The notes under the pieces were generated by a model, which saw only the letters and a list, made by a program, of their open reading frames with translations, was not told where the DNA came from and made no database searches. The position numbers were made by a program, and so were the translations under genes. Below, in pieces: positions 1 through 64,000 of a DNA stretch of 64,000 bases; within the stretch, counting starts at the first letter, position 1, and every line of letters starts with the position of its first letter. The DNA is from Chlorobiota bacterium (GTDB taxonomy: Bacteria > Bacteroidota > Ignavibacteria > Kapaibacteriales > HRBIN21), in contig JBCNUX010000004.1 of the NCBI GenBank assembly GCA_039630485.1, forward strand, positions 808 through 64,807. Reading direction: 5' to 3'.

Positions 1-526
1 CCGCGATGCGCTGCAGGAACCATTGAGCCGAAAAGCGAGGGTCGTTCGGGGTATAGAGCGGGAAGCGCTTGTACAGTGGCTCAGCGTACTCTACCTCCGG
101 ATTGTCTTTGAGGGACTTACAGACGTCGTAGGGATCGACAGGGGCAGCATACCGCACCTCGTAGATCCTCCCCAGGCCGAAGACATCCTGCTGGAGCACG
201 GCTGGGGCAGCGTACTCTGGGAAGACCTGCCGGACGCTCTGCACGCGGAAGGGTTCCAGGGCATGCATGAGTACTGACGATGTGAAGCCACGGGAACCCT
301 TAGACACTACGAACATCTGGCGGGTCTTCAGGATGACTACTCCAGGCACATACTGCTCTGGATTACGGCTGACCCAGAAGACCACGGGTACAGTAGTCAC
401 ACCGTTCGGCAGGGGCCGCGCTCCAACGAAGATCGGGAAACGCTCCCCAACCGGCTTCGGCCGATCGGGTACCGCTGCCTGAGCCAGCGAGAGAGCAACC
501 AGGCATGCCACTGTAGCCAACAGCAT
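1..526 (-). CDS. S8-family (subtilisin-like) secreted serine peptidase, N-terminal part; continues beyond the left edge
   Basis: Absent from the ORF track because there is no stop in the window. Manual translation from ATG 526 gives MLLATVACLVALSLAQAAVPDRPKP... (signal peptide) ... KSLKDNPEVEYAEPLYKRFPLYTPNDPRFSAQWFLQRIA. This is the propeptide-to-catalytic-domain junction (PNDP..QW) typical of subtilases. The frame is open to position 1. Confidence 0.65.
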   Translation of the reverse strand, partial: MLLATVACLVALSLAQAAVPDRPKPVGERFPIFVGARPLPNGVTTVPVVFWVSRNPEQYVPGVVILKTRQMFVVSKGSRGFTSSVLMHALEPFRVQSVRQVFPEYAAPAVLQQDVFGLGRIYEVRYAAPVDPYDVCKSLKDNPEVEYAEPLYKRFPLYTPNDPRFSAQWFLQRIA

Positions 527-545
527 CGTTTTCCCCTCACGATTC

Positions 546-2468
546 CTACAGCTCTTGGAGGAAGACCAGACCATAGCCATTGCGGCGATTGCCCACAAAA
601 ATAACGGAGTAGCGGTATCCCACGGGAAAGAGCACGTTGTCAGCCCGTGCCACAAATGTTCTAGAGCCGCTGTCTCGAATCCGAACCCCGAGGCGATACT
701 CTCTTGGAATGAGCTCGAACGGCGTCGCTGTCCCACGCTGCAGCCCCTGGAAGAGGAGCCGTTCAGCGATCCGCCCCTCGACAATGGTGTCAGAGAACAC
801 ATCAATCGCTGCCAAATCACTGCCATTGATGAAGCGCCACTGCGCTCCCCAGGCTACCCCCCAACGTCGTGGGGATGCGAAGCGGAAGAGCTGCGCCCTC
901 CCCTCTGCCTCTGCCAATACCAGCAGCAACAGAGAGTCCATCCCCGCTCCAGTTACCGTCCACTGGTGTCCCAAGGCACTTAGCGTTGCTCCTTGCGATG
1001 GGAGCACAGTCGTTACAACTGTGCGGTACGGCACTGCGACCTCGTTGAAGACTGGGGCTGCCGAGAGAGCAACGCCCTGTCCCGGAAGTCCCTGGAGGAG
1101 CTGCATGGGGATGCCATTAGGCAGAGGGACAACGGCCTGCTCCTCGTCAGTATCATCCACCCATGCGAGCCTTGCTCCAGTATCGCCACCCGTCGCTGGT
1201 AGCAAACAGAGGAATCCTGCGCGTCCCTCCATGACCCTAGTGATAGCTGCTGCCAGGAGCGTCCGCGGTAATGCTGAGCTCCACACCAGTAGCGGTAATG
1301 AGCCTGCTGGGACCATGGCTCCCTCGCATGCTTCCCCAAGCACCACACCACTTGCGAGAAGCTGGCCACCGAGGAGCTGTCCCTCCCCACGGGCCCCAGT
1401 AGCGATCTCCACAGCTCCATTCCCAGCCGCAGCATGGAAGATGCGTAAGCGTACAGCTCCAGTCGGCCTCTCGTCCGTCATGACAAGCTGCCCGAGCAGC
1501 CGCTCAGCGGAGTCCGTCAGAACGAGCGTATAGCGCCGGAAAGGCTCGAGGCTTGCAGAGAGCACGAGCTGAGCACCGGAGGGTGTGCGAACGAGGAAGG
1601 AGTCTGGCTGCACATCTCCGCAGACGGGTACATCTCGGTAGGGACCAACTCGGGATGGCCCTATCTCTGGCTCCACCACGCTACCCTGTGGATTGCGGAC
1701 AACCGTCACCGGTTGAGAGGCGAGATTGAGCACCCGAAGAGCTACCGTAGCCTGCGTGATCCTGTCGGGTTCCCATAGGCGGTGTGCCGTCAGACGCGTG
1801 TCCTCAGCTATCCCTACGCTCGGACTGGCAGGCCCTCCCCACACGAAGAAGGAATAGGCAGCCCCAGGGCGAGGACTCAGCCGCCATGTACCCACTACGC
1901 GCTCGCCAGCTCCCGACGCCACAGTGACAGAGAGAGCAACCTCCCTACCGACGGTGAGTGTCAGCGGGCCTGTCTCCGAGAGCCACTGCGCAGACTTCGC
2001 CACGGACGGAGCATTCGGACAGCCAATCCGGAGGGTGTACTCTTGGGCTGCAGGAACCATGTTGATCAGACGCACCGTGCTCCCCCCCTCCAACGAGCCG
2101 AGAGGCTGCAGGAACAGGGCTGCCGTGTCCTTCCCGTCAGCGGTCGAGCTGACAACGACCAGATGGAGCATTCGGCGCAGGAGGCGAAGAGGGAAGTGCA
2201 CCGTTGTCCTCTCCTCTCGCCAGACCCGGAGCGCCAGCGAATCCCGGGACACAAACAGAGCTGCGCTACGTTCACCCGGAAGGAGCACCACGCTCGTATC
2301 CCCAAGCTCCACTCGACGGAGCTGCCCGTCGGGTACCAGTGAAAGAAACACAACGAGCAAGCTATCAGCCGTTCTCGGAGGATCCACCAGCAGCGGGTTC
2401 TCTGACGGACACCCAGTAAGCCCTACGAGTCCTGCAAGCACGCATGTACGTAAAAGGCCCCTCTTCAT
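546..2468 (-). CDS. DUF4397-like repeat lipoprotein
   Basis: ORF 546..2513 trimmed to ATG 2468, giving MKRGLLRTCVLAGLVGLTGC (lipobox). Recurrent modules LRVLNLASQPVTVV, VRLINMVPAAQEYTL, LRIFHAAAGNGAVEI and WRFINGSDLAAIDVF resemble DUF4397 repeats. Confidence 0.55.
   Translation of the reverse strand: MKRGLLRTCVLAGLVGLTGCPSENPLLVDPPRTADSLLVVFLSLVPDGQLRRVELGDTSVVLLPGERSAALFVSRDSLALRVWREERTTVHFPLRLLRRMLHLVVVSSTADGKDTAALFLQPLGSLEGGSTVRLINMVPAAQEYTLRIGCPNAPSVAKSAQWLSETGPLTLTVGREVALSVTVASGAGERVVGTWRLSPRPGAAYSFFVWGGPASPSVGIAEDTRLTAHRLWEPDRITQATVALRVLNLASQPVTVVRNPQGSVVEPEIGPSRVGPYRDVPVCGDVQPDSFLVRTPSGAQLVLSASLEPFRRYTLVLTDSAERLLGQLVMTDERPTGAVRLRIFHAAAGNGAVEIATGARGEGQLLGGQLLASGVVLGEACEGAMVPAGSLPLLVWSSALPRTLLAAAITRVMEGRAGFLCLLPATGGDTGARLAWVDDTDEEQAVVPLPNGIPMQLLQGLPGQGVALSAAPVFNEVAVPYRTVVTTVLPSQGATLSALGHQWTVTGAGMDSLLLLVLAEAEGRAQLFRFASPRRWGVAWGAQWRFINGSDLAAIDVFSDTIVEGRIAERLLFQGLQRGTATPFELIPREYRLGVRIRDSGSRTFVARADNVLFPVGYRYSVIFVGNRRNGYGLVFLQEL
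596..603 (-). promoter_or_regulatory. TAnnTTTG (-7 type) promoter box, TATTTTTG on - strand, about 70 nt upstream of the S8 peptidase ATG
   Basis: The + strand reads CAAAAATA at 596..603. The box lies in the last codons of the upstream gene and points toward ATG 526. Confidence 0.35.
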
Positions 2469-2511
2469 CCGTCTCTTAGCGGCGGTACGACTGCGACTAT
2501 CCACGCCGAGC

Positions 2512-3612
2512 ATGGAACCTGCTCTGGAACGAGCAGCCCAAACAACGTTAGACCACTACCGTAGATTGCAACAGCAGTTGGAAGACCCTGCGGTCGCAGC
2601 CGATCCACACCAAGCAGCGGCGATTGCCCGCGAGCTCAAACGTCACCGGCCCGCTGCGGAGCAAGCTGAACGGTACCTGCGACTCTTGCAGGAGTGGAAC
2701 TCCCTACAGGAGCTGCTGACGACAGAGACGGACTCAGAGCTGCGTCACTTAGCCAGCGAAGAGCTGGAGAGCATCGAAGAACGCCTCAACGAGACTGCCG
2801 AGGCTCTCCGCTTGGCACTCCTCCCCTCAGACCCTGATGACAGCCGCGACTGTATCGTAGAAATCCGGGCAGGCACAGGCGGAGAAGAAGCAGCCCTGTT
2901 CGCCGCTGATCTCTTCCGCGTCTACCAGCGGTATGCCGAGCGCAAGGGGTGGAAGTTAGAGGTGGTAGACTTCAGCGAGAGCGATCTCGGGGGGTTCAAA
3001 GAGATCGTCTTCTCCCTGAGCGGCGAGGACGTCTACGGGACGATGAAGTACGAGAGTGGAGTCCACCGCGTCCAGCGTGTCCCGGTGACGGAGTCCAGTG
3101 GCCGCATCCATACTTCCGCTGCCACCGTCGCCGTCCTGCCAGAGCCTGAAGAGGTCGAAGTACAGCTGCGAGAGGAAGACTTGCGGATTGACGTCTTCCG
3201 GGCCAGTGGACACGGTGGGCAGAACGTCAACAAAGTAGAGACAGCCGTCCGCATCGTCCACATCCCCACTGGCATTGTCGTGCAGTGCCAGGACGAACGC
3301 TCACAGCACCGCAACCGAGAGAAGGCCCTCAAAGTGCTCCGTGCACGCCTCTACCAGCTCCAGCGCCAGCAGCAAGAGGAACGGCTTGCCCAGCAACGGC
3401 GTAGCCAAATCCGTACAGGCGACCGTTCCGAGAAGATCCGCACGTACAACTTCCCCCAGAACCGCGTCACCGACCACCGCCTTTCGGGAGAGGTCAAGAA
3501 CTTCCCGCTGTCGGAGGTCTTAGAGGGAGAGCTCGACCCGATAGTGGAGCAGCTCAAACTCCAGGAGCGCACTGCTCAGCTCCAGCAACTCCAGCAGCTC
3601 CCAGAGGTGTAG
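2512..3612 (+). CDS. prfA: peptide chain release factor 1
   Basis: In-frame ATG at 2512 (MEPALERAAQTTLDHYRRL...). The upstream part of ORF 1924..3612 is antisense to the neighbouring gene. It has the RF1 PxT tripeptide (RVPVTESSGR) and the GGQ motif (SGHGGQNVNKVETAVRI). Confidence 0.95.
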   Translation: MEPALERAAQTTLDHYRRLQQQLEDPAVAADPHQAAAIARELKRHRPAAEQAERYLRLLQEWNSLQELLTTETDSELRHLASEELESIEERLNETAEALRLALLPSDPDDSRDCIVEIRAGTGGEEAALFAADLFRVYQRYAERKGWKLEVVDFSESDLGGFKEIVFSLSGEDVYGTMKYESGVHRVQRVPVTESSGRIHTSAATVAVLPEPEEVEVQLREEDLRIDVFRASGHGGQNVNKVETAVRIVHIPTGIVVQCQDERSQHRNREKALKVLRARLYQLQRQQQEERLAQQRRSQIRTGDRSEKIRTYNFPQNRVTDHRLSGEVKNFPLSEVLEGELDPIVEQLKLQERTAQLQQLQQLPEV

Positions 3613-3700
3613 CGAAGATGAACTCTCCCCGCCCCCGCTGTGGATGCACTCCGCGATGGGGACACCACGTGTCTCCCTGGCGTCAGCTCACTTCGGCATC

Positions 3701-3735
3701 AAATACAAATGCCGCTGCCTTGTGCAGGCAGCGGC
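3701..3735 (-). terminator. rho-independent terminator downstream of tRNA-Pro
   Basis: Perfect 9-bp stem GCCGCTGCC(3711-3719)/GGCAGCGGC(3727-3735) with a 7-nt loop. On the - strand it is followed by ATTTGTATTT. There is no T-tract on the + strand side. Confidence 0.55.
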
Positions 3736-3745
3736 TCCTAAGCTG

Positions 3746-3819
3746 TCGGGGTGAGAGGATTCGAACCTCCGGCCCCTGCGTCCCGAACACAGTGCTCTAC
3801 CAGGCTGAGCTACACCCCG
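3746..3819 (-). tRNA. tRNA-Pro (anticodon CGG)
   Basis: The reverse complement folds as a cloverleaf. Acceptor CGGGGTG/CACCCCG; D arm GCTC-AGCCTGGTA-GAGC; anticodon arm CTGTG-TTCGGGA-CGCAG (CGG at 34-36); T arm GGAGG-TTCGAAT-CCTCT; discriminator A. CCA is not encoded. Confidence 0.9.
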
Positions 3820-3827
3820 ACGCGCTA

Positions 3828-3835
3828 CAAAATTA
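3828..3835 (-). promoter_or_regulatory. TAnnTTTG promoter box (TAATTTTG) 8 nt upstream of the tRNA-Pro 5' end
   Basis: The + strand reads CAAAATTA at 3828..3835. Orientation and spacing fit a start site at or just before the tRNA. Confidence 0.5.
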
Positions 3836-3877
3836 GCGAACCCCGACCGAACGCAGTGGAGCAACGCAGACCGTTGG

Positions 3878-6028
3878 ATGCACGACTACACGTTCAGCAT
3901 CGCCATTCCCTGGTGGTTGGCTTTGGTGACACTCGCAGGAGCCATCGGGATCAGCGTGTGGGCATACTGGAGGTTGTCTCCTCCGCTATCGCAGCGACAA
4001 CGTCTGGTCTTGACCGTACTACGCAGCATAGCGCTGTGCTTGCTGGTGTTTGCACTCTGGCAGCCCCTGGTAGGGAGCCTGACGGCACTACGCCAGGAAC
4101 CCCAGGTTGCCATCCTCCTGGACAACTCTAGCTCCCTCCGCCTCCGCGACGCAGCCGGAGATCGAGCACAGGCTTACCGCGCCGCCCTCCGCCAGCTCCA
4201 GCCAATGCTGGAGTCCCCCTCAGCCCTCTTGGCTCGCTTCGATGCCAGCGTGACCCCTTTGGAGTCCTGGCATCCCGACTCCTTGAGCCTCGATGGACCC
4301 GCAACCGACATTGCCCAGGCGCTCCGTTGGGCAGCTTCGGAGGCCCGCCGCCGTAACGTCCAGGCAGTGCTCCTCATCAGCGATGGGGTCGTCACCGCAG
4401 GCAGTGATCCGGTAGCCGAAGCGGAGATGTTGGGGAAACCTGTCGTCACGATCCTCGTCGGGGACACAACGCCAATTAGGGACCTCGCCGTTCAGAGCAT
4501 GCTGGTGAACGAACGCGTGCCTCTAGGGAGCCAGACCACAGTATACGCTCTGCTCACCGCAACAGGTCTCCAACCCCAGACCATCCGGGTCGAGCTCTGG
4601 GAGAACGCACGGCGGACTGCCGAGCAGACCCTCAACCTACGTCCAGAGCAATCGGCCTACACCGTTGCCTTTACCTACACGCCCCAGTCAGAAGGATTCC
4701 AACGGCTCTCGGTGCGTGTTCCAGCCATTCCTGAAGAAGCGACGCAGCGGAACAACGAGGCCACGGCGTTCGTCGAAGTCAGCCGCTTGCGTCGCCGCAT
4801 CCTCCTCTTCGCTGGCTCGCCGAGCCCTGATTTTGCCTTCCTGCGGCGCGAACTGCAGCGCAATCCCCTGCTGGAGCTCTCCACCTTCGTCCACAAAGAT
4901 GCCACGACCTTCTACGAAGGTCAGCCTTCCCCTACCCTCTTACGCCAGGCCGATGCCTTCATCCTCGTGGACTTCCCCACACGCACCACGCCCGAGCCAG
5001 TGGTGAAGGCGATCGCAGAAGAGCTGGCCCGAGACCGCCCTATAGCGGTCATCCTCGGGCCTCTTGCAGACCCAAGCAAGGCACGACTCTTAGAGCCCTA
5101 TCTACCCATCACCTTCGCCGCACAGGCGCGAGAGCATGTGGCAGCGGTTGCGCCTACACCTACAGCAGCTACACATCCGTTGACGCGCACACTCTCCGCC
5201 GACGAGGCATGGCGCTCGCTGCCTCCTCTGATCGCCCTCGAAGCCGCCCAACTGAAGCCGAATGCTGAAATCTTAGCCACTGCGGCCTCAGGAGCCATAC
5301 GGCTGCCCTTCTTCGTCGCCCAAGAGCAGCCCCGTCGCAGCCTGGTAGTGCTCGGCTACGGCCTTCACCGCTGGAAGCTCATGGGCTTCGCCGCCGAGCA
5401 GGCCCGCGGGAGGAACCCTGTTGACCATTTCTCCGCACTGGCAACGAACCTCACGCAGTGGCTCCTTGCTGCAGAACGCAGCCCGCAGGTCCGCATCCGT
5501 ACGACGAAACGCTTCTACGCCGCTGGCGAGCCTGTGCGCTTCTGGGCTTCCGTGACGGATCCCGAGGGAAACCCGGTTACCACCGCTACCGTCTCCGTCC
5601 GGGTCGTCTCCAGCAATCAGACCCAAGAGCTCCTCCTCCAGCCCGCAGGCGCTGGAGTCTACCAAGGGAGCCTCTCCGGCCTCCCAAGTGGCGAGTACGC
5701 CTTCAGCGGCACGGCCACCCTGGGCACCACACAGCTTGGATCTGACCGAGGCCGCTTCAGTATCGGCGACATTGGGCTGGAAGCGCGCTCTCTCCAGGCG
5801 GATGCTGAACTCTTACGGAACCTTGCTGCTCGCACTGGCGGAGCGTTCTTCACAGCCGATTCAGCAGCCCTAGCGTGGGAGTTTATTCGCACGCTTCCCG
5901 GGTTTCGCCCGGTCGTGGCTACTACCCGCCGCGAAATTGCCCTCTGGCACTCCCCGTGGCTCTTAGCACTGGCCCTGCTGATTCTCTCTGCAGAGTGGTT
6001 CCTACGCCGACGCTGGGGCCTGGTCTGA
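3878..6028 (+). CDS. BatA-N-terminal-domain / vWA-like membrane protein
   Basis: 716-aa ORF. It has an N-terminal double-TM segment (IAIPWWLALVTLAGAIGISVWAYWRL...LVLTVLRSIALCLLVFALW) like the aerotolerance BatA N-terminal domain. It also has a vWA-like block (QAVLLISDGVVTAGSDP) and a C-terminal TM anchor (WLLALALLILSAEWFLRRRW). Confidence 0.5.
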   Translation: MHDYTFSIAIPWWLALVTLAGAIGISVWAYWRLSPPLSQRQRLVLTVLRSIALCLLVFALWQPLVGSLTALRQEPQVAILLDNSSSLRLRDAAGDRAQAYRAALRQLQPMLESPSALLARFDASVTPLESWHPDSLSLDGPATDIAQALRWAASEARRRNVQAVLLISDGVVTAGSDPVAEAEMLGKPVVTILVGDTTPIRDLAVQSMLVNERVPLGSQTTVYALLTATGLQPQTIRVELWENARRTAEQTLNLRPEQSAYTVAFTYTPQSEGFQRLSVRVPAIPEEATQRNNEATAFVEVSRLRRRILLFAGSPSPDFAFLRRELQRNPLLELSTFVHKDATTFYEGQPSPTLLRQADAFILVDFPTRTTPEPVVKAIAEELARDRPIAVILGPLADPSKARLLEPYLPITFAAQAREHVAAVAPTPTAATHPLTRTLSADEAWRSLPPLIALEAAQLKPNAEILATAASGAIRLPFFVAQEQPRRSLVVLGYGLHRWKLMGFAAEQARGRNPVDHFSALATNLTQWLLAAERSPQVRIRTTKRFYAAGEPVRFWASVTDPEGNPVTTATVSVRVVSSNQTQELLLQPAGAGVYQGSLSGLPSGEYAFSGTATLGTTQLGSDRGRFSIGDIGLEARSLQADAELLRNLAARTGGAFFTADSAALAWEFIRTLPGFRPVVATTRREIALWHSPWLLALALLILSAEWFLRRRWGLV

Positions 6029-6866
6029 AGCAACGCCGCAACCAGGACCAGACGACAGCAGCAATGAACTGCAAAGTGGCTGCTAACACCATCCAGCCGG
6101 CTACAGCTCCTCCAAGGTTTGAGGCGGCAACGTAGCCAGCGACTGTGCTACTGATACTGACGAGGACGGCAATCCCCACCATTCTCAACAGCCGGGCCGT
6201 CAACAGCCGAGCCGTAGCAGCCGGTACCGTCAAGAGCGCTACAACCAGGATTGCTCCGACGAGTACGAAGCCCACTACGGCCGCCATTGCCGTCATGCCC
6301 AGCAGGACCGCCTGCCACAGCTTCGGGGTCATCCCTGACACCTCTGCAAACTCCGGATCAAACGTGCTCACCACCAGCTCCTTCCACGCCACCAGCAACA
6401 CCACGGCAGCAATCCCCACCAGGAGCAGCGCCCACAGTGCCGCTCTCGGCACCATCAGTGGGCCGACCGTTACCATGTCCAAAGGCACGTAGGCAAGCTC
6501 CCCATACAGGACACACTCCACGTCCAAATCCACTTTGCCGCCGAACGCCGATAGCAAGAGAATGCCAACAGCGAAGAAGCTCGCCAAGACCGCGGCCAGC
6601 GCTGCATCGGCATGCCACCCGAAGCGATGCTGCAACACCTGGAGCAGAAAGACTGCCACCAACGCGCTCACCCCTGCTCCGAGGAGCATGACTGGGAGCT
6701 CTCGCACCCCACTCCAGAGGTAAGCCAGCACAATCCCGGGAAGGACAGCGTGGGAGACTGCATCTCCCAGTAGGGCCATCCGGCGAAGCAGGAGGAAGCT
6801 CCCCAGGAGCGAACTCGCTACCGCTAACAGTGATGCCGTGACGGGAATCCAGAGGAGCTCCATCAC
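5922..6866 (-). CDS. metal ABC transporter permease (ABC-3 family, ZnuB/TroD-like)
   Basis: Polytopic membrane ORF with the typical ABC-3 start (LLAVASSLLGSFLLLRRMALLGDAVSHAVLPGIVLAY). It is the last gene of the binding protein-ATPase-permease-permease operon. Its unusual C-terminal tail overlaps the convergent gene. Confidence 0.85.
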   Translation of the reverse strand: MMELLWIPVTASLLAVASSLLGSFLLLRRMALLGDAVSHAVLPGIVLAYLWSGVRELPVMLLGAGVSALVAVFLLQVLQHRFGWHADAALAAVLASFFAVGILLLSAFGGKVDLDVECVLYGELAYVPLDMVTVGPLMVPRAALWALLLVGIAAVVLLVAWKELVVSTFDPEFAEVSGMTPKLWQAVLLGMTAMAAVVGFVLVGAILVVALLTVPAATARLLTARLLRMVGIAVLVSISSTVAGYVAASNLGGAVAGWMVLAATLQFIAAVVWSWLRRCFRPGPSVGVGTTLQRESAGPVLRATGSARGQFRGG

Positions 6867-8149
6867 CCATTCTGCCGCGGTGGGATGGGACGTCCGTGAG
6901 GATCATGTTCCGGCCGTTGGAGCAGCTCTTGGAGCCGCTCCTCGATCTCCGGAGAGAGCACATGCTCTACGAGCTCGGCCTCGAGGTGGACGCGGTCGGC
7001 TGGCACACCGAAGAAGCGCTCCAAGTACAGCTCCCAGAGGCGATGGCGGCGGACAATCTGGCAGGCCCTCTTGTGCCCGAGCCTGGTTACCCGCCAGCGC
7101 CTGCGGCCCTCCCACCGTATCGAGCCTCGAAGCCACAGCCATACGAGCACGAGCACAGCCCCAGCACGGCCCCCTCTGTACTCCGGCCGTAGTATGGGTC
7201 CCTCCCAACACTCCCCACCACTCCGCTCTATGCCGTAGTAGAGCAGCTTGTGGGCATGCTCATCCCAGCGCCGTAACCATCGCATCCCGTACCCCCACAC
7301 CCGTGCCAGCACTCCATGGTGCGGAGCAAAGAGGTGCGAGAGCAACACCATCCCCGCCGCTGCCGTTACGATGACCGGCCCTGTTGCGACATAGGGGAGA
7401 TTCCACGACAATCCCAAACCGACTACGACAGCCCCCAGCGCCACCGCAATGCTCCCCACCAGCATCCCTGGCACACGCCGTACCCACAGCCGCGCCGCCA
7501 TCGGCGGAAGTACGAACAACCCCACGATGAGCAGTGCCCCAACGCTCTGGACTCCCACCACCGTGATGGCGACGACCGCAACCCGATAGCCAACTTCCAC
7601 CCACTGCAGCGGCAACGGGAGCGTTCGCAGAAACTCGGCATCGAACGCCATTGCCACGAGCTCTTTGAAGGCAATGGCGACGAAGAGGAGGGATAGGGCC
7701 GTCACAGCCACAATGAGCGGCAGGTCCTCTACTCTGACGGCCGCTGCCTGCCCAAAGAGGAATCGCCACAGCCCCACCTGGTCCGCTTCCTGACGGCTCT
7801 GTAGCAGCGTCAACAAGACAATCCCCAGCCCGAACGAGGCCGCCAGCACCACTCCCAAGCGACTGTCCTCGGAAAGGCGTGCCATCCGGCGGAGTACCTC
7901 GACCGCTCCCGCTGCCGCCAGTGCCGTCAGGAATGCCCCCAGCGCTAGCACAGGCAACTCCTTCTGCGCCGATAGCAGGTACGCGAATCCAATACCCGGC
8001 ACGACAGCATGCGCCAACACATCCGCCAGCATCCCTTCACGCCGCAGCACCGCAAAGGTCCCAACGACGGCACCCCCGACGGCTATGAGGGCATTGCCGA
8101 GGAAGACGGCAAAGAGTGGTCCCTGCAAGAAGAGCTCCCACTCTATCAT
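6863..8149 (-). CDS. metal ABC transporter permease (ABC-3) fused to a C-terminal DtxR/MntR-like metalloregulator domain
   Basis: Residues 1 to about 275 are ABC-3 permease (VGTFAVLRREGMLADVLAHAVVPGIGFAYL). The C-terminal roughly 150 aa carry ...RVTRLGHKRACQIVRRHRLWELYLERFFGVPADRVHLEAELVEHVLSPEIEERLQELLQRPEHDPHGRPIP. This matches the DtxR dimerisation/metal-binding domain, including the RRHRL..E, VH and E..EH ligand pattern. Confidence 0.8.
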   Translation of the reverse strand: MIEWELFLQGPLFAVFLGNALIAVGGAVVGTFAVLRREGMLADVLAHAVVPGIGFAYLLSAQKELPVLALGAFLTALAAAGAVEVLRRMARLSEDSRLGVVLAASFGLGIVLLTLLQSRQEADQVGLWRFLFGQAAAVRVEDLPLIVAVTALSLLFVAIAFKELVAMAFDAEFLRTLPLPLQWVEVGYRVAVVAITVVGVQSVGALLIVGLFVLPPMAARLWVRRVPGMLVGSIAVALGAVVVGLGLSWNLPYVATGPVIVTAAAGMVLLSHLFAPHHGVLARVWGYGMRWLRRWDEHAHKLLYYGIERSGGECWEGPILRPEYRGGRAGAVLVLVWLWLRGSIRWEGRRRWRVTRLGHKRACQIVRRHRLWELYLERFFGVPADRVHLEAELVEHVLSPEIEERLQELLQRPEHDPHGRPIPPRQNG

Positions 8150-8922
8150 CGCCCCTTATGCCGCAGTGCTTCTCGAGCGTGGGCAACCCGCTGGACGACT
8201 TCGCTGAGGATTTCCGCACGCCCACCGTATGCCTCGCGGAGATAGCGGTCCGTGAGGACCTCTGCAACCCAGCCAGCGGCAACCAAGCGTAGGTTGAGCA
8301 GGATGATCCACTCGAAGAAGCTGGCCACGACGTGGAGGTCGTGATGGACGACGACCACCGTCTTACCCTGAGCACGCAACTCTTTGAGGCTCTGCAGCAG
8401 GAGCTCTTCAGTAGCAGCGTCCACTCCAGCAAACGGCTCATCCATCAGGTAGAGCTGGGCATCCTGCGCAAGGGCCCGGGCCAAGAAGACGCGCTGCTGC
8501 TGCCCACCGGAGAGCTCGCTCAAATGCCGATGCGCGTAGGCCTCCATCCCAACGGTCCTAAGAGCCTCCCACGCCCGCCCGTAATCCTGCGGAGTGGGTC
8601 GCCGGAAGAGCCCAAGCCGGCCATATCGCCCCATGAGCACCACATCCAGCACCGTCAGCGGGAAATCCCAGTCCACGCTCTCCCGCTGCGGCATATAGCT
8701 CACGACCGAACGCGCCTGCTTCGGCAGCATCCCGAAGACGTGGACACTACCCCGCTGCAGCGGCACCAAGGCAACCAGGGCCTTCAAGAACGTTGACTTC
8801 CCCGCCCCGTTCGGACCAACCACTGCAGTAAGGCGTCCCGCCGGAATCGAAGCAGTGATTCCCCACAACGCGACCCGCCGGCCATAGAGCACCGTGACGT
8901 CATGGCACTCAACGGCGTTCAT
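8146..8922 (-). CDS. metal ABC transporter ATP-binding protein (ZnuC/TroB-like)
   Basis: Walker A GPNGAGKST, signature LSGGQQQRV, Walker B LYLMDEPFAGVD. ATGA start/stop overlaps with both neighbours. Confidence 0.92.
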   Translation of the reverse strand: MNAVECHDVTVLYGRRVALWGITASIPAGRLTAVVGPNGAGKSTFLKALVALVPLQRGSVHVFGMLPKQARSVVSYMPQRESVDWDFPLTVLDVVLMGRYGRLGLFRRPTPQDYGRAWEALRTVGMEAYAHRHLSELSGGQQQRVFLARALAQDAQLYLMDEPFAGVDAATEELLLQSLKELRAQGKTVVVVHHDLHVVASFFEWIILLNLRLVAAGWVAEVLTDRYLREAYGGRAEILSEVVQRVAHAREALRHKGR

Positions 8923-9878
8923 AGCCCAGCTCCGAGCAGACCTGCTACAATCGTACTCACGTTCTTCCGCACCATACCCTCGTACGTCTCAGCCCCACTG
9001 CCTGGGGGGCCAAGGGCGTCGGAGAAGAGCTCACCACCAATCCGCACCGACCATCCCTGCTGCCGGGCGATGGCGACGACATTGTCCATCAACCGGGCCG
9101 GCAGCGTACTCTCGGTAAAGACAGCCGGTAAGCGGCGGCGCGCCACCACCTCGGCTACACGCACCATATCGTGCAGCCCAAATTCTGCCGCTGTCGAGAT
9201 CCCCTGGAGTGACAGCGTCTCCAACCCATACGCTCGTCCGAAGTAGCCGAAGGCATCGTGGACCGTTACCAGCAGGCGAAACTGCGGTGGAATTTGCCCA
9301 ATCTGGCTCCGGACCCACTGATCCAGGGTATCCAGGCGTTGCGCATACTGTAGTGCCCGTTGTTCCCACTGTTGCCGTCGCTCCGGGAAGAGCTTCCCGA
9401 GGGTATCGGCCACCCGCAGCACGACTTCGCGCCAGAGGCGAACATCCAGCCACAGGTGTGGGTCATACACGCCTTCGGCCAGACGGCGTAGCGAGTCCTT
9501 TGGAACCAACTCTGCTGCAAACACAACCGGTTTCCGCCGCGCAACCCCCTGCAGCACCTCCTCCATCCTGCCCTCAAGCCGCAGGCCGTGGGCAACAACG
9601 CAGGCCGCCCGCTGCAGCGCCTGGACGTCCTCCAACGTGGGCTTGTACAGATGCGGGTCTATCCCCGCTCCCATGAGCACACGGACGGGGACATCCGCCT
9701 GGACGATGGCACGGACCGCATCCCCCAGAATGCTCGTCGTCACCACGATACCCTCTGTCGACTCTGCTCGCTCTGCCGAGCAGCCCCAGAGGACAGCACT
9801 CCCGAATCCCAACAACGCTGCAACCCACAAGGCACAGCCCAAATGCCCAACAGCTCGGTGCCGCTGCCTTCCGTACAT
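8919..9878 (-). CDS. metal ABC transporter substrate-binding lipoprotein (ZnuA/TroA/MntC family)
   Basis: ORF 8919..10142 trimmed to ATG 9878 (MYGRQRHRAVGHLGCALWVAALLGFGSAVLWGC, lipobox). The body is TroA-like (VVTTSILGDAVRAIV...DPHLYKPT...DPHLWLDV...HDAFGYF). An alternative upstream ATG at 9959 is not excluded. Confidence 0.85.
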   Translation of the reverse strand: MYGRQRHRAVGHLGCALWVAALLGFGSAVLWGCSAERAESTEGIVVTTSILGDAVRAIVQADVPVRVLMGAGIDPHLYKPTLEDVQALQRAACVVAHGLRLEGRMEEVLQGVARRKPVVFAAELVPKDSLRRLAEGVYDPHLWLDVRLWREVVLRVADTLGKLFPERRQQWEQRALQYAQRLDTLDQWVRSQIGQIPPQFRLLVTVHDAFGYFGRAYGLETLSLQGISTAAEFGLHDMVRVAEVVARRRLPAVFTESTLPARLMDNVVAIARQQGWSVRIGGELFSDALGPPGSGAETYEGMVRKNVSTIVAGLLGAGL

Positions 9879-9952
9879 CAGCCACTGTGACCGTTCCCTG
9901 TCGGTTCGGAAACGAATGCTCGCCTCCTTCAATTGCTTGCCGCCATGGCCCG

Positions 9953-11092
9953 TCAGCATTGCAACGCCATCTGCAGCGCTGTCACGAAACGGTCGGCAGC
10001 CTGCCCGATCCCAAATTCTCGACAGGCCCGCTCGCTCACCGCAGATCGGCGCTCCCGCAATTCCTCTCGATGTTCTCGCACCCATTGGAGGATACGAACC
10101 AGCCCCAGGAGGTCCGTAGGCTCGAATACCTGCCCGTTCCATCCTGGCTGGATGAGGTCGTAGGCAGCACCAACAGCCGTAGAAGCGACGACGAAGAGCC
10201 CCGAAGCCAGAGCCTCATTGACCACCAATCCCCATACCTCCAACACCGACGGCAGGACGAGCGCATCCGCCAGCGCGTAGTAGTAAGGTAGCTCCCACTG
10301 CTGCCGGAAGCCCTCGAAGAAGACCCGACCTTCCAGCCCATACGAACGGCATAACTGACGCAGCTCTGCCTCTTGCGGCCCCGTCCCGACCAAGAGGAGC
10401 CCCACGTCGGGCACCCCTAGCTCCCGGAGAGCCTTCAGGAGCAGCGCGACATTCTTTCGCGGGATGAAGCTTCCAACATAGAGCAGCAGCAGTGGCGGAT
10501 ACTGAGCACGACGAGCCTGGAACTCGGCACCAGAACGCACCAGGAGCACTTGTCGTCGGAAGGAGTCCATGTCTACCGTGTTGAGCCCGACTACGATGGG
10601 GTAGTCCCCGCCGTGAATCTCTCGAAGCCATGCTGCAGCAGGGGTTCCCAGCGCTAAGCCGACGGTTGCTTGCCGCACGAAGAACCGCTTGACAGCGAAC
10701 ACAGGGCCACCCCGTGTACGAGCGCTACCACGCCATGACTCATACCACAGCACAACGGGTATCCGATGCCGACGCGCATACAGGAGCCCTCTCCAGTAGA
10801 TGGGCTGCTCGTACCCACCGATGACCAGCACCGCTGGCTGGAGACGCCGCAGCAGTCTCCCAAGCCCCCAATTCAGATGCGGGAACCACTCCCGCTGCTG
10901 CCATACCCAGTGGAGTCCTGGCAGTACTGAGATCCGGAAGTGGTACTCCTGAGCCTGCTGTTGCCACAATCGCCATGGCTCTGTCTCTGCTGCGCAGATT
11001 ACGTAGAGCTCACCCTCAATCCGCTCGGCAACGGCATTGAAGAGCGGGATCCGGTACGGGCTGGCAATATTCGTCAGCACGGCAACTCGCAT
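9953..11092 (-). CDS. glycosyltransferase family 4 (GT-B, group 1)
   Basis: 379-aa ORF with the C-terminal GT1 signature region (LLYVGSFIPRKNVALLLKAL...ADALVLPSVLEVWGLVVNEALASGLFVVAS). Confidence 0.8.
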   Translation of the reverse strand: MRVAVLTNIASPYRIPLFNAVAERIEGELYVICAAETEPWRLWQQQAQEYHFRISVLPGLHWVWQQREWFPHLNWGLGRLLRRLQPAVLVIGGYEQPIYWRGLLYARRHRIPVVLWYESWRGSARTRGGPVFAVKRFFVRQATVGLALGTPAAAWLREIHGGDYPIVVGLNTVDMDSFRRQVLLVRSGAEFQARRAQYPPLLLLYVGSFIPRKNVALLLKALRELGVPDVGLLLVGTGPQEAELRQLCRSYGLEGRVFFEGFRQQWELPYYYALADALVLPSVLEVWGLVVNEALASGLFVVASTAVGAAYDLIQPGWNGQVFEPTDLLGLVRILQWVREHREELRERRSAVSERACREFGIGQAADRFVTALQMALQC

Positions 11093-11103
11093 GCAGCACG
11101 AGG

Positions 11104-11111
11104 CAAAATTA
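11104..11111 (-). promoter_or_regulatory. TAnnTTTG box (TAATTTTG) 11 nt upstream of the GT4 ATG
   Basis: The + strand reads CAAAATTA at 11104..11111. The very short spacing would imply a near-leaderless transcript. Confidence 0.3.
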
Positions 11112-11194
11112 CCGCCGTTGCGGCGCCATCCCTCACAGCACCCGCTGTCCTATTTTCGCAGAGTGCTCGTACCACCCAACGGGCAAGAAGGAGC

Positions 11195-12547
11195 ATGCGA
11201 CGCTTGTCAGTCCTTGCATGCCTACTGGCCTCTACCGCCGGCCACGGAATGCCCCCGGAAGGACGATGGAGCCGACTGTTAGATGCGCCCGTCTTCACCG
11301 TTGCTCTCAACCCCTCAAATCCCCAAACCCTCTACGCTGGCGGATTGGGGCACCGACTCTACCGTTCCTACGACGGCGGGCGGTCGTGGGATACGCTCAT
11401 CATCGACTTCCCCGGAGGTGCAGCACAGTTTCTGGACGTCTTCATTCACCCCCAAGACACCGCCGTCCTCCTGGTAGGGGGGTCTGGATTTGGAAAGCTT
11501 GTCCGCAGTAGCGACGGCGGAAACTCTTGGCAGGATGTGCTGGTGCCCGAGCATGCCTTTATCCTCCCGAGCGGAGCCTCTATCGTCTCCCATCCCCTCC
11601 ACCCCGACACGATCGTGCTGACCGAGTACATCGGGCCTGGATGGACACCTCCACGCCTGTACCGCTCGACCGACGGCGGACAGACGTGGGATACCCTCTC
11701 CCCAATGACGGAGCCTATCCCAAACTGTGCGCTCGCAGTCCGCTGGGACAGCCTCTACTTGGTGCTGGCACGGTGTGACGGCACCCTCTTCGTCTCTGAG
11801 GACTGGCATACGTGGCGCCGGCTGGCACATCTCCGGCTGCCAGGGTACCCGCAAGAGTCGGAAATCCCGGACATTGTGTTCGTCCCACAGCAGCCACAGC
11901 TGGGATTCCTGGTCGTCACTTTCCTGTTCGACACTACAATCGGTGGACGGCCCAACGGGGGCCTCTACAGCACTACGGATGGAGGCCGATCGTGGCAGCT
12001 CATTGCTTTCCGGGACACCAGCCTATGGGCCGTGGCACCGTTCTGGCGCGGGACGGAGTTGGAGGTCACCGTCGGCGGTTTTACGCTCTACCCCGACACC
12101 CTAGGTCGCCCGCTCGTCCCAGGCTCCGGAATCCTCCGAACATGGCGCAGCGGAAGTCATACGTGGATAGCACACGACTCTGCTATCCCGTGGTCGCCCG
12201 GCAACGCCCTCCTCCGCCGTGTCTGGCGGTTGAAGTACTCCCCCACGGGCACCCTCTACGCCGCAACGGAGCTAGGCCTTTACGCCTGGGAACCCGAACT
12301 CTCGATCGTTTCTCCTGCCGCCGAGATGCCGGAAGCGGTATGGCTGCAAGCCCGCGAATGGCATCTGGTACTCCCTTGGAGCGGGATCCTACGGTTGACA
12401 ACCCTGACGGGCCAGACCGTACTCCACTGCCTTCTACCTGCGGGACCAACGACACTGAGCCTCTCCGGACTCGCCTGTGGAGTCTACCTTGCCGAGCTCC
12501 AGAGCCCCCAAGGACTTAGCCGGCGTTGGCGTCTGCTCTTGCCGTAA
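11195..12547 (+). CDS. BNR/Asp-box repeat (sialidase- or Ycf48-like beta-propeller) secreted protein with T9SS C-terminal sorting domain
   Basis: ATG 11195 is preceded by AAGGAG. Signal peptide MRRLSVLACLLASTAGHG. Asp-boxes SYDGGRSWD, SSDGGNSWQ, STDGGQTWD, TTDGGRSWQ. The C-terminus ...LSLSGLACGVYLAELQSPQGLSRRWRLLLP resembles a T9SS CTD. Confidence 0.7.
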   Translation: MRRLSVLACLLASTAGHGMPPEGRWSRLLDAPVFTVALNPSNPQTLYAGGLGHRLYRSYDGGRSWDTLIIDFPGGAAQFLDVFIHPQDTAVLLVGGSGFGKLVRSSDGGNSWQDVLVPEHAFILPSGASIVSHPLHPDTIVLTEYIGPGWTPPRLYRSTDGGQTWDTLSPMTEPIPNCALAVRWDSLYLVLARCDGTLFVSEDWHTWRRLAHLRLPGYPQESEIPDIVFVPQQPQLGFLVVTFLFDTTIGGRPNGGLYSTTDGGRSWQLIAFRDTSLWAVAPFWRGTELEVTVGGFTLYPDTLGRPLVPGSGILRTWRSGSHTWIAHDSAIPWSPGNALLRRVWRLKYSPTGTLYAATELGLYAWEPELSIVSPAAEMPEAVWLQAREWHLVLPWSGILRLTTLTGQTVLHCLLPAGPTTLSLSGLACGVYLAELQSPQGLSRRWRLLLP

Positions 12548-12559
12548 GTGCCGAGCCTC

Positions 12560-13654
12560 TCAGCGACCTAGCCAGCGGTGGAGCTGATACCAAGCCGGGG
12601 CTTTCTGTTCCACTGTATCCAAGACCCTCGGCACGTCCTCCTCGAGCTTCGCCAATTCTTCAGCCCGCAGGCGCCGCCAAGCTCCAGCAGGGAGTGAGTC
12701 TGTTGTCAGGAACCCAAGACGATAACGATGGAGATGGAGAATCTCCAACTTGGCACCCTTCAGCAGCCGGTGGAGGAAGGCCAGCGGTAGCTGTCGGGCC
12801 ACGATTCGCAACCAGCAAGTGCGGGAGTTTTCCTGCAACAGCTCCACACGAGCTTGGGCATTGTACTGCGACATCCGTCGTAGCTCTTCTGTGAGCTGTT
12901 CCAGCTCCCGCCTCTCGACGTGGCGATGGACCTTGACATGGTACTCCTTCTCCACCAAGCTCAAGGGAGAGCGCTCAGGATTACGGTAGGCCGGGTCGGA
13001 ACTGAAGATAACGAGCCCACTGGCGAACTTCGTCAGCCGCCCGCATGGGAAGTATCCTCCCCGCCGTTTCGGCAAGTACTCGTAGACCGTCGGCATCCCC
13101 AGCTCTTTCGAACCAGAGACGTGGCGCGGCTTGTGGAAGACCACCGTATACTGCTCCACTGGCGGGAAGGTGAGCTCTATCCCGTCCACGACAATGGTGT
13201 CGCGATGAATACGCACTTGCGTGTTGGGTTCCAGTATCGTCTCCCCATTGACCTGGACCCGGCCTTCTCGGATGAGCTGCAGAGCAATGGCACGGGAAGC
13301 ATCCTTCAGCCGTCCGAGTGCACGCGCTAAGCTCATCAGACGCGGTTCAGGCGGGGCCTTCTTGACTCGCCGACGGCGTGCCTGAGTGCGCTGGCGGCGT
13401 AGCACCCGCTTCCTTCGTGCTTGGAAATCCCCCCTTCGCTTCCAGCCGGACGGCGACGAGAGTCCTCGAGCTGTAGACGGCGCACCCTCCCGCTGTCGAG
13501 CATCACGCCGAAACTTCTTTCGATGGCGGAAGTACCGTTGCGGACGCCCCCCTTCTCGAGCGCCACCAGCGTCCTCTCCCCCGACATTCCGTGGTGGTTG
13601 CGTCATCATGCCGCTCACCCAATCGATCGTGGAACTTCTCACCATAAGCCTCAC
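12560..13654 (-). CDS. RsuA/RluB-family pseudouridine synthase homologue with S4 domain and Arg-rich N-terminal extension; catalytic Asp replaced
   Basis: S4-like LARALGRLKDASRAIALQLIREGRVQVNGE. The catalytic-loop homologue reads CGRLTKFASGLVIFSSDP where the family has GRLD. The start is uncertain: 13654 is GTG, and in-frame ATGs follow at 13609 and further down. Confidence 0.7.
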   Translation of the reverse strand: MRLMVRSSTIDWVSGMMTQPPRNVGGEDAGGAREGGRPQRYFRHRKKFRRDARQREGAPSTARGLSSPSGWKRRGDFQARRKRVLRRQRTQARRRRVKKAPPEPRLMSLARALGRLKDASRAIALQLIREGRVQVNGETILEPNTQVRIHRDTIVVDGIELTFPPVEQYTVVFHKPRHVSGSKELGMPTVYEYLPKRRGGYFPCGRLTKFASGLVIFSSDPAYRNPERSPLSLVEKEYHVKVHRHVERRELEQLTEELRRMSQYNAQARVELLQENSRTCWLRIVARQLPLAFLHRLLKGAKLEILHLHRYRLGFLTTDSLPAGAWRRLRAEELAKLEEDVPRVLDTVEQKAPAWYQLHRWLGR

Positions 13655-14256
13655 GCAATCCAGCGCAGAGCAATGAAGCCTAGAACCAAGAGCACGACGA
13701 AGGCCAGTGCCAAGCGGTCAAAGTACCGCTCTATCCATCGCTGCATAACGGGCCCGAAGGCCCACAGCAACCCAGCAACGATGAAGAAGCGAGCAGCCCT
13801 CCCGACAAGCGATAGCACGACGAAAGGGACCAACGGGAGGGCTACAGCCCCTGCGGCAATCGTCGCGATCTTGTAGGGTATCGGGGAAAAGGCTGCGGCC
13901 AAGAGAAACCACACCCCTGCCTCTCCCCGGTACAGCTCTGAAACCTGCTGCCACGCGTGGTGCGCGTTGTAGAACTCTACAATCCACCACCCGATTACAT
14001 CCATGAAGCCGTGCCCGATAGCGTAGCCAAACAATCCCCCAAGGACGGAGCCCAGCGTGCAGATAGCAGCAATCGCAAAGGCACGCTCCTGGCGCAGCAG
14101 CACCATTGGGATGAGCATTACATCAGGCGGAATCGGAAACACCGAAGCCTCTAAGAACGCCAAACCGAACAACGTCCACGAAGCTCCCGGACGTGCCGCA
14201 GCAGCCTCCATCCACGCCTTAGTCCTCCACAACCACTGGTGAATCCGCCGTACCAT
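13651..14256 (-). CDS. YqaA/DedA-like (SNARE-associated) membrane protein
   Basis: 201-aa polytopic ORF with the motif LAFLEASVFPIPPDVMLIPMVLL typical of the YqaA family. Confidence 0.75.
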   Translation of the reverse strand: MVRRIHQWLWRTKAWMEAAAARPGASWTLFGLAFLEASVFPIPPDVMLIPMVLLRQERAFAIAAICTLGSVLGGLFGYAIGHGFMDVIGWWIVEFYNAHHAWQQVSELYRGEAGVWFLLAAAFSPIPYKIATIAAGAVALPLVPFVVLSLVGRAARFFIVAGLLWAFGPVMQRWIERYFDRLALAFVVLLVLGFIALRWIA

Positions 14257-15207
14257 TCAGACTTCTTGCCACTCCCCCATACGGAAGAACTTCTCCTGAC
14301 GCCGCCGCACAAGCTCCTCAATCGGCACTTGGCTCAAACTCTGGAGCTCTTCCCGCAAGACTCCACGGAGGATATCGTACATCTGTGCTGGACTGCGGTG
14401 AGCTCCCCCAAGGGGCTCAGGGACAACACGATCTATGACTCCATGCCGCAAAAGGTCTTCAGCGCACAGCTCCAGCTCCTCTGCAGCCTGCTCCTTGAAG
14501 TCCCAGCTCCGCCAGAGGATGCTGGAGCAGGACTCCGGTGCAATGACGGAATACCAGGCATACTGCAGCATCAGAATCCGGTCCCCAACCCCTATGCCAA
14601 GTGCCCCGCCAGATCCTCCCTCACCAATGACAACGACAATGATTGGCGTTCTGAGGCGTGCCATTTCGAATAAGTTGCGTGCAATCGCCTCAGCTTGTCC
14701 GCGCTCTTCCGCCTCAATGCCAGGGAAGGCCCCTGGAGTGTCCAGGAACGTTATCACCGGCCTCTGGAACTTCTCCGCCAACCGGAAGAGGCGCAGTGCT
14801 TTGCGATATCCCTCCGGATTCGGCATACCGAAGTTACGGCGGAGGTTCTCTTGAGTGGTGCGTCCCTTCTGGTGCCCGACGACAACGACTGGTGTCCCTT
14901 CGAACCGGGCTAGTCCCCCAACGATAGCAGGATCATCCCCAGCGCAACGGTCGCCATGGAGCTCCACGAAGTCGGTAAAGATGGCCTGGATGTAGTCCAG
15001 CGTGTATGGCCGTTCTGGATGACGGGCAATTTGGACCCGTTGCCACCGAGTGAGATTTGCATAGACCTGCTGACGGAGTTGCTCAACTTGCTGCTCCAGT
15101 GCTTCCACCTCGGCAGCAATGTCCAGCTGGGCCGCCAGGGCCCGCATTTCGGCAATCTTCTGCTCTAACTCCACAATGGGCTTCTCAAAGTCCAGCACGT
15201 GTCTCAC
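14257..15207 (-). CDS. accA: acetyl-CoA carboxylase carboxyltransferase subunit alpha
   Basis: [18 protein letters not shown]..., [39 protein letters not shown] and [13 protein letters not shown] are canonical AccA blocks. Confidence 0.95.
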
Positions 15208-17209
15208 GGCGAAACCTCCGCACGAGATAGTTGAGCATAATCTCTAGGTCCAGCGCAAGAGAAGCGTGGCGCAGGTAGTAGTTGTTGAGTTGCTGGAGCA
15301 CGTTCTTCGGTAGCGAGGCTCCCCCACTGAGGTGGGCTAACCCGGTAATGCCTGGCTTACCGAAGCCCGCCTCCCCTGCTGTTCCTTCCAGCGGGTAGAG
15401 GCCAACGACACTCCACTGGCCACGCAGCACATTCCACCAACGGCGTAGGAAATCCCCTCGCCGGGGCCTCAAAAATACAAGAGCAAGCCCGAACAGTAAG
15501 GCTGCCGACGCCACTAGAATATCCACGCAGCGCTTCAGCAGTCGCAGGCGAGGATGGAGGAGAGGGTACTTCTGCCACATCGGCTCCTGGCCAAGGAGCT
15601 CCCCGACGAAGCGCTGGACGTAAAGCTCCTCGGGATGGTGCACGATGTAGAGCCGAACGCGCCACCGCGCCAGCCGTTCCACAATGTTGACCAACTCTCC
15701 GGGAGGCAGATCAGGCTCCGCTGCTACGAGCTCCTGAATCCGCCATCGCTCCACAATTGCCGGCAGCTCCGAGCTCTCCCCTAAGGCAGGTAATCCTGAA
15801 TCGGCCTCTGCTCGTGTCCCATACTGCACAAAGCCAACAACCACCACCCCTGGCAATCCTGCCACTCCCTCCGATAGTGTTGTAGCAACTTTGCGGGCAA
15901 CCTCCCCTGTACCCAAGATGGCCACACGCCGTGGCGCCATACTCTGGCGCAACCAGCGTCGGAGTTGCACCGCCAATCGCACCCCCATCCCCCACAGAGC
16001 CGCCCCCGCAGCGGTTCCCAGCACTACCCAGCGGCTGAAGGCGTAGTCCTTGAAGAAGTAGGTCAGGGATGCTAGGGCGAAGAAGGCGAGTGCATATACC
16101 AGTAGAGCCCGGGATAGCCGGACGCGCCGCTCCAAGTAGTCCCCGAAGAGCAGCATCAGCCCAAAGATGAGTCCTCCCACCACGATGAAGACTGTCGGGT
16201 AGGCATACGGCCGGAGCCCGAAGAGACTGCCGAACCGTAGCCATGTCGCCACCATGAGTGCTCCAAGGGCTCCTAGGAGGTCTGCAATCCCCAGCAGCCA
16301 CAGATTCGGGAACTGAGCGGCCCGGGCCAGTAGCTTCCGAAGCCCAATCCCCAAGTAGAGCAGCGGGGCAACTGGGGAGCGCCCGTAGTATTGGCGCACG
16401 AAGATGCGCATCGCATCGTAGAAGTGATGGATGACATCGGTCGTCGTGCGCCGGGCACTCTCCCCTTTGAAGTGGACCACCGTTGCGGTTCCTACGTAGC
16501 CGATCCGCCACCCGGCCCGGTGTGCCCGGTAGCAGAGGTCAACGTCCTCGCCGTAGAGGAAGTACTCTGGATCAAAGCCGCCGAGCTCCTGCAGGAGCTC
16601 CCGTCGGCAGAGCATGAAGGCACCGGAAATCACCTCCGCGTACCCTACCTCATCCTCTGGCCGGAACCGCTGGGCATAGCGGGCAAACAGGCGCGACCGC
16701 GGTGCCAGCCGCTCGAGGCCGAAGAGCCGCGTGAACGACACCCATGGTGTCGGGAACCCACGGCGACAGGTCTCCTGAAAGGTGCCGTCAGCGTTCAGCA
16801 CCCGACAACCAGCTATGCCCACTTCAGGATGGTGCGCCATGTAATCCAGCAGTGTGCGTAGGGCATCCGGGTGTACTAAGGTGTCCGGATTCAGCAGCAG
16901 GATGTAACGTCCCCGTGCCTGGGCAATGCCGATGTTGCTGGCCCTCCCAAATCCAATGTTGGCTGGCAGCGCGATCCAATGTACCTCTGGGAACTCCGCC
17001 GACAACCGTGTAACAGTGTCGTCTTCGGAGGCATTGTCCACCACGAGCACCTCCGCATCGATGCCTGCCAGTGCCTGCCGGAGCGAGCGGAGGCACTGGC
17101 GGAGGAACTCAGCCACATTGTGGCTGACGATCACCACCGACAGCTCACACGTCGGTGGCTGGGCCAGTGCTGCCCGCACGTCAACGGTCGGTGTAGTAGC
17201 AACGCTCAT
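15185..17209 (-). CDS. glycosyltransferase family 2 fused to a membrane region and a degenerate WbaP-like phosphoglycosyl-transferase C-terminus
   Basis: N-terminus is GT2 ([21 protein letters not shown]...[10 protein letters not shown]). The middle is multi-TM. The C-terminus aligns with the neighbouring sugar transferase ([22 protein letters not shown]...[13 protein letters not shown]...PGITGLAHL...[12 protein letters not shown]). It lacks the GRPIFF...KFRTM and DE.PQ/GPRP blocks. Confidence 0.75.
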
Positions 17210-17918
17210 CCCTCAGAAGGCTCGACAGACGCAACCGCCAGACCATCCATGCGGCCTCCGAGACGATGCCACGGTTGAGCTTAGAGAAGCCGCTACGACG
17301 GTCTACGAAGACAATTGGCACCTCCACGATGCGGCAACCTAAGCGCCAAAGTCGGTAGGTGACCTCAATCTGGAAGGCGTAGCCATTGGAGCGAATCCGG
17401 TCCCACCGGAGGCGGCGGAGAGTGCGGGCCCAAAAGGCCTTGAAGCCACTCGTGGCGTCAGCAATTGGCATCCCCGTGACCCATCGCGTATACCGATTCG
17501 CTAGCCAGCTCAGGAGTAAGCGTCCCATCGGCCAGTTGACGACATTGACCCCACTGACGTAGCGCGATCCCAGTGCTACATCAGCGTTTGCTAAAGCCGC
17601 CACAAGCCGCGGCACGTCCCGAGGATCATGCGAGAAATCCGCATCCATCTGCACCACCACCTCATACTCCTGCTGGAGTGCCCACTGGAAGCCCTGGCAG
17701 TAAGCGGAACCCAGCCCCAACTTTGCTGGCCGCTCAATGAGATGGACTCGCCCAGGCACGCGCTCCTGCCATCGTCGTACCTCTTCCGCCGTCCCATCCG
17801 GCGAAGCGTCGTCCACTATGAGTACCTCCGGCTCCATCTCCAGCCGGAGGAGCGCCGGGATGAGCTCCGCGATGTTCTCACGCTCGTCGTAGGTCGGGAT
17901 GACAATCAGTGTCCTCAC
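17181..17918 (-). CDS. polyprenol-monophosphate mannose/glucose synthase (Dpm1-like GT2)
   Basis: GTG start. MRTLIVIPTYDERENIAELIPALL...VLIVDDASPDGTAEEV...VVQMDADFSHDP is a typical dolichyl/polyprenyl-phosphate glycosyltransferase pattern. Confidence 0.85.
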   Translation of the reverse strand: MRTLIVIPTYDERENIAELIPALLRLEMEPEVLIVDDASPDGTAEEVRRWQERVPGRVHLIERPAKLGLGSAYCQGFQWALQQEYEVVVQMDADFSHDPRDVPRLVAALANADVALGSRYVSGVNVVNWPMGRLLLSWLANRYTRWVTGMPIADATSGFKAFWARTLRRLRWDRIRSNGYAFQIEVTYRLWRLGCRIVEVPIVFVDRRSGFSKLNRGIVSEAAWMVWRLRLSSLLRDERCYYTDR

Positions 17919-17921
17919 CCT

Positions 17922-19394
17922 TCACACCCCCTTGCCCGTGAGCATCACCCACACCGTGCGGAGCATAATCTCCAGGTCCAGCGCCAGCGACTGGTTCTCG
18001 ATGTAGTAGAAGTCCATCTCCAACCGGGAGCGCACCCCCTCTACTGTCGGCACGTTGAGCTCCTGACGACGACACACTTGCCACCATCCCGTAATCCCTG
18101 GCTTGACGCAGTGCCGGCGAGGGTACTCGGGCACCATTTGGGTAAAGAGCTCCACGTAGTACGGTCGCTCTGGCCGAGGACCAACGATGCTCATTTCGCC
18201 TTTGAGTACGTTCCAGAACTGCGGGATCTCGTCCAAGTACGTCTTGCGCAACCACCTCCCAACCCGTGTGATTCGCGGGTCGCCCCGCTGTGTCCAGAGC
18301 CGGCTCGGGTCCCCCTCGGGCAGCATCGTGCGGAACTTGTAGAGTCGGAATATGCGCCCATGTCGTCCAACCCGCTCCTGGACGAAGAAGATAGGACGCC
18401 CACTGTCAACCCAGATCGCGGCAGCGATCAACAGCCACAAGGGAGCACCGACGAAGAGTATCAGGGCGCTGATGACGATATCTAAGGTCCGCTTCACGAA
18501 GGCCTGCCAGGGGTTGAGAATCTCCGGGTTCAGCTCCAGGAGGCTCGTGCCGTAGAGGCGTCGGATACGAGCCTGCCCAGACGTGACCCGGTAGAGCTCC
18601 GGCAGCATCTTGACCCCTACCCGAGCCTCCTCAGCAATGCCCACCACTTTGCCCACCTCTTGCGGATCCGGCGGCTGAAAGGCCAGAAGGAGCTCCTCCG
18701 GCTCCCATCGGCGGATGAGTTCACGCAATACTGCTATGGTCCCGAGAACCGGAATAGGGCCCTTGCCGTTCCACTCCTGCTCCGACATCCCACTCGACGG
18801 TAGGACGACCCCGAGCGGACGGTAGCCCCAATGCGGGATCCGACGCAACTCCTCGAGCAATCGCTCAATCCCCCGCGGATTTCCCACCAGGAGGGCTGGT
18901 ATCACGAGGATTCCGCGCTGCCGGAGGGAGCGCTGGAGCGCCCGCACTGCTAAACGACCAGCCCCCAGCCCAATCCCAAGGAAAGCCGCGTAGATCCCTG
19001 CCACTGCCCGAAAGTTGCTTCGGTAGAAATCGCCACTATCCCAGAACACCAGCACCAATAGCAGGGCTATCCCAAGCAGCACCGAGCGCACCACTGCCCA
19101 TAGCTCCTCCAGCGGCGGACGGCTGTACCAGTTCCGGTAGAGCCCTGCGAGCCAGAACAACAGCACCCAGTAGCCCGTCAGCATTGAGACGATGGCTACG
19201 ACCTCCCCACCGGTCGGAGTAGCCACGGAGTCCAGCCAGCCACTGGCAAAGCGCACCCAGAGGTAGCCCAGGGTCCCTAGCACGAGCACAGCGAGGTCCA
19301 CCCCTAGCTGGAACACTACTGGACTGTGTTGCCCGCTCTTCCAGCGCCACCGTCGCTGCGTCAGTGATGCAGGATACGTGACAGCGTCTGCCAT
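17922..19394 (-). CDS. polyprenyl glycosylphosphotransferase (WbaP/EpsB-type initiating sugar transferase)
   Basis: N-terminal TM bundle and a complete catalytic domain ([25 protein letters not shown]...[40 protein letters not shown]...PGITGWWQV). Confidence 0.9.
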
Positions 19395-19459
19395 GCCTCA
19401 CGTATTACTGCTGTCAGCCTCGACTGAGCTCAGGAAACGGACTGGCGACGTCGGCTCTG

Positions 19460-19467
19460 TATTTTTG
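19460..19467 (+). promoter_or_regulatory. TAnnTTTG promoter box (TATTTTTG) 31 nt upstream of the GT2 ATG
   Basis: It is part of the 15-mer TGTATTTTTGCTGCC (19458..19472), which recurs at 32220..32234. Confidence 0.5.
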
Positions 19468-19497
19468 CTGCCGCCTGTAGGAGACGAGCGCTCTGCG

Positions 19498-20301
19498 ATG
19501 CGGATTTCCATCATCACCGTTGTGCTCAACGATCCTCGTGTCGCGCGGGCCCTGGAATCCATCTTCGCCCAGGAGGTGGAGGCTGAAGTGGAAACTATCG
19601 TCATCGACGGTGGCTCCCTCCCACCCACCCGCGACATCCTGGAGCGCTACCGTCACCGGCTCAGCGTCTTCGTCAGCGAACCCGACCGAGGGCTCTACGA
19701 CGCCATGAACAAGGGGTTGCTGTATGCAACGGGCGACATCATCGGCATCCTGAATGCCGATGACCAATACGCTGACCGGTTCGTGCTGCGCGATGTTGCA
19801 GCGGTCTTCTCCGACCCTACCGTCGAGGCCTGCTACGGCGACGTGGTCTTCGTCAGTCCCGGGACAAGACGGATTGTCCGCTACTGGCGTGCTGGCCCCT
19901 ATCGACGCTGGAAGTACTACTTCGGCTGGATGCCGCCACACCAGACCTTCTTCGCCCGGCGCTCGGTGTACGAGCGGTTCGGAGGATTCAATCTGGACTA
20001 CCGGATTGCTGCTGACTACGAGCTGATGTTCCGCCTGCTGTTCGTGGGAGCTATCTGCGTCCAGTACATTCCGCGGGTGCTGGCCTGCATGGACAGCGGC
20101 GGCATCAGCAACCGTTCTCTCCGCTCCATTCTGCGGGGGAATTGGGAGTGCTGGCGCACCTGGAAGCAACATGGCCTCACGCCTTGGGGCCTGCTGGTCC
20201 CGTTCGCAAAGCCGCTGCGACGCCTGAGCCACCTGCTGCGCCGCCCTGCTGTGCTTCCTGAAGCCCTTCATCCGCCGCTCGTCAACGCCGCAGAAGGTTG
20301 A
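19498..20301 (+). CDS. glycosyltransferase family 2
   Basis: ORF 19378..20301 trimmed to ATG 19498 (MRISIITVVLNDPRVARALESI...VIDGGS...LNADD), which is a classic GT2 start. Confidence 0.8.
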   Translation: MRISIITVVLNDPRVARALESIFAQEVEAEVETIVIDGGSLPPTRDILERYRHRLSVFVSEPDRGLYDAMNKGLLYATGDIIGILNADDQYADRFVLRDVAAVFSDPTVEACYGDVVFVSPGTRRIVRYWRAGPYRRWKYYFGWMPPHQTFFARRSVYERFGGFNLDYRIAADYELMFRLLFVGAICVQYIPRVLACMDSGGISNRSLRSILRGNWECWRTWKQHGLTPWGLLVPFAKPLRRLSHLLRRPAVLPEALHPPLVNAAEG

Positions 20302-22048
20302 AGATCGTGGTGACGACAAAGGTCAGTGTCGAGACTGCCCCTACCAGAACGGTGTAGAACTGCAGCTCTGCCTGTTGCTGGGCCCACGCAGGGACGTCGA
20401 GTATCCGCGGGACGTAGATCTCATCGCCCGGCTGGAGTGCCCCCGCCTGTTTGGGAGTAAGCCAGACCCGCTGCGGGCCACGCAGTACTCTCACCCGCTT
20501 CGGATCTGCGCCCACACCGTAACCTCCTGCCTGCTGGATGTACCACTCTGTCGTTTGGCCTGCCTCAAACGGCACAGCCCCAGGGAACCGTACCTGCCCC
20601 CAGAGGTAGACATGCCGCTCCTGCTCCGGGATCACGATGACATCCCCATCTTCCAGCGGCACGTTATGTCGAAGGTCCCCATCACGGAAGAGCGCGACGA
20701 AGTCACATGCAACGAGGGAGCGCTGCAGCCGCATATCCAGCATGTAGCGGACGGTATCTTCCAGCCGGAGGTCGCTGTACAGAAAGCGGCTGTACAGGCC
20801 GACTTCGGCGGGCATTCGAGGATCGGTCTGGAGAGCCTGCGGCGGAGGCACCCGTTGGATGTAGGCCTGTGCTAACGCTGCCGCTGGAACAAGGCCGCCC
20901 GCCTGTTCTATGACCTCCTTCAGGCGCGTCCGTCCGGGCTCGATGACATACGCGCCTGGTCGGACCACCCCTCCAAGGAGGCGCACCACCCCCTGCCGTA
21001 TAATCCCTGCCACCGGACGTTCTGGCACAATCACAGCTGTTCCCGGTGCAAGGAGTGGGTCCGTCGTTGGCATTCCAGCTGTGTCTAGCTCAACACGCTC
21101 TGGCGGCCGCCCGGGAAGATGGATGAGGGCAACGTGCTGCGCCTGCTGAGGATCGATCCCGCCGGCTAAGCGCAGGAGGAACGAGAGCCGATCCCCATGG
21201 CGATGTGCAATCCGGAGCGGACGCCTAACAGCCCCCCCGATAGACACTGTAGCGTACCCAGTCGGAGGCGGCGCAGGGACGAAGATCTCTAGCCCCTCGC
21301 TCAGCATCGGGTCGGACTGCACTTCCCCTAAGGCTCGTCCGCGCTCTACGTCAGCCTCCCGGGTTGTACCATCGGTGAACCGCAGCACGAGATGTCGCGT
21401 GCAGAAGCTCGGTAGTAGCGGGACGCTACTGTACTCCCACTCGTGCCCTTGGAGCTCTTGTACCGAACTGGCGGCTGACGACGCCTGCAGCGGTCTTCCA
21501 GATGCCGTCCTCACCGCAGCATCACCGTACATTGCAAGCCGCACTGCCGTAGATACCCGCAGACTCGCTGGCAGGATGTACGTCCCCGGCGAACGGACGT
21601 ACCCGTTAACGGTAACCACCACCCGCCGGGGCAGCAGGAGCTGGACATCTACGGTTGCTGCTGGATTGCGTTGCCGTACGAGCTGCTGCAGCTCTTGGCG
21701 CAACTGGGCAATTGACTTCCCCTTGACGGAGAGTAAGCCCAACCGTGGGATGAGCACATCAGCCGTAGCGGACACTACCACCCGATGGCTCTGCACTACT
21801 GGCGCTAAGACCTGCACCTGCAATATATCCCCCGGCCCGAGGTAGTACTCCTCTGGCATGACGGACCCATCGCTTGGTGGCAGCTCCGGGAGGACGTCTC
21901 GCAGCGCGGTCAACGTACCCGCCTCCTCCAGCGTCTGCCACAGGCTCTGCGGCAGCAGAGACCTACCTGCTTCCTGTGCCCAGAGGCTGCCCCACAGGCA
22001 GGCGCAGGCAATGCTCCACCACCACTTGAGCAATCCGCTCGGCTGCAT
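20282..22048 (-). CDS. polysaccharide export protein (Wza-like, SLBB repeats) with C-terminal TM helix
   Basis: Signal peptide MQPSGLLKWWWSIACACLWGSLWAQ (ATG 22048; alternatives at 22054 and 22072). PEEYYLGPGDILQVQVL export motif. Repeated SLBB-like V.V.G.V..PG blocks. Confidence 0.75.
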   Translation of the reverse strand: MQPSGLLKWWWSIACACLWGSLWAQEAGRSLLPQSLWQTLEEAGTLTALRDVLPELPPSDGSVMPEEYYLGPGDILQVQVLAPVVQSHRVVVSATADVLIPRLGLLSVKGKSIAQLRQELQQLVRQRNPAATVDVQLLLPRRVVVTVNGYVRSPGTYILPASLRVSTAVRLAMYGDAAVRTASGRPLQASSAASSVQELQGHEWEYSSVPLLPSFCTRHLVLRFTDGTTREADVERGRALGEVQSDPMLSEGLEIFVPAPPPTGYATVSIGGAVRRPLRIAHRHGDRLSFLLRLAGGIDPQQAQHVALIHLPGRPPERVELDTAGMPTTDPLLAPGTAVIVPERPVAGIIRQGVVRLLGGVVRPGAYVIEPGRTRLKEVIEQAGGLVPAAALAQAYIQRVPPPQALQTDPRMPAEVGLYSRFLYSDLRLEDTVRYMLDMRLQRSLVACDFVALFRDGDLRHNVPLEDGDVIVIPEQERHVYLWGQVRFPGAVPFEAGQTTEWYIQQAGGYGVGADPKRVRVLRGPQRVWLTPKQAGALQPGDEIYVPRILDVPAWAQQQAELQFYTVLVGAVSTLTFVVTTIFNLLRR

Positions 22049-23096
22049 GCCCATCCCACAACGGTGGTACACGTCCCTGCTTCCGCTCCCCTCGCCTCAG
22101 TGCCGCCAGTGCCGCCCGCAGCGCATCGGCCTTTGGCGGCACCAACTGGTTCGTCCCCATGGAGCACGTAATCGGCCGCTCCGTCGTTGTCCGCAACGTC
22201 AGGCAGGGGATTCCCAGGTACGTGGTCTCTTCCTGGATGCCGCCGGAGTCCGTCATGACGAAGTCGGCCCGAAGGACGAGTGCTATGAAGTCTACGTAGC
22301 TCAACGGAGGCAGCACCAGTAGCGGCTGCAGCAGCCCTTGCAACCCAAAGCGCTCAACGGCCTGCCGTGTCCTCGGGTGCATCGGGAAAACGACCGTGCG
22401 CCACTGGGCCAGCTCGTTCAGCACGAGTAAGAGCTCCTGTAGCTGCTGAGGCTCATCCACATTGCTCGGTCGGTGGAGTGTTACAACGACGTACTCCCGC
22501 AGCTCCAGGCCCAAGTTCTCCGGAAGTATACTCTGCTCGGCCTTCGGCAGGGCAAATAGCAGGGAGTCAATCATCGTGTTGCCGACTAGGAAGATACGCT
22601 CCTCTGGGGCACCCTGACGGCGTAGGTTCTCCACTCCACTCGGCTCGGTGACGAAGAAGTAGTCTGCAACGGCGTCCGTGACGACCCGATTGATCTCCTC
22701 TGGCATGCTTCGGTCAAAACTGCGGAGCCCTGCCTCGACGTGCGCCACTGGGATGCCCAGCTTGGCTGCTGTCAGAGCGCAGGCGAGCGTGGAGTTGACA
22801 TCTCCAACCACAATGACTAAGTCTGGCGAGAGCTCTAAGCACAACGGCTCAAAGGCCAGCATAATGCGAGCCGTCTGCTGGGCGTGTGTACCCGAGCCAA
22901 CTCCTAAGAAGACCGAAGGCTGCGGCAAATCCAGGTCAGCGAAGAAGACATCCGACAGCTCTGGATCGTAGTGCTGTCCCGTGTGCACGATGATGTGCTC
23001 CAGCACATCCACATACCGAGCGAAGGCGCGGTGCAGCGGCGCCACCTTCATGTAGTTCGGGCGTGCACCTACAACGGATAGGACGCGTGCTTTCAT
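21963..23096 (-). CDS. wecB: UDP-N-acetylglucosamine 2-epimerase (non-hydrolysing)
   Basis: Trimmed to ATG 23096, which makes an ATGA overlap with the upstream stop. MKARVLSVVGARPNYMKVAPL...VHTGQHYD...VVGDVNSTLA...HVEAGLRSFD...PEEINR are WecB hallmarks. Confidence 0.9.
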   Translation of the reverse strand: MKARVLSVVGARPNYMKVAPLHRAFARYVDVLEHIIVHTGQHYDPELSDVFFADLDLPQPSVFLGVGSGTHAQQTARIMLAFEPLCLELSPDLVIVVGDVNSTLACALTAAKLGIPVAHVEAGLRSFDRSMPEEINRVVTDAVADYFFVTEPSGVENLRRQGAPEERIFLVGNTMIDSLLFALPKAEQSILPENLGLELREYVVVTLHRPSNVDEPQQLQELLLVLNELAQWRTVVFPMHPRTRQAVERFGLQGLLQPLLVLPPLSYVDFIALVLRADFVMTDSGGIQEETTYLGIPCLTLRTTTERPITCSMGTNQLVPPKADALRAALAALRRGERKQGRVPPLWDGHAAERIAQVVVEHCLRLPVGQPLGTGSR

Positions 23097-24436
23097 CGTC
23101 CGCTTCCAAGGAGCACAATTCGTGCCCGAGGCCGCCGAACATGACGGCACGCATTGCGCGTATCAACCACGACACGGCTCCACCGGCAGACGAGCTCGTA
23201 GTCTACGCAGCTATGGTCCGTCGTGATGACCACAACGTGCTGGCGCTTCAGCAGCTCAGCAGTAAGTCCCGGGGCAGACTCCAGGATGCCTCCAGCAAAC
23301 TCAACCTGCGGGATGTACGGGTCATAGTAGCCAATGGAGCGCACACCATCCTGCCACAGGAGTTCCATGACCTTCAGAGCCGGCGAATGGCGCAGGTCGT
23401 CCACGTCCCTTTTAAAGGCAACCCCCAAGAAGAGGACGTTCGCCTTCTCCAGCCGCACAGGCAGCCGAGCAATCTCCCGTTCCACGAGATCGCGAACGTA
23501 GAAGGGCATTGCCTCGTTGACTTCGGCTGCTAGCGTCACGAAGTTGGTGACAAAGTCGTAGCGCCGTGCTGCCCATGCTAGGTAGTACGGGTCAATCAAG
23601 ATGCAGTGTCCCCCGATGCCTGGCCCAGGATAGAACGGCATAAACCCGAAGGGCTTCGTCGCTGCCGCTTCGATCACTTCCCACACGCTGATGCCCAAGC
23701 GGTCGCAGAGTTGCGCTAGCTCGTTCACCAGCGCAATGTTGACGCTGCGGAAGATGTTCTCCAACAGCTTCGCCATCTCCGCAACCTTTGGAGAGCTAAC
23801 GGGGACGACCACTTGGACGGCCAAGCGCAACACAGCTGCCGCTAACTCTGTGCATGCTGGCGTCACTCCTCCAACGACCACTGGGGTGTTAGCGGTCGTC
23901 CATACCTTGTTTCCGGGGTCTACCCGTTCGGGCGAGAACGCCAAGAAGAAGTCCTCCCCAACGCGCAATCCCTTCTGCTGGAGCCTCGGCAGCACGTACT
24001 CCTCGGTCGTCCCTGGGAAGGTCGTACTCCGGAGCACAACGATCTGTCCAGGACGCAGGGTTTCAGCGATGCTATCCGTGGCCTGCAGGATGAAGCTGAT
24101 GTCAGGGTCTTTGTGAGCCGTGAAGGGGGTCGGAACGCAAATGAAGAGGGCATCGCACTCTTGGCATCGCTGGAAGTCCGTCGTTGGGATGAACAGTCCC
24201 GAACGGAGCTGCTCAGCCACAACGTTGGAGGGAACATCCCGAAGGTAGGAGCGTCCATGGCGTAGCTGCTCGATCTTGGCTGCGTTGGTATCCAGCCCTA
24301 TCGTAGGGACCCCCGCCCGTGCGAATTCCATCGCCAGCGGCAGCCCCACGTAGCCCATCCCAAGGATGCCAACCCTCACGCGGCGTTGCTCTATGCGCTG
24401 GCGCAGCTCGTTGAGAACGGATTGACCCGAGCTCAT
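23093..24436 (-). CDS. nucleotide-sugar (UDP-N-acetylhexosamine) dehydrogenase
   Basis: N-terminal Rossmann fold VGILGMGYVGLPLAMEFA and a UDP-glucose/GDP-mannose dehydrogenase family body. It sits next to wecB. Confidence 0.85.
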   Translation of the reverse strand: MSSGQSVLNELRQRIEQRRVRVGILGMGYVGLPLAMEFARAGVPTIGLDTNAAKIEQLRHGRSYLRDVPSNVVAEQLRSGLFIPTTDFQRCQECDALFICVPTPFTAHKDPDISFILQATDSIAETLRPGQIVVLRSTTFPGTTEEYVLPRLQQKGLRVGEDFFLAFSPERVDPGNKVWTTANTPVVVGGVTPACTELAAAVLRLAVQVVVPVSSPKVAEMAKLLENIFRSVNIALVNELAQLCDRLGISVWEVIEAAATKPFGFMPFYPGPGIGGHCILIDPYYLAWAARRYDFVTNFVTLAAEVNEAMPFYVRDLVEREIARLPVRLEKANVLFLGVAFKRDVDDLRHSPALKVMELLWQDGVRSIGYYDPYIPQVEFAGGILESAPGLTAELLKRQHVVVITTDHSCVDYELVCRWSRVVVDTRNACRHVRRPRARIVLLGSGR

Positions 24437-25485
24437 GCAGACCCACCGTAGAGGTTGGAGGCTAAGACCGCTTCATACCACTGCCGGCGGTACTCCGCGT
24501 ACTCGCCATTCCACAAGGGCTCCCACCATGCGCGGTGGTGAGTGTACCACTCCACGGTTCTCCGCAACCCCTCCTCCAAGTCCACGCGCGCCCGCCATCC
24601 CAACTGGTGCATCGCTTCTACCCGGAGGGCATACCGCCGGTCATGCCCTGGACGATCCGAGATTGAGCGGATGAGCGTACGGGGCTTGCCCAAAAGCTCA
24701 AGGACCTTCTCCACCAGCTCTCGATTGCTGAGCTCCTGGCCGCTGCTCAAATGGTATACTTGCCTCACCTCCCCCTCTTGGCAGAGCTGCCAGAGGGCTT
24801 GGCAGACATCCTCGACGTAGAGCCACTGCCGCCGCTGTGAGCCGTCCCCGTAGAGCGGGATAGGCTCATCATGCAGAGCACACAGGATGCTCATCGGCAC
24901 TAGCTTCTCAGGGAACTGGTATGGGCCGTAGACGTTGCAGCTCCGCACAACGCAAGCAGGCACCCCATACGTTCGGACGTAGGCGTGTACGAAGCAATCC
25001 GCTGCCGCCTTAGAGGCAGCGTAAGGCGAACTTGGAGCGAAGGCCTCCCCTTCTGCGCACTCCCCTTCGAGACGTTCCCCATAGACTTCGTCCGTTGACA
25101 TGTGCACAAAGCGCTGTAGCTGCACTCGGCGGGCAGCCTCCAGCAGAGCTACCGTTCCCTCCACGTTGCTCTGCACGAACGGGCGAGCGTCCAGAATGGA
25201 ACGATCCACGTGGGTTTGCGCCGCAAGGTGGACAATCGTCTCCACCTGGTAGCTGCGACATAACTCGAGCATGAGGACTGCATCTTCCACGTGGCCATGG
25301 ATGAATTCGCAGCGGGGATTGTTCTGCCATGCAGCGATGTTCCGCCGCTGTCCGGCGTACGTGAGAGCGTCTACGACAATGACCCGCACGTCAGTATGGT
25401 GGAGGAGGTACCGAACGAAGTTCGTCCCGATGAAACCCGCCCCGCCCGTGACTAGCACCGTCCTCGGGCCTCCTGAAGCAGTCAT
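24433..25485 (-). CDS. rfbB: dTDP-glucose 4,6-dehydratase
   Basis: MTASGGPRTVLVTGGAGFIGTNFVRYLL..., YAASKAAADCFV (the YxxxK motif) and the RfbB-like C-terminus DRPGHDRRYAL. Confidence 0.9.
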   Translation of the reverse strand: MTASGGPRTVLVTGGAGFIGTNFVRYLLHHTDVRVIVVDALTYAGQRRNIAAWQNNPRCEFIHGHVEDAVLMLELCRSYQVETIVHLAAQTHVDRSILDARPFVQSNVEGTVALLEAARRVQLQRFVHMSTDEVYGERLEGECAEGEAFAPSSPYAASKAAADCFVHAYVRTYGVPACVVRSCNVYGPYQFPEKLVPMSILCALHDEPIPLYGDGSQRRQWLYVEDVCQALWQLCQEGEVRQVYHLSSGQELSNRELVEKVLELLGKPRTLIRSISDRPGHDRRYALRVEAMHQLGWRARVDLEEGLRRTVEWYTHHRAWWEPLWNGEYAEYRRQWYEAVLASNLYGGSA

Positions 25486-25560
25486 GACCACACCGATTGC
25501 TCCATACCACTCCAGCTGCTCTATCCGTCTTCTGGCTGCAGGCAGTCAGCGGTAGTAGGC

Positions 25561-26115
25561 ATGAGCACAAAATTACTGAAAGCCCTCCCCTGCCTCTTCG
25601 CGTTGGCCCTCGGTAGCGCATACGGTCAGTTCTTTGTGGACTTCTGCATCTACGGCTCTGCAGCGTATCGCTTTCTCCCTTCGGAGACAGCACTCCATCT
25701 GCCCTCCGCTGGAATCGGCCTTGGAGCTCGGCTCCGTTCGTTCTTCGCCCCGAGCATTGACGTTGTCCTCACCGGGCTGGGGCGAAAGCAGTACGACGAG
25801 TACTTCATGTGGGTAGAGCTCCACTACCGCCTTCTGCTCCAACTCCAGTACCAGCAGACCCCCACCACGGCCCCCAGCGTCAGCCTCGAGTGGATCTTCC
25901 CAATCCTCCCTTCGGTCCAGTCACCGTGGCGGCAGGAACTCCGTAGAGATCTTCGTGTGGTGCGAGTTGGGGGATTCGCTGGGCTGAGCATCCCGAACGT
26001 CCTGGGCGGGCGCTACCTCCACCTCCTGGCCGGCACTCACTACTCGCTGCGCCGTCCACAGATGCTGAGCTCTCGCCTCATCCCAGAGGTCCGGCTGCTG
26101 TGGGAGAGCCGGTAG
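25561..26115 (+). CDS. hypothetical secreted protein (possible small outer-membrane beta-barrel)
   Basis: 184-aa ORF with signal peptide MSTKLLKALPCLFALALGSAYGQ. I recognise no family. Confidence 0.45.
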   Translation: MSTKLLKALPCLFALALGSAYGQFFVDFCIYGSAAYRFLPSETALHLPSAGIGLGARLRSFFAPSIDVVLTGLGRKQYDEYFMWVELHYRLLLQLQYQQTPTTAPSVSLEWIFPILPSVQSPWRQELRRDLRVVRVGGFAGLSIPNVLGGRYLHLLAGTHYSLRRPQMLSSRLIPEVRLLWESR

Positions 26116-26118
26116 GGT

Positions 26119-27486
26119 TTATTCCCCGTCGGCAACTTGGAGCCGCAGCAGCTCTTCCAAGCGCTTGGGCAGATGTCGGCGAACCCAGGTAGAGTAGTCC
26201 CCATCGTAGCCAACTTGTTCCCAGAGGTGAGTGATTTGCTCATCAATGGCCTGAATCTGATCTGCCGTCAGTGGCGGACGCTCGCGCACCTGCTGTGCAA
26301 TACGAACCGTTGCCTCGGCAACGCATGCTTCCTGGTCTCGAGTGAGTGCCTCGTAGACGGCTGCACTCCAGCCTAAGTAATCCTCCACAATGCGCTGCGT
26401 CACTTCGCGGCTATGACGCAAGCTCTCCTGAATGTTGCCACGCCCAGTGACGGCGTTCCCAACCGCGAAGACATTATCGTAGCCCTCAATGCGGCATAGC
26501 TCTGGCTCGGCAATCGCGTACGTCTCCCCCCGCATCGGGATTTCTGGCAGCGGCTCAGGGATGCTGCCAATAGAGGAGATGACCAAGGGCGTGCGCACTT
26601 CGTATTCGGTCCCCTCCACGGGGACGACACGATCACCCTCTTTTCGGGTGTGGCACAGCACAAGCCCAACCATGCGCCCGCCTTCGGAGAGAATTCCCAC
26701 AGGCAGCCGCAGCTCCTGGAAGTTGAACAAATACCGCCGTCGAGCAGTCTCCAGCACCTTGAGGCGTACAGCCTGAGCGCGTGCTAATCGTTCTGGGGTA
26801 TCAGTCGGCATCGGAGTCAGCGGCATGTCCTGAGCCTGCCGGCGATAGTAGAGCGTGCACCCCCGAATCCCGAGATCCTGCAAGGTAAGCCCGTGACGCT
26901 GCAGGATGCGGTCTATGCCGTGCTCCATTTCAATGACGTTGGTCTCGATCCCTCGACGCCGCAGAGCTTCCTCCACTGTCAGCATCATGAGAGCTTTCGC
27001 GACGTCAATCGAAGCCAATCCGCCCCCGATGACAACAGCTCCATCGGCGATCTCGTACGGCTCAACGCCGCTATCAGGATCGTGCATGAGGTTGAACCAC
27101 GCCATGAAGGGGTTCTGGTAGTAGAAGCCGCGTCCGATGTACTGTTCCGCCTCCGGTACGGGGAAGGGACGGTCACGCCATGCGCCGTTTGCAAGGATGA
27201 CAGCGCTCACGCCCCACTGCAGGAGCTCAGTTAAGCGGATGTCCTTCCCGAGGCGCACTTTGGGGACATAGCGCACTAGCGGATGCTGGAGCTTAGCGTC
27301 AATGGCGGCCTCTTCCTTGTTCCGCAGCTTGACATGCCACTTTGGGAGGCCATACTCAATCTTGCCGTATGGCAGCGGATACTGCTCTAGCACCGCTACT
27401 CGGATGCCCCGCTGGGCCAATTGGTAGGCTGCCTCGGCACCTGCAACTGCCCCTCCAACCACGACGACGTAGTGAGAGCGCTCCAT
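26119..27486 (-). CDS. FAD/NAD(P)-binding pyridine-nucleotide oxidoreductase
   Basis: Trimmed to ATG 27486 (MERSHYVVVVGGAVAGAEAAYQLAQRGIRVAVLEQ, a GxGxxG motif). A second dinucleotide motif is AVVIGGGLASIDVAK. It is divergent from korAB. Confidence 0.7.
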   Translation of the reverse strand: MERSHYVVVVGGAVAGAEAAYQLAQRGIRVAVLEQYPLPYGKIEYGLPKWHVKLRNKEEAAIDAKLQHPLVRYVPKVRLGKDIRLTELLQWGVSAVILANGAWRDRPFPVPEAEQYIGRGFYYQNPFMAWFNLMHDPDSGVEPYEIADGAVVIGGGLASIDVAKALMMLTVEEALRRRGIETNVIEMEHGIDRILQRHGLTLQDLGIRGCTLYYRRQAQDMPLTPMPTDTPERLARAQAVRLKVLETARRRYLFNFQELRLPVGILSEGGRMVGLVLCHTRKEGDRVVPVEGTEYEVRTPLVISSIGSIPEPLPEIPMRGETYAIAEPELCRIEGYDNVFAVGNAVTGRGNIQESLRHSREVTQRIVEDYLGWSAAVYEALTRDQEACVAEATVRIAQQVRERPPLTADQIQAIDEQITHLWEQVGYDGDYSTWVRRHLPKRLEELLRLQVADGE

Positions 27487-27515
27487 CGGTACTCGACGGC
27501 GGTGGCTTTTCGCCA

Positions 27516-27523
27516 CAAAAATA
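27516..27523 (-). promoter_or_regulatory. TAnnTTTG promoter box (TATTTTTG) 30 nt upstream of the oxidoreductase ATG
   Basis: The + strand reads CAAAAATA at 27516..27523, in the divergent intergenic region. Confidence 0.5.
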
Positions 27524-27599
27524 CCCTCACACTCGCTAAATTCCCACGCGCAGCAGCACACATGTCGTGATAGTACCGTTGTGAAGGAACGAAGCTCCA

Positions 27600-29456
27600 A
27601 TGCTCAAGCAGCGCATTACCACTCCGGATGTTGTCATCGTCTTTGCCGGCGACTCAGGCGAGGGCATGCAGCTTACAGGAGCGCAGTTTGCCCACGCTAG
27701 TGCACTCCAGGGCAACGACATTGCTACCTTCCCGAACTACCCAGCAGAGATTCGAGCTCCACAGGGGACCTTAGCTGGTGTTTCCAGCTTCCAGCTCCGC
27801 TTTGGCAGCTTCGAGGTCCTTACGCCGGGAGATGCCTGCGACGTGCTTGTAGCGATGAACGCCGCGGCACTGAAGACCCACCTACACCTCCTGAAGCGCG
27901 GCGGTCTTCTCATCGTCAACGAGGCTGGCTTCGACCGGCGCAATCTTCGGTTGGCCGGTTATCCGGAGGGCGTGAACCCGCTCACCGACGGCAGCCTATC
28001 GGAGTACCAGCTCATCACGCTGAACATTTCGCAGATGGTCAGCGCTGCCCTTGCCGATACCTCCTTCTCCGTCCGCGAGAAGGAGCGCATGAAAAACATG
28101 TTCGTGCTGGGGCTGCTGGCGTGGCTCTTCGACCGCCCCTTGTCCCAAATCGAACAGCTAGTCAACGCGAAGTTCGCCACCCGTGACCCGGCAGTTGCGG
28201 AAGCCAACATCCGTCTCCTCCATGCGGGATACAACTTCGGCGAGACCTCCGAACTCTTCGCGGTCCGCTACGAAATCCCGCGGGCTGAGTTGCCGCCTGG
28301 TGTATACCGGAGCATTTCGGGGAACGAAGCCCTGGTGCTGGGCTTTGTAGCTGCTGCTCAGAAGGCCGGCCTGAAGCTGTTCTACGCTGGCTACCCGATT
28401 ACTCCTGCCTCTGAGGTACTGCACCAGATGAGCACGCTGTTGCCGTACGACGTCTATCCCTTCCAGGCAGAGGACGAGATTGCTGCCATCTGCGCCGCCA
28501 TCGGAGCAGCTTTCGGTGGACACCTAGGGGTCACGGCAACCTCAGGGCCTGGCTTCTCGCTGATGAGCGAGGCCCTGGGCTTGGCGGTCATGTTGGAGCT
28601 TCCGGTGGTCGTCTGCGACATCCAACGAGCTGGCCCGTCTACCGGTATGCCGACCAAACCTGAACAGGCTGACCTGCTACAGGCCCTCTACGGACGCCAT
28701 GGCGAAGCCCCCATCCCCGTGCTGGCAGCAGCTACGCCAGCAGACTGCTTCCAGACGGCCTACGAAGCTGCTCGCCTCGCCCTCCAGTGGATGACCCCTG
28801 TCATCGTCCTCTCTGACGCCTTCCTGGCGAACGGCAGCGACTTATGGCGCATTCCCTCCGTAGAGAGCTTACCCCCAATTACACCACCGTTCGCGACAGA
28901 GGAGCACAAGACCAACGGCGTCTTCCACCCATACCAGCGCGATGCCCGCGGCGTCCGTCCATGGGCGATTCCCGGTATGCCGGGCTTTGAACACCGCATC
29001 GGCGGTCTGGAGAAAGAGGATGTCACCGGCAACGTCTCCTACGATCCTCTGAACCACGAGCGGATGGTGCAGCTCCGTGCCGCCAAGATTGAACGGATCG
29101 CTGACGAGCTCCCACCACAAACCGTTGCCCTAGGCGAGCCTGAAGGGGAGTTAGCCGTTGTCGGTTGGGGTTCAACCTACGGCTCCATCTACAACGCTGT
29201 CCAGGAATGCCGGAGTCAAGGTCTATCCGTCTCCCACATCCACATCCGTTACCTCAACCCGCTGCCGCGTAACCTTGGCCAGCTCCTGCGGGGCTTCCGC
29301 CGCATCTTGGTCCCCGAACTCAACAGCGGGCAGCTCAGCCAATTGCTGCGAGCCCGCTACCTCGTGGACGCCCGAACCTACAGCAAAGTTCAGGGCGTTC
29401 CGTTGACAGTCGCTGAGCTTGTCAGTGCCATCCAGGAGACCCTCCACCATGACTGA
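27600..29456 (+). CDS. korA: 2-oxoacid (2-oxoglutarate):ferredoxin oxidoreductase subunit alpha (fused gamma-alpha type)
   Basis: 618 aa. The N-terminus has the gamma-like IVFAGDSGEGMQLTG. The alpha core has YAGYPITPASEVLH. Confidence 0.88.
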   Translation: MLKQRITTPDVVIVFAGDSGEGMQLTGAQFAHASALQGNDIATFPNYPAEIRAPQGTLAGVSSFQLRFGSFEVLTPGDACDVLVAMNAAALKTHLHLLKRGGLLIVNEAGFDRRNLRLAGYPEGVNPLTDGSLSEYQLITLNISQMVSAALADTSFSVREKERMKNMFVLGLLAWLFDRPLSQIEQLVNAKFATRDPAVAEANIRLLHAGYNFGETSELFAVRYEIPRAELPPGVYRSISGNEALVLGFVAAAQKAGLKLFYAGYPITPASEVLHQMSTLLPYDVYPFQAEDEIAAICAAIGAAFGGHLGVTATSGPGFSLMSEALGLAVMLELPVVVCDIQRAGPSTGMPTKPEQADLLQALYGRHGEAPIPVLAAATPADCFQTAYEAARLALQWMTPVIVLSDAFLANGSDLWRIPSVESLPPITPPFATEEHKTNGVFHPYQRDARGVRPWAIPGMPGFEHRIGGLEKEDVTGNVSYDPLNHERMVQLRAAKIERIADELPPQTVALGEPEGELAVVGWGSTYGSIYNAVQECRSQGLSVSHIHIRYLNPLPRNLGQLLRGFRRILVPELNSGQLSQLLRARYLVDARTYSKVQGVPLTVAELVSAIQETLHHD

Positions 29457-30471
29457 AGTGCTCCGAACAGTACTAAGTGCGAAGGACTACGCTAGCGACC
29501 AGGAAGTCCGGTGGTGTCCGGGGTGTGGAGATTACGCCATTCTCAAACAGGTCCAGACGGTGTTGGCCGAGCTGGAGGTGCCACGAGAGAACGTCGTGTT
29601 CATCTCTGGCATCGGCTGCTCCTCGCGCTTTCCGTACTACATGGGCACTTACGGCCTCCACGGCATCCACGGGCGTGCACCAGCTATCGCCTATGGCCTC
29701 AAGATAACCCGCCCGGAGCTCCACGTCTGGATCGTGACTGGTGACGGCGATGGCCTCTCCATCGGCGGCAACCACCTCATCCACATGCTCCGGCGCAACA
29801 TGGACGTGACGATCCTTCTGTTCAACAACGAAGTCTACGGCCTCACCAAGGGGCAAATCTCCCCGACCTCACGCCCAGGACAGCGCACCCCTTCCACTCC
29901 GTGGGGCTCGTTCGAGCATCCCTTCAACCCCGTCGCTCTCGCCTTCGGGGCTGGGGCAACCTTCGTTGCTCGAACGATGGACCGTGACTTAGCCCACATG
30001 CGCTCCGTCCTGAAACGCGCAGCACAGCACCGCGGAGCCGCCTTCGTGGAAATCTACCAGAACTGCCCCGTCTTCAACGACGGAGCCTTCTTCGCCTACA
30101 CAGAGAAGGAGAGCAAGCCCGAGAATGCCCTCTTCGTAGAACACGGTCAACCACTCGTCTTTGGCCGGAATCGGGACAAAGGCTTCGTCCTGGAGGGAAC
30201 GACCCCACGCCTAGTGGACTTCTCGAACGGACTGCCAGAAAACGTGTGGATTCACGATGAAACCGACCGAACGAAGGCAGCACTACTTGTGCAATTGCTG
30301 GGCATGCCAGACAGCGGGCTCCCACGCCCCTTTGGGGTACTCTATGCCGACCCTAGCCGACCCACGTACGAAGAACTCCTTGCCGAGCGCCGCCAGCGGC
30401 TAGCACAACGCTATCCAGCGGACTTGGAGGCACTCCTTCGGGGCAAGAATTGGTGGGAGCTCAGCTCTTAG
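29449..30471 (+). CDS. korB: 2-oxoacid:ferredoxin oxidoreductase subunit beta (TPP-binding)
   Basis: ATG 29449 overlaps the korA stop. WCPGCGDYAIL and the TPP motif VTGDGDGLSIGGNHLIHMLRRN. Confidence 0.9.
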   Translation: MTEVLRTVLSAKDYASDQEVRWCPGCGDYAILKQVQTVLAELEVPRENVVFISGIGCSSRFPYYMGTYGLHGIHGRAPAIAYGLKITRPELHVWIVTGDGDGLSIGGNHLIHMLRRNMDVTILLFNNEVYGLTKGQISPTSRPGQRTPSTPWGSFEHPFNPVALAFGAGATFVARTMDRDLAHMRSVLKRAAQHRGAAFVEIYQNCPVFNDGAFFAYTEKESKPENALFVEHGQPLVFGRNRDKGFVLEGTTPRLVDFSNGLPENVWIHDETDRTKAALLVQLLGMPDSGLPRPFGVLYADPSRPTYEELLAERRQRLAQRYPADLEALLRGKNWWELSS

Positions 30472-30927
30472 TCACCGTTCCAGAGGACGAGCTGCTGCTG
30501 AGCTAACGCCCCACGCTGCCACCGAAGGCCGTAGACACCCGGGGGTAACCCGAAGAAAGGAATGGCCAACTGCTGCCCCCACCACTGCCCTGATCGCAGC
30601 CGCCCCAACACATCCACCAGCTCCCACCGCCACAGCACCGGATGCGCCTGCCGAACAACGAGATGCCCTGCCTCCCACCACCATTCCGACAACTTTAGCC
30701 CTACGGTCCCATGGATCCCACCCTCCTGGCGGCCGATGGAGGGAATAAGTAAGCACAACGCGCTCACACAGAACTGATTCCGACGGGCAGACGACCGTCA
30801 CCACCGTGTCCTGCTTGCCGCCGACAAGCGGAGCCCGCTCGGTTACGAGTACCTCCACCACTGTCTGCTGCGCCCATAGGGCAAGTACACCGGATGACAG
30901 CAGCAACCCTAGTAGCCACATGCCCAT
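30468..30927 (-). pseudogene. small secreted T9SS-CTD protein split over two reading frames (frameshift, indel or sequencing error)
   Basis: ATG 30927 has a GGAGGAGG Shine-Dalgarno sequence. It gives MGMWLLGLLLSSGVLALWAQQTVVEVLVTERAPLVGG...VVCPSES, then decays into Ala/Gly/Arg-rich text. The +1 frame (open from 30797) continues with a protein-like, Trp-rich sequence ending GLPPGVYGLRWQRGALAQQQLVLWNGD (CTD-like), with its stop at 30468. Confidence 0.5.
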
Positions 30928-31028
30928 TGTCTTCCTCCTCTGGATGGCGCTGGCCAGAAAATTACACACGCTATGCGACACGAGCTGCGGGGCATCCCCT
31001 CGATAGCATGCTCCTGCGGCGTCGCCGG

Positions 31029-31036
31029 TAATTTTG
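31029..31036 (+). promoter_or_regulatory. TAnnTTTG promoter box (TAATTTTG) 25 nt upstream of ATG 31061
   Basis: The TTG 'start' of ORF 31034 lies inside this box, which supports ATG 31061 as the true start. Confidence 0.5.
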
Positions 31037-31060
31037 CAATTGCTAGCTCCCAACCCTCGA

Positions 31061-32203
31061 ATGGAGTTGTTCCTCGGCGCTGTCGTAGCACTCCTCAGCT
31101 CGTTCAACCTTGTCTGCTGGTCCAACCTGCGCCGTGTACCACGGCTTTCCCCCAAACGGTGGACACAGCCAGAGGCACCATACGTTTCCGTGTTGGTACC
31201 TGCTCGGAACGAAGCCGAGCGGATTGAACCTTGCATCCATTCGCTCTGCCAGCAGGAGTACCCAGCCTACGAAATCTTGGTGCTCGACGACGAATCTACC
31301 GACACAACCCCAGAGGTGCTGGAGCGTCTACGCCGGCAGTATCCCGAACGGCTCCGTGTCCTTCGTGGTGCTCCCCTGCCCGAGGGATGGGTCGGGAAGC
31401 CATGGGCATGTTACCAGCTTGCGCAGCACGCTCGCGGGGAATGGCTGCTCTTTGTTGACGCTGATACCCGCTTTCATCCCCTGGCGCTTGCCTCAACGCT
31501 ACAGGAGTGTCAGCATCGGCAGTGGCGCTTCGTCTCGCTGCTACCAAGAGAAGAGCTCCGGAGCCTCGTCGAGCAGCTCCTCATCCCACTGCTGTACATC
31601 TTCTACTTCGCCTACCTCCCCGAACGTTGGCGGCGGTATTTTCCGCGATTCCACGCCGCCAGCGGCCAGGCATTCCTCATCCACTCCTCACTCTACTGGG
31701 AGCTTGGCGGACATGCGGCTGTCCGCGGAGAGATCGTAGAGGACTTGGCCCTTGGACGACTCATCGCCCAGCGGCTCGGTAGTGCCCCCGTGGCCGATGC
31801 GACGGAAATCATCTCCTGCCGAATGTACGAGACCTCTCGGGAAGCCTTTCTCGGCTTCTCCAAGAACACCTACCCGGCGATGGGATACCGTTGGTGGACT
31901 CTGGCAGGGTTTGTCGGACACTTGCTCGTCCTCTCGATCCTTCCAGTGCTGGCAACTCTGCTTGGAATAGCGTGGAACTACGCAGCTTGGAGCCTCCTGG
32001 GAGGGACAAGCTACCTGCTGAGCGTTCTACTCCGGTGGCAGGTCAGTCACCGCTTTCGTCTGCCGTACTCTCAGGTCTGGCTCCAGCCACTTGCGACAAT
32101 CGTAGCGAGCGCAATTGCCTTGAACTCCTATCGCTGGAGCATCACAGGCCGCTTGCAATGGAGAGGGCGCTCCTATCGCCCGTCGGTGTCGGTAGCAGAG
32201 TAG
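31061..32203 (+). CDS. membrane-anchored glycosyltransferase family 2
   Basis: N-terminal TM helix, then PYVSVLVPARNEAERIEPCIHSL...VLDDESTD...FVDADT (DxD). C-terminal TM helices. Confidence 0.75.
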   Translation: MELFLGAVVALLSSFNLVCWSNLRRVPRLSPKRWTQPEAPYVSVLVPARNEAERIEPCIHSLCQQEYPAYEILVLDDESTDTTPEVLERLRRQYPERLRVLRGAPLPEGWVGKPWACYQLAQHARGEWLLFVDADTRFHPLALASTLQECQHRQWRFVSLLPREELRSLVEQLLIPLLYIFYFAYLPERWRRYFPRFHAASGQAFLIHSSLYWELGGHAAVRGEIVEDLALGRLIAQRLGSAPVADATEIISCRMYETSREAFLGFSKNTYPAMGYRWWTLAGFVGHLLVLSILPVLATLLGIAWNYAAWSLLGGTSYLLSVLLRWQVSHRFRLPYSQVWLQPLATIVASAIALNSYRWSITGRLQWRGRSYRPSVSVAE

Positions 32204-32204
32204 T

Positions 32205-32229
32205 GCCCCGAAGGGCTTTTGTATTTTTG
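32205..32229 (+). terminator. weak hairpin plus T-tract after the GT2 gene
   Basis: GCCC-CGAA-GGGC (32205..32216) followed by TTTTGTATTTTT. The stem is only 4 bp, and the T-rich stretch doubles as the adk promoter box. Confidence 0.3.
32222..32229 (+). promoter_or_regulatory. TAnnTTTG promoter box (TATTTTTG) upstream of adk
   Basis: It lies within TGTATTTTTGCTGCC (32220..32234), 68 nt upstream of ATG 32297. Confidence 0.45.
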
Positions 32230-32296
32230 CTGCCAGTGTAAGCCCCTCAGTAGCAGGCTCGCAGAAGGCAAAGGTGCTGATACATACAGGGTCAGC

Positions 32297-32878
32297 ATGG
32301 TCATTGTGCTCTTCGGTGCCCCAGGCGTCGGCAAAGGGACCCAAGCCCAGCTATTGGCAGAGCGATACGGCCTACCCCATCTCTCCACTGGTGAAGCTTT
32401 TCGGCATGCTATTCAGGAGAACTCTGAGCTCGGAGAGAAAGTCCGGTACTACGTAGAGAACGGATTGCTGGTGCCCGACGAGGTAGTGACAGCTATCGTA
32501 GAGCAGTTCCTCTCCTCACCACCTTACCTCCAGAACTGCATCTTGGATGGCTTCCCTCGGACCCTTCCGCAGGCGCAGGCGCTCGACGTGCTCCTCCAAC
32601 GCCAAGGAAGAGCTGTGGACGCGGTCGTCAACATCGTGGTGGCAGAGGAAGAGATCGTCCATCGTCTTCTGCTACGCGGCCGCCCAGACGACTCCGAAGC
32701 TGTCATTCGGCAGCGACTCCAGGTCTACGCTGAACAGACACAACCTGTGCTGGACTACTACGCCCAGCAGGGCAAGCTGTGGAGCGTGGATGGGAATGCA
32801 GACATCGAGACAGTCCACCAGCGAATTGTCCAACTTCTCCAGAGCATCTCCGTCGACAATGTGCCGTCGTCGCAGTAA
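32297..32878 (+). CDS. adk: adenylate kinase (short-lid type)
   Basis: ATG 32297. MVIVLFGAPGVGKGTQAQLLAERYGLPHLSTGEAFR..., DGFPRT, RGRPDD. Confidence 0.95.
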   Translation: MVIVLFGAPGVGKGTQAQLLAERYGLPHLSTGEAFRHAIQENSELGEKVRYYVENGLLVPDEVVTAIVEQFLSSPPYLQNCILDGFPRTLPQAQALDVLLQRQGRAVDAVVNIVVAEEEIVHRLLLRGRPDDSEAVIRQRLQVYAEQTQPVLDYYAQQGKLWSVDGNADIETVHQRIVQLLQSISVDNVPSSQ

Positions 32879-35765
32879 CCCGTGGGTTGTGGCCATCTTG
32901 GCCACCGCTACACTCTGGGGGCAACAGGATGCCCGACAGCTCCCACTATACCTCCAAGCTGGCATGGAGACCCAGTCTATTCGCTGGGGGGCTATCCGGC
33001 GGGTCAATCTGCAGGACTATCGCCCCGAAGACTTTATAAAACCCCATGAAGGCCCCCACCTGCTCCATGGCCCCACAAGGATACCGCTGGTCAACATCTC
33101 CCCATATCCCTTAGACCAGAGCGAGACGTGGATCACCCTCCACCCCCAGAACCCGCGCCTCCTACTGGCGGGTGCCAACGATTCACGCTACAACTACGGC
33201 GGCAACTACCGCATGGTCTCCTACCGTAGCACAGACGGCGGCCGAACGTGGAGCGCTGCCCTGACCCCACAGAACTTCTTCGTGCCTACCAACACTGGTG
33301 CAGCAATCGCTGACCCGGGCCTCTGCTTCGATTCTGATGGGAACGCGTACTACAGCCACATCATGGTACAGCTCCTCAACGATGAGCCGAGCGGCACCAA
33401 CGGGGTCTTCGTTGCTCTCTCCACCAACGCCGGGCAGAGTTGGACGGAGCTCTCCCCCGTTACGCTCAACCAGGGGCAGAACGTTCCCTTCGACGACAAG
33501 TGCTTGATGGTGGTAGACACCATCAGCACCTCTCCGTACCGCAACTCCATCTACGTCGCATGGCGGCGCTTCGGAGGCACACCAGGCATTTACGTCGCAC
33601 GTAGCACAGACCGCGGGCAGAGCTGGAGCGTTCCTGTTCTGCTTCCGGGTAGCGGCGGAGACACCCAAGCCCCGATCTTAGCTGTCGGTCCTCAAGGACA
33701 GGTCTACGTCGCCTGGCGGCAGCGCCTCGGCAATCGAGAGAATGCCCTCTTCCAAATCTCCACCGATGGAGGCCGTACATGGCGGTCTGCCCCTGTACTA
33801 GCGCAGTCCGTTGTGGTACCGGGAACTATCAATTCGGCAAGCGGCCGGCAAGTCTTGCCTGACAAGCAGAACATCCGCGTCAGCTCCTACCCCGCTATCG
33901 CTGTGGATCTCTCCACAGGTCCCCGCCGTGGTTGGATCTACTTGGCGCAAGCTGGCCGGGACGACCTCGGCCGGACGGGCATCTACTTAACGTACTCCAC
34001 CAATGGTGGCACGATCTGGGCTCTTCCACAGCGGATTGACAACAACGCGCTCAACAACGATGTCTTCTTCCCCGCCATCTGCGTAGATCCCGTGACGGGT
34101 ATGATTGCCGTGCTCTACTATAGCTCGCAGCACGACCCGCAGAACAAAGGAGTGGATGCCTACCTGGCCATCTCGCGTGATGCCCAAAGCTGGCGCCACG
34201 TACGACTCACTCCCTGGACGTTCTACATTGACGGCCCCGAGGATGTCTCCTTCCAGGGGCCGGGCAACTACTACTGGGGCGACTATACTGGAATCACTGC
34301 ATACGGCGGGCGCATCTACCCCTGCTTCTGGATGCCCAACGCACCCCGTGGCTCCTTCAGTACCTTGGATGCCTACGTCGCACTCGTCAGCTCAGCTCCA
34401 CGTCCTCCAGACAGCCTTCGAGCTACTTTCCCTGCTGCTGGCTCTGTCCGCCTACGGTGGCGCGATCCAACGGAGAACCTCCTGGGCGAGCCTTTGGGAG
34501 ACTTCGTCATCCGTGTCTTCCGGGGCTCTACTCTTGTGGCAACTATCCCCAAGGGCCAGCAGGAGTATACCGAATCTGGGCTTCCTGACGGCGATCCGTT
34601 CAGCTACACGCTCGTCGCCGTCGCCCCTGACAGCTTAGAGAGCGAACCCATTACCATTTCTGGCTTCGTTGGTGGCGCAAGGGAACCTCTCCCCCCGACG
34701 GATATCCTCGCTCGCCCCCATGAGGATGGAGTCTTCCTCTCGTGGCGCAATCCCGCTTACCACATTGACAGCTCAGACTTCTACGACTTTGCACGGCTCT
34801 ACATCTACGACATCGCAACAGGTGCCCCGATCGACAGCTTGGAGCCTCCCCGGGTGCAGGCAGGTGCGCCAACGTCCCACGTAGTGAGGCTCCCTGCTGG
34901 TCGCTTCTATCAGCTTTTCCTACGTGCCGCGGGTCTACGAAGCGGTCGGCTAACATTGAGCCAGCCGTCCGACACGGTGCTGGCATACGCAGGAGCTCCA
35001 TTGCGGCAGTTCTATGCTACCTTTGATGATAGTGCCACAACCCCCGCGATGTTCACCAATGGCGCCTGGGGGTTGACGACTCGGGCCGCCGTCTCACCCC
35101 CGAACTCCCTGACGGACTCCCCTGTGGGGAATTATCCTCACCGCTCTAACACCTGGGTAGTGCTTGCCCCTGTGCTCGTTTCAGCAGCTACCCCAACACT
35201 CAGCTATGAGACGATCGCCTTGGTAGAAGTAGGCGATACAGCCGTGACAGACGTTTCCCCCGACTTCGGACGGACATGGTACGTGGTGCAAGCAATTGAC
35301 ATCCGTCGCTCGCCTGGCTTCCGAGACAGTGTGGGGAACAGCCAGTGGGTCTCCGAACACCGCGACCTACGGCGCTTCATCGGCGATACGCTCTACATCC
35401 GCTTCCGACTGCGCTCCAACCCGCTGCGGAACAACGACGGCTGGTACATCGACAACGTCCGCTTGGATGCAGCCGAGCCCGATGCCATCACGGAGCCAAT
35501 CACTGCGACACCTTCAGCGCTACTCTTCCCGCAGCCAGCGGCTGAAGAGGTATGGATAGAGCTCCCGACCTCAACTCCGCCGAAGCCAGCGAGGTTGGTT
35601 CAGGCCGTCGATGTTCTGGGGCAAGTGTATTGGCTCCCCGCTGAGCCGGTGGTAGCCGACGCTGGTATAGTACGCCTCCGCTGCGATGTTCGCCATCTCC
35701 CCACAGGCCTCTACTTGCTCCGGCTGTGGGATGGTCTGACCGCTCCGCTGCTCATCGCACGTTGA
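32859..35765 (+). CDS. large BNR/Asp-box (sialidase-like propeller) protein with FN3-like modules and T9SS C-terminal domain
   Basis: ORF 32547..35765 trimmed to ATG 32859 (MCRRRSNPWVVAILATATLWGQQ, signal peptide). It overlaps the adk end by 20 nt. Asp-boxes STDGGRTWS, STNAGQSWT, STDRGQSWS, STDGGRTWR, STNGGTIW. The C-terminus is ...HLPTGLYLLRLWDGLTAPLLIAR. Confidence 0.75.
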   Translation: MCRRRSNPWVVAILATATLWGQQDARQLPLYLQAGMETQSIRWGAIRRVNLQDYRPEDFIKPHEGPHLLHGPTRIPLVNISPYPLDQSETWITLHPQNPRLLLAGANDSRYNYGGNYRMVSYRSTDGGRTWSAALTPQNFFVPTNTGAAIADPGLCFDSDGNAYYSHIMVQLLNDEPSGTNGVFVALSTNAGQSWTELSPVTLNQGQNVPFDDKCLMVVDTISTSPYRNSIYVAWRRFGGTPGIYVARSTDRGQSWSVPVLLPGSGGDTQAPILAVGPQGQVYVAWRQRLGNRENALFQISTDGGRTWRSAPVLAQSVVVPGTINSASGRQVLPDKQNIRVSSYPAIAVDLSTGPRRGWIYLAQAGRDDLGRTGIYLTYSTNGGTIWALPQRIDNNALNNDVFFPAICVDPVTGMIAVLYYSSQHDPQNKGVDAYLAISRDAQSWRHVRLTPWTFYIDGPEDVSFQGPGNYYWGDYTGITAYGGRIYPCFWMPNAPRGSFSTLDAYVALVSSAPRPPDSLRATFPAAGSVRLRWRDPTENLLGEPLGDFVIRVFRGSTLVATIPKGQQEYTESGLPDGDPFSYTLVAVAPDSLESEPITISGFVGGAREPLPPTDILARPHEDGVFLSWRNPAYHIDSSDFYDFARLYIYDIATGAPIDSLEPPRVQAGAPTSHVVRLPAGRFYQLFLRAAGLRSGRLTLSQPSDTVLAYAGAPLRQFYATFDDSATTPAMFTNGAWGLTTRAAVSPPNSLTDSPVGNYPHRSNTWVVLAPVLVSAATPTLSYETIALVEVGDTAVTDVSPDFGRTWYVVQAIDIRRSPGFRDSVGNSQWVSEHRDLRRFIGDTLYIRFRLRSNPLRNNDGWYIDNVRLDAAEPDAITEPITATPSALLFPQPAAEEVWIELPTSTPPKPARLVQAVDVLGQVYWLPAEPVVADAGIVRLRCDVRHLPTGLYLLRLWDGLTAPLLIAR

Positions 35766-36751
35766 TGGAGGAGCTCTGGGATACAGTCATCATCGGGGCT
35801 GGTCCAACGGGTCTATCGTGTGGAATTGAAGCCCAGAGGGCTGGGCTCCGCTTCCTCATCTTGGAAAAGGGAGCCCTCGTAGACTCCATCCGCCGCTTTC
35901 CGACCAACATGGTCTTCTTCTCTACTGCGGAGAACCTGGAACTCGGAGGCATCCCCTTTCCGACAGCTCATCCCCGTCCGACACGGGTAGAAGCACTCCA
36001 ATACTACCGCCGAGTCGCCGAGTACTTCCAGTTGCCCATCCGGCTCTACACGCCAGTGGTGAGTGTGGAGCGCGATGGTGGGCTCTTCTCTGTACGCACT
36101 GCCCGTGGCGAAACTCTGCGCAGCCGCACAGTGATCGTAGCCACGGGATACTTTGACCAGCCAAACCTCCTAGAGGTGCCTGGAGAGGAGCTTCCGCATG
36201 TGACGCACTACTACACAGAGCCATACGGCTATGTGCACACCCGCGTCGCTGTCATCGGCGGACGGAATTCCGCGGTGGAGACGGCCTTGGACCTCTACCG
36301 GCACGGGGCTACTGTCTTTCTCGTCCACCGGAGAGCATGGATTGGAGAGTCCGTGAAGTACTGGCTCAAGCCAGACATAGAGAACCGTATCCGCCGGGGG
36401 GAGATTCGTGCCTACTTCCGGACTGTCGTGGAGGCAATTGAGCCCAAGCGTCTCTGGCTTCGGAACCTCGATACTGGGCAGCGCTTCACACTAGAGGTAG
36501 ACTTCGTGATTGCCCACACAGGATACCGTCCCAACGCCCCGTTCCTGGAATCCATGGGGATTGAGCTCCAACACCCCTCGCTGGTGCCGGTCTACAACCC
36601 AGAGACCTTCGAGACCTCTGTGCCTGGACTCTACGTAGCCGGTTCCGTCGTCTGCGGTTGCGAGACGTGGAATGTCTTCATCGAGAACGGACGCACCCAT
36701 GCTGTCCCCATCATCGCCGACATCCTACAGCGGCATGTCCCCAACCGGTAA
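35765..36751 (+). CDS. ypdA: YpdA-family putative bacillithiol disulfide reductase (FAD/NAD(P) oxidoreductase)
   Basis: ATG 35765 makes a TGATG overlap. DTVIIGAGPTGLSCGIEAQRAGL...FFST.E.LE.G...ATGYFDQPN...VIGGRNSAVE...FIENGR is collinear with B. subtilis YpdA as I recall it. Confidence 0.8.
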   Translation: MEELWDTVIIGAGPTGLSCGIEAQRAGLRFLILEKGALVDSIRRFPTNMVFFSTAENLELGGIPFPTAHPRPTRVEALQYYRRVAEYFQLPIRLYTPVVSVERDGGLFSVRTARGETLRSRTVIVATGYFDQPNLLEVPGEELPHVTHYYTEPYGYVHTRVAVIGGRNSAVETALDLYRHGATVFLVHRRAWIGESVKYWLKPDIENRIRRGEIRAYFRTVVEAIEPKRLWLRNLDTGQRFTLEVDFVIAHTGYRPNAPFLESMGIELQHPSLVPVYNPETFETSVPGLYVAGSVVCGCETWNVFIENGRTHAVPIIADILQRHVPNR

Positions 36752-36760
36752 GCTCCGAAT

Positions 36761-36799
36761 AAAAAAAGAGCCCGGCGGCGTTGGGGGACCCCCAGGCTC
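36761..36799 (-). terminator. minus-strand rho-independent terminator with no minus-strand gene upstream
   Basis: The - strand reads GAGCCTGG...CCGGGCTC (8 bp including one G-U) followed by TTTTTTT. The + strand has A7 at 36761..36767. Confidence 0.5.
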
Positions 36800-36845
36800 G
36801 AGCATCTGGCGCGCCGCTCAGGGGAGAGAGCAGCGCTCAGCTCGA
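36761..36845 (-). ncRNA. candidate small RNA (about 80-85 nt) between ypdA and the GT4 gene
   Basis: It is bounded by the minus-oriented TATTTTTG box (36849..36856) and the minus-oriented terminator (36761..36799). Both flanking genes are on the + strand. Confidence 0.3.
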
Positions 36846-36848
36846 CCG

Positions 36849-36856
36849 CAAAAATA
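36849..36856 (-). promoter_or_regulatory. orphan TAnnTTTG box (TATTTTTG) on - strand
   Basis: The + strand reads CAAAAATA at 36849..36856. There is no minus-strand CDS downstream. Confidence 0.4.
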
Positions 36857-36887
36857 CGCACTGCTCCTATCCTAGTGCCCAAGCTCG

Positions 36888-38072
36888 ATGGCGTCCTATC
36901 CCAAAGAGCATTCCCGCCGCTGGCTCTGCTGCGGACGCTTCCCGCCCCCACGCGACGGCCAGAGTATCGCTACCCAGGAGCTAGTAGAGCTACTGGCCCC
37001 CGACATCACGTTCACCTGCCTAAACTCCACAGCCCGACCGCCCGAAGGCCGCATCATCCCACCCGGACGACTCCGCATACAGCGCGTCAGGGAGATGCTT
37101 CGCTACCTTTCTACCCTTCGCAGCTTCATGACCCGCCACCCCTCCCCCATCCTCTACGCTATCTTCTCTGGCAGCTGGCCGGGCCATCTCCGCGACTGTG
37201 CCGCCTTTGCATGGGCCATTCCACCCCAATGCCCTGTAGTGGCATGGCCTCACAATTCCCTACAAACGCTTACAAGTTCTGCCGTAGGTCGGCAGACCCT
37301 CGGCTGGATTGCACGGCGGATACGCTCCTTCGTCATCGCAGGACCAAGTCTTAGCAAGCCCTTACAGGGGATCGTACCCCAAGACCGGATTGCCATCATC
37401 CCCAACCTCATTGCTCGCGCCCTGCTCTGTTCACGGGAAGAGGTAGAGCAGAAGCTAGCGCGGCTCCCTTCTTCACCCCTACGGCTCCTCTTCGTCGGAC
37501 ACATGATGCCGGAGAAAGGTGGCTGGCGCCTGTTGGAAGCTATTGCACTCCTCCAAGCCGCTGGCATTCCGTGCCAAGCAACGTATGTAGGCGGCTGGAG
37601 CTCTCCAGCAGATGCCACTTCGTTTGCAGAGCGTGTCCGCATACTCGGACTGCAGGAGAGAGTCCACCACCATGGGCTCGTTAGCAATCCAGCTATGCTA
37701 CGGGAGCTCTACCTCACGCACCACCTCATGGTGCTACCGACAGACCATCCCCTAGAAGCTCAACCTATCAGCATCATCGAGGCTCTCAACGCCGGCTGTG
37801 CTGTCGTTAGCACCCCACGGGGCTCCATTCCTGATGTTGTCTGTTCTGGTGTTCACGGCTTCCTCACCGATCCCTCACCCGAAGCTATTGCTACAGCCAT
37901 AGCCCGTTACTGGCACGAACCCGGTCTCTGGCAAGCTCATGCCCGTGCAGCTCGCTCCCAATTTGAGAGCAATTTCAGCCCCGAAATCATCCGCCAACGC
38001 TGGCTACAGCTCCTCCTTGAGGTAGAGGCCGAGTATCGTCGATTCCAGCACGCAAACATGAAGGGATGGTAA
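36888..38072 (+). CDS. glycosyltransferase family 4 (group 1)
   Basis: 394-aa ORF with a GT-B C-terminal block (LLFVGHMMPEKGGWRLLEA...HHLMVLPTDHPLEAQPISIIEALNAGCAVVSTPRGSIPDVV). Confidence 0.7.
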   Translation: MASYPKEHSRRWLCCGRFPPPRDGQSIATQELVELLAPDITFTCLNSTARPPEGRIIPPGRLRIQRVREMLRYLSTLRSFMTRHPSPILYAIFSGSWPGHLRDCAAFAWAIPPQCPVVAWPHNSLQTLTSSAVGRQTLGWIARRIRSFVIAGPSLSKPLQGIVPQDRIAIIPNLIARALLCSREEVEQKLARLPSSPLRLLFVGHMMPEKGGWRLLEAIALLQAAGIPCQATYVGGWSSPADATSFAERVRILGLQERVHHHGLVSNPAMLRELYLTHHLMVLPTDHPLEAQPISIIEALNAGCAVVSTPRGSIPDVVCSGVHGFLTDPSPEAIATAIARYWHEPGLWQAHARAARSQFESNFSPEIIRQRWLQLLLEVEAEYRRFQHANMKGW

Positions 38073-38145
38073 TCCCCAGGCTGACGGAACTCGTACCCCA
38101 AAATCTCGTAGTTTCGTGCAAGTTCCAGCTACTTCCGCGACCCTC

Positions 38146-38850
38146 ATGCACGTTTTCCTCATCGGCGCGATAGCTACTCTCCTCGTCGGATGCCACACGA
38201 ACCGACTGGCTCAGTATCCCATCATTGGGAGCACAGCCCTCTTCCAAGTTCAGGTCTCGCCGAGGGCCTTCGGTGCAGAAGTCTGGATTGCTCCCCTACC
38301 TGAGGACACGGCCCGCCCGCGAGAAGCTAAGTGGATGCTGGAAATCGCCCGCACTGCTGGGGAGTTCCTGACCGAGGCTGCAGCGTACCAGAAGCTTCAG
38401 CAAGCAATTGTCCCAGAAGAGTTGGCCCTATCAGCCGGCCGCGGCTTCCAGAAGGCTGCCGAAGACTATCTTCGGCTCCGACCGGTACGCTCCCGAGAGG
38501 ACAACCCTGCCTTCTTGGTGGAGACCATCTTGGAGGAATTCACACTGGCAAGCTCCAGCTTTGGAGTCAGCGCGCAGGTCAGAGTCCGTTCCCGCATCAT
38601 CCACCGGGAGACCGCACGGATCGTCTGGGAAGATTCCGAACATACTTCCATCCCCTTGCAGCGTACGACTGCGGCAGCCTTCGTTCCAGGTGTAGCAACG
38701 GTAGCTAGCATTCTCAACGCCGGACGACTCCTGTCGCTGGAGGCTGAGGAGATCCGGCGTATCTTAGCGCAGGCTGCCCAACGAGCTGGAGAAGAGCTCG
38801 GGGAAAGCCTCCGAAAGGACGTCGAGAAACTGCCACGCAAGGGCGCGTAG
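38146..38850 (+). CDS. hypothetical lipoprotein
   Basis: ATG 38146 gives MHVFLIGAIATLLVGC (lipobox). I recognise no family. Confidence 0.5.
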   Translation: MHVFLIGAIATLLVGCHTNRLAQYPIIGSTALFQVQVSPRAFGAEVWIAPLPEDTARPREAKWMLEIARTAGEFLTEAAAYQKLQQAIVPEELALSAGRGFQKAAEDYLRLRPVRSREDNPAFLVETILEEFTLASSSFGVSAQVRVRSRIIHRETARIVWEDSEHTSIPLQRTTAAAFVPGVATVASILNAGRLLSLEAEEIRRILAQAAQRAGEELGESLRKDVEKLPRKGA

Positions 38851-38868
38851 AGGCCATCAGCAATACCC

Positions 38869-39576
38869 TCAGCTTTGGCGTAGGAGGAATCTCACAAGGC
38901 CGAGAGCGACTACAGCAGCTGTCTCTGCACGCAGACGCTGTCGGCCCAGAGACCACAGTGCGGCCCTCGCCCGTTGAAGTATCTGCAGTTCCTCTACCGA
39001 CCATCCGCCTTCGGGACCCACGAGGACCAATGTCGGAGAGCTTCTCAAAGGAGCTGGTTCCCCTCCAGACACCTCCGCTACAACCCACTGCCTGTAAGCC
39101 GGAAACACGCTGTCACAGCACTCGACCAATCCCATAGGGCCCCGAATACTGGGCATCCAGGCCCGATGCGCTTGCTTGACTGCAGCAAGAACCTTCGCTC
39201 GAAGACGCTCCAGACGCACCTCACACGGCTGTGTGTAGCACGTCTGCAGGAGGACGATCTCCTGTACCCCAAGCTCCACCGCCTTCTCTACGGCAAATTC
39301 CAGTCGTTCGCGGTCATGGAGGAGACCAATCGCTAGTCCTAATCGCACTGGGAATTCCGGCGGTTCCAGAAGCTCTACGACCCTGAAGAGCGCTCGAGGT
39401 GGGGCTTTGGAGTACTGGAGTAGTTCACCCACAACGAGGCAGCCGCGTCCGTTCGTGAGTGCTACCCGCTCTCCTTGGCGGAGCCGTAGGACCCTCACGT
39501 GGCGGAGTTCGTCTGGATCGGTAAGCTCAACGAACACCTGCCCAACCTCTAAGGCAGGCACGTACAGGCACTCCAT
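38869..39576 (-). CDS. rsmE: 16S rRNA (uracil1498-N3)-methyltransferase
   Basis: RsmE pattern: HVRVLRLRQGERVALTNGRG, AIGLLHDRERLEFAVEKAVELGV, LVGPEGGWSVEE. Confidence 0.85.
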   Translation of the reverse strand: MECLYVPALEVGQVFVELTDPDELRHVRVLRLRQGERVALTNGRGCLVVGELLQYSKAPPRALFRVVELLEPPEFPVRLGLAIGLLHDRERLEFAVEKAVELGVQEIVLLQTCYTQPCEVRLERLRAKVLAAVKQAHRAWMPSIRGPMGLVECCDSVFPAYRQWVVAEVSGGEPAPLRSSPTLVLVGPEGGWSVEELQILQRARAALWSLGRQRLRAETAAVVALGLVRFLLRQS

Positions 39577-40319
39577 CAGCGCAGCTTCAGAGGGGGCAGC
39601 AGACGACCGTAGCGGATGAGCTCTACCATCTGGCGAACGGCCTGTTCAAAGCCCACGAAGATGGAGCGAGCCACAATCGCATGCCCAATGCTTACATCTT
39701 GGATCGCTGGAATGCGACAGATGGGAATGATGTTGTCGTAGTCCAAGCCATGACCGGCAGCAACATCCAACCCCAGCCGCTGAGCGAACTCTGCAGCATT
39801 GAGCAGGCGCTGGAGCTCCCGTTGCGCAGCCTGTGGGTTGGTTGCCGCCGCATAGTGCCCTGTGTGTAGCTCGACGATATCTGCACCGACCTCGGCAGCG
39901 GCTTCTATCTGTTCCAGCACTGGCTCCACGAACAGACTCACCTGGATTTCCGCCTCGTGCAGCCGTTCAACCACTGTCTGGAGGTAGTGCTGCTGCTCGA
40001 CAACATTGAGTCCACCTTCAGTCGTCCGCTCCTGGCGCCGCTCCGGCACCAGAGTGACGAGATCCGGCAGCACCTCGCAGGCGATGTTGACCATCTCCTC
40101 CGTTGCCGCCATTTCCAGGTTGAGCCGTGTCTTGACCACCTCGCGAAGCAGCCGAACGTCCCGATCGTTGATGTGGCGCCGATCTTCCCGCAGATGGCAC
40201 ACAATCCCAGCAGCTCCAGCCAATTCCGCCAGCATCGCAGCCATCACGGGATCGGGGCGCACCCCTCCGCGGGCCTCACGCACCGTTGCCACATGGTCCA
40301 CGTTAACGCTCAGCTCCAT
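39576..40319 (-). CDS. pdxJ: pyridoxine 5'-phosphate synthase
   Basis: ATG 40319 is preceded by GGAGGGGAGA. MELSVNVDHVATVREARGG...CHLREDRRHI...LNLEMA...VELHTG...AGHGL. Confidence 0.9.
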   Translation of the reverse strand: MELSVNVDHVATVREARGGVRPDPVMAAMLAELAGAAGIVCHLREDRRHINDRDVRLLREVVKTRLNLEMAATEEMVNIACEVLPDLVTLVPERRQERTTEGGLNVVEQQHYLQTVVERLHEAEIQVSLFVEPVLEQIEAAAEVGADIVELHTGHYAAATNPQAAQRELQRLLNAAEFAQRLGLDVAAGHGLDYDNIIPICRIPAIQDVSIGHAIVARSIFVGFEQAVRQMVELIRYGRLLPPLKLR

Positions 40320-41781
40320 TCTCCCCTCCATGACGTCGTTGCCACCACCGCCAGAAGAAGTATACCGGAACACCGCTCATTACCAGTACAAGCCCTGCGA
40401 CCGTATACCGAGGCTTGACAAGTAGCAAGTCCAGAGCAATCGCTGCAGCACCCAGAATGTACAAGAGCGGCACGACTGGGTAGCCTGGTGCCTTATACGG
40501 TCGCTCGGCCTCCGGTAGCTTATGCCGTAGGACGATGATGCCCGCAATAGTCGCAACGTAGAAGAGCAACACCGCAAACACGATGTAGTCCAACAGGTCT
40601 CCATACCGCCCCGAGAGGCACAACACGCTTGCCCAGATCGCCTGCAGCACTAAAGCCACTCCAGGCACCGCGAACCGATTCAGTCGGCCTGCCGAACGGA
40701 AAAAGAGCCCATCCTGGGCCATCGCGTAGTAGACCCGTGCGCCCGACAGAATCAACCCGTTGTTGCATCCGAAGGTGGAGACCATGATGAGGATAGCCAT
40801 CACCACGGCTCCCCAGGGGCCGAAGATTGCCTCTGCTACCGCTGTCCCTACACGGTCGTTCGCTGCAAATTGGATACCGCGCTCCCAGACACTCGTCCCG
40901 TCCAGCATCCCCCGTACTGGTAGCACGCTCATGTATGCGACGTTCGCCAAAACGTAGAGCAGAGTCACGATGACGACCCCCAAAGCCATGCTGCGGGGGA
41001 CTGTCCGCTGCGGTTCCACTACCTCGGCTGCTGCAAAGGTGATGTTATTCCAGGCATCAGCAGCGAAGAGCGAGCCCACCATCGCCGCTCCAAGCGCGGA
41101 TGCCAGCGCGACCCCAGCCAGAGGAACAGCTTGGGTTCCTTCACCACCGGGAACGACCCGCTGCGCGTCCCACAGGACTGCCCAGTTCTGCTGAATGCTC
41201 TCCGCATTGAGCCCTATGCTCAACCCTAGTAGGATAAGCCCGAAGAGCGCGGCTGTCTTCGTCACCGTGAACGTGTCCTGCACGAGCTTGCCCAGCCGGA
41301 CTCCTCGGAGGTTGATTGCAGTCAGCAGCCAAATGCTGGCAATCGCCAGTAGCTGCCCAGCATTGACCTGGATTCCGGCAACGTGGAGGAGGACGTTGCT
41401 TTCAGAGAACCACGGAACTAACACGGCAGTAAACTTCGCAAATGCTACAGCAACGGCTGCGATAGACCCCGTCTGAATGACCAGAAACAGAGCCCAACCG
41501 TAGAGGAAGCCGACAAGCGGCGAGTAGGCCTGTTGCAGATACACGTACTGTCCACCGGCCCGAGGGAAGAGAGCAGCGAGCTCCCCATAGGAGAGTGCCG
41601 CCATGAGCGTCAGTACGCCCGTCAGAATCCACACCAGCAGAACGTAGCCAGGAGCTCCTACGGTCCGGGCAATATCGGCGGTAACGATGAAGATCCCCGA
41701 GCCAATCATAGACCCCACCACGAGCATCGTAGCATCGAACAGGCGAAGTTCCCGCCGAAATGCGGGTTCCTGGCGATTCAT
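40303..41781 (-). CDS. APC-superfamily amino acid permease
   Basis: Trimmed to ATG 41781 (MNRQEPAFRRELRLFDATMLVVGSMIGSGIF). About 12 TM segments. Confidence 0.85.
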   Translation of the reverse strand: MNRQEPAFRRELRLFDATMLVVGSMIGSGIFIVTADIARTVGAPGYVLLVWILTGVLTLMAALSYGELAALFPRAGGQYVYLQQAYSPLVGFLYGWALFLVIQTGSIAAVAVAFAKFTAVLVPWFSESNVLLHVAGIQVNAGQLLAIASIWLLTAINLRGVRLGKLVQDTFTVTKTAALFGLILLGLSIGLNAESIQQNWAVLWDAQRVVPGGEGTQAVPLAGVALASALGAAMVGSLFAADAWNNITFAAAEVVEPQRTVPRSMALGVVIVTLLYVLANVAYMSVLPVRGMLDGTSVWERGIQFAANDRVGTAVAEAIFGPWGAVVMAILIMVSTFGCNNGLILSGARVYYAMAQDGLFFRSAGRLNRFAVPGVALVLQAIWASVLCLSGRYGDLLDYIVFAVLLFYVATIAGIIVLRHKLPEAERPYKAPGYPVVPLLYILGAAAIALDLLLVKPRYTVAGLVLVMSGVPVYFFWRWWQRRHGGENGAER

Positions 41782-41808
41782 CAGCTCTACCCCGGAGTAA
41801 GACACACC

Positions 41809-41837
41809 CGCCGCGCCCGCAAAAGACGCCGCGCCCG
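41809..41837. repeat. 11-nt direct repeat CGCCGCGCCCG x2 (18-nt period) in the divergent promoter region
   Basis: Copies at 41809..41819 and 41827..41837, separated by CAAAAGA. Confidence 0.6.
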
Positions 41838-41872
41838 CTCTCCTCATTGCACGATGGCTGGGAGGCGCAGCG

Positions 41873-41880
41873 TAGTTTTG
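41873..41880 (+). promoter_or_regulatory. TAnnTTTG promoter box (TAGTTTTG) 23 nt upstream of holB
   Basis: Read directly from the sequence. It is correctly oriented for ATG 41903. Confidence 0.5.
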
Positions 41881-41902
41881 CATTCCAGCAAGCAGTCTCC
41901 GG

Positions 41903-43087
41903 ATGGCCTGGTCCTCTATCATCGGCCAACATGCCCTCAAGGGGTTCCTACAGCGAGCCATACTCCAAGGGCGCGTGGCACCGGCTTACTGCTTCTGGGG
42001 CCCAGAAGGGGTGGGAAAAGACGCTCTTGCCTTGGAGTTCGCCAAGCTGCTCAATTGCCAATCTCCCCACCGCTCTGCCGAAGGCATAGAGGCCTGTGAC
42101 GTATGCCAGGACTGTCGCCAAGCTGCTCGCTTAGAACATCCCGCAATACGCCTCATCTTCGCCTTGCCCCCACCGAAGACCCGGACCGATGGCTCCCCCC
42201 TCCTAGGACTCAATGACGACCAGATTGCACTCCTCCGCGAGGAGCTCCGTCGCAAGGCAGAGGACCCTTACCACGATATTACGCTACCGAACGCCCTGCA
42301 GATCCACATCGCCGCTATTCGCGACCTCCAGCGGACACTCTCGATGACGCCCTCGCGCCGTGGCCAGCGCCGCGTCGTCATCATCAGCGAGGCCGACCGC
42401 ATGACAGCAGAAGCCGCTAATGCATGCCTGAAAACCCTCGAAGAACCCCACGATAACACCGTCTTCATCCTCACCACCTCCCGCCGCAACTCACTGCCGA
42501 TGACAATTCTCTCCCGCTGCCAACAGCTCTTCTGCCCTCCTCTGTCGGACGAAGAACTCACAACAGCCCTCCAGCAGCGACACGACCTTTCCGCTGCAGA
42601 AGCCCGCTTGGCAGCGGCGTTCGCTCAGGGGAGCTACACAAAGGCTCGGCTCTTCGCAGAGCATGACATTCAAACCCTTCGGCACCATGCAATTGGACTC
42701 CTGCGCATAGCCTTGAAGCCCAATCGCTTCCGACGCGAGCTCCTACACCACATCGAGCAGCTGTTCTCTTCTGCTGACCGGATGCGTGCCGAACTCATCC
42801 TGGGACTCCTTTTGGTCTGGCTCCGCGATGCCCTCGTACTTTCCCAATCCGGCAATCCTTCGCTACTGGTCAACGCCGACCAGCACGAAACCCTCTCTGC
42901 TTTCCTCCGACGCTTTCCTGAGGCAAACCTCCCTGCAATGGTGAGCACCGTTGACGAGGCGATCCGTCTCCTCTACCGCCATGTGAACGTACCGCTCCTG
43001 GTGCTCACAACTCTTCTACGTTGCCGCGCTCTTACTGATCCATCCCTCTCCCAAGGAGTCACCGATGTCGTTCCTGCCGCTGCATAA
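41903..43087 (+). CDS. holB: DNA polymerase III subunit delta'
   Basis: IIGQHALKGFLQRAILQGRVAPAYCFWGPEGVGKDALALEFAKLLNC, a Cys cluster (C..C..C) and VVIISEADRMTAEAANACLKTLEEP. Confidence 0.85.
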   Translation: MAWSSIIGQHALKGFLQRAILQGRVAPAYCFWGPEGVGKDALALEFAKLLNCQSPHRSAEGIEACDVCQDCRQAARLEHPAIRLIFALPPPKTRTDGSPLLGLNDDQIALLREELRRKAEDPYHDITLPNALQIHIAAIRDLQRTLSMTPSRRGQRRVVIISEADRMTAEAANACLKTLEEPHDNTVFILTTSRRNSLPMTILSRCQQLFCPPLSDEELTTALQQRHDLSAAEARLAAAFAQGSYTKARLFAEHDIQTLRHHAIGLLRIALKPNRFRRELLHHIEQLFSSADRMRAELILGLLLVWLRDALVLSQSGNPSLLVNADQHETLSAFLRRFPEANLPAMVSTVDEAIRLLYRHVNVPLLVLTTLLRCRALTDPSLSQGVTDVVPAAA

Positions 43088-44138
43088 CGTGCTGATCACT
43101 CCACCCCAGCCCACCTCAACGGCTGCCGACGCCATAGCCTCCGAGCTTTGGGAGCGCCAGAGTGCCTGCTCTACCTGTACGCGCCAAAGCCCCACGCAGC
43201 CGCCATTGCGTGCAGAACCTGACCAACCATCGCCAGTAGTGGAGGTAGAGTTCAAAGGCCACCGCAAGCTACTGTGTGCAAACCCCCGCCAGCTTCGCCT
43301 CCAGCTCAGAGAGCTTGTCCTCGTAGCAGTTCCCACAGGGACCGATGCCGGATACATCTGTGCTCTCGGTGACCTTGCCCTGCGGAAGCAACGTCTCTTC
43401 TACGCCAACGCTGAACCGAGCAGCAGCATCCTGCGGAAGGCTACGGAAACCGACCAGGCACAGTACGAGCGGAACCGCCAAGAGGAACTGCAAATCCTCC
43501 AGGAAGCCCGTCGCCTAGCACGAACGCTACCGGAACTGGAGCAAATGAAGTTGACGGACGCTGAATGGCAGTGGGACCGCCGCCGATTGACACTCTACTT
43601 CACAGCCCCCGGACGTGTGGACTTCCGCAAGTATGTCCGTCTACTCACGCAGCGTTTCCGCGCTCGCATAGAGCTGCGCCAAATCCAACCACGTGAGGAG
43701 ACACGCCGTCTTGGGGGAATCGGCCCCTGCGGCCGTGAGCTCTGCTGCTCTACGTTCCTCCGGGAATGCCGGCCCGTCCCATTAGCGGCCGTCCGCACCC
43801 AGTTGCTCCCCTTTAACCTACTGCGCCTCAGCGGCCTGTGCGGACGCCTCAAGTGCTGTCTCCTCTATGAGCTCTCCTTCTACCGCGAGGCGCTCCAGCA
43901 CTATCCTCCGCTGAACGCCACCGTCCACACAGAAGCCGGACCAGCAAAGATTGTCAAGCTCGACATCTTCCGAGAACAGCTCCAACTTCAACTCATCGAA
44001 ACAGGAACCTTTCTCACCCTCTCCCTAGCCCAGATTACCGACCTCTGGCGACAGGGGAAGGTAGAGCTACCAACTGCCCTCGAACCCCCTTCGCCCTCTG
44101 AAGGAGAGAGTCTCCCTCCCGAAGAAGAGCTCGCATGA
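43065..44138 (+). CDS. PSP1-domain protein (RicT/YaaT-like)
   Basis: ATG 43065 has an AAGGAG Shine-Dalgarno sequence. PSP1 C-terminal domain with Cys motifs GPCGRELCCSTFL and GLCGRLKCCLLYE. The holB-yaaT adjacency matches B. subtilis. Confidence 0.8.
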   Translation: MSFLPLHNVLITPPQPTSTAADAIASELWERQSACSTCTRQSPTQPPLRAEPDQPSPVVEVEFKGHRKLLCANPRQLRLQLRELVLVAVPTGTDAGYICALGDLALRKQRLFYANAEPSSSILRKATETDQAQYERNRQEELQILQEARRLARTLPELEQMKLTDAEWQWDRRRLTLYFTAPGRVDFRKYVRLLTQRFRARIELRQIQPREETRRLGGIGPCGRELCCSTFLRECRPVPLAAVRTQLLPFNLLRLSGLCGRLKCCLLYELSFYREALQHYPPLNATVHTEAGPAKIVKLDIFREQLQLQLIETGTFLTLSLAQITDLWRQGKVELPTALEPPSPSEGESLPPEEELA

Positions 44139-45211
44139 CTGCACGATTCGTAGCATTCGTGGCAACACTCTGCCTTGCCACGAGTATGTTCCTCCTCGCC
44201 GCTGATCCTGACTCACTACGTGACCCGAGAGAAATCCACCTCCGCAACATTCGGCAGCTCACCACCGGAGGTAAGCATGCAGAGGCCTACTTCTCATTCG
44301 CCGAGGATATGATCTGCTTCCAAGCAAGCCCTCTCAACAACCCCTGCGATCAAATCTTCCTGATGGACACCGCTGGACAGCGCCGGAAGCAAGTCTCCCC
44401 TGGCTACGGGCGTACTACGTGTGCATACTTCCTGCCCGATGGACGCCTACTCTACGCTACGACCCATCTGAACGACACCGCCTGTCCCCCACCTCCCTCA
44501 CGAGAGCTCGGCTACGTCTGGCCAGTCTATGCCTCGTATGACATCGTCATCGTGGACACATCCACGGGTCGTATTCTACAGCGCCTGGCTTCCACCGATG
44601 GCTACGACGCAGAAGCTACTGTTTCCCCAAGAGGGGACCGGATTGTCTTCACTTCTGCCCGTGACGGTGACTTAGAGCTCTACTCCTGCAATTTGGATGG
44701 GAGCGACCTTCGGCGCTTAACCTTTACCCCTGGCTACGACGGAGGAGCCTTCTACAGCTGGGATGGGCGTCAGATCGTCTACCGTGCTTACCATCCCACA
44801 GGGGCTGAGCTGGAAGAGTACTATCGCTTACTACGTCAGCAGGTGGTGCGTCCACACCGCACGGAAATCTTCGTCATGGATGCTGATGGAAGGAACGTCC
44901 GTCAGATCACCAACAACGGCGCTGCAAACTTCGCCCCTTTCTTCCATCCCGACGGCAAGCGGATTATCTTCAGCTCGAATCTCCACGACCCGACTCGACG
45001 CAGTTTCAGCCTGTACATCATCAACACGGATGGCACAGGTTTGCGCCGCATTACCTACGGGGCTTCCTTCGATAGCTTCCCAATGTTCACCCGAGATGGC
45101 AAGAAACTCATCTTCTGCTCTAACCGCAACGCCCGCTACCCCGGCGAGTTCAACATCTTCATTGCTGACTGGCTTGAAGAGCCGACTGCCGCGCCACAGC
45201 CTCATCGCTAG
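44135..45211 (+). CDS. TolB-like / PD40 beta-propeller periplasmic protein
   Basis: Signal peptide MTARFVAFVATLCLATSMFLLAA. Repeated PD40-like blocks (SPRGDRIVFTS.RDGDLELY, FHPDGKRIIFSS, FTRDGKKLIFCSNR). Confidence 0.7.
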   Translation: MTARFVAFVATLCLATSMFLLAADPDSLRDPREIHLRNIRQLTTGGKHAEAYFSFAEDMICFQASPLNNPCDQIFLMDTAGQRRKQVSPGYGRTTCAYFLPDGRLLYATTHLNDTACPPPPSRELGYVWPVYASYDIVIVDTSTGRILQRLASTDGYDAEATVSPRGDRIVFTSARDGDLELYSCNLDGSDLRRLTFTPGYDGGAFYSWDGRQIVYRAYHPTGAELEEYYRLLRQQVVRPHRTEIFVMDADGRNVRQITNNGAANFAPFFHPDGKRIIFSSNLHDPTRRSFSLYIINTDGTGLRRITYGASFDSFPMFTRDGKKLIFCSNRNARYPGEFNIFIADWLEEPTAAPQPHR

Positions 45212-45270
45212 GCCGCTCTCGCAGTAGTTCTAAAGCTTCTCGAAATCGCTCAGCAAGCAAGGAGTAGCCT

Positions 45271-45290
45271 ACCCGAAATTACCCGAAATT
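45271..45290. repeat. perfect 10-bp tandem duplication ACCCGAAATT x2
   Basis: Read directly at 45271..45280 and 45281..45290, in the intergenic region. Confidence 0.8.
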
Positions 45291-45390
45291 CCATAGGCAC
45301 CCCCTTCAGCGCTCCACGCCTTAAGGAGACGCAGGAAAGAGGGGTTTCGGCCTTGTTCCTTGTTGAGGCTGAGGAGTCGGAGGGGACTCG

Positions 45391-45398
45391 TATATTTG
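45391..45398 (+). promoter_or_regulatory. TAnnTTTG promoter box (TATATTTG) upstream of the P460 gene
   Basis: It lies 36 nt before ATG 45434 and 63 nt before ATG 45461. Confidence 0.45.
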
Positions 45399-45433
45399 CA
45401 TCGGAGTCCGATGTAACTACGCGTGCTTCAGAC

Positions 45434-45967
45434 ATGTCCAACATCCAACGGGGTAAGAAAATGCCACACCGCTCAAAGCTCGGCATTCTAACGGCAGTGT
45501 GCGGAGCAGGTGCGGTCCTAGTACTCGCGGTTGCCCAGCAGAATCCTGCAAACACCATTCCGTACCCACAGGGGTACCGCTCGTGGACGCACATCAAAAC
45601 TGCTCTCCTCCACCCTGGCCATCCGCTCTATAACGACTTCGGTGGGATCCACCACGTCTACGCTAATCCAAAGGCTGCTGAAGCTTTGCAGAAAGGAGCC
45701 ACGAGGTTCCCTGACGGCTCTATTCTGGTCTTCGACCTCTTGGAAGCTCCAACCGCTGACAATGCCACAACGGAAGGCAAGCGAAAGGTCTTAGCTGTCA
45801 TGGTCAAGAACTCTAAGCGCTTCCGCGAAACCGGAGGCTGGGGTTATGCAGCCTTTGCTGAAGGAGATCCCAAACGGCAGATTGTCACCGACATGAAGAC
45901 CGCCTGCCATAACTGCCATGCTGGCCAAGCCCACCGAGACTACGTCTTTAGCCAGTGGCGACCGTAG
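45434..45967 (+). CDS. cytochrome P460-family haem protein
   Basis: Signal peptide (..MPHRSKLGILTAVCGAGAVLVLAVAQQ). YPQGYRSWTHIK, a C-terminal CHNCH haem motif and ...DYVFSQWRP. The start is ATG 45434 or 45461. Confidence 0.7.
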   Translation: MSNIQRGKKMPHRSKLGILTAVCGAGAVLVLAVAQQNPANTIPYPQGYRSWTHIKTALLHPGHPLYNDFGGIHHVYANPKAAEALQKGATRFPDGSILVFDLLEAPTADNATTEGKRKVLAVMVKNSKRFRETGGWGYAAFAEGDPKRQIVTDMKTACHNCHAGQAHRDYVFSQWRP

Positions 45968-46171
45968 AGACCTAAGCCGCGGAAGAGACTAAGCTCCAAA
46001 GGGACTAAGCCATGGTATGGGAGTGCGTGCGGCTCTACAGCCGCGCGTAGGGGAGGGTGGCACACGGCTGCTGGAAGTGGTGCTAGGCGTAGGCTAGCGC
46101 TTTGTGGTCGTAAGTTGTTGCAATAACGGCAAATTCCGTGCTCGTCTTGTAGTTTGCTGCTGCCGTTCGCA

Positions 46172-46179
46172 TAACTTTG
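46172..46179 (+). promoter_or_regulatory. TAnnTTTG promoter box (TAACTTTG) 29 nt upstream of the MarR gene
   Basis: Read directly from the sequence. It is correctly oriented for ATG 46208. Confidence 0.5.
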
Positions 46180-46207
46180 CGTGCGGTAGTCACAGCATAG
46201 CCCCGTG

Positions 46208-46816
46208 ATGACACTTGCCTCAAAAGTGATTGCTGCTTTAGAACGCCTCGGACGGGTCCTCCGCAGCGTGCTCTTAGCTGATGCCCTGAGCGAAGGTATC
46301 AGCACAACACAAGCCCAAATCTTGCTACAGTGCTACTTACAGCCAGGTCGACTCTACGGCATCACTGAGCTAGCAGGGGAACTGGACTTGACGCAGCCGA
46401 CCGTTAGCGACTCCGTGACATCTCTCCAGCGTAAGGGACTGCTGCAGAAACTACAGCGCGAAGATGATCGCCGTGCCGTTGCCGTTGTGCTGACAGCGAA
46501 AGGCAGGGCGATTGCCCACCGGCTGTGGCAGCGTCAGGTCCAGCGCTTTGAGAAAGTCCTCTCACACCTCTCCGATAACGAGGAGGTGCAACTCCTCCAC
46601 CTATTGCTCCAAACAATCGCTGCCGCCTATGCAGAGGGAATTCTCCAGAGTGCCCGGACGTGTCTGACTTGCCGCTTCCTCCGAAGGCTACCCACCGAAT
46701 ACCGAGAGCGGCAATTGGCCTACTTCTGTAGTCTCCTGGAGATGCCACTGGATATCCCGGACCTTCGGGTTCTCTGCCCCGATCACGAACCACGAGAGGA
46801 AGAGCGCATGAATTAA
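46208..46816 (+). CDS. MarR-family winged-helix regulator with Cys-rich C-terminal extension
   Basis: wHTH core (ITELAGELDLTQPTVSDSVTSLQRKGLLQKLQREDDRRAVAVVLTAKG). An extra roughly 55 aa carry C-x2-C ... C ... C (ARTCLTCRF...YFCSLL...RVLCPDHEP). Confidence 0.75.
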   Translation: MTLASKVIAALERLGRVLRSVLLADALSEGISTTQAQILLQCYLQPGRLYGITELAGELDLTQPTVSDSVTSLQRKGLLQKLQREDDRRAVAVVLTAKGRAIAHRLWQRQVQRFEKVLSHLSDNEEVQLLHLLLQTIAAAYAEGILQSARTCLTCRFLRRLPTEYRERQLAYFCSLLEMPLDIPDLRVLCPDHEPREEERMN

Positions 46817-46840
46817 AGCCTCTCGTCCTACCCTCATCCC

Positions 46841-46881
46841 AAAACAAAAACCGGCCGCAGCCCCTCGCGGACTGCCGCCGG
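46841..46881 (-). terminator. rho-independent terminator of the giant T9SS gene
   Basis: Stem CCGGCCGCAG(46851-60)/CTGCCGCCGG(46872-81) with one mismatch and an 11-nt loop. On the - strand it is followed by TTTTTGTTTT. Confidence 0.55.
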
Positions 46882-46899
46882 GGACGCTCTCCCTCACTC

Positions 46900-49800
46900 C
46901 TACCTCACCACCCGCACCTGCTCCACCTTCACCTCCTGCCCGTCCCGCACCACTACCACATACACCCCACTACCCAACTCCGCCAACCCTATCCACACCT
47001 GCCCTTCCTTCCCCTCCCCTACCCCACTCCACACTCGCCGCCCTAGCCCATCGTACACCTCTACCACCACACCAGCTCGCCCTCCTCCATACTCCACCCA
47101 TACCCCCTCTTCAGCCACCGTCGGCCTCACCCGCATCCACAACCCACCACCACTGACCGGCACCTCCGGCTCCTGCGGCTCCTGCTCCACTACCCCACCT
47201 CCATTGCGCCGAATGAAGTCTATCGTCGCCCGCAACACCCTGTCCACCTGCCCCCAGTGCCGCCACTCAATCCCATAGTATGCCACATTCCACCCCAACG
47301 CCACCGTCCCAACCCCAGCCACCGTGTCCACTACCCCAGCCCCACGACTCTCGTACACGTATGCCGCCTGCGCTAACCCCTCCGTGGCCGCATCGCTCCA
47401 CACCCGCAACAACGCCGGCACCGGCACATCCCCACTGACTCCCGTCCCCCGCACCAACTCCCGAATCCCGTACCCCACCGTCCGCCCAACTACATACCGC
47501 CCATCGTAGTTCGGACTCACCGGCGTCCCCGGAGGCGTCACGTACTGCGCCCGCAGTACCCGCCGCACAAACCACTCATCGTTCACCGGGTCCATCCCCA
47601 CATGCGAGCGCGCTACCTCCTGCGAGCTTACCACCAGGTTCCGCTTCTGCCCATACTGCCCACTACTCAAATACTGCCGCAGCGCCCCTCGCTCCCACTC
47701 ACTCACCTGCCCCTCCCGTCCACTCCAGAACACCCACCGATACCGCCCATACTCCACCGTCCGCGCCTCCCATCCCGCTCGGTTCAACACATCGTAATCA
47801 TACCGCCCCTGCCCCACATCCACTCGCCATCCCAGTCGGCTCACCCCCGCCAGCAACGTGTCCGCATTCCGACTCCCAACCGCACTCCCTCGGTCCACCG
47901 TCACCATCACCGGCGACCGCTCTATGTAGTACCGCACCTCCTTCCCCACCACGTTGTTCCCACCGTTCTGGTCCGGCTGCCCCGTCACCACCAGCCGATA
48001 CCGCGGCGTCACATGCTGCTCCATCCCCGCAAAGCGGGCCGGTACCACGTACCCGCTCACCTCCGCATACGCCTGCAACGGCAACTGCACCCCAAAGTCT
48101 ACCACCCTCTCCTCCCCGACGCGCAAGTCTACCCGCACCTCCCGATCCACCACCGGCACCGTAAACTGCCCTGCCCCATCCTCCCGCCACACCTGCAACC
48201 GCACCCGCCAGCCCACTACATCCGACGTCCCTCGATTCGCCACCCGCGCCTTCACCCCTGCCGGCAACCGCACCATCACGTACTCCGCATCCGCCGTCGG
48301 CCCACTGCTGGCCCGCCATACCCACGGCTCCTCAATCCGCACCACCTCCACATCCTGCTGGTACTCCCGACCCTGGAACTCATCCGCCCCAATGTCCGGC
48401 CGACTCCCACCAGCACCTCGTACCTCCCCATCAATGTCCCGACTCCATACCCCCGCCCGCCCACGATTGCTCAATATCGACCCTAAGGGTGCCGGCGACG
48501 TCCGCACCCGCAACCGCTGCACCACCGTCCCCGTCACTGCGTAGTCCCCCGTCCAGTTCCCCCACACGCTCTGCCCGTCCTGCCCCGTGGCCGCCTGCCA
48601 ACTGCTCAGCGTCCGGTACTCCCCATCCGCCCCCAGCCGCAACCCATACTGCCCCTCCGACTCCAACACCTCCACCATCCGCACCACATCCCCGCCTCCA
48701 CTGACCCAGTACGCATTCCAGTTCTGCACCACCCCGCCCGACCGCCGCGGATGCAGTCCCTCGTAAATGACCGCCGCCCGCAGCTGTGCCTGCTGCACCT
48801 CTACCCCCACCGCATTGTTCACCACCACCGGCCCCCACGCCTGCTGCACCACTATCCCGCCGACCAACCCCGTCCCCGCTACCCCATCATCCTGCACCCA
48901 CACCGTGTTGTGCGCCACCGTGTCCTGCCGCGTCCAGTACGTCCACCGCCGCGGCACCAACAACGCACTCAACCCCGTCGCCGCAGGGTCCCGCTCCGTC
49001 CACAGATGAATCCCCCCAACGTGCGCCCCCGCTGCCCCACGCCGAATCCCCCACACCACGTTGTTCACCACCCGCGTCCGCTCCGGAACGTCCGGCATCA
49101 TCACCGGCTGCGGCTCCAGCCCCGTCAAATAGTTCTGCACCTGCTCCACCACTATCCCCCGCGCCATCACCTCCGAACTGACCCGCGTCACCTCGTTGCC
49201 CTCAATGACCAACCCCACGTTGTTGTATCCCCCATACCCACCCGCTACAATCCCCGCCGCCGGCTCACTCCCACCTGTGGCCTCCTTCCCTACGTTGTCA
49301 ATCCGGTTCCCCCGTATCTCCGTCCCCTCCTCATACCCAACTACAATCCCCGCACCCCGCACGTTCGTAATCACATTCCCTACAATCCGGTTCCCGACGT
49401 TGTAGTACCGCCGCACCTTCGCCGGCCCCGCCTCCTTCAACGGGCCCAACCCCAGCGACACAATCCCATACCCAAACCCGCTGATCTCGTTGCCCTCAAT
49501 CACATTCCCCGAGCACAACACCGTGTCCAACACGTCCACCCCCTGGTATGCCGACAACCGCCAGTTGCGGATCACCACCCCCGCCGAGTACGTTACCGGC
49601 TGCCCCCCGACAATCCGCACATCCGGATCCCACTCAAACTGCCCCAACGCTACGTTGTACCGCACCCGCGGCAACGACGTTGCATAACTGGCCGACGTCG
49701 TCGGTGCGTTCCCAATCAGACAGTTCTTCACCTGCACGTTGTGTACCCCACGCCCTAAGTAGAACACCGCCCGCCGCGGCTGCCCCACCGGCGCATCCAG

Positions 49801-52164
49801 CTCAATCTTCAACGACTTCTGCTGCCCACCGTCAAAGATGATGTACCCAGAAAAGTTGGCGTATCGCGGCTCGGGGAAGTCACGGACCACTGCAAACGGA
49901 TTGCCCGTCTGTAGGCTCTGCTCCATCATGACCCCAACCCCCATACCGGACTTCAGCCGGATGGTGACGCTGCCACGCTGCAGCGCCCGTTGCCCGTAAG
50001 CGCGGAAAGTCACCGTGTTCTGGGCATTCACCCCTAGGATCGCCGAACGTAGCTCAATTGCAGGTGCACTTGCGTTGATATCCCCAACCTCATAGTAGGC
50101 ATCGGTTAGCTCAAAGACCACCGGGCCGCCAACACCCCGCTGGTAGAGCGCGTTGATAGCGTCTTGTATCGTGTTGAAATTTCGTGGACTGCCTGCAAAG
50201 AGCGTTCCAATCGTGTATGTCCCAGACAGGGGACCCTGCACGCTGAAGATCGCATGGGCTGTGTCATTCAGCCGCACCGGGTCCTGTGGATGGTAGATGA
50301 TGATCGTTGCCCGATAGTCGCCCGTCGGGAGTGTCACAGCGTTGAAGGTATAAGGCACCTGGTTGGGAAACGTTGCCGGGATATCGGGCACATACGCTGA
50401 CTGGCTGGCAACGACCTGCCCATCGGAGAGCCGTGTAATGATGAGTTGGACCGGCACATTGCTCATGTCGGTCAACCCATTATTCTGGAAGACCCCGATT
50501 GGGCGGAACGGGCGCCCACCGTAGATGACACTCCCACTCGTCGGATAGGCCACAGCTACCGATGCCAGCTCAATGTCGTACTGAATTCGGAAGATCCACT
50601 CTGGTGCTCCTGCCCGTGGTACACAGTCATTGTACGCCTGTTGATCTTGAGCGTTCAGCAGAGTACCACAGAGTCGAAGCTTGTAGTCGCCGACTCCCAT
50701 TGTGTTGAACGGCTTGAAGCGGATCGTAGCCGTCTGTCCCGTCTGCAGCCCTGGTGTCTGCTGCCAAATGACAGTATCGCGGTAGACCACACTGTTATCC
50801 GATGCACGCCGTATCTCGGCGATCGCTCGGAAGGCAGTGATCTCATCTAAGCCGACGTTCTTGTAAACCCCCTCAACCGGCGTGTTGACCCCCTGCGGGT
50901 ACTGCGTATACGACGGTGGCCGGTACGGCACTGGCATAGTGATGGCCTCTGCTGCCAGGTCATTGTTGTAAGCGACGACGAACTCCTTCTCCCAAATCGG
51001 CTCCTGGACATAGCCAGTTGTGAGATTTCGGTATGATGCCTGGAGGCGATAGGTCCCTCCGAGCGCGTTGTTAGAGGCCAATGCTAGAGAACCGTTCGGA
51101 CCAGCGTACGGTCCTTTCGCGCTCGTGATGGGCAACGTCACTAGTCCTGTAGTGCCAGCGGTGATGTCCAAGATCGTGTCGTTCGGATTCCCTCCATCGG
51201 TAGCGATGTAGACCGGATTGGTGCTCGGGAGAGGCCCAATGATCCGATATGTCAATCGCAGCTGATGTCCAGTTGCCTGACGGAAAGTGAGCGAAGGACG
51301 AGGGCGCTCTGGCGCTGAACCATCGTAATTCCACGCTGCCCGTAAGATATCCCCCTGGTTCGGGAACGAGGCCTCAATCCCTAACAGCAGCGTCATGCGC
51401 ATATTCGGACGACCATAGTAGTCGTAAGGCCAGGCACTAGAGGTCGTATAGTCGTATTCTGTCCCAAAGTAGCAGTACGAATACCAGTAAAACAAGCCCA
51501 GCACTGTGTTGCGAGTGTTCCGCTCCGATGGCGTCGCTTCATAGATATACGTGCTACGCCACAGCCCATATCCTCTGAGGTAGTCAGGGTAGGAGGTAGG
51601 ACAGTTCTGGCTGCAAGGATTCACAAATTCTATAATCACCACCAGGTTGCCTCCGGTATAGACGTAACCGGGGTTGAGTGTAAATCCATCCCACTGTCCT
51701 GCGGGGATGGTCTGAGTGAACGCTTTCCCCTCGAAGACGAGCTGGATGTTCTGCAAGCTCGTTGGAGCTGCACCGCTGATGAGCTGTTGGTAGGTTACCG
51801 CCGTGTATGGGAAGTTGGGCTGCGGAGAGATCGCCATGTAGACCCTGAACTGCTGACCCCTATCTGTAAACTGACACAAAGTACCCTGTCCATACCACGG
51901 GTCTCCGTGAGCCTGGAATTCTATCCGGCTGATGAGTCCTGGGACTCCACCTGCCTGCTGAATAAACCACCCAGAATAGAGTAACGCCACGTACTGTTTG
52001 CGCGGGTAGACGTAGTAGTCACCATAGCAATACTGGCTGTAGGGTGTGTAGTAAATGTAACTACTGCTGTTCGGATTCCCGATGATGACCTGCAACTGCG
52101 CTTGTGCAAATGGAACGGCGACACCTCCGAAAACAAGAAGGGCAAGAAAGAGGAAGCGTGCCAT
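46900..52164 (-). CDS. very large secreted right-handed beta-helix (PbH1-repeat) protein with T9SS C-terminal sorting domain
   Basis: ORF 46900..52203. The probable start is ATG 52164 (MARFLFLALLVFGGVAVPFAQAQ). PbH1-like repeats include GNVIEGNEISGFGYGIV, NRIVGNVITNVRGAGIVVG, IRGNRIDNVG and VIEGNEV. The C-terminus is ...LGSGVYVVVVRDGQEVKVEQVRVVR. Confidence 0.8.
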   Translation of the reverse strand: MARFLFLALLVFGGVAVPFAQAQLQVIIGNPNSSSYIYYTPYSQYCYGDYYVYPRKQYVALLYSGWFIQQAGGVPGLISRIEFQAHGDPWYGQGTLCQFTDRGQQFRVYMAISPQPNFPYTAVTYQQLISGAAPTSLQNIQLVFEGKAFTQTIPAGQWDGFTLNPGYVYTGGNLVVIIEFVNPCSQNCPTSYPDYLRGYGLWRSTYIYEATPSERNTRNTVLGLFYWYSYCYFGTEYDYTTSSAWPYDYYGRPNMRMTLLLGIEASFPNQGDILRAAWNYDGSAPERPRPSLTFRQATGHQLRLTYRIIGPLPSTNPVYIATDGGNPNDTILDITAGTTGLVTLPITSAKGPYAGPNGSLALASNNALGGTYRLQASYRNLTTGYVQEPIWEKEFVVAYNNDLAAEAITMPVPYRPPSYTQYPQGVNTPVEGVYKNVGLDEITAFRAIAEIRRASDNSVVYRDTVIWQQTPGLQTGQTATIRFKPFNTMGVGDYKLRLCGTLLNAQDQQAYNDCVPRAGAPEWIFRIQYDIELASVAVAYPTSGSVIYGGRPFRPIGVFQNNGLTDMSNVPVQLIITRLSDGQVVASQSAYVPDIPATFPNQVPYTFNAVTLPTGDYRATIIIYHPQDPVRLNDTAHAIFSVQGPLSGTYTIGTLFAGSPRNFNTIQDAINALYQRGVGGPVVFELTDAYYEVGDINASAPAIELRSAILGVNAQNTVTFRAYGQRALQRGSVTIRLKSGMGVGVMMEQSLQTGNPFAVVRDFPEPRYANFSGYIIFDGGQQKSLKIELDAPVGQPRRAVFYLGRGVHNVQVKNCLIGNAPTTSASYATSLPRVRYNVALGQFEWDPDVRIVGGQPVTYSAGVVIRNWRLSAYQGVDVLDTVLCSGNVIEGNEISGFGYGIVSLGLGPLKEAGPAKVRRYYNVGNRIVGNVITNVRGAGIVVGYEEGTEIRGNRIDNVGKEATGGSEPAAGIVAGGYGGYNNVGLVIEGNEVTRVSSEVMARGIVVEQVQNYLTGLEPQPVMMPDVPERTRVVNNVVWGIRRGAAGAHVGGIHLWTERDPAATGLSALLVPRRWTYWTRQDTVAHNTVWVQDDGVAGTGLVGGIVVQQAWGPVVVNNAVGVEVQQAQLRAAVIYEGLHPRRSGGVVQNWNAYWVSGGGDVVRMVEVLESEGQYGLRLGADGEYRTLSSWQAATGQDGQSVWGNWTGDYAVTGTVVQRLRVRTSPAPLGSILSNRGRAGVWSRDIDGEVRGAGGSRPDIGADEFQGREYQQDVEVVRIEEPWVWRASSGPTADAEYVMVRLPAGVKARVANRGTSDVVGWRVRLQVWREDGAGQFTVPVVDREVRVDLRVGEERVVDFGVQLPLQAYAEVSGYVVPARFAGMEQHVTPRYRLVVTGQPDQNGGNNVVGKEVRYYIERSPVMVTVDRGSAVGSRNADTLLAGVSRLGWRVDVGQGRYDYDVLNRAGWEARTVEYGRYRWVFWSGREGQVSEWERGALRQYLSSGQYGQKRNLVVSSQEVARSHVGMDPVNDEWFVRRVLRAQYVTPPGTPVSPNYDGRYVVGRTVGYGIRELVRGTGVSGDVPVPALLRVWSDAATEGLAQAAYVYESRGAGVVDTVAGVGTVALGWNVAYYGIEWRHWGQVDRVLRATIDFIRRNGGGVVEQEPQEPEVPVSGGGLWMRVRPTVAEEGVWVEYGGGRAGVVVEVYDGLGRRVWSGVGEGKEGQVWIGLAELGSGVYVVVVRDGQEVKVEQVRVVR

Positions 52165-52269
52165 CGTACGACCTCCATGCAAGATGCTATGGAACATGCT
52201 CATTGTTTTCTTCTCAAACTATCGTGCTCGTAAGTTCCCGACTCTATGAGCGGGCCGCGCTCTCTCGTA

Positions 52270-52277
52270 CAAATATA
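52270..52277 (-). promoter_or_regulatory. TAnnTTTG promoter box (TATATTTG) upstream of the giant gene
   Basis: The + strand reads CAAATATA at 52270..52277, in the divergent intergenic region shared with valS. Confidence 0.45.
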
Positions 52278-52341
52278 CAAACGGATTCCTAAACCGTCAC
52301 AACGCCATGGAGAGGCGATTTCCCTGCTCTGCTCCGCTATG

Positions 52342-52349
52342 TAACTTTG
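52342..52349 (+). promoter_or_regulatory. TAnnTTTG promoter box (TAACTTTG) 30 nt upstream of valS
   Basis: Read directly from the sequence. Confidence 0.5.
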
Positions 52350-52379
52350 TGGTGCCGAGGCTGATCTTGGGCTACTGGC

Positions 52380-55097
52380 ATGAGCGGAGAGCGCTTCCCC
52401 ACAGCGTATACCCCAAACCAGGCAGAGCGCCGCTGGTACGCAGAGTGGCTTCGCTACGACCTCTTCCGAGCAGATCCAAACTCCGGGCGCCCGCCGTACA
52501 GCATCTTGATGCCACCACCGAACGTGACTGGGATGCTCCACTTCGGGCATGTGCTCAACATCACTCTGCAGGATATCTACATCCGCTGGCATCGGATGCT
52601 GGGCTACGAGGTCTGCTGGTTCCCGGGGCTAGACCATGCAGGGATTGCTACTCAGGTCAAAGTTGAGCAGCAACTGGCTGCTGAAGGTTTGACCCGGCAG
52701 CAGCTTGGGCGCGAGCGCTTCGTTGAACGCGTCTGGCAGTGGAAGGAGCGCTACGGCGGAATCATCCTAGAGCAGATGCGGGCTTTGGGGATTTCGTGCG
52801 ATTGGAGCCGAACCCTGTTCACGATGGACGAGAGCGCCTCCAACGCCGTCCGCGAGGTCTTCATCCGGCTCTACGATGAGGGCCTCATCTACCGCGGGAA
52901 GCGCATCATCAATTGGTCTCCGCGACTGCAATCGGCGCTCTCGGACGAGGAGGTCGTCTACCGCTCCGTGACGGAGGAGCTGTTGGTGCTCCGCTACGAG
53001 CTTGAGGATGGGAGTGGCCACATCCCTGTAGCTACTGTGCGCCCAGAGACCATCTTCGCAGACGTTGCCGTAGCGATTCACCCAGAAGATGAGCGGTACA
53101 AGACATACGTCGGACGGCGCGTGCGTGTGCCGCTCACCGATCGTTTCGTACCCGTCATCGAAGACGAAGCTGTAGACCCAACCTTTGGGACTGGTGCCTT
53201 GAAGGTCACCCCGGCTCATGACCCACTGGACTTCGAGATTGGACAGCGCCATGGGCTACCGCTGTTGGTGTGCTTAACCCCAGAGGGCGTGCTCAACGAG
53301 CTGGCTGGCCCCTTTGCAGGGCTAGAGCGCTTCGAAGCCCGTCGCCGCGTCACCGAACGCCTGCGAGAGCTGGGTCTACTGGAACGCAGTGAGCCCTACA
53401 CACACAACGTCGGCTTCTCTGAGCGGAGCGGAGAACCCGTGGAGCCGTACATCAGCGACCAGTGGTTTGTACGGATGAAGCCCTTGGCAGAGCCAGCGCT
53501 ACAAGCCGTGCTAGATGGGCGCATCCGGTTTCACCCCGAACACTGGGTTAAGACCTACGAGCACTGGATGCGCAACGTGCGGGATTGGTGCATCTCGCGC
53601 CAACTCTGGTGGGGACATCGAATCCCCGTATACTACACTCCAGATGGCCGCTACACAGCCGCCCGTTCACCCGAAGAGGCCCGCCAACGACTGGGACTTT
53701 CCCCAGACGTCCCCCTTGAGCAGGACCCAGACGTTCTGGACACCTGGTTCTCCTCGTGGCTCTGGCCGCTGACCACGATGCGCTGGCTTGCCGACGGAAA
53801 GACCGAAGAGACTACCGACCTTAAGGTCTTTCTGCCCACCAACCTCCTGGTCACCGCCCCGGAGATCATCTTCTTCTGGGTCGCCCGAATGATCATGGCG
53901 ACGCTGAAGTTCCGCGGCACTATCCCCTTCCGCGACGTCTACTTCACGAGCGTCATCCGGGACAGCTACGGGCGCAAGCTCTCGAAATCGCTCGGGAACT
54001 CTCCCGACCCGCTGCCGATCATCGCCAAGTACGGCGCCGACGCAGTACGGTTCACCATGATCTACCTTGCCCCGCTGGGCCAGGACGTGCGCATGAAGAT
54101 CGATGAGCGCGCCCAGGATATCCCCTCGATGGAGATTGGGCGGAACTTTGCCAACAAGCTGTGGAACGCTGGCCGCTTCCTATGGCTCAAGTGCCAGCAG
54201 TATGGGCTCTCGGATGCCGCGCTGCTAGAATCTGAGCTTGCTCTCCCAGAGCGCTGGATCCGCTCCCGATTCGCCGCAACGCTCCAAGCAACTGAGTCAG
54301 CGCTCCGGGAGTACCGCGTCCACGAATACGCCCGCTTGCTGTACGACTTCGTCTGGAGCGACTTCTGCGACTGGTACATAGAGGCCCTCAAGGTACTACT
54401 CCAGCGCTCAACACCGCAGGAAGCAGCATGCCGGTGCCGTTTCGCGCTAGACCTCTACGAGGGCATCCTCCGGCTGTTGCACCCAGTTACGCCCTTCGTT
54501 ACAGAGGAGCTCTGGCACCTCCTCTGGGAGCGCAGAGAGGGGGAGTTCCTCTGCACTGCAGCAGCTGCATCAGCGCCACGGGAGTGGTACTCGGCCGAGA
54601 CCGAGGAAGCCTTCTCGCTCCTCCAGGCACTCGTTGAAGAGGCACGGCGGCTGCGGGCCATCTTGGGTCTGCCACCGCAGGAGCGTCCACCGCTCTTCAT
54701 TCGTCCTGCCGATGACGGAACCTCGGCGATCGTCCGGGAGCACCTCTGGCTACTGGATGCTTTGGTACCCTGCCAAGCTCAGGTGGGAACCGATCACAGC
54801 ACCCTAGACAAGGCACTCAGTGGCGTTGTACGCGGGATAGAACTCCTGCTGCCCATTAGCGCCGATTACGATCTCTCGGCAGAGCTGGAACGCCTCCATC
54901 GAGAGATAGCCCGCCTGGAGCGCTTGCTGGAAGAGAATCGAGCAAAGCTCCACAACGAGGCCTTTCTGCAGCGAGCACCTCAGCATGTCATCGAACGGGA
55001 GCGTGAAAAGGAGCAGAGCTTCCTACAGTCGCTCAGCAGGCTGCGAGAGCGGCTGCAGCTTCTTGAGAGCCTGACCTCCGGAGGCAGAGATGCGTGA
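52380..55097 (+). CDS. valS: valine--tRNA ligase
   Basis: 905 aa. [16 protein letters not shown] (HIGH-type), KLSKSLGN (KMSKS) and a C-terminal coiled coil. Confidence 0.97.
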
Positions 55098-56292
55098 CGC
55101 CTTCATTGTTGACTACGTACGCACCCCCATCGGCAAGTACGGTGGGGCACTCAGCAGCGTGCGCCCCGACGACATGGCGGCTTTGGTGATTGCTGAGCTG
55201 GTACGCCGCACGGGGGTTCCGCCAGAGGCGATCGATGACGTCATCTTCGGCTGTGCGAACCAGGCGGGCGAAGACAACCGCAACGTAGCCCGCATGGCAC
55301 TCCTTCTGGCAGGTCTCCCCAACACGGTGCCGGGCGTGACGGTCAACCGGCTCTGTGCTTCTGGGCTGGAGGCGGTTATCCAAGGCCTGCGCGCAATCCG
55401 GCTCGGAGAAGCAGAGCTCATCATTGCCGGGGGAGTGGAGTCCATGTCCCGTGCGCCGTACGTGTTGGCCAAGAACGTCTCAGGCAGAGCCCAGTACGGG
55501 AACCTCATTGCCTACGACACCGCCCTCGGTTGGCGCTTCCCCAACCCGCGCATGGAACGGATGTTTCCGCTGGAGTCGATGGGCGAAACGGCAGAGAATC
55601 TAGCCGAGCGGTACCACATCAGCCGTGAAGAGCAGGACCTCTACGCCTTGCAGTCCCACCGACGTGCCGTCGCTGCTCAAGAGGCTTGCATCTTCGCGGA
55701 AGAGATCGTGCCAGTGCCCGTAGAACGGGGCAAAGGGGAGACGGTCCTCGTCGATCGCGACGAGGGCCCGCGGCCTGACACGTCGTTGGAGAAGCTGTCA
55801 GCACTCCCGCCCGTCTTCCGCGCTGGTGGGACGGTTACGGCTGGCAACTCTTCTTCTCTCAACGACGGTGCTGCCGCTCTCCTCCTAGCAAGCGAAGCAG
55901 CGCTTCAGCGCTATGGTCTCCGCCCTCTGGCTCGCTACGTTAGCTCCGGTGCTGCCGGGGTAGACCCGCGGTACATGGGCATTGGACCCGTGCCGGCGAC
56001 GAAGAAAGCTTTGCAGCGTGCTGGGCTCTCGCTGGAGGACATAGACCTGGTGGAGCTCAACGAAGCCTTCGCCGCCCAAGTCCTGGCGTGCCTCTGGGAG
56101 ATGCCGATAGATCCAGAACGGCTCAACATCTACGGCGGAGCTATCGCGTTGGGGCATCCTTTAGGGATGAGCGGTGCCCGGCTGGCTGGGACGCTGGTAC
56201 GCTCGCTGCACCGACGGAACGCTCGCTACGGATTGGCGACCCTCTGCGTCGGAGTCGGCCAAGGATTGGCCTTGATCGTTGAACGGGTCTGA
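55090..56292 (+). CDS. acetyl-CoA C-acetyltransferase (thiolase)
   Basis: [12 protein letters not shown] (active-site Cys), [35 protein letters not shown]. Confidence 0.93.
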
Positions 56293-57204
56293 GCCCGTGA
56301 TGGTCTCCCAGCATAGCTCCTCCGCCAGTTCGGTGTTTGGAAAGATGGCGCATGCCTCTTGGAGCAAGGGCTCTGCTGAAGAGTAGCGTCCACTGATGTG
56401 CACCAGGAGCAGTCGACCAACCCCCGCAGCGGCAGCGACAGAAGCTGCCTCAGCAGCCGTAGAGTGGCAGGTCTCCTCTGCCAACTCAGCATGAGTACTA
56501 CCGAAGGTAGCCTCGTAAAGCAGGACATCGGCAGCTCGCGCTAGTTCAATGGCTTCTGAACAAGGGCGCGTATCCCCGCAGTAGACTAAGGTCGGCTGCG
56601 AACGCGGCCGAGTCACTTGCTCTAACGTCACCCGCTCGCCCGTCGGGAGTTCAACCCACCCTCGGCGCTTGAGTTCGCCGAGGAGCGGACCCGACGCAAG
56701 CCCAAATTCAGCCAAACGTTGGGGATCAAAGGCCGGTAGACGCCGCTCCTGAAGCCGGAAGCCGAAGGAAGGGATCGAGTGGCGCAATGGCGCACAGTGC
56801 AGACTCCACTTAGATGCAACGGCTATCTCACCTCGGAAGTCCGGCGGGAGTTCTCGCACGTGGAGCTCAAATGGCAGCGTCACATCCGTCCAACGTAGCG
56901 TGCTCTCCACAAGCTCCCGCAGGCCCTGTGGACCGATGAGATGGAGCGGAGCCTCCCGACGGTCAGAAGCCATACTCGCCAACAGCGGGACGAGCCCTAA
57001 AACGTGGTCACCATGCAGGTGCGTGATGGCAATGTACTGGATCTTGCTGCGGCTGACCCCCGCACGGATGAGCTGCCGCTGCGTCCCTTCACCACAGTCG
57101 AACAGGAAGACCGCCTCTTCAATCCGCGCGACCACAGCCGTGGGCATTCGCCGGAGCGTTGGAGCCCCACCGGCCCCTGTTCCCAAGACGCAGAAGCGTA
57201 TCAT
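56161..57204 (-). CDS. rnz: ribonuclease Z
   Basis: [17 protein letters not shown]...[13 protein letters not shown]...[12 protein letters not shown] (HxHxDH). A roughly 40-aa C-terminal tail overlaps the convergent thiolase gene. Confidence 0.88.
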
Positions 57205-58760
57205 CGAGCAACGGCGGTCTTCCGGACCTCGCGGATGACGGTGACTTTGACCTGTCCGGGGTACTGCATCTCCGTCTCGATACGTGCGGCCAGTTGCCGG
57301 GCGAGTTCTTCAGCGCTCTGGTCGTCGATGCGCTCCGGCTCCACGATGACCCGAATCTCGCGCCCTGCTTGGATGGCATAGCTCTTCACCACTCCGGCAA
57401 AGCTATTCGCAAGCGACTCCAACTGCTCCAAGCGGCGGACGTACTCTTCCAGTGTCTCCCGGCGTGCGCCCGGACGTGCGCCGCTGACGGCATCGGCAGC
57501 CTGAACGAGCACTGCAATCGGGCTCTCCATTGGGATGTCCTCGTGGTGCGCCCCCACGGCGTTGCAGACGACAGGGTGCTCATTGTACCGCTTCAGCAGC
57601 TCGTAGCCCACTAGGGCATGGGGAGCATCAGCATTCTCTACGCACTTGCCGATGTCGTGGAGCAAACCAGCACGCTTTGCCAAGTGTGGATCCAGTCGGA
57701 GTTCGGCAGCCATGATACCGGCCAGGCGCGCGACCTCGAGGGAGTGAGCCAACAAGTTCTGCCCATAGCTAGACCGGAAGCGCATCTTACCGACGTAGTA
57801 GAGCAGCTTCGGGTGCAGATTGTGCAACCCTAGCTCGGCAGCGGCTTCTTGTCCAGTCCGGGGCAGACTCTCCTCCAACTCGCGCCGGACCTTCTCCACG
57901 ACTTCCTCGATCCGGGCGGGATGGATGCGCCCATCTGCAACGAGTCGCTCCAATGCTATTCGAGCCACTTCGCGCCGGAAGGGATCGAAGCAGGACAGTA
58001 CCACCGCCTCCGGAGTGTCGTCGATGATAAGATCCACGCCCGTAGCAGCCTCGAAAGCACGGATATTCCGCCCTTCACGGCCGATGATGCGTCCTTTCAT
58101 CTCCTCGTTCGGCAGCTGCACCACCGTCACGGTCATCTCCATACTATGGTCAGCAGCCGTGCGTTGGATGGCTTGGACGATGATGCTCTTCGCCTCGCGC
58201 TCGGCCGTCAAGCGGGCCTCTTCGCGGATCTGGCGGATATACTGAGCGGCTTCATTCCGAGCCTCGTTGAGGAGGTTCTCCATGAGGAGCTGCTTGGCCT
58301 GCTCCCGACTGATGCCGGCAATCTGCTCCAGTCGGGCTATCTGCTCTTGTACGAGCTGATGGGCTTCGTGGAGCTTCTGCTCCAACTGTTGCTGCCGCTG
58401 CGCCAGTTCCTGCTCCAGAGCCTGGAAGTGTCGCTCTTTGCGCTGGACGAGCTCCAGGCGCTCTTGGAGCGCTTCTTCACGGGACTTTAGCTGCCGCTCA
58501 AGGGTTTGGAGCTTGTTTCGCTTGGCCGTAACTTCAGCCTCAAACTCCTGACGTTGGCGCTGCCACTCCTCCTTGAGTTCCAGCAACTTCTCCTTCTTGA
58601 GGGCCTTCGCTTCCCGCTCAGCTTCCTCTAGGACACGGCGAGCCTGCCGCTCTGCCTCAGCCAATTTCGACGCTGCCAACCGTGAACCGATGAAGTACGC
58701 GACGACAAATCCGCCGATGAGTCCCAAGAGGCTGGTGGCGAGAATCCAAAGTTCTGTCAT
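57201..58760 (-). CDS. rny: ribonuclease Y
   Basis: Trimmed to ATG 58760 (MTELWILATSLLGLIGGFVVAYF, TM anchor). Coiled coil, KH domain (GRIIGREGRNIRAFE), HD domain (HSLEVARLAGIMA...LLHDIGK). Confidence 0.93.
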   Translation of the reverse strand: MTELWILATSLLGLIGGFVVAYFIGSRLAASKLAEAERQARRVLEEAEREAKALKKEKLLELKEEWQRQRQEFEAEVTAKRNKLQTLERQLKSREEALQERLELVQRKERHFQALEQELAQRQQQLEQKLHEAHQLVQEQIARLEQIAGISREQAKQLLMENLLNEARNEAAQYIRQIREEARLTAEREAKSIIVQAIQRTAADHSMEMTVTVVQLPNEEMKGRIIGREGRNIRAFEAATGVDLIIDDTPEAVVLSCFDPFRREVARIALERLVADGRIHPARIEEVVEKVRRELEESLPRTGQEAAAELGLHNLHPKLLYYVGKMRFRSSYGQNLLAHSLEVARLAGIMAAELRLDPHLAKRAGLLHDIGKCVENADAPHALVGYELLKRYNEHPVVCNAVGAHHEDIPMESPIAVLVQAADAVSGARPGARRETLEEYVRRLEQLESLANSFAGVVKSYAIQAGREIRVIVEPERIDDQSAEELARQLAARIETEMQYPGQVKVTVIREVRKTAVAR

Positions 58761-58787
58761 CGTTCCGTTGCTGCCTGTACGACATGT

Positions 58788-59020
58788 CCAAACAAAAGCG
58801 CCGCACCCAACTCGTAAGGTCACCGGGAGCCGAAGCGGTCCTGCATCGTACGGTGGGAGATAGCCTACCTACGTTTGGCTTCCTCCGAGCCACCAACGGC
58901 CCCTACCGCTGACGGTAGGCGAGGCCTGCCATTCGCAGGCAGAGTCCGTCTCCCTTCTGCTCTTCAGTCTGCCGTTCGCTCACCGGACACGGCTGAGCAC
59001 GAGTGGGTGCGGCGCCGTCT
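58788..59020 (-). ncRNA. candidate structured RNA (about 230 nt) between zapA and rny; 6S-like genomic position, identity unproven
   Basis: On the - strand, GCGCCGCACCCACTCG (59015..59000) pairs with CGAGTTGGGTGCGGCGC (58814..58798). That is 16 bp with one bulged U, and 17-18 bp if the flanking G-U and A-U pairs are counted. It is followed by CTTTTGTTT. Inside are a second helix CCGG-GAGC-GAA-CGG/CCG-TTC-GCTC-CCGG and three local hairpins: GCCTGC-gaatg-GCAGGC, CCTACCG-tcag-CGGTAGG and CGTT-TGGCT-cggagga-AGCCA-AACG. Confidence 0.35.
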
Positions 59021-59037
59021 GCTTGTAAGAGTAGCTG

Positions 59038-59355
59038 TCAAAGAGCGACATCCGGATGCTCCGGGCTGACTCCGGGGGATGCCAAAAGGTTGTCGGCGTA
59101 AGCAATCATACGTTCGACATTCTCCAGCGTATAGCGGAGGTCAGCCTCATGGCGAGAACGGACCTCATGGTACCGTTCCGCCAGGTTGAGCGCCACGAGT
59201 ATCGCCATCGTCGTCGTTGATTGCTCCGGCACCTGTGCTTGGAGTTGCTGCCACTGTCCCTCAACTTCGCGGGCAGACTGCAGCAGCCTCTGCTCATCCT
59301 CCCCGCGGAGGACATACTCGCGCCCGGCGATGGTGACGCGAACGGTGTGTTCCAT
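59038..59355 (-). CDS. zapA: cell division protein ZapA
   Basis: Trimmed to ATG 59355. MEHTVRVTIAGREYVLRGEDEQRLLQSAREVEGQWQQL...TTMAILVALNLAERY is typical of ZapA. Confidence 0.8.
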   Translation of the reverse strand: MEHTVRVTIAGREYVLRGEDEQRLLQSAREVEGQWQQLQAQVPEQSTTTMAILVALNLAERYHEVRSRHEADLRYTLENVERMIAYADNLLASPGVSPEHPDVAL

Positions 59356-59387
59356 TCCGCTCCCGGTCTCGCTCTTGCCGAACAAAA

Positions 59388-60293
59388 TTATGCCTTTTCC
59401 GGTGGCTGAGGGGAGGGTTCCTTCAAGAGGTGCTCTAGGAGCTCAACGAGCTGTCGGAGCCGGGTTAGGAGCTCTTGCCGGTCCGGCTCCGGGAAGAGGA
59501 GAATACTCTGGAGTCGTTCAGCCAGTTGTTGGAGCTCTGAGCGCAGGAGGGTTTGGAGCTGCTCTACTTGCACACCGAGCCGCTCTAAACGGTCTACTGG
59601 GGCCGAGTACGACTCTAACAGCCGTAGCAGGTGGCGTTGGAGTAGCTCCAACTCCTGCTCACTCTGGCGAGCTCGCTCCTGTGCCTTGGCCAGCTCTTGC
59701 CGGAGCTGCTCCCACTCCTCTGGAGAGGCCCCCTGGTCCAGCCGACGCTTCAGCTCCGCGTTCTCCTCCTGCAGGGCCAAAAGCTGCCCCGAATAGGCAG
59801 CAAGTTGCTGCTCACGCTCCTGGAGCTGAATCCGCAACGCTGCAAGCTCCGCCACCACGTCCGAGGAGCGTGCCTGCTGGAGCTGATCGCGGCATTCCTC
59901 CAGCTCCTTCTGTCGTGCATAGAGTTCGTGGTTGCGGCGGACAAGCTCCTGCTGGGCTAACCGGAACTCCTCCTGAACTCGCTGCAGCTCAGCCTGATAG
60001 CTCTCCAATTGGGGACGCAGGGAGGAGAGCTCTTCCTGGAGCTGCTCGCACGCCTCTTCAGCCTCTCGGAGCTGCTGCCGCAAGCGCTCGCATTCCTGCT
60101 GCAACTGCTCAATTGCAGCCTGCTGCCCGTGAAGTTGGGCCACTTCGCGGCGAAGTTGCTGGAGCTGGTTACGCAGATGGAGATTCTCCACCGCCACCTC
60201 CTGATAGCGCTCACCGAAGAGACGCAGCCGCTCCCAGAGCCGTAACAGAGCAGCCTGGACCTCCGGACTGGGCTGTGGAGGATTAAGGTCCAT
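59388..60293 (-). CDS. Gln/Glu/Leu-rich coiled-coil protein (possible ZapB-like division factor)
   Basis: 301-aa ORF with heptad-like sequence throughout (LRNQLQQLRREVAQLHGQQAAIEQLQQECERLRQQLREAEE...). It sits between pheT and zapA. The opposite-strand ORF 59186..60286 is Ala/Pro/Gly-rich junk. Confidence 0.6.
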   Translation of the reverse strand: MDLNPPQPSPEVQAALLRLWERLRLFGERYQEVAVENLHLRNQLQQLRREVAQLHGQQAAIEQLQQECERLRQQLREAEEACEQLQEELSSLRPQLESYQAELQRVQEEFRLAQQELVRRNHELYARQKELEECRDQLQQARSSDVVAELAALRIQLQEREQQLAAYSGQLLALQEENAELKRRLDQGASPEEWEQLRQELAKAQERARQSEQELELLQRHLLRLLESYSAPVDRLERLGVQVEQLQTLLRSELQQLAERLQSILLFPEPDRQELLTRLRQLVELLEHLLKEPSPQPPEKA

Positions 60294-62704
60294 CAGCGGC
60301 GCAGCTGCGCTCCGAGTTGCTGCTCCACCTCAGAGATGATCCGCTCCAGAACTGGAGCGATCTCCTCTTCTCGCAGTGTTCGCTCGCGGGAGCGGAAGCG
60401 GAGAGCAAATGCAACGCTCCGCTTCCCCTCTCCAAGAGCTGGAGAGGTGTAGACGTCGAAGAGCACCACTTCTTCCAACCACTCCCCGGCTACTTGCCGG
60501 ATGAGCTCTATGAAGCGTGTAACGGGGAGAGTGGCATCGGCTACGAAGGCCAAGTCACGTCGTAGGGCAGGATACTCGGCTACCGGTACATACTGTGGAG
60601 GTGACCCAACCCACCGCTGTAGTGCCACAAGGTCCAAAACCCCCACAAAGGCCGCCTGCTCCACCTCCATGCTCTTCAAGACCCTTGGGCGCAGTTGTCC
60701 AATCCACCCTACCGGATCTCCCCCGCAGTAGAGGCGCAGTGCCGTAGCTGGAAGAATCCAGGCTGGAGCCTCCGCTTGCCAGGGTCGCCACTCCACATCC
60801 GCGATTCTAAGACGCTGCAGTAGCTGTTCGACTACACCCCGGAGATCGTAGAAATCCGCCTCGCGCTGAGGGATTCCCCACTGCAATGGAGCAGCCATGC
60901 CGCTCAGGAGCAGCCCAAGCTGGAGCCGCTCTTCGTAGTCACTGAGCTGCTGCCCGTCACCTCCACGCCGCCGGAAGCTCTTGCCCACTTCAAAGATCCG
61001 CACCGTTCTCTCTCCCACCCGCACGTTGTGTGCCAGCACCCGAACGAGCGAAGGGACCAATGATGGACGCAGCACTGAGGTCTCAATGCCCAGAGCATTG
61101 ACTAACTGAACTGGCTGCTGATCCCACTGTTGCGCCGTTGCGGGATCGATCAGGACCGGCGTAAAGACCTGCTGGAATCCCCATTCCACGAGTGCAGCCA
61201 CCACTGCCTGCTCTATGGCTGGGGAGCAGAGCTCCTCCGGTAGCGGCTGCAGCTGGAGCGGTGAATCGGCACTCTCCGCTGCAGGGATACGGTCGTAGCC
61301 ATACAGCCGTGCAACCTCTTCAACGATGTCGATCTCCTCGGAGATGTCAGCCCGGAAGGGTGGTACACGAAGCAGGCATCCATCTTCCGTCTGAGCCTCC
61401 ACGCGGAATCCTAAGCGCTCTGCGAGCTCTACAACGCGCGAGGGCTGAAGCTCCACCCCCAAGACCTGATTGACACGGCTATACCGCACCAGCACACGCC
61501 GGCTGTTACTGGGGGGCTGACCTGCCAGCAGTGGCGCCGTCATCGTCCCGCCACCAAGCTCTACCAACAGCTGTGCTGCACGAATGAGTGCTGGCACGAC
61601 ACCCTGCGGGTCCACACCGCGCTGGAAGCGGTACGCAGCCTCCGTCTCTAAAGCATGGCGCCGAGCCGTGCGTCGGATGACCGTGGGGCGGAACAGAGCC
61701 GATTCTATCAGAACATGCCGTGTCGCACTCGTCACCTGCGACTCCTGTCCTCCTATCACTCCAGCCAGTGCTAGAGGCTTCTGAGGGTCAGCGATGAGGA
61801 GGTCCTCAGAAGTGAGTCTGTACAGCCGTCCGTCCAGCCCACAGAAATGCTCTCCAGACTCTGCCCATCGGACTCGAAGCCGGTGCTCGGCAATCGTGGC
61901 ATAGTCAAAGGCATGCAGCGGCTGCCCGAGCTCTAACATGACGTAGTTCATCACGTCCACCGGCAGCGTACGCGGGCGAATGCCGGAGCGCCACAAGCGG
62001 ACCTGCATCCACAGAGGTGCCTCCTGTGGCGATATCTCAGTCACCAAGCAACACGCGTACAGTGAACACCCCTCCCGCGCCTCTATCTCTACGTCTACCT
62101 CTGTCCGAGGCAAGTCTGGTAGCGTCCCCACCTCTGGGGACTGTAAGGGCAGCCGACCGTAAGCAGCCAGCTCACGAGCAATCCCAAGGTGGCTCGCACA
62201 GTCGCCTCGATTCGGAGTCAATGCGACCTCGTAGATGACGTCCTCCGAGAACGGCGCGGCCTGCACTAACGGGGTCCCCGGTGGAACATCGAACAGTGGC
62301 TCCCAAATCCCCTCCGCCTCCTCCCCAAGCATCAGCTCCCAGCGACTACAAAGCATCGCCTCAGACTCAACGCCAGCAATCTCTCGAGGCTGGATTCTCA
62401 CTCCAGTCTGTGGCACTATAGCTCCCGGCAACGCCACAACCGCTCGCTGCCCTCGACGAGGAGCCACACCGGCAACGATTTGGAGCTGCTCCGTTCCAAT
62501 CCCTACACGGCAGACCCACAACCCATCACGGTATGGGTGTGGAGCAACCTCTTCTACCACCCCAAGCACAAATCCAGCGTATCGGCCGCGCCAGTCTTCC
62601 ACAGTCTCCACTTCCAGGCCCAGGTTCGTCAAGATGTCAGCAACCTCTGCCGGTGTCCACGGCAGTGCACAGAAGTCTTGCAACCACCGATAGGAGACCC
62701 GCAT
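60293..62704 (-). CDS. pheT: phenylalanine--tRNA ligase subunit beta
   Basis: Trimmed to ATG 62704 (MRVSYRWLQDFCALPWTPAEVADILTNLGLEVE). tRNA-binding, B3/4, B5 and FDX-ACB regions are recognisable. Confidence 0.95.
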   Translation of the reverse strand: MRVSYRWLQDFCALPWTPAEVADILTNLGLEVETVEDWRGRYAGFVLGVVEEVAPHPYRDGLWVCRVGIGTEQLQIVAGVAPRRGQRAVVALPGAIVPQTGVRIQPREIAGVESEAMLCSRWELMLGEEAEGIWEPLFDVPPGTPLVQAAPFSEDVIYEVALTPNRGDCASHLGIARELAAYGRLPLQSPEVGTLPDLPRTEVDVEIEAREGCSLYACCLVTEISPQEAPLWMQVRLWRSGIRPRTLPVDVMNYVMLELGQPLHAFDYATIAEHRLRVRWAESGEHFCGLDGRLYRLTSEDLLIADPQKPLALAGVIGGQESQVTSATRHVLIESALFRPTVIRRTARRHALETEAAYRFQRGVDPQGVVPALIRAAQLLVELGGGTMTAPLLAGQPPSNSRRVLVRYSRVNQVLGVELQPSRVVELAERLGFRVEAQTEDGCLLRVPPFRADISEEIDIVEEVARLYGYDRIPAAESADSPLQLQPLPEELCSPAIEQAVVAALVEWGFQQVFTPVLIDPATAQQWDQQPVQLVNALGIETSVLRPSLVPSLVRVLAHNVRVGERTVRIFEVGKSFRRRGGDGQQLSDYEERLQLGLLLSGMAAPLQWGIPQREADFYDLRGVVEQLLQRLRIADVEWRPWQAEAPAWILPATALRLYCGGDPVGWIGQLRPRVLKSMEVEQAAFVGVLDLVALQRWVGSPPQYVPVAEYPALRRDLAFVADATLPVTRFIELIRQVAGEWLEEVVLFDVYTSPALGEGKRSVAFALRFRSRERTLREEEIAPVLERIISEVEQQLGAQLRR

Positions 62705-62813
62705 CGCCGATTGCAGGCGTATAACCAAGAGCGAATTTAACAACTCATCCCCCGGAATCCTTCTGCGCGATCGCTGTTGACGTCGCCCTTAGCAGTGCAC
62801 TGAAAAAGTTTGC

Positions 62814-62821
62814 TATTTTTG
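62814..62821 (+). promoter_or_regulatory. TAnnTTTG promoter box (TATTTTTG) 20 nt upstream of tRNA-Thr
   Basis: Read directly from the sequence. A TTGACG element lies at 62776..62781. Confidence 0.5.
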
Positions 62822-62841
62822 TATGCCAAGTTTCGCTGATT

Positions 62842-62913
62842 GCCACCGTAGCTCAGTGGTAGAGCGGCTGATTTGTAATCAGCGGGTCGGGGGTTCGAAT
62901 CCCTCCGGTGGCT
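62842..62913 (+). tRNA. tRNA-Thr (anticodon UGU)
   Basis: Acceptor GCCACCG/CGGTGGC; D arm GCTC-AGTGGTA-GAGC; anticodon arm GCTGA-TTTGTAA-TCAGC (TGT at 34-36); T arm GGGGG-TTCGAAT-CCCTC; discriminator T. CCA is not encoded. Confidence 0.9.
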
Positions 62914-62989
62914 CAGCGGTCTAAGCAGAGGGGACACAATGGGTGCGGGGACCGCGGAAGTGCAGTACCGCAGCAGAAAGGAGAATGCT

Positions 62990-63199
62990 ATGCCGAAGCG
63001 AGGTCGTCCGAAAGGTTCTCGGCGTCCTATCCTGTTCCAGAGGAGCAAGCGGCTGCTTTCGGTGATGCTCGACTCCAACGACTACGAAGCATTACAGCAG
63101 ATTGCTCTCAGCCTGGGACTGGCTGCTTCCACATTCGTACGAATGCTCATCAAGCAGCAAATCCACGAGCACGCAGCAAAGCAGCAGCTAACGCAGTAA
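62990..63199 (+). CDS. small ribbon-helix-helix (CopG/MobC-like) DNA-binding protein with N-terminal AT-hook-like KRGRPKG
   Basis: ATG 62990 is preceded by AAAGGAG. MPKRGRPKGSRRPILFQRSKRLLSVMLDSNDYEALQQIALSLGLAASTFVRMLIKQQI fits a strand-helix-helix layout. Confidence 0.55.
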   Translation: MPKRGRPKGSRRPILFQRSKRLLSVMLDSNDYEALQQIALSLGLAASTFVRMLIKQQIHEHAAKQQLTQ

Positions 63200-63236
63200 T
63201 CGCCCTGCCGAGCGAGGCACCGCAGCCCTCCACCTG

Positions 63237-64000
63237 ATGCAGGAAGTCCGACTCCGTGCAGGTCACGAGCAGCGCGTTCGGAGCGGACACCTGTGGGTCT
63301 TCAGCAACGAGCTTCAGGAACTCCCCCGCCTTTCGCCAGGCAGTGTTGTACGCGTCCTCTCGGCAAAAGGTGAGAGCTTCGGCATCGGGCTCTACAATCC
63401 ACACAGTCTCATTGCCGTCCGGCTCCTCCGTACGGAGCTTGAGGACCTCAGCGTAGACTTCTTCGCAGAGCGCATCGCTCAAGCCCTTGCCCTCCGACAG
63501 CGGCTCTGCCCTGGGGAGGAAGCATACCGGCTCGTCCACGGAGAAGCGGATTTCTTGCCGGGGCTCGTCATTGACCGGTACGGCGACTACCTCGCCGTAC
63601 AGACACTCTCCGCTGGCATGGACCTTCGACTGCCAATGATTGTGGAGGCATTGCGATGCGTACTGCCCGAAATTCAGGGAATCGTGGAGAAGAACCATTC
63701 CCGGCTGCGCACATACGAACAGCTCCCCTTTCGACAGGGGATCCTATACGGCACCATCCCAGAACGACTCCTGCTGCAGGAGTTTGGAGTCCGGATGGAA
63801 CTCCGACTGCTAGAAAGCCAGAAGACCGGAGCCTACTTAGACCAGCGCTACCACCGGGCACTAACGGGACGGTTGGCATATGGCCTACGAGTCCTTGACT
63901 GCTTTACCTACCACGGCGGCTTCGCCCTCCATGCCGGCCTCCATGGAGCCCGAGAGGTTCTCGGGGTAGATAGCTCCGCTACCGCCGTAGAGTGTGCTCG
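63237..64000 (+). CDS. PUA-domain class I SAM-dependent rRNA methyltransferase (RlmI/RlmK-like), 5' part; continues past the right edge
   Basis: Absent from the ORF track because there is no stop in the window. Manual translation from ATG 63237 gives MQEVRLRAGHEQRVRSGHLWVFSNELQEL...GLVIDRYGDYLAVQTLSAGM...LLESQKTGAYLDQRYHR...VLDCFTYHGGFALHA...EVLGVDSSATAVE. The antisense ORF 63150..63698 is therefore spurious. Confidence 0.8.
   Translation, partial: MQEVRLRAGHEQRVRSGHLWVFSNELQELPRLSPGSVVRVLSAKGESFGIGLYNPHSLIAVRLLRTELEDLSVDFFAERIAQALALRQRLCPGEEAYRLVHGEADFLPGLVIDRYGDYLAVQTLSAGMDLRLPMIVEALRCVLPEIQGIVEKNHSRLRTYEQLPFRQGILYGTIPERLLLQEFGVRMELRLLESQKTGAYLDQRYHRALTGRLAYGLRVLDCFTYHGGFALHAGLHGAREVLGVDSSATAVECA

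Follow-up and report, generated by a model that had tools for sequence, protein, structure and literature searches.

What makes a gene change, in mid-frame and within a few codons, to codons that nearly all end in G? The question is raised by a giant gene for a T9SS surface protein in the window (the whole 64-kb stretch of DNA that was analysed), where its immediate neighbours are valS and a gene for a MarR-type regulator. The features of the locus are listed in Table 1. Below, Wn denotes codon n of the window gene, and related loci carry L numbers. The probable start is the ATG at 52164, which gives a protein of 1754 aa with the signal peptide MARFLFLALLVFGGVAVPFAQA. No exact match to this protein was on record.

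Table 1. Features of the giant T9SS gene and its 3' border, in window coordinates
Feature	Position	Strand	Remarks
Giant T9SS surface-protein ORF	46900..52203	-	1767 codons
Type-specific 5' (N-terminal) part	50233..52164	-	G+C 0.55, ordinary composition
Conserved, unskewed segment	49828..50232	-	codons 658-792, from QGPLSGTYTIG
Switch point	49819..49833	-	codons 791-795
Purine(G)-loaded 3' 'constant' module	46903..49827	-	codons 793-1767
Right-handed parallel beta-helix repeats	49288..49593	-	residues 871-972
T9SS type A sorting domain (C-terminal)	46903..47229	-	within the skewed module
Intrinsic terminator, hairpin + T run	46845..46890	-	directly 3' of the stop; the regime ends there
Long antisense ORFs	47602-48486, 48751-49758 (47602..49758 overall)	+	by-products

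An earlier note on this DNA had taken the gene for a mosaic of two parts, with the change completed inside about 50 nt. This was correct. The maximum-likelihood change-point of G at third codon positions (G3) fell at codon 793 (~49827), and its 2-lnL support interval is the switch point of Table 1. G3 was 0.31 before it and 0.67 after it (delta lnL = 116). The break lies in ...ATC TTT GAC / GGT GGG CAG CAG AAG TCG TTG..., which encodes the conserved motif I-x-FDGG-x-QKSL. On the + strand the sliding GC skew was -0.40 to -0.68 over ~46850 to ~49700, against a window background of about -0.1; on the coding strand the GC skew of the module was +0.49. The hand counts that had drawn attention to the region were reproduced exactly (C=34, G=3 in 46921-46980; C=33, G=7 in 48841-48900; C=11, G=16 in 50161-50220), as were the 19 G-ending codons among the last 23 sense codons.

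The four-fold sites of the 5' part were G.35, A.21, C.25 and T.19. Those of the module were G.80, A.10, C.05 and T.05, and purines at these sites rose from 0.56 to 0.90. G increased also at codon position 1 (from.31 to.49) and position 2 (from.20 to.30), which shifted the protein to V (16.6%), G (14.3%), R (9.4%), E (6.4%) and W (3.3%). The G+C content was 0.654 in the module and 0.554 in the 5' part, the latter being lower than the 0.608 of the window, as had been supposed. The purine fraction was 0.65 in the module overall and ~0.50 in the 5' part and in all neighbour genes. A preference for T where a pyrimidine is forced, also proposed before, was strong for Ile (ATC from 34 to 2) and Ser (AGC/AGT from 16/8 to 9/21), but the pooled two-fold pyrimidine sites scarcely moved (60% C before, 58% after).

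No other ORF of at least 150 aa in the window had a similar skew, and normal composition was found for the remaining long genes, both of the window and of all the 10-kb flanks examined. The module is under purifying selection (pN/pS 0.10-0.22 in close pairs).

Pfam missed the sorting domain in the full-length window protein. With the last 109 aa, TIGR04183 scored 26.4 bits (cut-off 23), which identified the protein as a T9SS type A cargo; PF18962 is on record for unskewed homologues. The beta-helix scored 25.4 bits with PF13229, slightly below the cut-off of 25.9, and 20.1 bits with TIGR03804 (cut-off 19.45).

When the two halves of the gene were compared separately, they had differing phylogenetic affinities. 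Homologues were 76-88% identical in the C-half, and ~40% identical across Ignavibacteria and Kapabacteria. Between the 5' part and the 'type B' N-halves of its nearest relatives the identity was 39-46%; a word-seeded search, in which the candidate list was swamped, returned no relatives of the N-half. The identity between the window gene and L1 jumped at codon ~658, and the G switch followed 135 codons downstream. A type-specific variable patch (codons ~757-783) forms the end of the conserved unskewed segment.

Comparison with orthologues in sister genomes placed the change-point at the homologous codon in the window gene and in L001, L002, L005, L007, L082 and L138, in seven independent assemblies. 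Hairpins equivalent to the terminator also followed the stop in L001 and L002. The orthologues of this clade were 0.61-0.70 identical at four-fold sites, and 0.57-0.63 was predicted from composition alone. Despite synonymous sites near saturation, 69-80% G was kept in each lineage. The substitution pattern in the module was compatible with a stationary model. Across these alignments the regime behaves as a stationary state, maintained through saturating synonymous divergence.

Two other clades of homologues, at ~40% identity, had sharp switches of their own, at ~W620 (KatS3) and ~W1120 (the AT-rich clade). The skewed tracts of all three clades reached the 3' end of the gene (2925 nt in the window, 2.3-3.8 kb in the relatives), and the module was homologous over its entire length to unskewed family members. 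In the AT-rich relatives four-fold T fell from.42 to.08 and A went up. What GC-rich and AT-rich genomes have in common is a coding strand loaded with purines. The carriers of the skewed module were all from hot springs.

The relation of the switch to recombination was seen in relatives with two copies. L043 and L044 lie on one 2.19-Mb contig, and L108 and L110 on one 155-kb contig of another species. Each of these paralogues is an entire gene that carries a signal peptide, and the copies are separated by 107 kb to 1.8 Mb. In both pairs the 5' parts were 21-60% identical, and the nucleotide identity was ~100% from ~W784 to the stop/terminator, with the 100%-identical tract beginning at W784-820. 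Across species the 5' parts grouped by paralogue type (A-A 71-99%, C-C 78-100%, A-C 51-59%); the modules grouped by genome, not by paralogue type. The 5' part, which codes for the N-terminal region, is type-specific and particular to each paralogue. The module, from I-x-FDGG-x-QKSL to the stop/terminator, is evidently kept uniform among the copies of one genome by gene conversion, a case of concerted evolution.

As a control, 12 of the 13 same-genome pairs without skew had diverged modules (54-70% nucleotide identity). The L063/L064 pair was 91-98% identical and unskewed. This indicated that skew is not required for homogenisation.

In the clade of the window the switch (793) lies where the identical tract begins. 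For KatS3, the proportion of codons that differ dropped near that clade's own switch; the match there is approximate and patchy, and the skew starts ~165 codons upstream of where perfect identity sets in. The onset of purine(G) loading is at or near the 5' limit of the homogenised tract. Contigs also ended there: ten stopped 15-135 nt beyond a switch. Among the five MAG contigs from the closest relatives of the window, four stopped 18-135 nt past theirs, and in the AT-rich clade six stopped at W1129-1156, shortly past the switch. The near-identical modules of the paralogues, together with these contig ends, suggested that the G regime coincides with a gene-conversion tract (in KatS3, approximately). 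On the window's own contig, the module is probably a repeat by analogy with these relatives.

L001 and L082, which were 98% identical through the gene, ran into unrelated DNA right after the terminator, a further sign that skew and repeat have the same extent. Against this, most assemblies of the L001 species read through the gene, so that the copy number of the module may differ between species. Consensus polishing may have inflated the identities of 100% in MAGs.

We interpreted the module as the shared 'constant' 3' part of a small family of T9SS beta-helix paralogues in thermophilic Kapabacteria, homogenised by gene conversion and GRINS-like, of a purine type. We put the probability of this reading at about 0.6. 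Of the recombination with a foreign or paralogous cassette proposed in the earlier note, the paralogous form held in substance, as the skewed part is shared by paralogues and evolves in concert; a single foreign import did not agree with near-saturated synonymous sites and with three boundaries in three clades.

Under this interpretation skew and recombination would reinforce each other. The transcript of a purine-rich, C-poor coding strand of low complexity would pair with DNA in very stable RNA:DNA hybrids. The hybrid would expose a defined single strand and so favour pairing and conversion between copies, and conversion would spread and preserve the skewed version. The outcome would be a uniform part for secretion and anchoring, on which the 5' parts could be exchanged. 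The sequence of the module is compatible with a proneness to R-loops: at least 40% G was present in 97% of its 100-nt windows, and R-loop initiation motifs numbered 18.8 per kb in the module versus 0.9 in the 5' part. A point against the interpretation is that GC-biased conversion, in its known form, treats both strands alike and would not yield G without C.

The earlier note knew of no standard feature class for such a region. Two described systems, GRINS and the vls cassettes, are in fact closely similar; the claim stands in so far as neither gives the cause of the skew.

GRINS are long coding segments (>500 bp) with intense, abruptly changing skew, strongest at third codon positions, and with raised usage of Gly, Val and Trp in a protein that still functions (PMC8256042). 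They are duplicated within the genome, tied to gene conversion, and present in several phyla and gene families. Canonical GRINS have coupled GC and TA skew (G+T versus C+A, r ~0.7) and frequent sign flips within 1 kb, but GRINS with anticorrelated GC and TA skew also exist. The thresholds are a length >500 bp, GC and TA skews whose absolute values each average >0.15 (150-nt windows, step 30) and >80% DNA identity with a second region in the same genome or cluster (PMC8256042).

The 2925 nt of the module are well over this length. The mean absolute GC skew of the window gene's module was 0.484; values for the W and KatS3 clades were 0.25-0.53 and those for the AT-rich clade 0.18-0.31, versus 0.06-0.11 in the 5' parts. 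GC skew at third positions was 0.69, versus 0.49 overall. The TA skew of the window was below threshold (mean absolute 0.098, net 0.05, r = 0.00). It was 0.10 in the KatS3 pairs and 0.19-0.20 in the AT-rich clade, there with A>T, opposite to the usual coupling. TA skew being near zero, or -0.20 in the AT-rich relatives, the axis is purine versus pyrimidine. The identity was ~100% in L043/L044 and L108/L110; the 64-kb window had no second copy of the module, and for the clade of the window contig ends and two downstream contexts gave indirect support.

The module is operationally GRINS-like: an intensely skewed repeat tied to gene conversion, with R over Y instead of the usual G+T. The common traits are a coding sequence with third-position-led skew, richness in Gly, Val and Trp, duplication in relatives and the link to conversion. 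It differs from GRINS in the constant sign over 2.3-3.8 kb, anchored at the 3' end of the gene, and in a GC skew of 0.49 that far exceeds the 0.15 threshold. Moreover, thermophilic Kapabacteria carry it in a gene for a T9SS surface protein instead of a PKS, and its copies are whole genes at dispersed sites rather than modules in tandem.

The vls cassettes of Borrelia, which serve antigenic variation of a surface protein, have a mean GC skew of 0.52 and a G+C content above the genome average, with skew only in the converting sequences (PMC11499132). They lack a conserved canonical G4 arrangement, and their skew has been argued to be maintained and linked to recombination (PMC11499132; PMC3585125). 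A single expression site and contiguous promoterless silent cassettes lie on a linear plasmid, and conversion is segmental, unidirectional and diversifying (PMC11499132; PMC3585125). The module resembles vls in its skew of 0.49 on the coding strand of a surface-protein gene and in its G+C content (0.654 versus 0.608 for the window). On the other hand, neither tandem repeats nor silent cassettes were found in or near the gene. The skewed part here is constant, homogenised and conserved, whereas the variable part is unskewed. The G's are spread as NNG codons, with runs of at least 5 depleted, whereas those of vls are grouped in runs of 3-5. As a free-living organism, the bacterium has no adaptive-immune host.

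Ig class-switch regions are non-coding, consist of repeats and depend on AID (activation-induced cytidine deaminase). Between the module and these or other R-loop-forming regions there is a resemblance only, in a kilobase-scale G-rich non-template strand past a defined start, with dense G clusters. Like switch regions, the recombination-linked copies have a common G-rich part and different flanking coding parts. The module differs in being constrained coding sequence without repeats. Lao and Forsdyke (2000) reportedly found that the mRNAs of thermophiles are mildly purine-loaded throughout the genome (Szybalski's rule). The purine excess on the sense strand and the thermophily of all carriers are in line with it. 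In our case, however, a single module is loaded (0.65 purines, 0.90 at four-fold sites), and the rest of the gene and the neighbours are at ~0.50.

The skew could instead be a functionless by-product of mutation, an explanation that we consider unlikely but take seriously. One-way resynthesis or single-strand exposure, in conversion, break repair or hot transcription, would have allowed asymmetric errors or damage. The gradient position 3 > position 1 > position 2 is that of directional mutation pressure filtered by protein constraint. The regime is limited to the conversion tract and stops at its 3' limit, a stationary mutational model fits the data, and base damage is rapid in the hot springs from which all carriers came. 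An origin in replication errors is also preferred by the GRINS authors (PMC8256042). The obstacle is the type of change. With T falling from.42 to.08 and A rising in the AT-rich clade, and with C and T both reduced to.05 in the window, pyrimidine-to-purine transversions are needed; deamination and tautomer mispairing produce transitions only. We know of no bacterial process with one-strand changes of this kind and strength. The process of C to T and A to G transitions in the earlier note is insufficient for the same reason, as four-fold T falls while purines reach 0.90. The strong depletion of G runs of at least 5 clearly indicated, in addition, that selection also shapes the sequence of the module.

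Polarised four-fold substitutions in the module were far more often away from G than towards it (e.g. 103 versus 20). A stationary F81 simulation with the observed composition and divergences reproduced the imbalance (4.2/16.5 simulated versus 3/15 observed). The polarised spectra were therefore uninformative, and a conclusion of fixation bias was withdrawn. GC-biased conversion combined with deamination of C on the non-template strand was also rejected: a back-of-envelope stationary model gave ~0.67-0.76 purines and T >= C, and 0.90 and T ~ C were observed.

Short sequence signals were sought in the module. Selection for G4, an earlier proposal, was not borne out. Canonical pilE-type motifs (G3+N1-7 x4) numbered 1, 3 and 5, where synonymous shuffles gave 3.8, 4.7 and 5.7; G5+ runs numbered 19 versus 32 +/- 2.6, and GGGGG 21 versus 58 +/- 5. 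Across three lineages, no k-mer of 5-8 nt was consistently more frequent than in synonymous shuffles. The Chi-like words GGTGG and GCTGGTGG were at expectation, as were GGAGG and AGGAGG, which argued against Shine-Dalgarno-like pausing. No sigma-70-like promoter was found at the switch, with a consensus that may miss Bacteroidota-type promoters, and no Rfam family in the gene region. A diversity-generating retroelement has a short variable target with adenine-specific changes, a template repeat close by and a reverse transcriptase. Here there was no repeat pair in or around the gene, the 2.9-kb tract is conserved rather than variable, and the genes next to it are valS and the one for the MarR-type regulator.

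A bolder version of our preferred reading makes the module a bacterial recombination 'switch region'. Stable RNA:DNA hybrids, formed on transcription at hot-spring temperature, would trigger strand-specific pairing of dispersed copies, the skew would be a selected signal, the module for secretion and anchoring would be homogenised, different N-terminal surface domains would be re-assorted onto it, and the module would belong to a distinct, purine-axis class of repeats. We regard this as improbable. If true, there would be purine-axis repeats beyond the transition/tautomer model proposed for GRINS.

Selection on the mRNA, unrelated to recombination, is more doubtful still. It would act through resistance to Rho termination, less RNA-RNA pairing in the heat, or fast clearance of antisense transcripts by Rho, and the match with the repeat would be secondary. 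No sense 78-nt window with C>G was present in the module, antisense C-G exceeded 10% in 99% of windows, and the regime ends with the transcription unit. Purine loading of mRNAs is a described trend in thermophiles. Folding was also weaker (-0.305 kcal/mol/nt) than that of a version recoded with the codon usage of the 5' part (-0.35). It was, however, not below that of the 5' part itself, and the idea of an unstructured mRNA was rejected on the equality of the two energies. Such selection gives no reason why one gene alone should be affected, from a sharp internal codon, with normal long genes on its flanks, or why the boundaries should be clade-specific and match the tract shared by paralogues.

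A one-off import from a compositionally different donor, or a chimeric join in the assembly at ~49.83 kb, would explain an abrupt change within one ORF and two halves of different affinities, but is very improbable in view of the identical switch in seven independent assemblies (which rejects a chimera as the cause), the collinearity between the window and L082 to either side of the gene, the regime kept by every lineage at near-saturated synonymous sites, the ~40%-identical homologues that switch at their own points, and the homology of the whole module to unskewed family members.

GRINS and vls both present a link between skew and conversion that is unexplained. The T9SS family is an unusually clean natural experiment on it, with an extreme skew of one sign and a boundary of a few codons that is fixed within clades and shifted between them, and unskewed homologues with diverged paralogues serve as controls. 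The same module in GC-rich and AT-rich genomes points to the purine/pyrimidine axis and excludes the transition models (deamination and tautomer) here.

Skewed modules also have practical effects. Metagenomic assemblies are broken or mis-joined at them, the protein composition is distorted enough to mask domains, and half-gene phylogenies conflict with each other. They are, moreover, a source of long spurious antisense ORFs. The two in Table 1 were rejected as genes and interpreted as artefacts of CNN codons: the first position of an antisense codon faces the third of a sense codon, and the antisense strand thus reads CNN, in which stops are impossible. Sense TTA, CTA and TCA codons, which are antisense stops, still occurred four times in the module.

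The plus-strand GC skew was -0.40 to -0.68 over approximately 46850-49700, and about -0.1 in the rest of the window. The skewed region lies in the 3' part of the giant T9SS surface-protein gene, the likely start of which is the ATG at 52164. A recount reproduced exactly the base counts made by hand in the earlier note. Codon-position counts gave a third-position G (G3) of about 0.30 in codons 1-750 and about 0.67 beyond, and a likelihood change-point placed the switch at codon 793 (2-lnL support interval, codons 791-795). This confirmed the discontinuity claimed inside the gene. At 4-fold degenerate sites, G, A, C and T made up 80, 10, 5 and 5% of the 3' part (hereafter the module), and 35, 21, 25 and 19% of the 5' part. 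Codon positions 1 and 2 of the module also gained G, and its protein product was enriched in Val, Gly, Arg, Glu and Trp. The regime was particular to this gene, as claimed: none of the other window ORFs of at least 150 aa displayed a comparable one.

Coordinates of the giant gene, its neighbors and segments of homologous loci (L numbers) from relatives
Feature	Sequence	Coordinates	Strand	Remark
Giant-gene ORF	window	46900..52203	minus	1767 codons
Switch, support interval	window	49819-49833		
MarR-family transcriptional regulator	window	46205-46816	plus	convergent with giant gene, terminator region in common; homologue collinear in L082
valS	window	52380-55097		directly divergent from giant gene
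IgGFc_binding-domain gene	L001	451-4611		1386 aa, between valS and giant gene; also in L082, missing in window
Loss of identity to L082	L001	10384-10450		unrelated past terminator T run
Loss of identity to L001	L082	12919-12985		unrelated past terminator T run
Skewed flank segment	L077	1951-2851		outside homologous gene
Split homologue	L004	9990-10030		overlapping 627-aa and 1104-aa calls

The skewed region belongs to a genuine gene and evolves under constraint. The module had homologues at 76-88% identity and a much larger set, from Ignavibacteria and Kapabacteria, at about 40%, and pN/pS of the module in close pairs was 0.10-0.22, similar to that of the 5' part. The long antisense ORFs were dismissed as genes, being a trivial product of the codon bias, since NNG codons read CNN on the opposite strand. 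Parallel beta-helix repeats are encoded in the 3' part, as is a T9SS type A sorting domain (TIGR04183, 26.4 bits, cut-off 23). This NCBIfam match was barely over threshold, and only with the last 109 aa scanned alone; Pfam missed the domain in the full-length protein, and PF18962 was recorded for unskewed homologues. The compositional drive has eroded the detectability of this domain by profiles. An intrinsic terminator follows the stop codon in the window and in relatives, and the G regime stops there.

To relate the loci, codon positions were numbered as in the window gene (W). Two pairs of paralogues, from different species, were each found on a single contig (L043/L044, 2.19 Mb; L108/L110, 155 kb). 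Their 5' parts were 21-60% identical, and identity climbed patchily toward the 3' end. From about W784-820 both pairs were approximately 100% identical in nucleotides; in L043/L044 this tract reached the stop codon, and in L108/L110 a point just beyond the terminator. This perfect identity may be partly due to polishing. Across species, the 5' parts grouped by paralogue type (A-A, 71-99%; C-C, 78-100%; A-C, 51-59%). The modules, unlike the 5' parts, grouped by genome. This is the mark of concerted evolution, not of recent duplication. An isolated 30-codon patch of L108 (codons 450-480) differed from L110 in only 3% of codons, with 50-80% differing around it; this resembles a small conversion tract of its own, lying upstream of the main homogenized module.

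The start of the paralogues' identical tract coincided with the switch of the window clade. Six long contigs of an AT-rich clade ended at W1129-1156, four of the five MAG contigs from the nearest relatives of the window stopped 18-135 nt past the switch, and the L047 contig started at W773. L001 and L082, of one species, were 98.2% identical over 10.4 kb (valS side, giant gene and terminator), with the DNA directly past the T run of the terminator unrelated. The alternative flank of L001 was also that of L081 (91% identical), which began inside the module. We interpreted these contig ends and dual flanks as signatures of repeat edges. Unskewed same-genome pairs served as a control: in 12 of the 13, module identity was only 54-70%. 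The exception, L063/L064 (one 4.5-Mb contig, 37% G+C), had modules 91-98% identical at zero GC skew, so homogenization or recent duplication is possible without skew in this family.

Compared with its closest relatives, the window gene showed 39-46% identity to their 'type B' N-halves in its own N-half, and 77-88% identity in the module. The gene is thus a two-part mosaic, as proposed, because type-specific 5' parts sit on a concertedly evolving 3' module. Of the proposed recombination with a foreign or paralogous cassette, the paralogous part held, in that a module shared by paralogues is homogenized; a decaying foreign import was rejected. Clade orthologues were 0.61-0.70 identical at 4-fold sites, against 0.57-0.63 expected from composition alone. 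Turnover of the synonymous sites is therefore largely complete, with G still at 69-80% of 4-fold sites in each lineage. This pointed to a maintained, stationary state. In simulation, a stationary model reproduced the polarized substitution counts in the module, which fit mutation and fixation bias alike. An assembly chimera was rejected, since the sister-genome comparison found the switch at the same homologous codon (...GAC/GGT GGG CAG CAG AAG TCG TTG...) in seven independent assemblies (window, L001, L002, L005, L007, L082 and L138), and the window was collinear with L082 on both flanks of the gene.

Purines at 4-fold sites rose from 0.56 in the 5' part to 0.90 in the module in the window, from 0.53 to 0.84 in L108, and from 0.44 to 0.80 in the AT-rich L016. 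The feature common to these genomes of differing G+C is thus purine loading of the coding strand. In L016, T fell from.42 to.08, while A rose from.35 to.52 and G from.09 to.29, which requires pyrimidine-to-purine transversions. The strand-asymmetric transitions (C to T, A to G) suggested earlier fall short, and a transition-only process (deamination or tautomer mispairing) was rejected. Selection for G4 was not borne out: G was dispersed as NNG codons, canonical G4 motifs were at or under expectation, and G5+ runs were depleted. No Chi-like or SD-like words were enriched in the module, and no repeats or inverted repeats were found. R-loop-forming sequence was predicted along the whole module. 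The sense RNA had no window with C>G; any antisense transcript would have a very high C content. Folding was only slightly weaker than that of a recoded control.

The regime recurred in two other clades, and in all three it extended as far as the gene's 3' end. In other hot-spring Kapabacteria (about 40% identity; including KatS3mg039/040, HR20 and Yellowstone-type contigs), the switch was at about W606-632, with 4-fold-site G rising from about 0.33 to 0.60-0.71. In the AT-rich clade (36-42% G+C), it was at about W1120. Skew was absent from about 60 further homologues, the majority of lake, sediment or reactor origin. All sequences compared were metagenome-derived, and the link between skew and thermophily is phylogenetically confounded. 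The 10-kb flanks of about 150 loci showed no GC skew except one borderline segment, the only one >0.3 (L077, 32% G+C genome; 0.305 over 900 nt). L004, an unskewed Ignavibacteria homologue, is split by a single additional G in GGCGGTGGCCC. This G falls precisely on the FDGG/xQKSL junction, the point at which other clades begin their skew or repeat, and may reflect a sequencing error, a pseudogene or a site prone to slippage.

GRINS are duplicated elements (>500 bp, >80% identity) with absolute GC and TA skews averaging >0.15, an abrupt change, a third-position maximum and Gly/Val/Trp codon enrichment; they are tied to gene conversion, and their origin is unknown (PMC8256042). The window module resembled them in length, GC skew and codon positions, but its TA skew was under the threshold (0.098, r = 0.00), and duplication was demonstrated only in relatives of the window. 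We therefore class it as GRINS-like, of a purine type, with a host gene family and a lineage that are both new. The literature searched yielded no description of such elements from T9SS genes or from Kapabacteria. Borrelia vls cassettes have coding-strand skew of equal magnitude (0.52), also linked to gene conversion, but differ in architecture, and in them diversification affects the skewed sequences.

The regime is strand-specific and stationary. It begins at, or close to, the 5' boundary of a gene-conversion tract and stops at the gene's 3' end, and the protein is at the same time under purifying selection. We infer, with moderate confidence, a mutual reinforcement of skew and conversion: intermediates of hybrid or strand-invasion type would be favored by a purine-rich strand of low complexity, and the skewed version of the module would spread through conversion.

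Throughout the window (1-64000), G3 exceeded C3 in minus-strand genes, and C3 exceeded G3 in plus-strand genes. From this bias and the background skew, the plus strand is probably the lagging strand, with the giant gene co-directional with replication.
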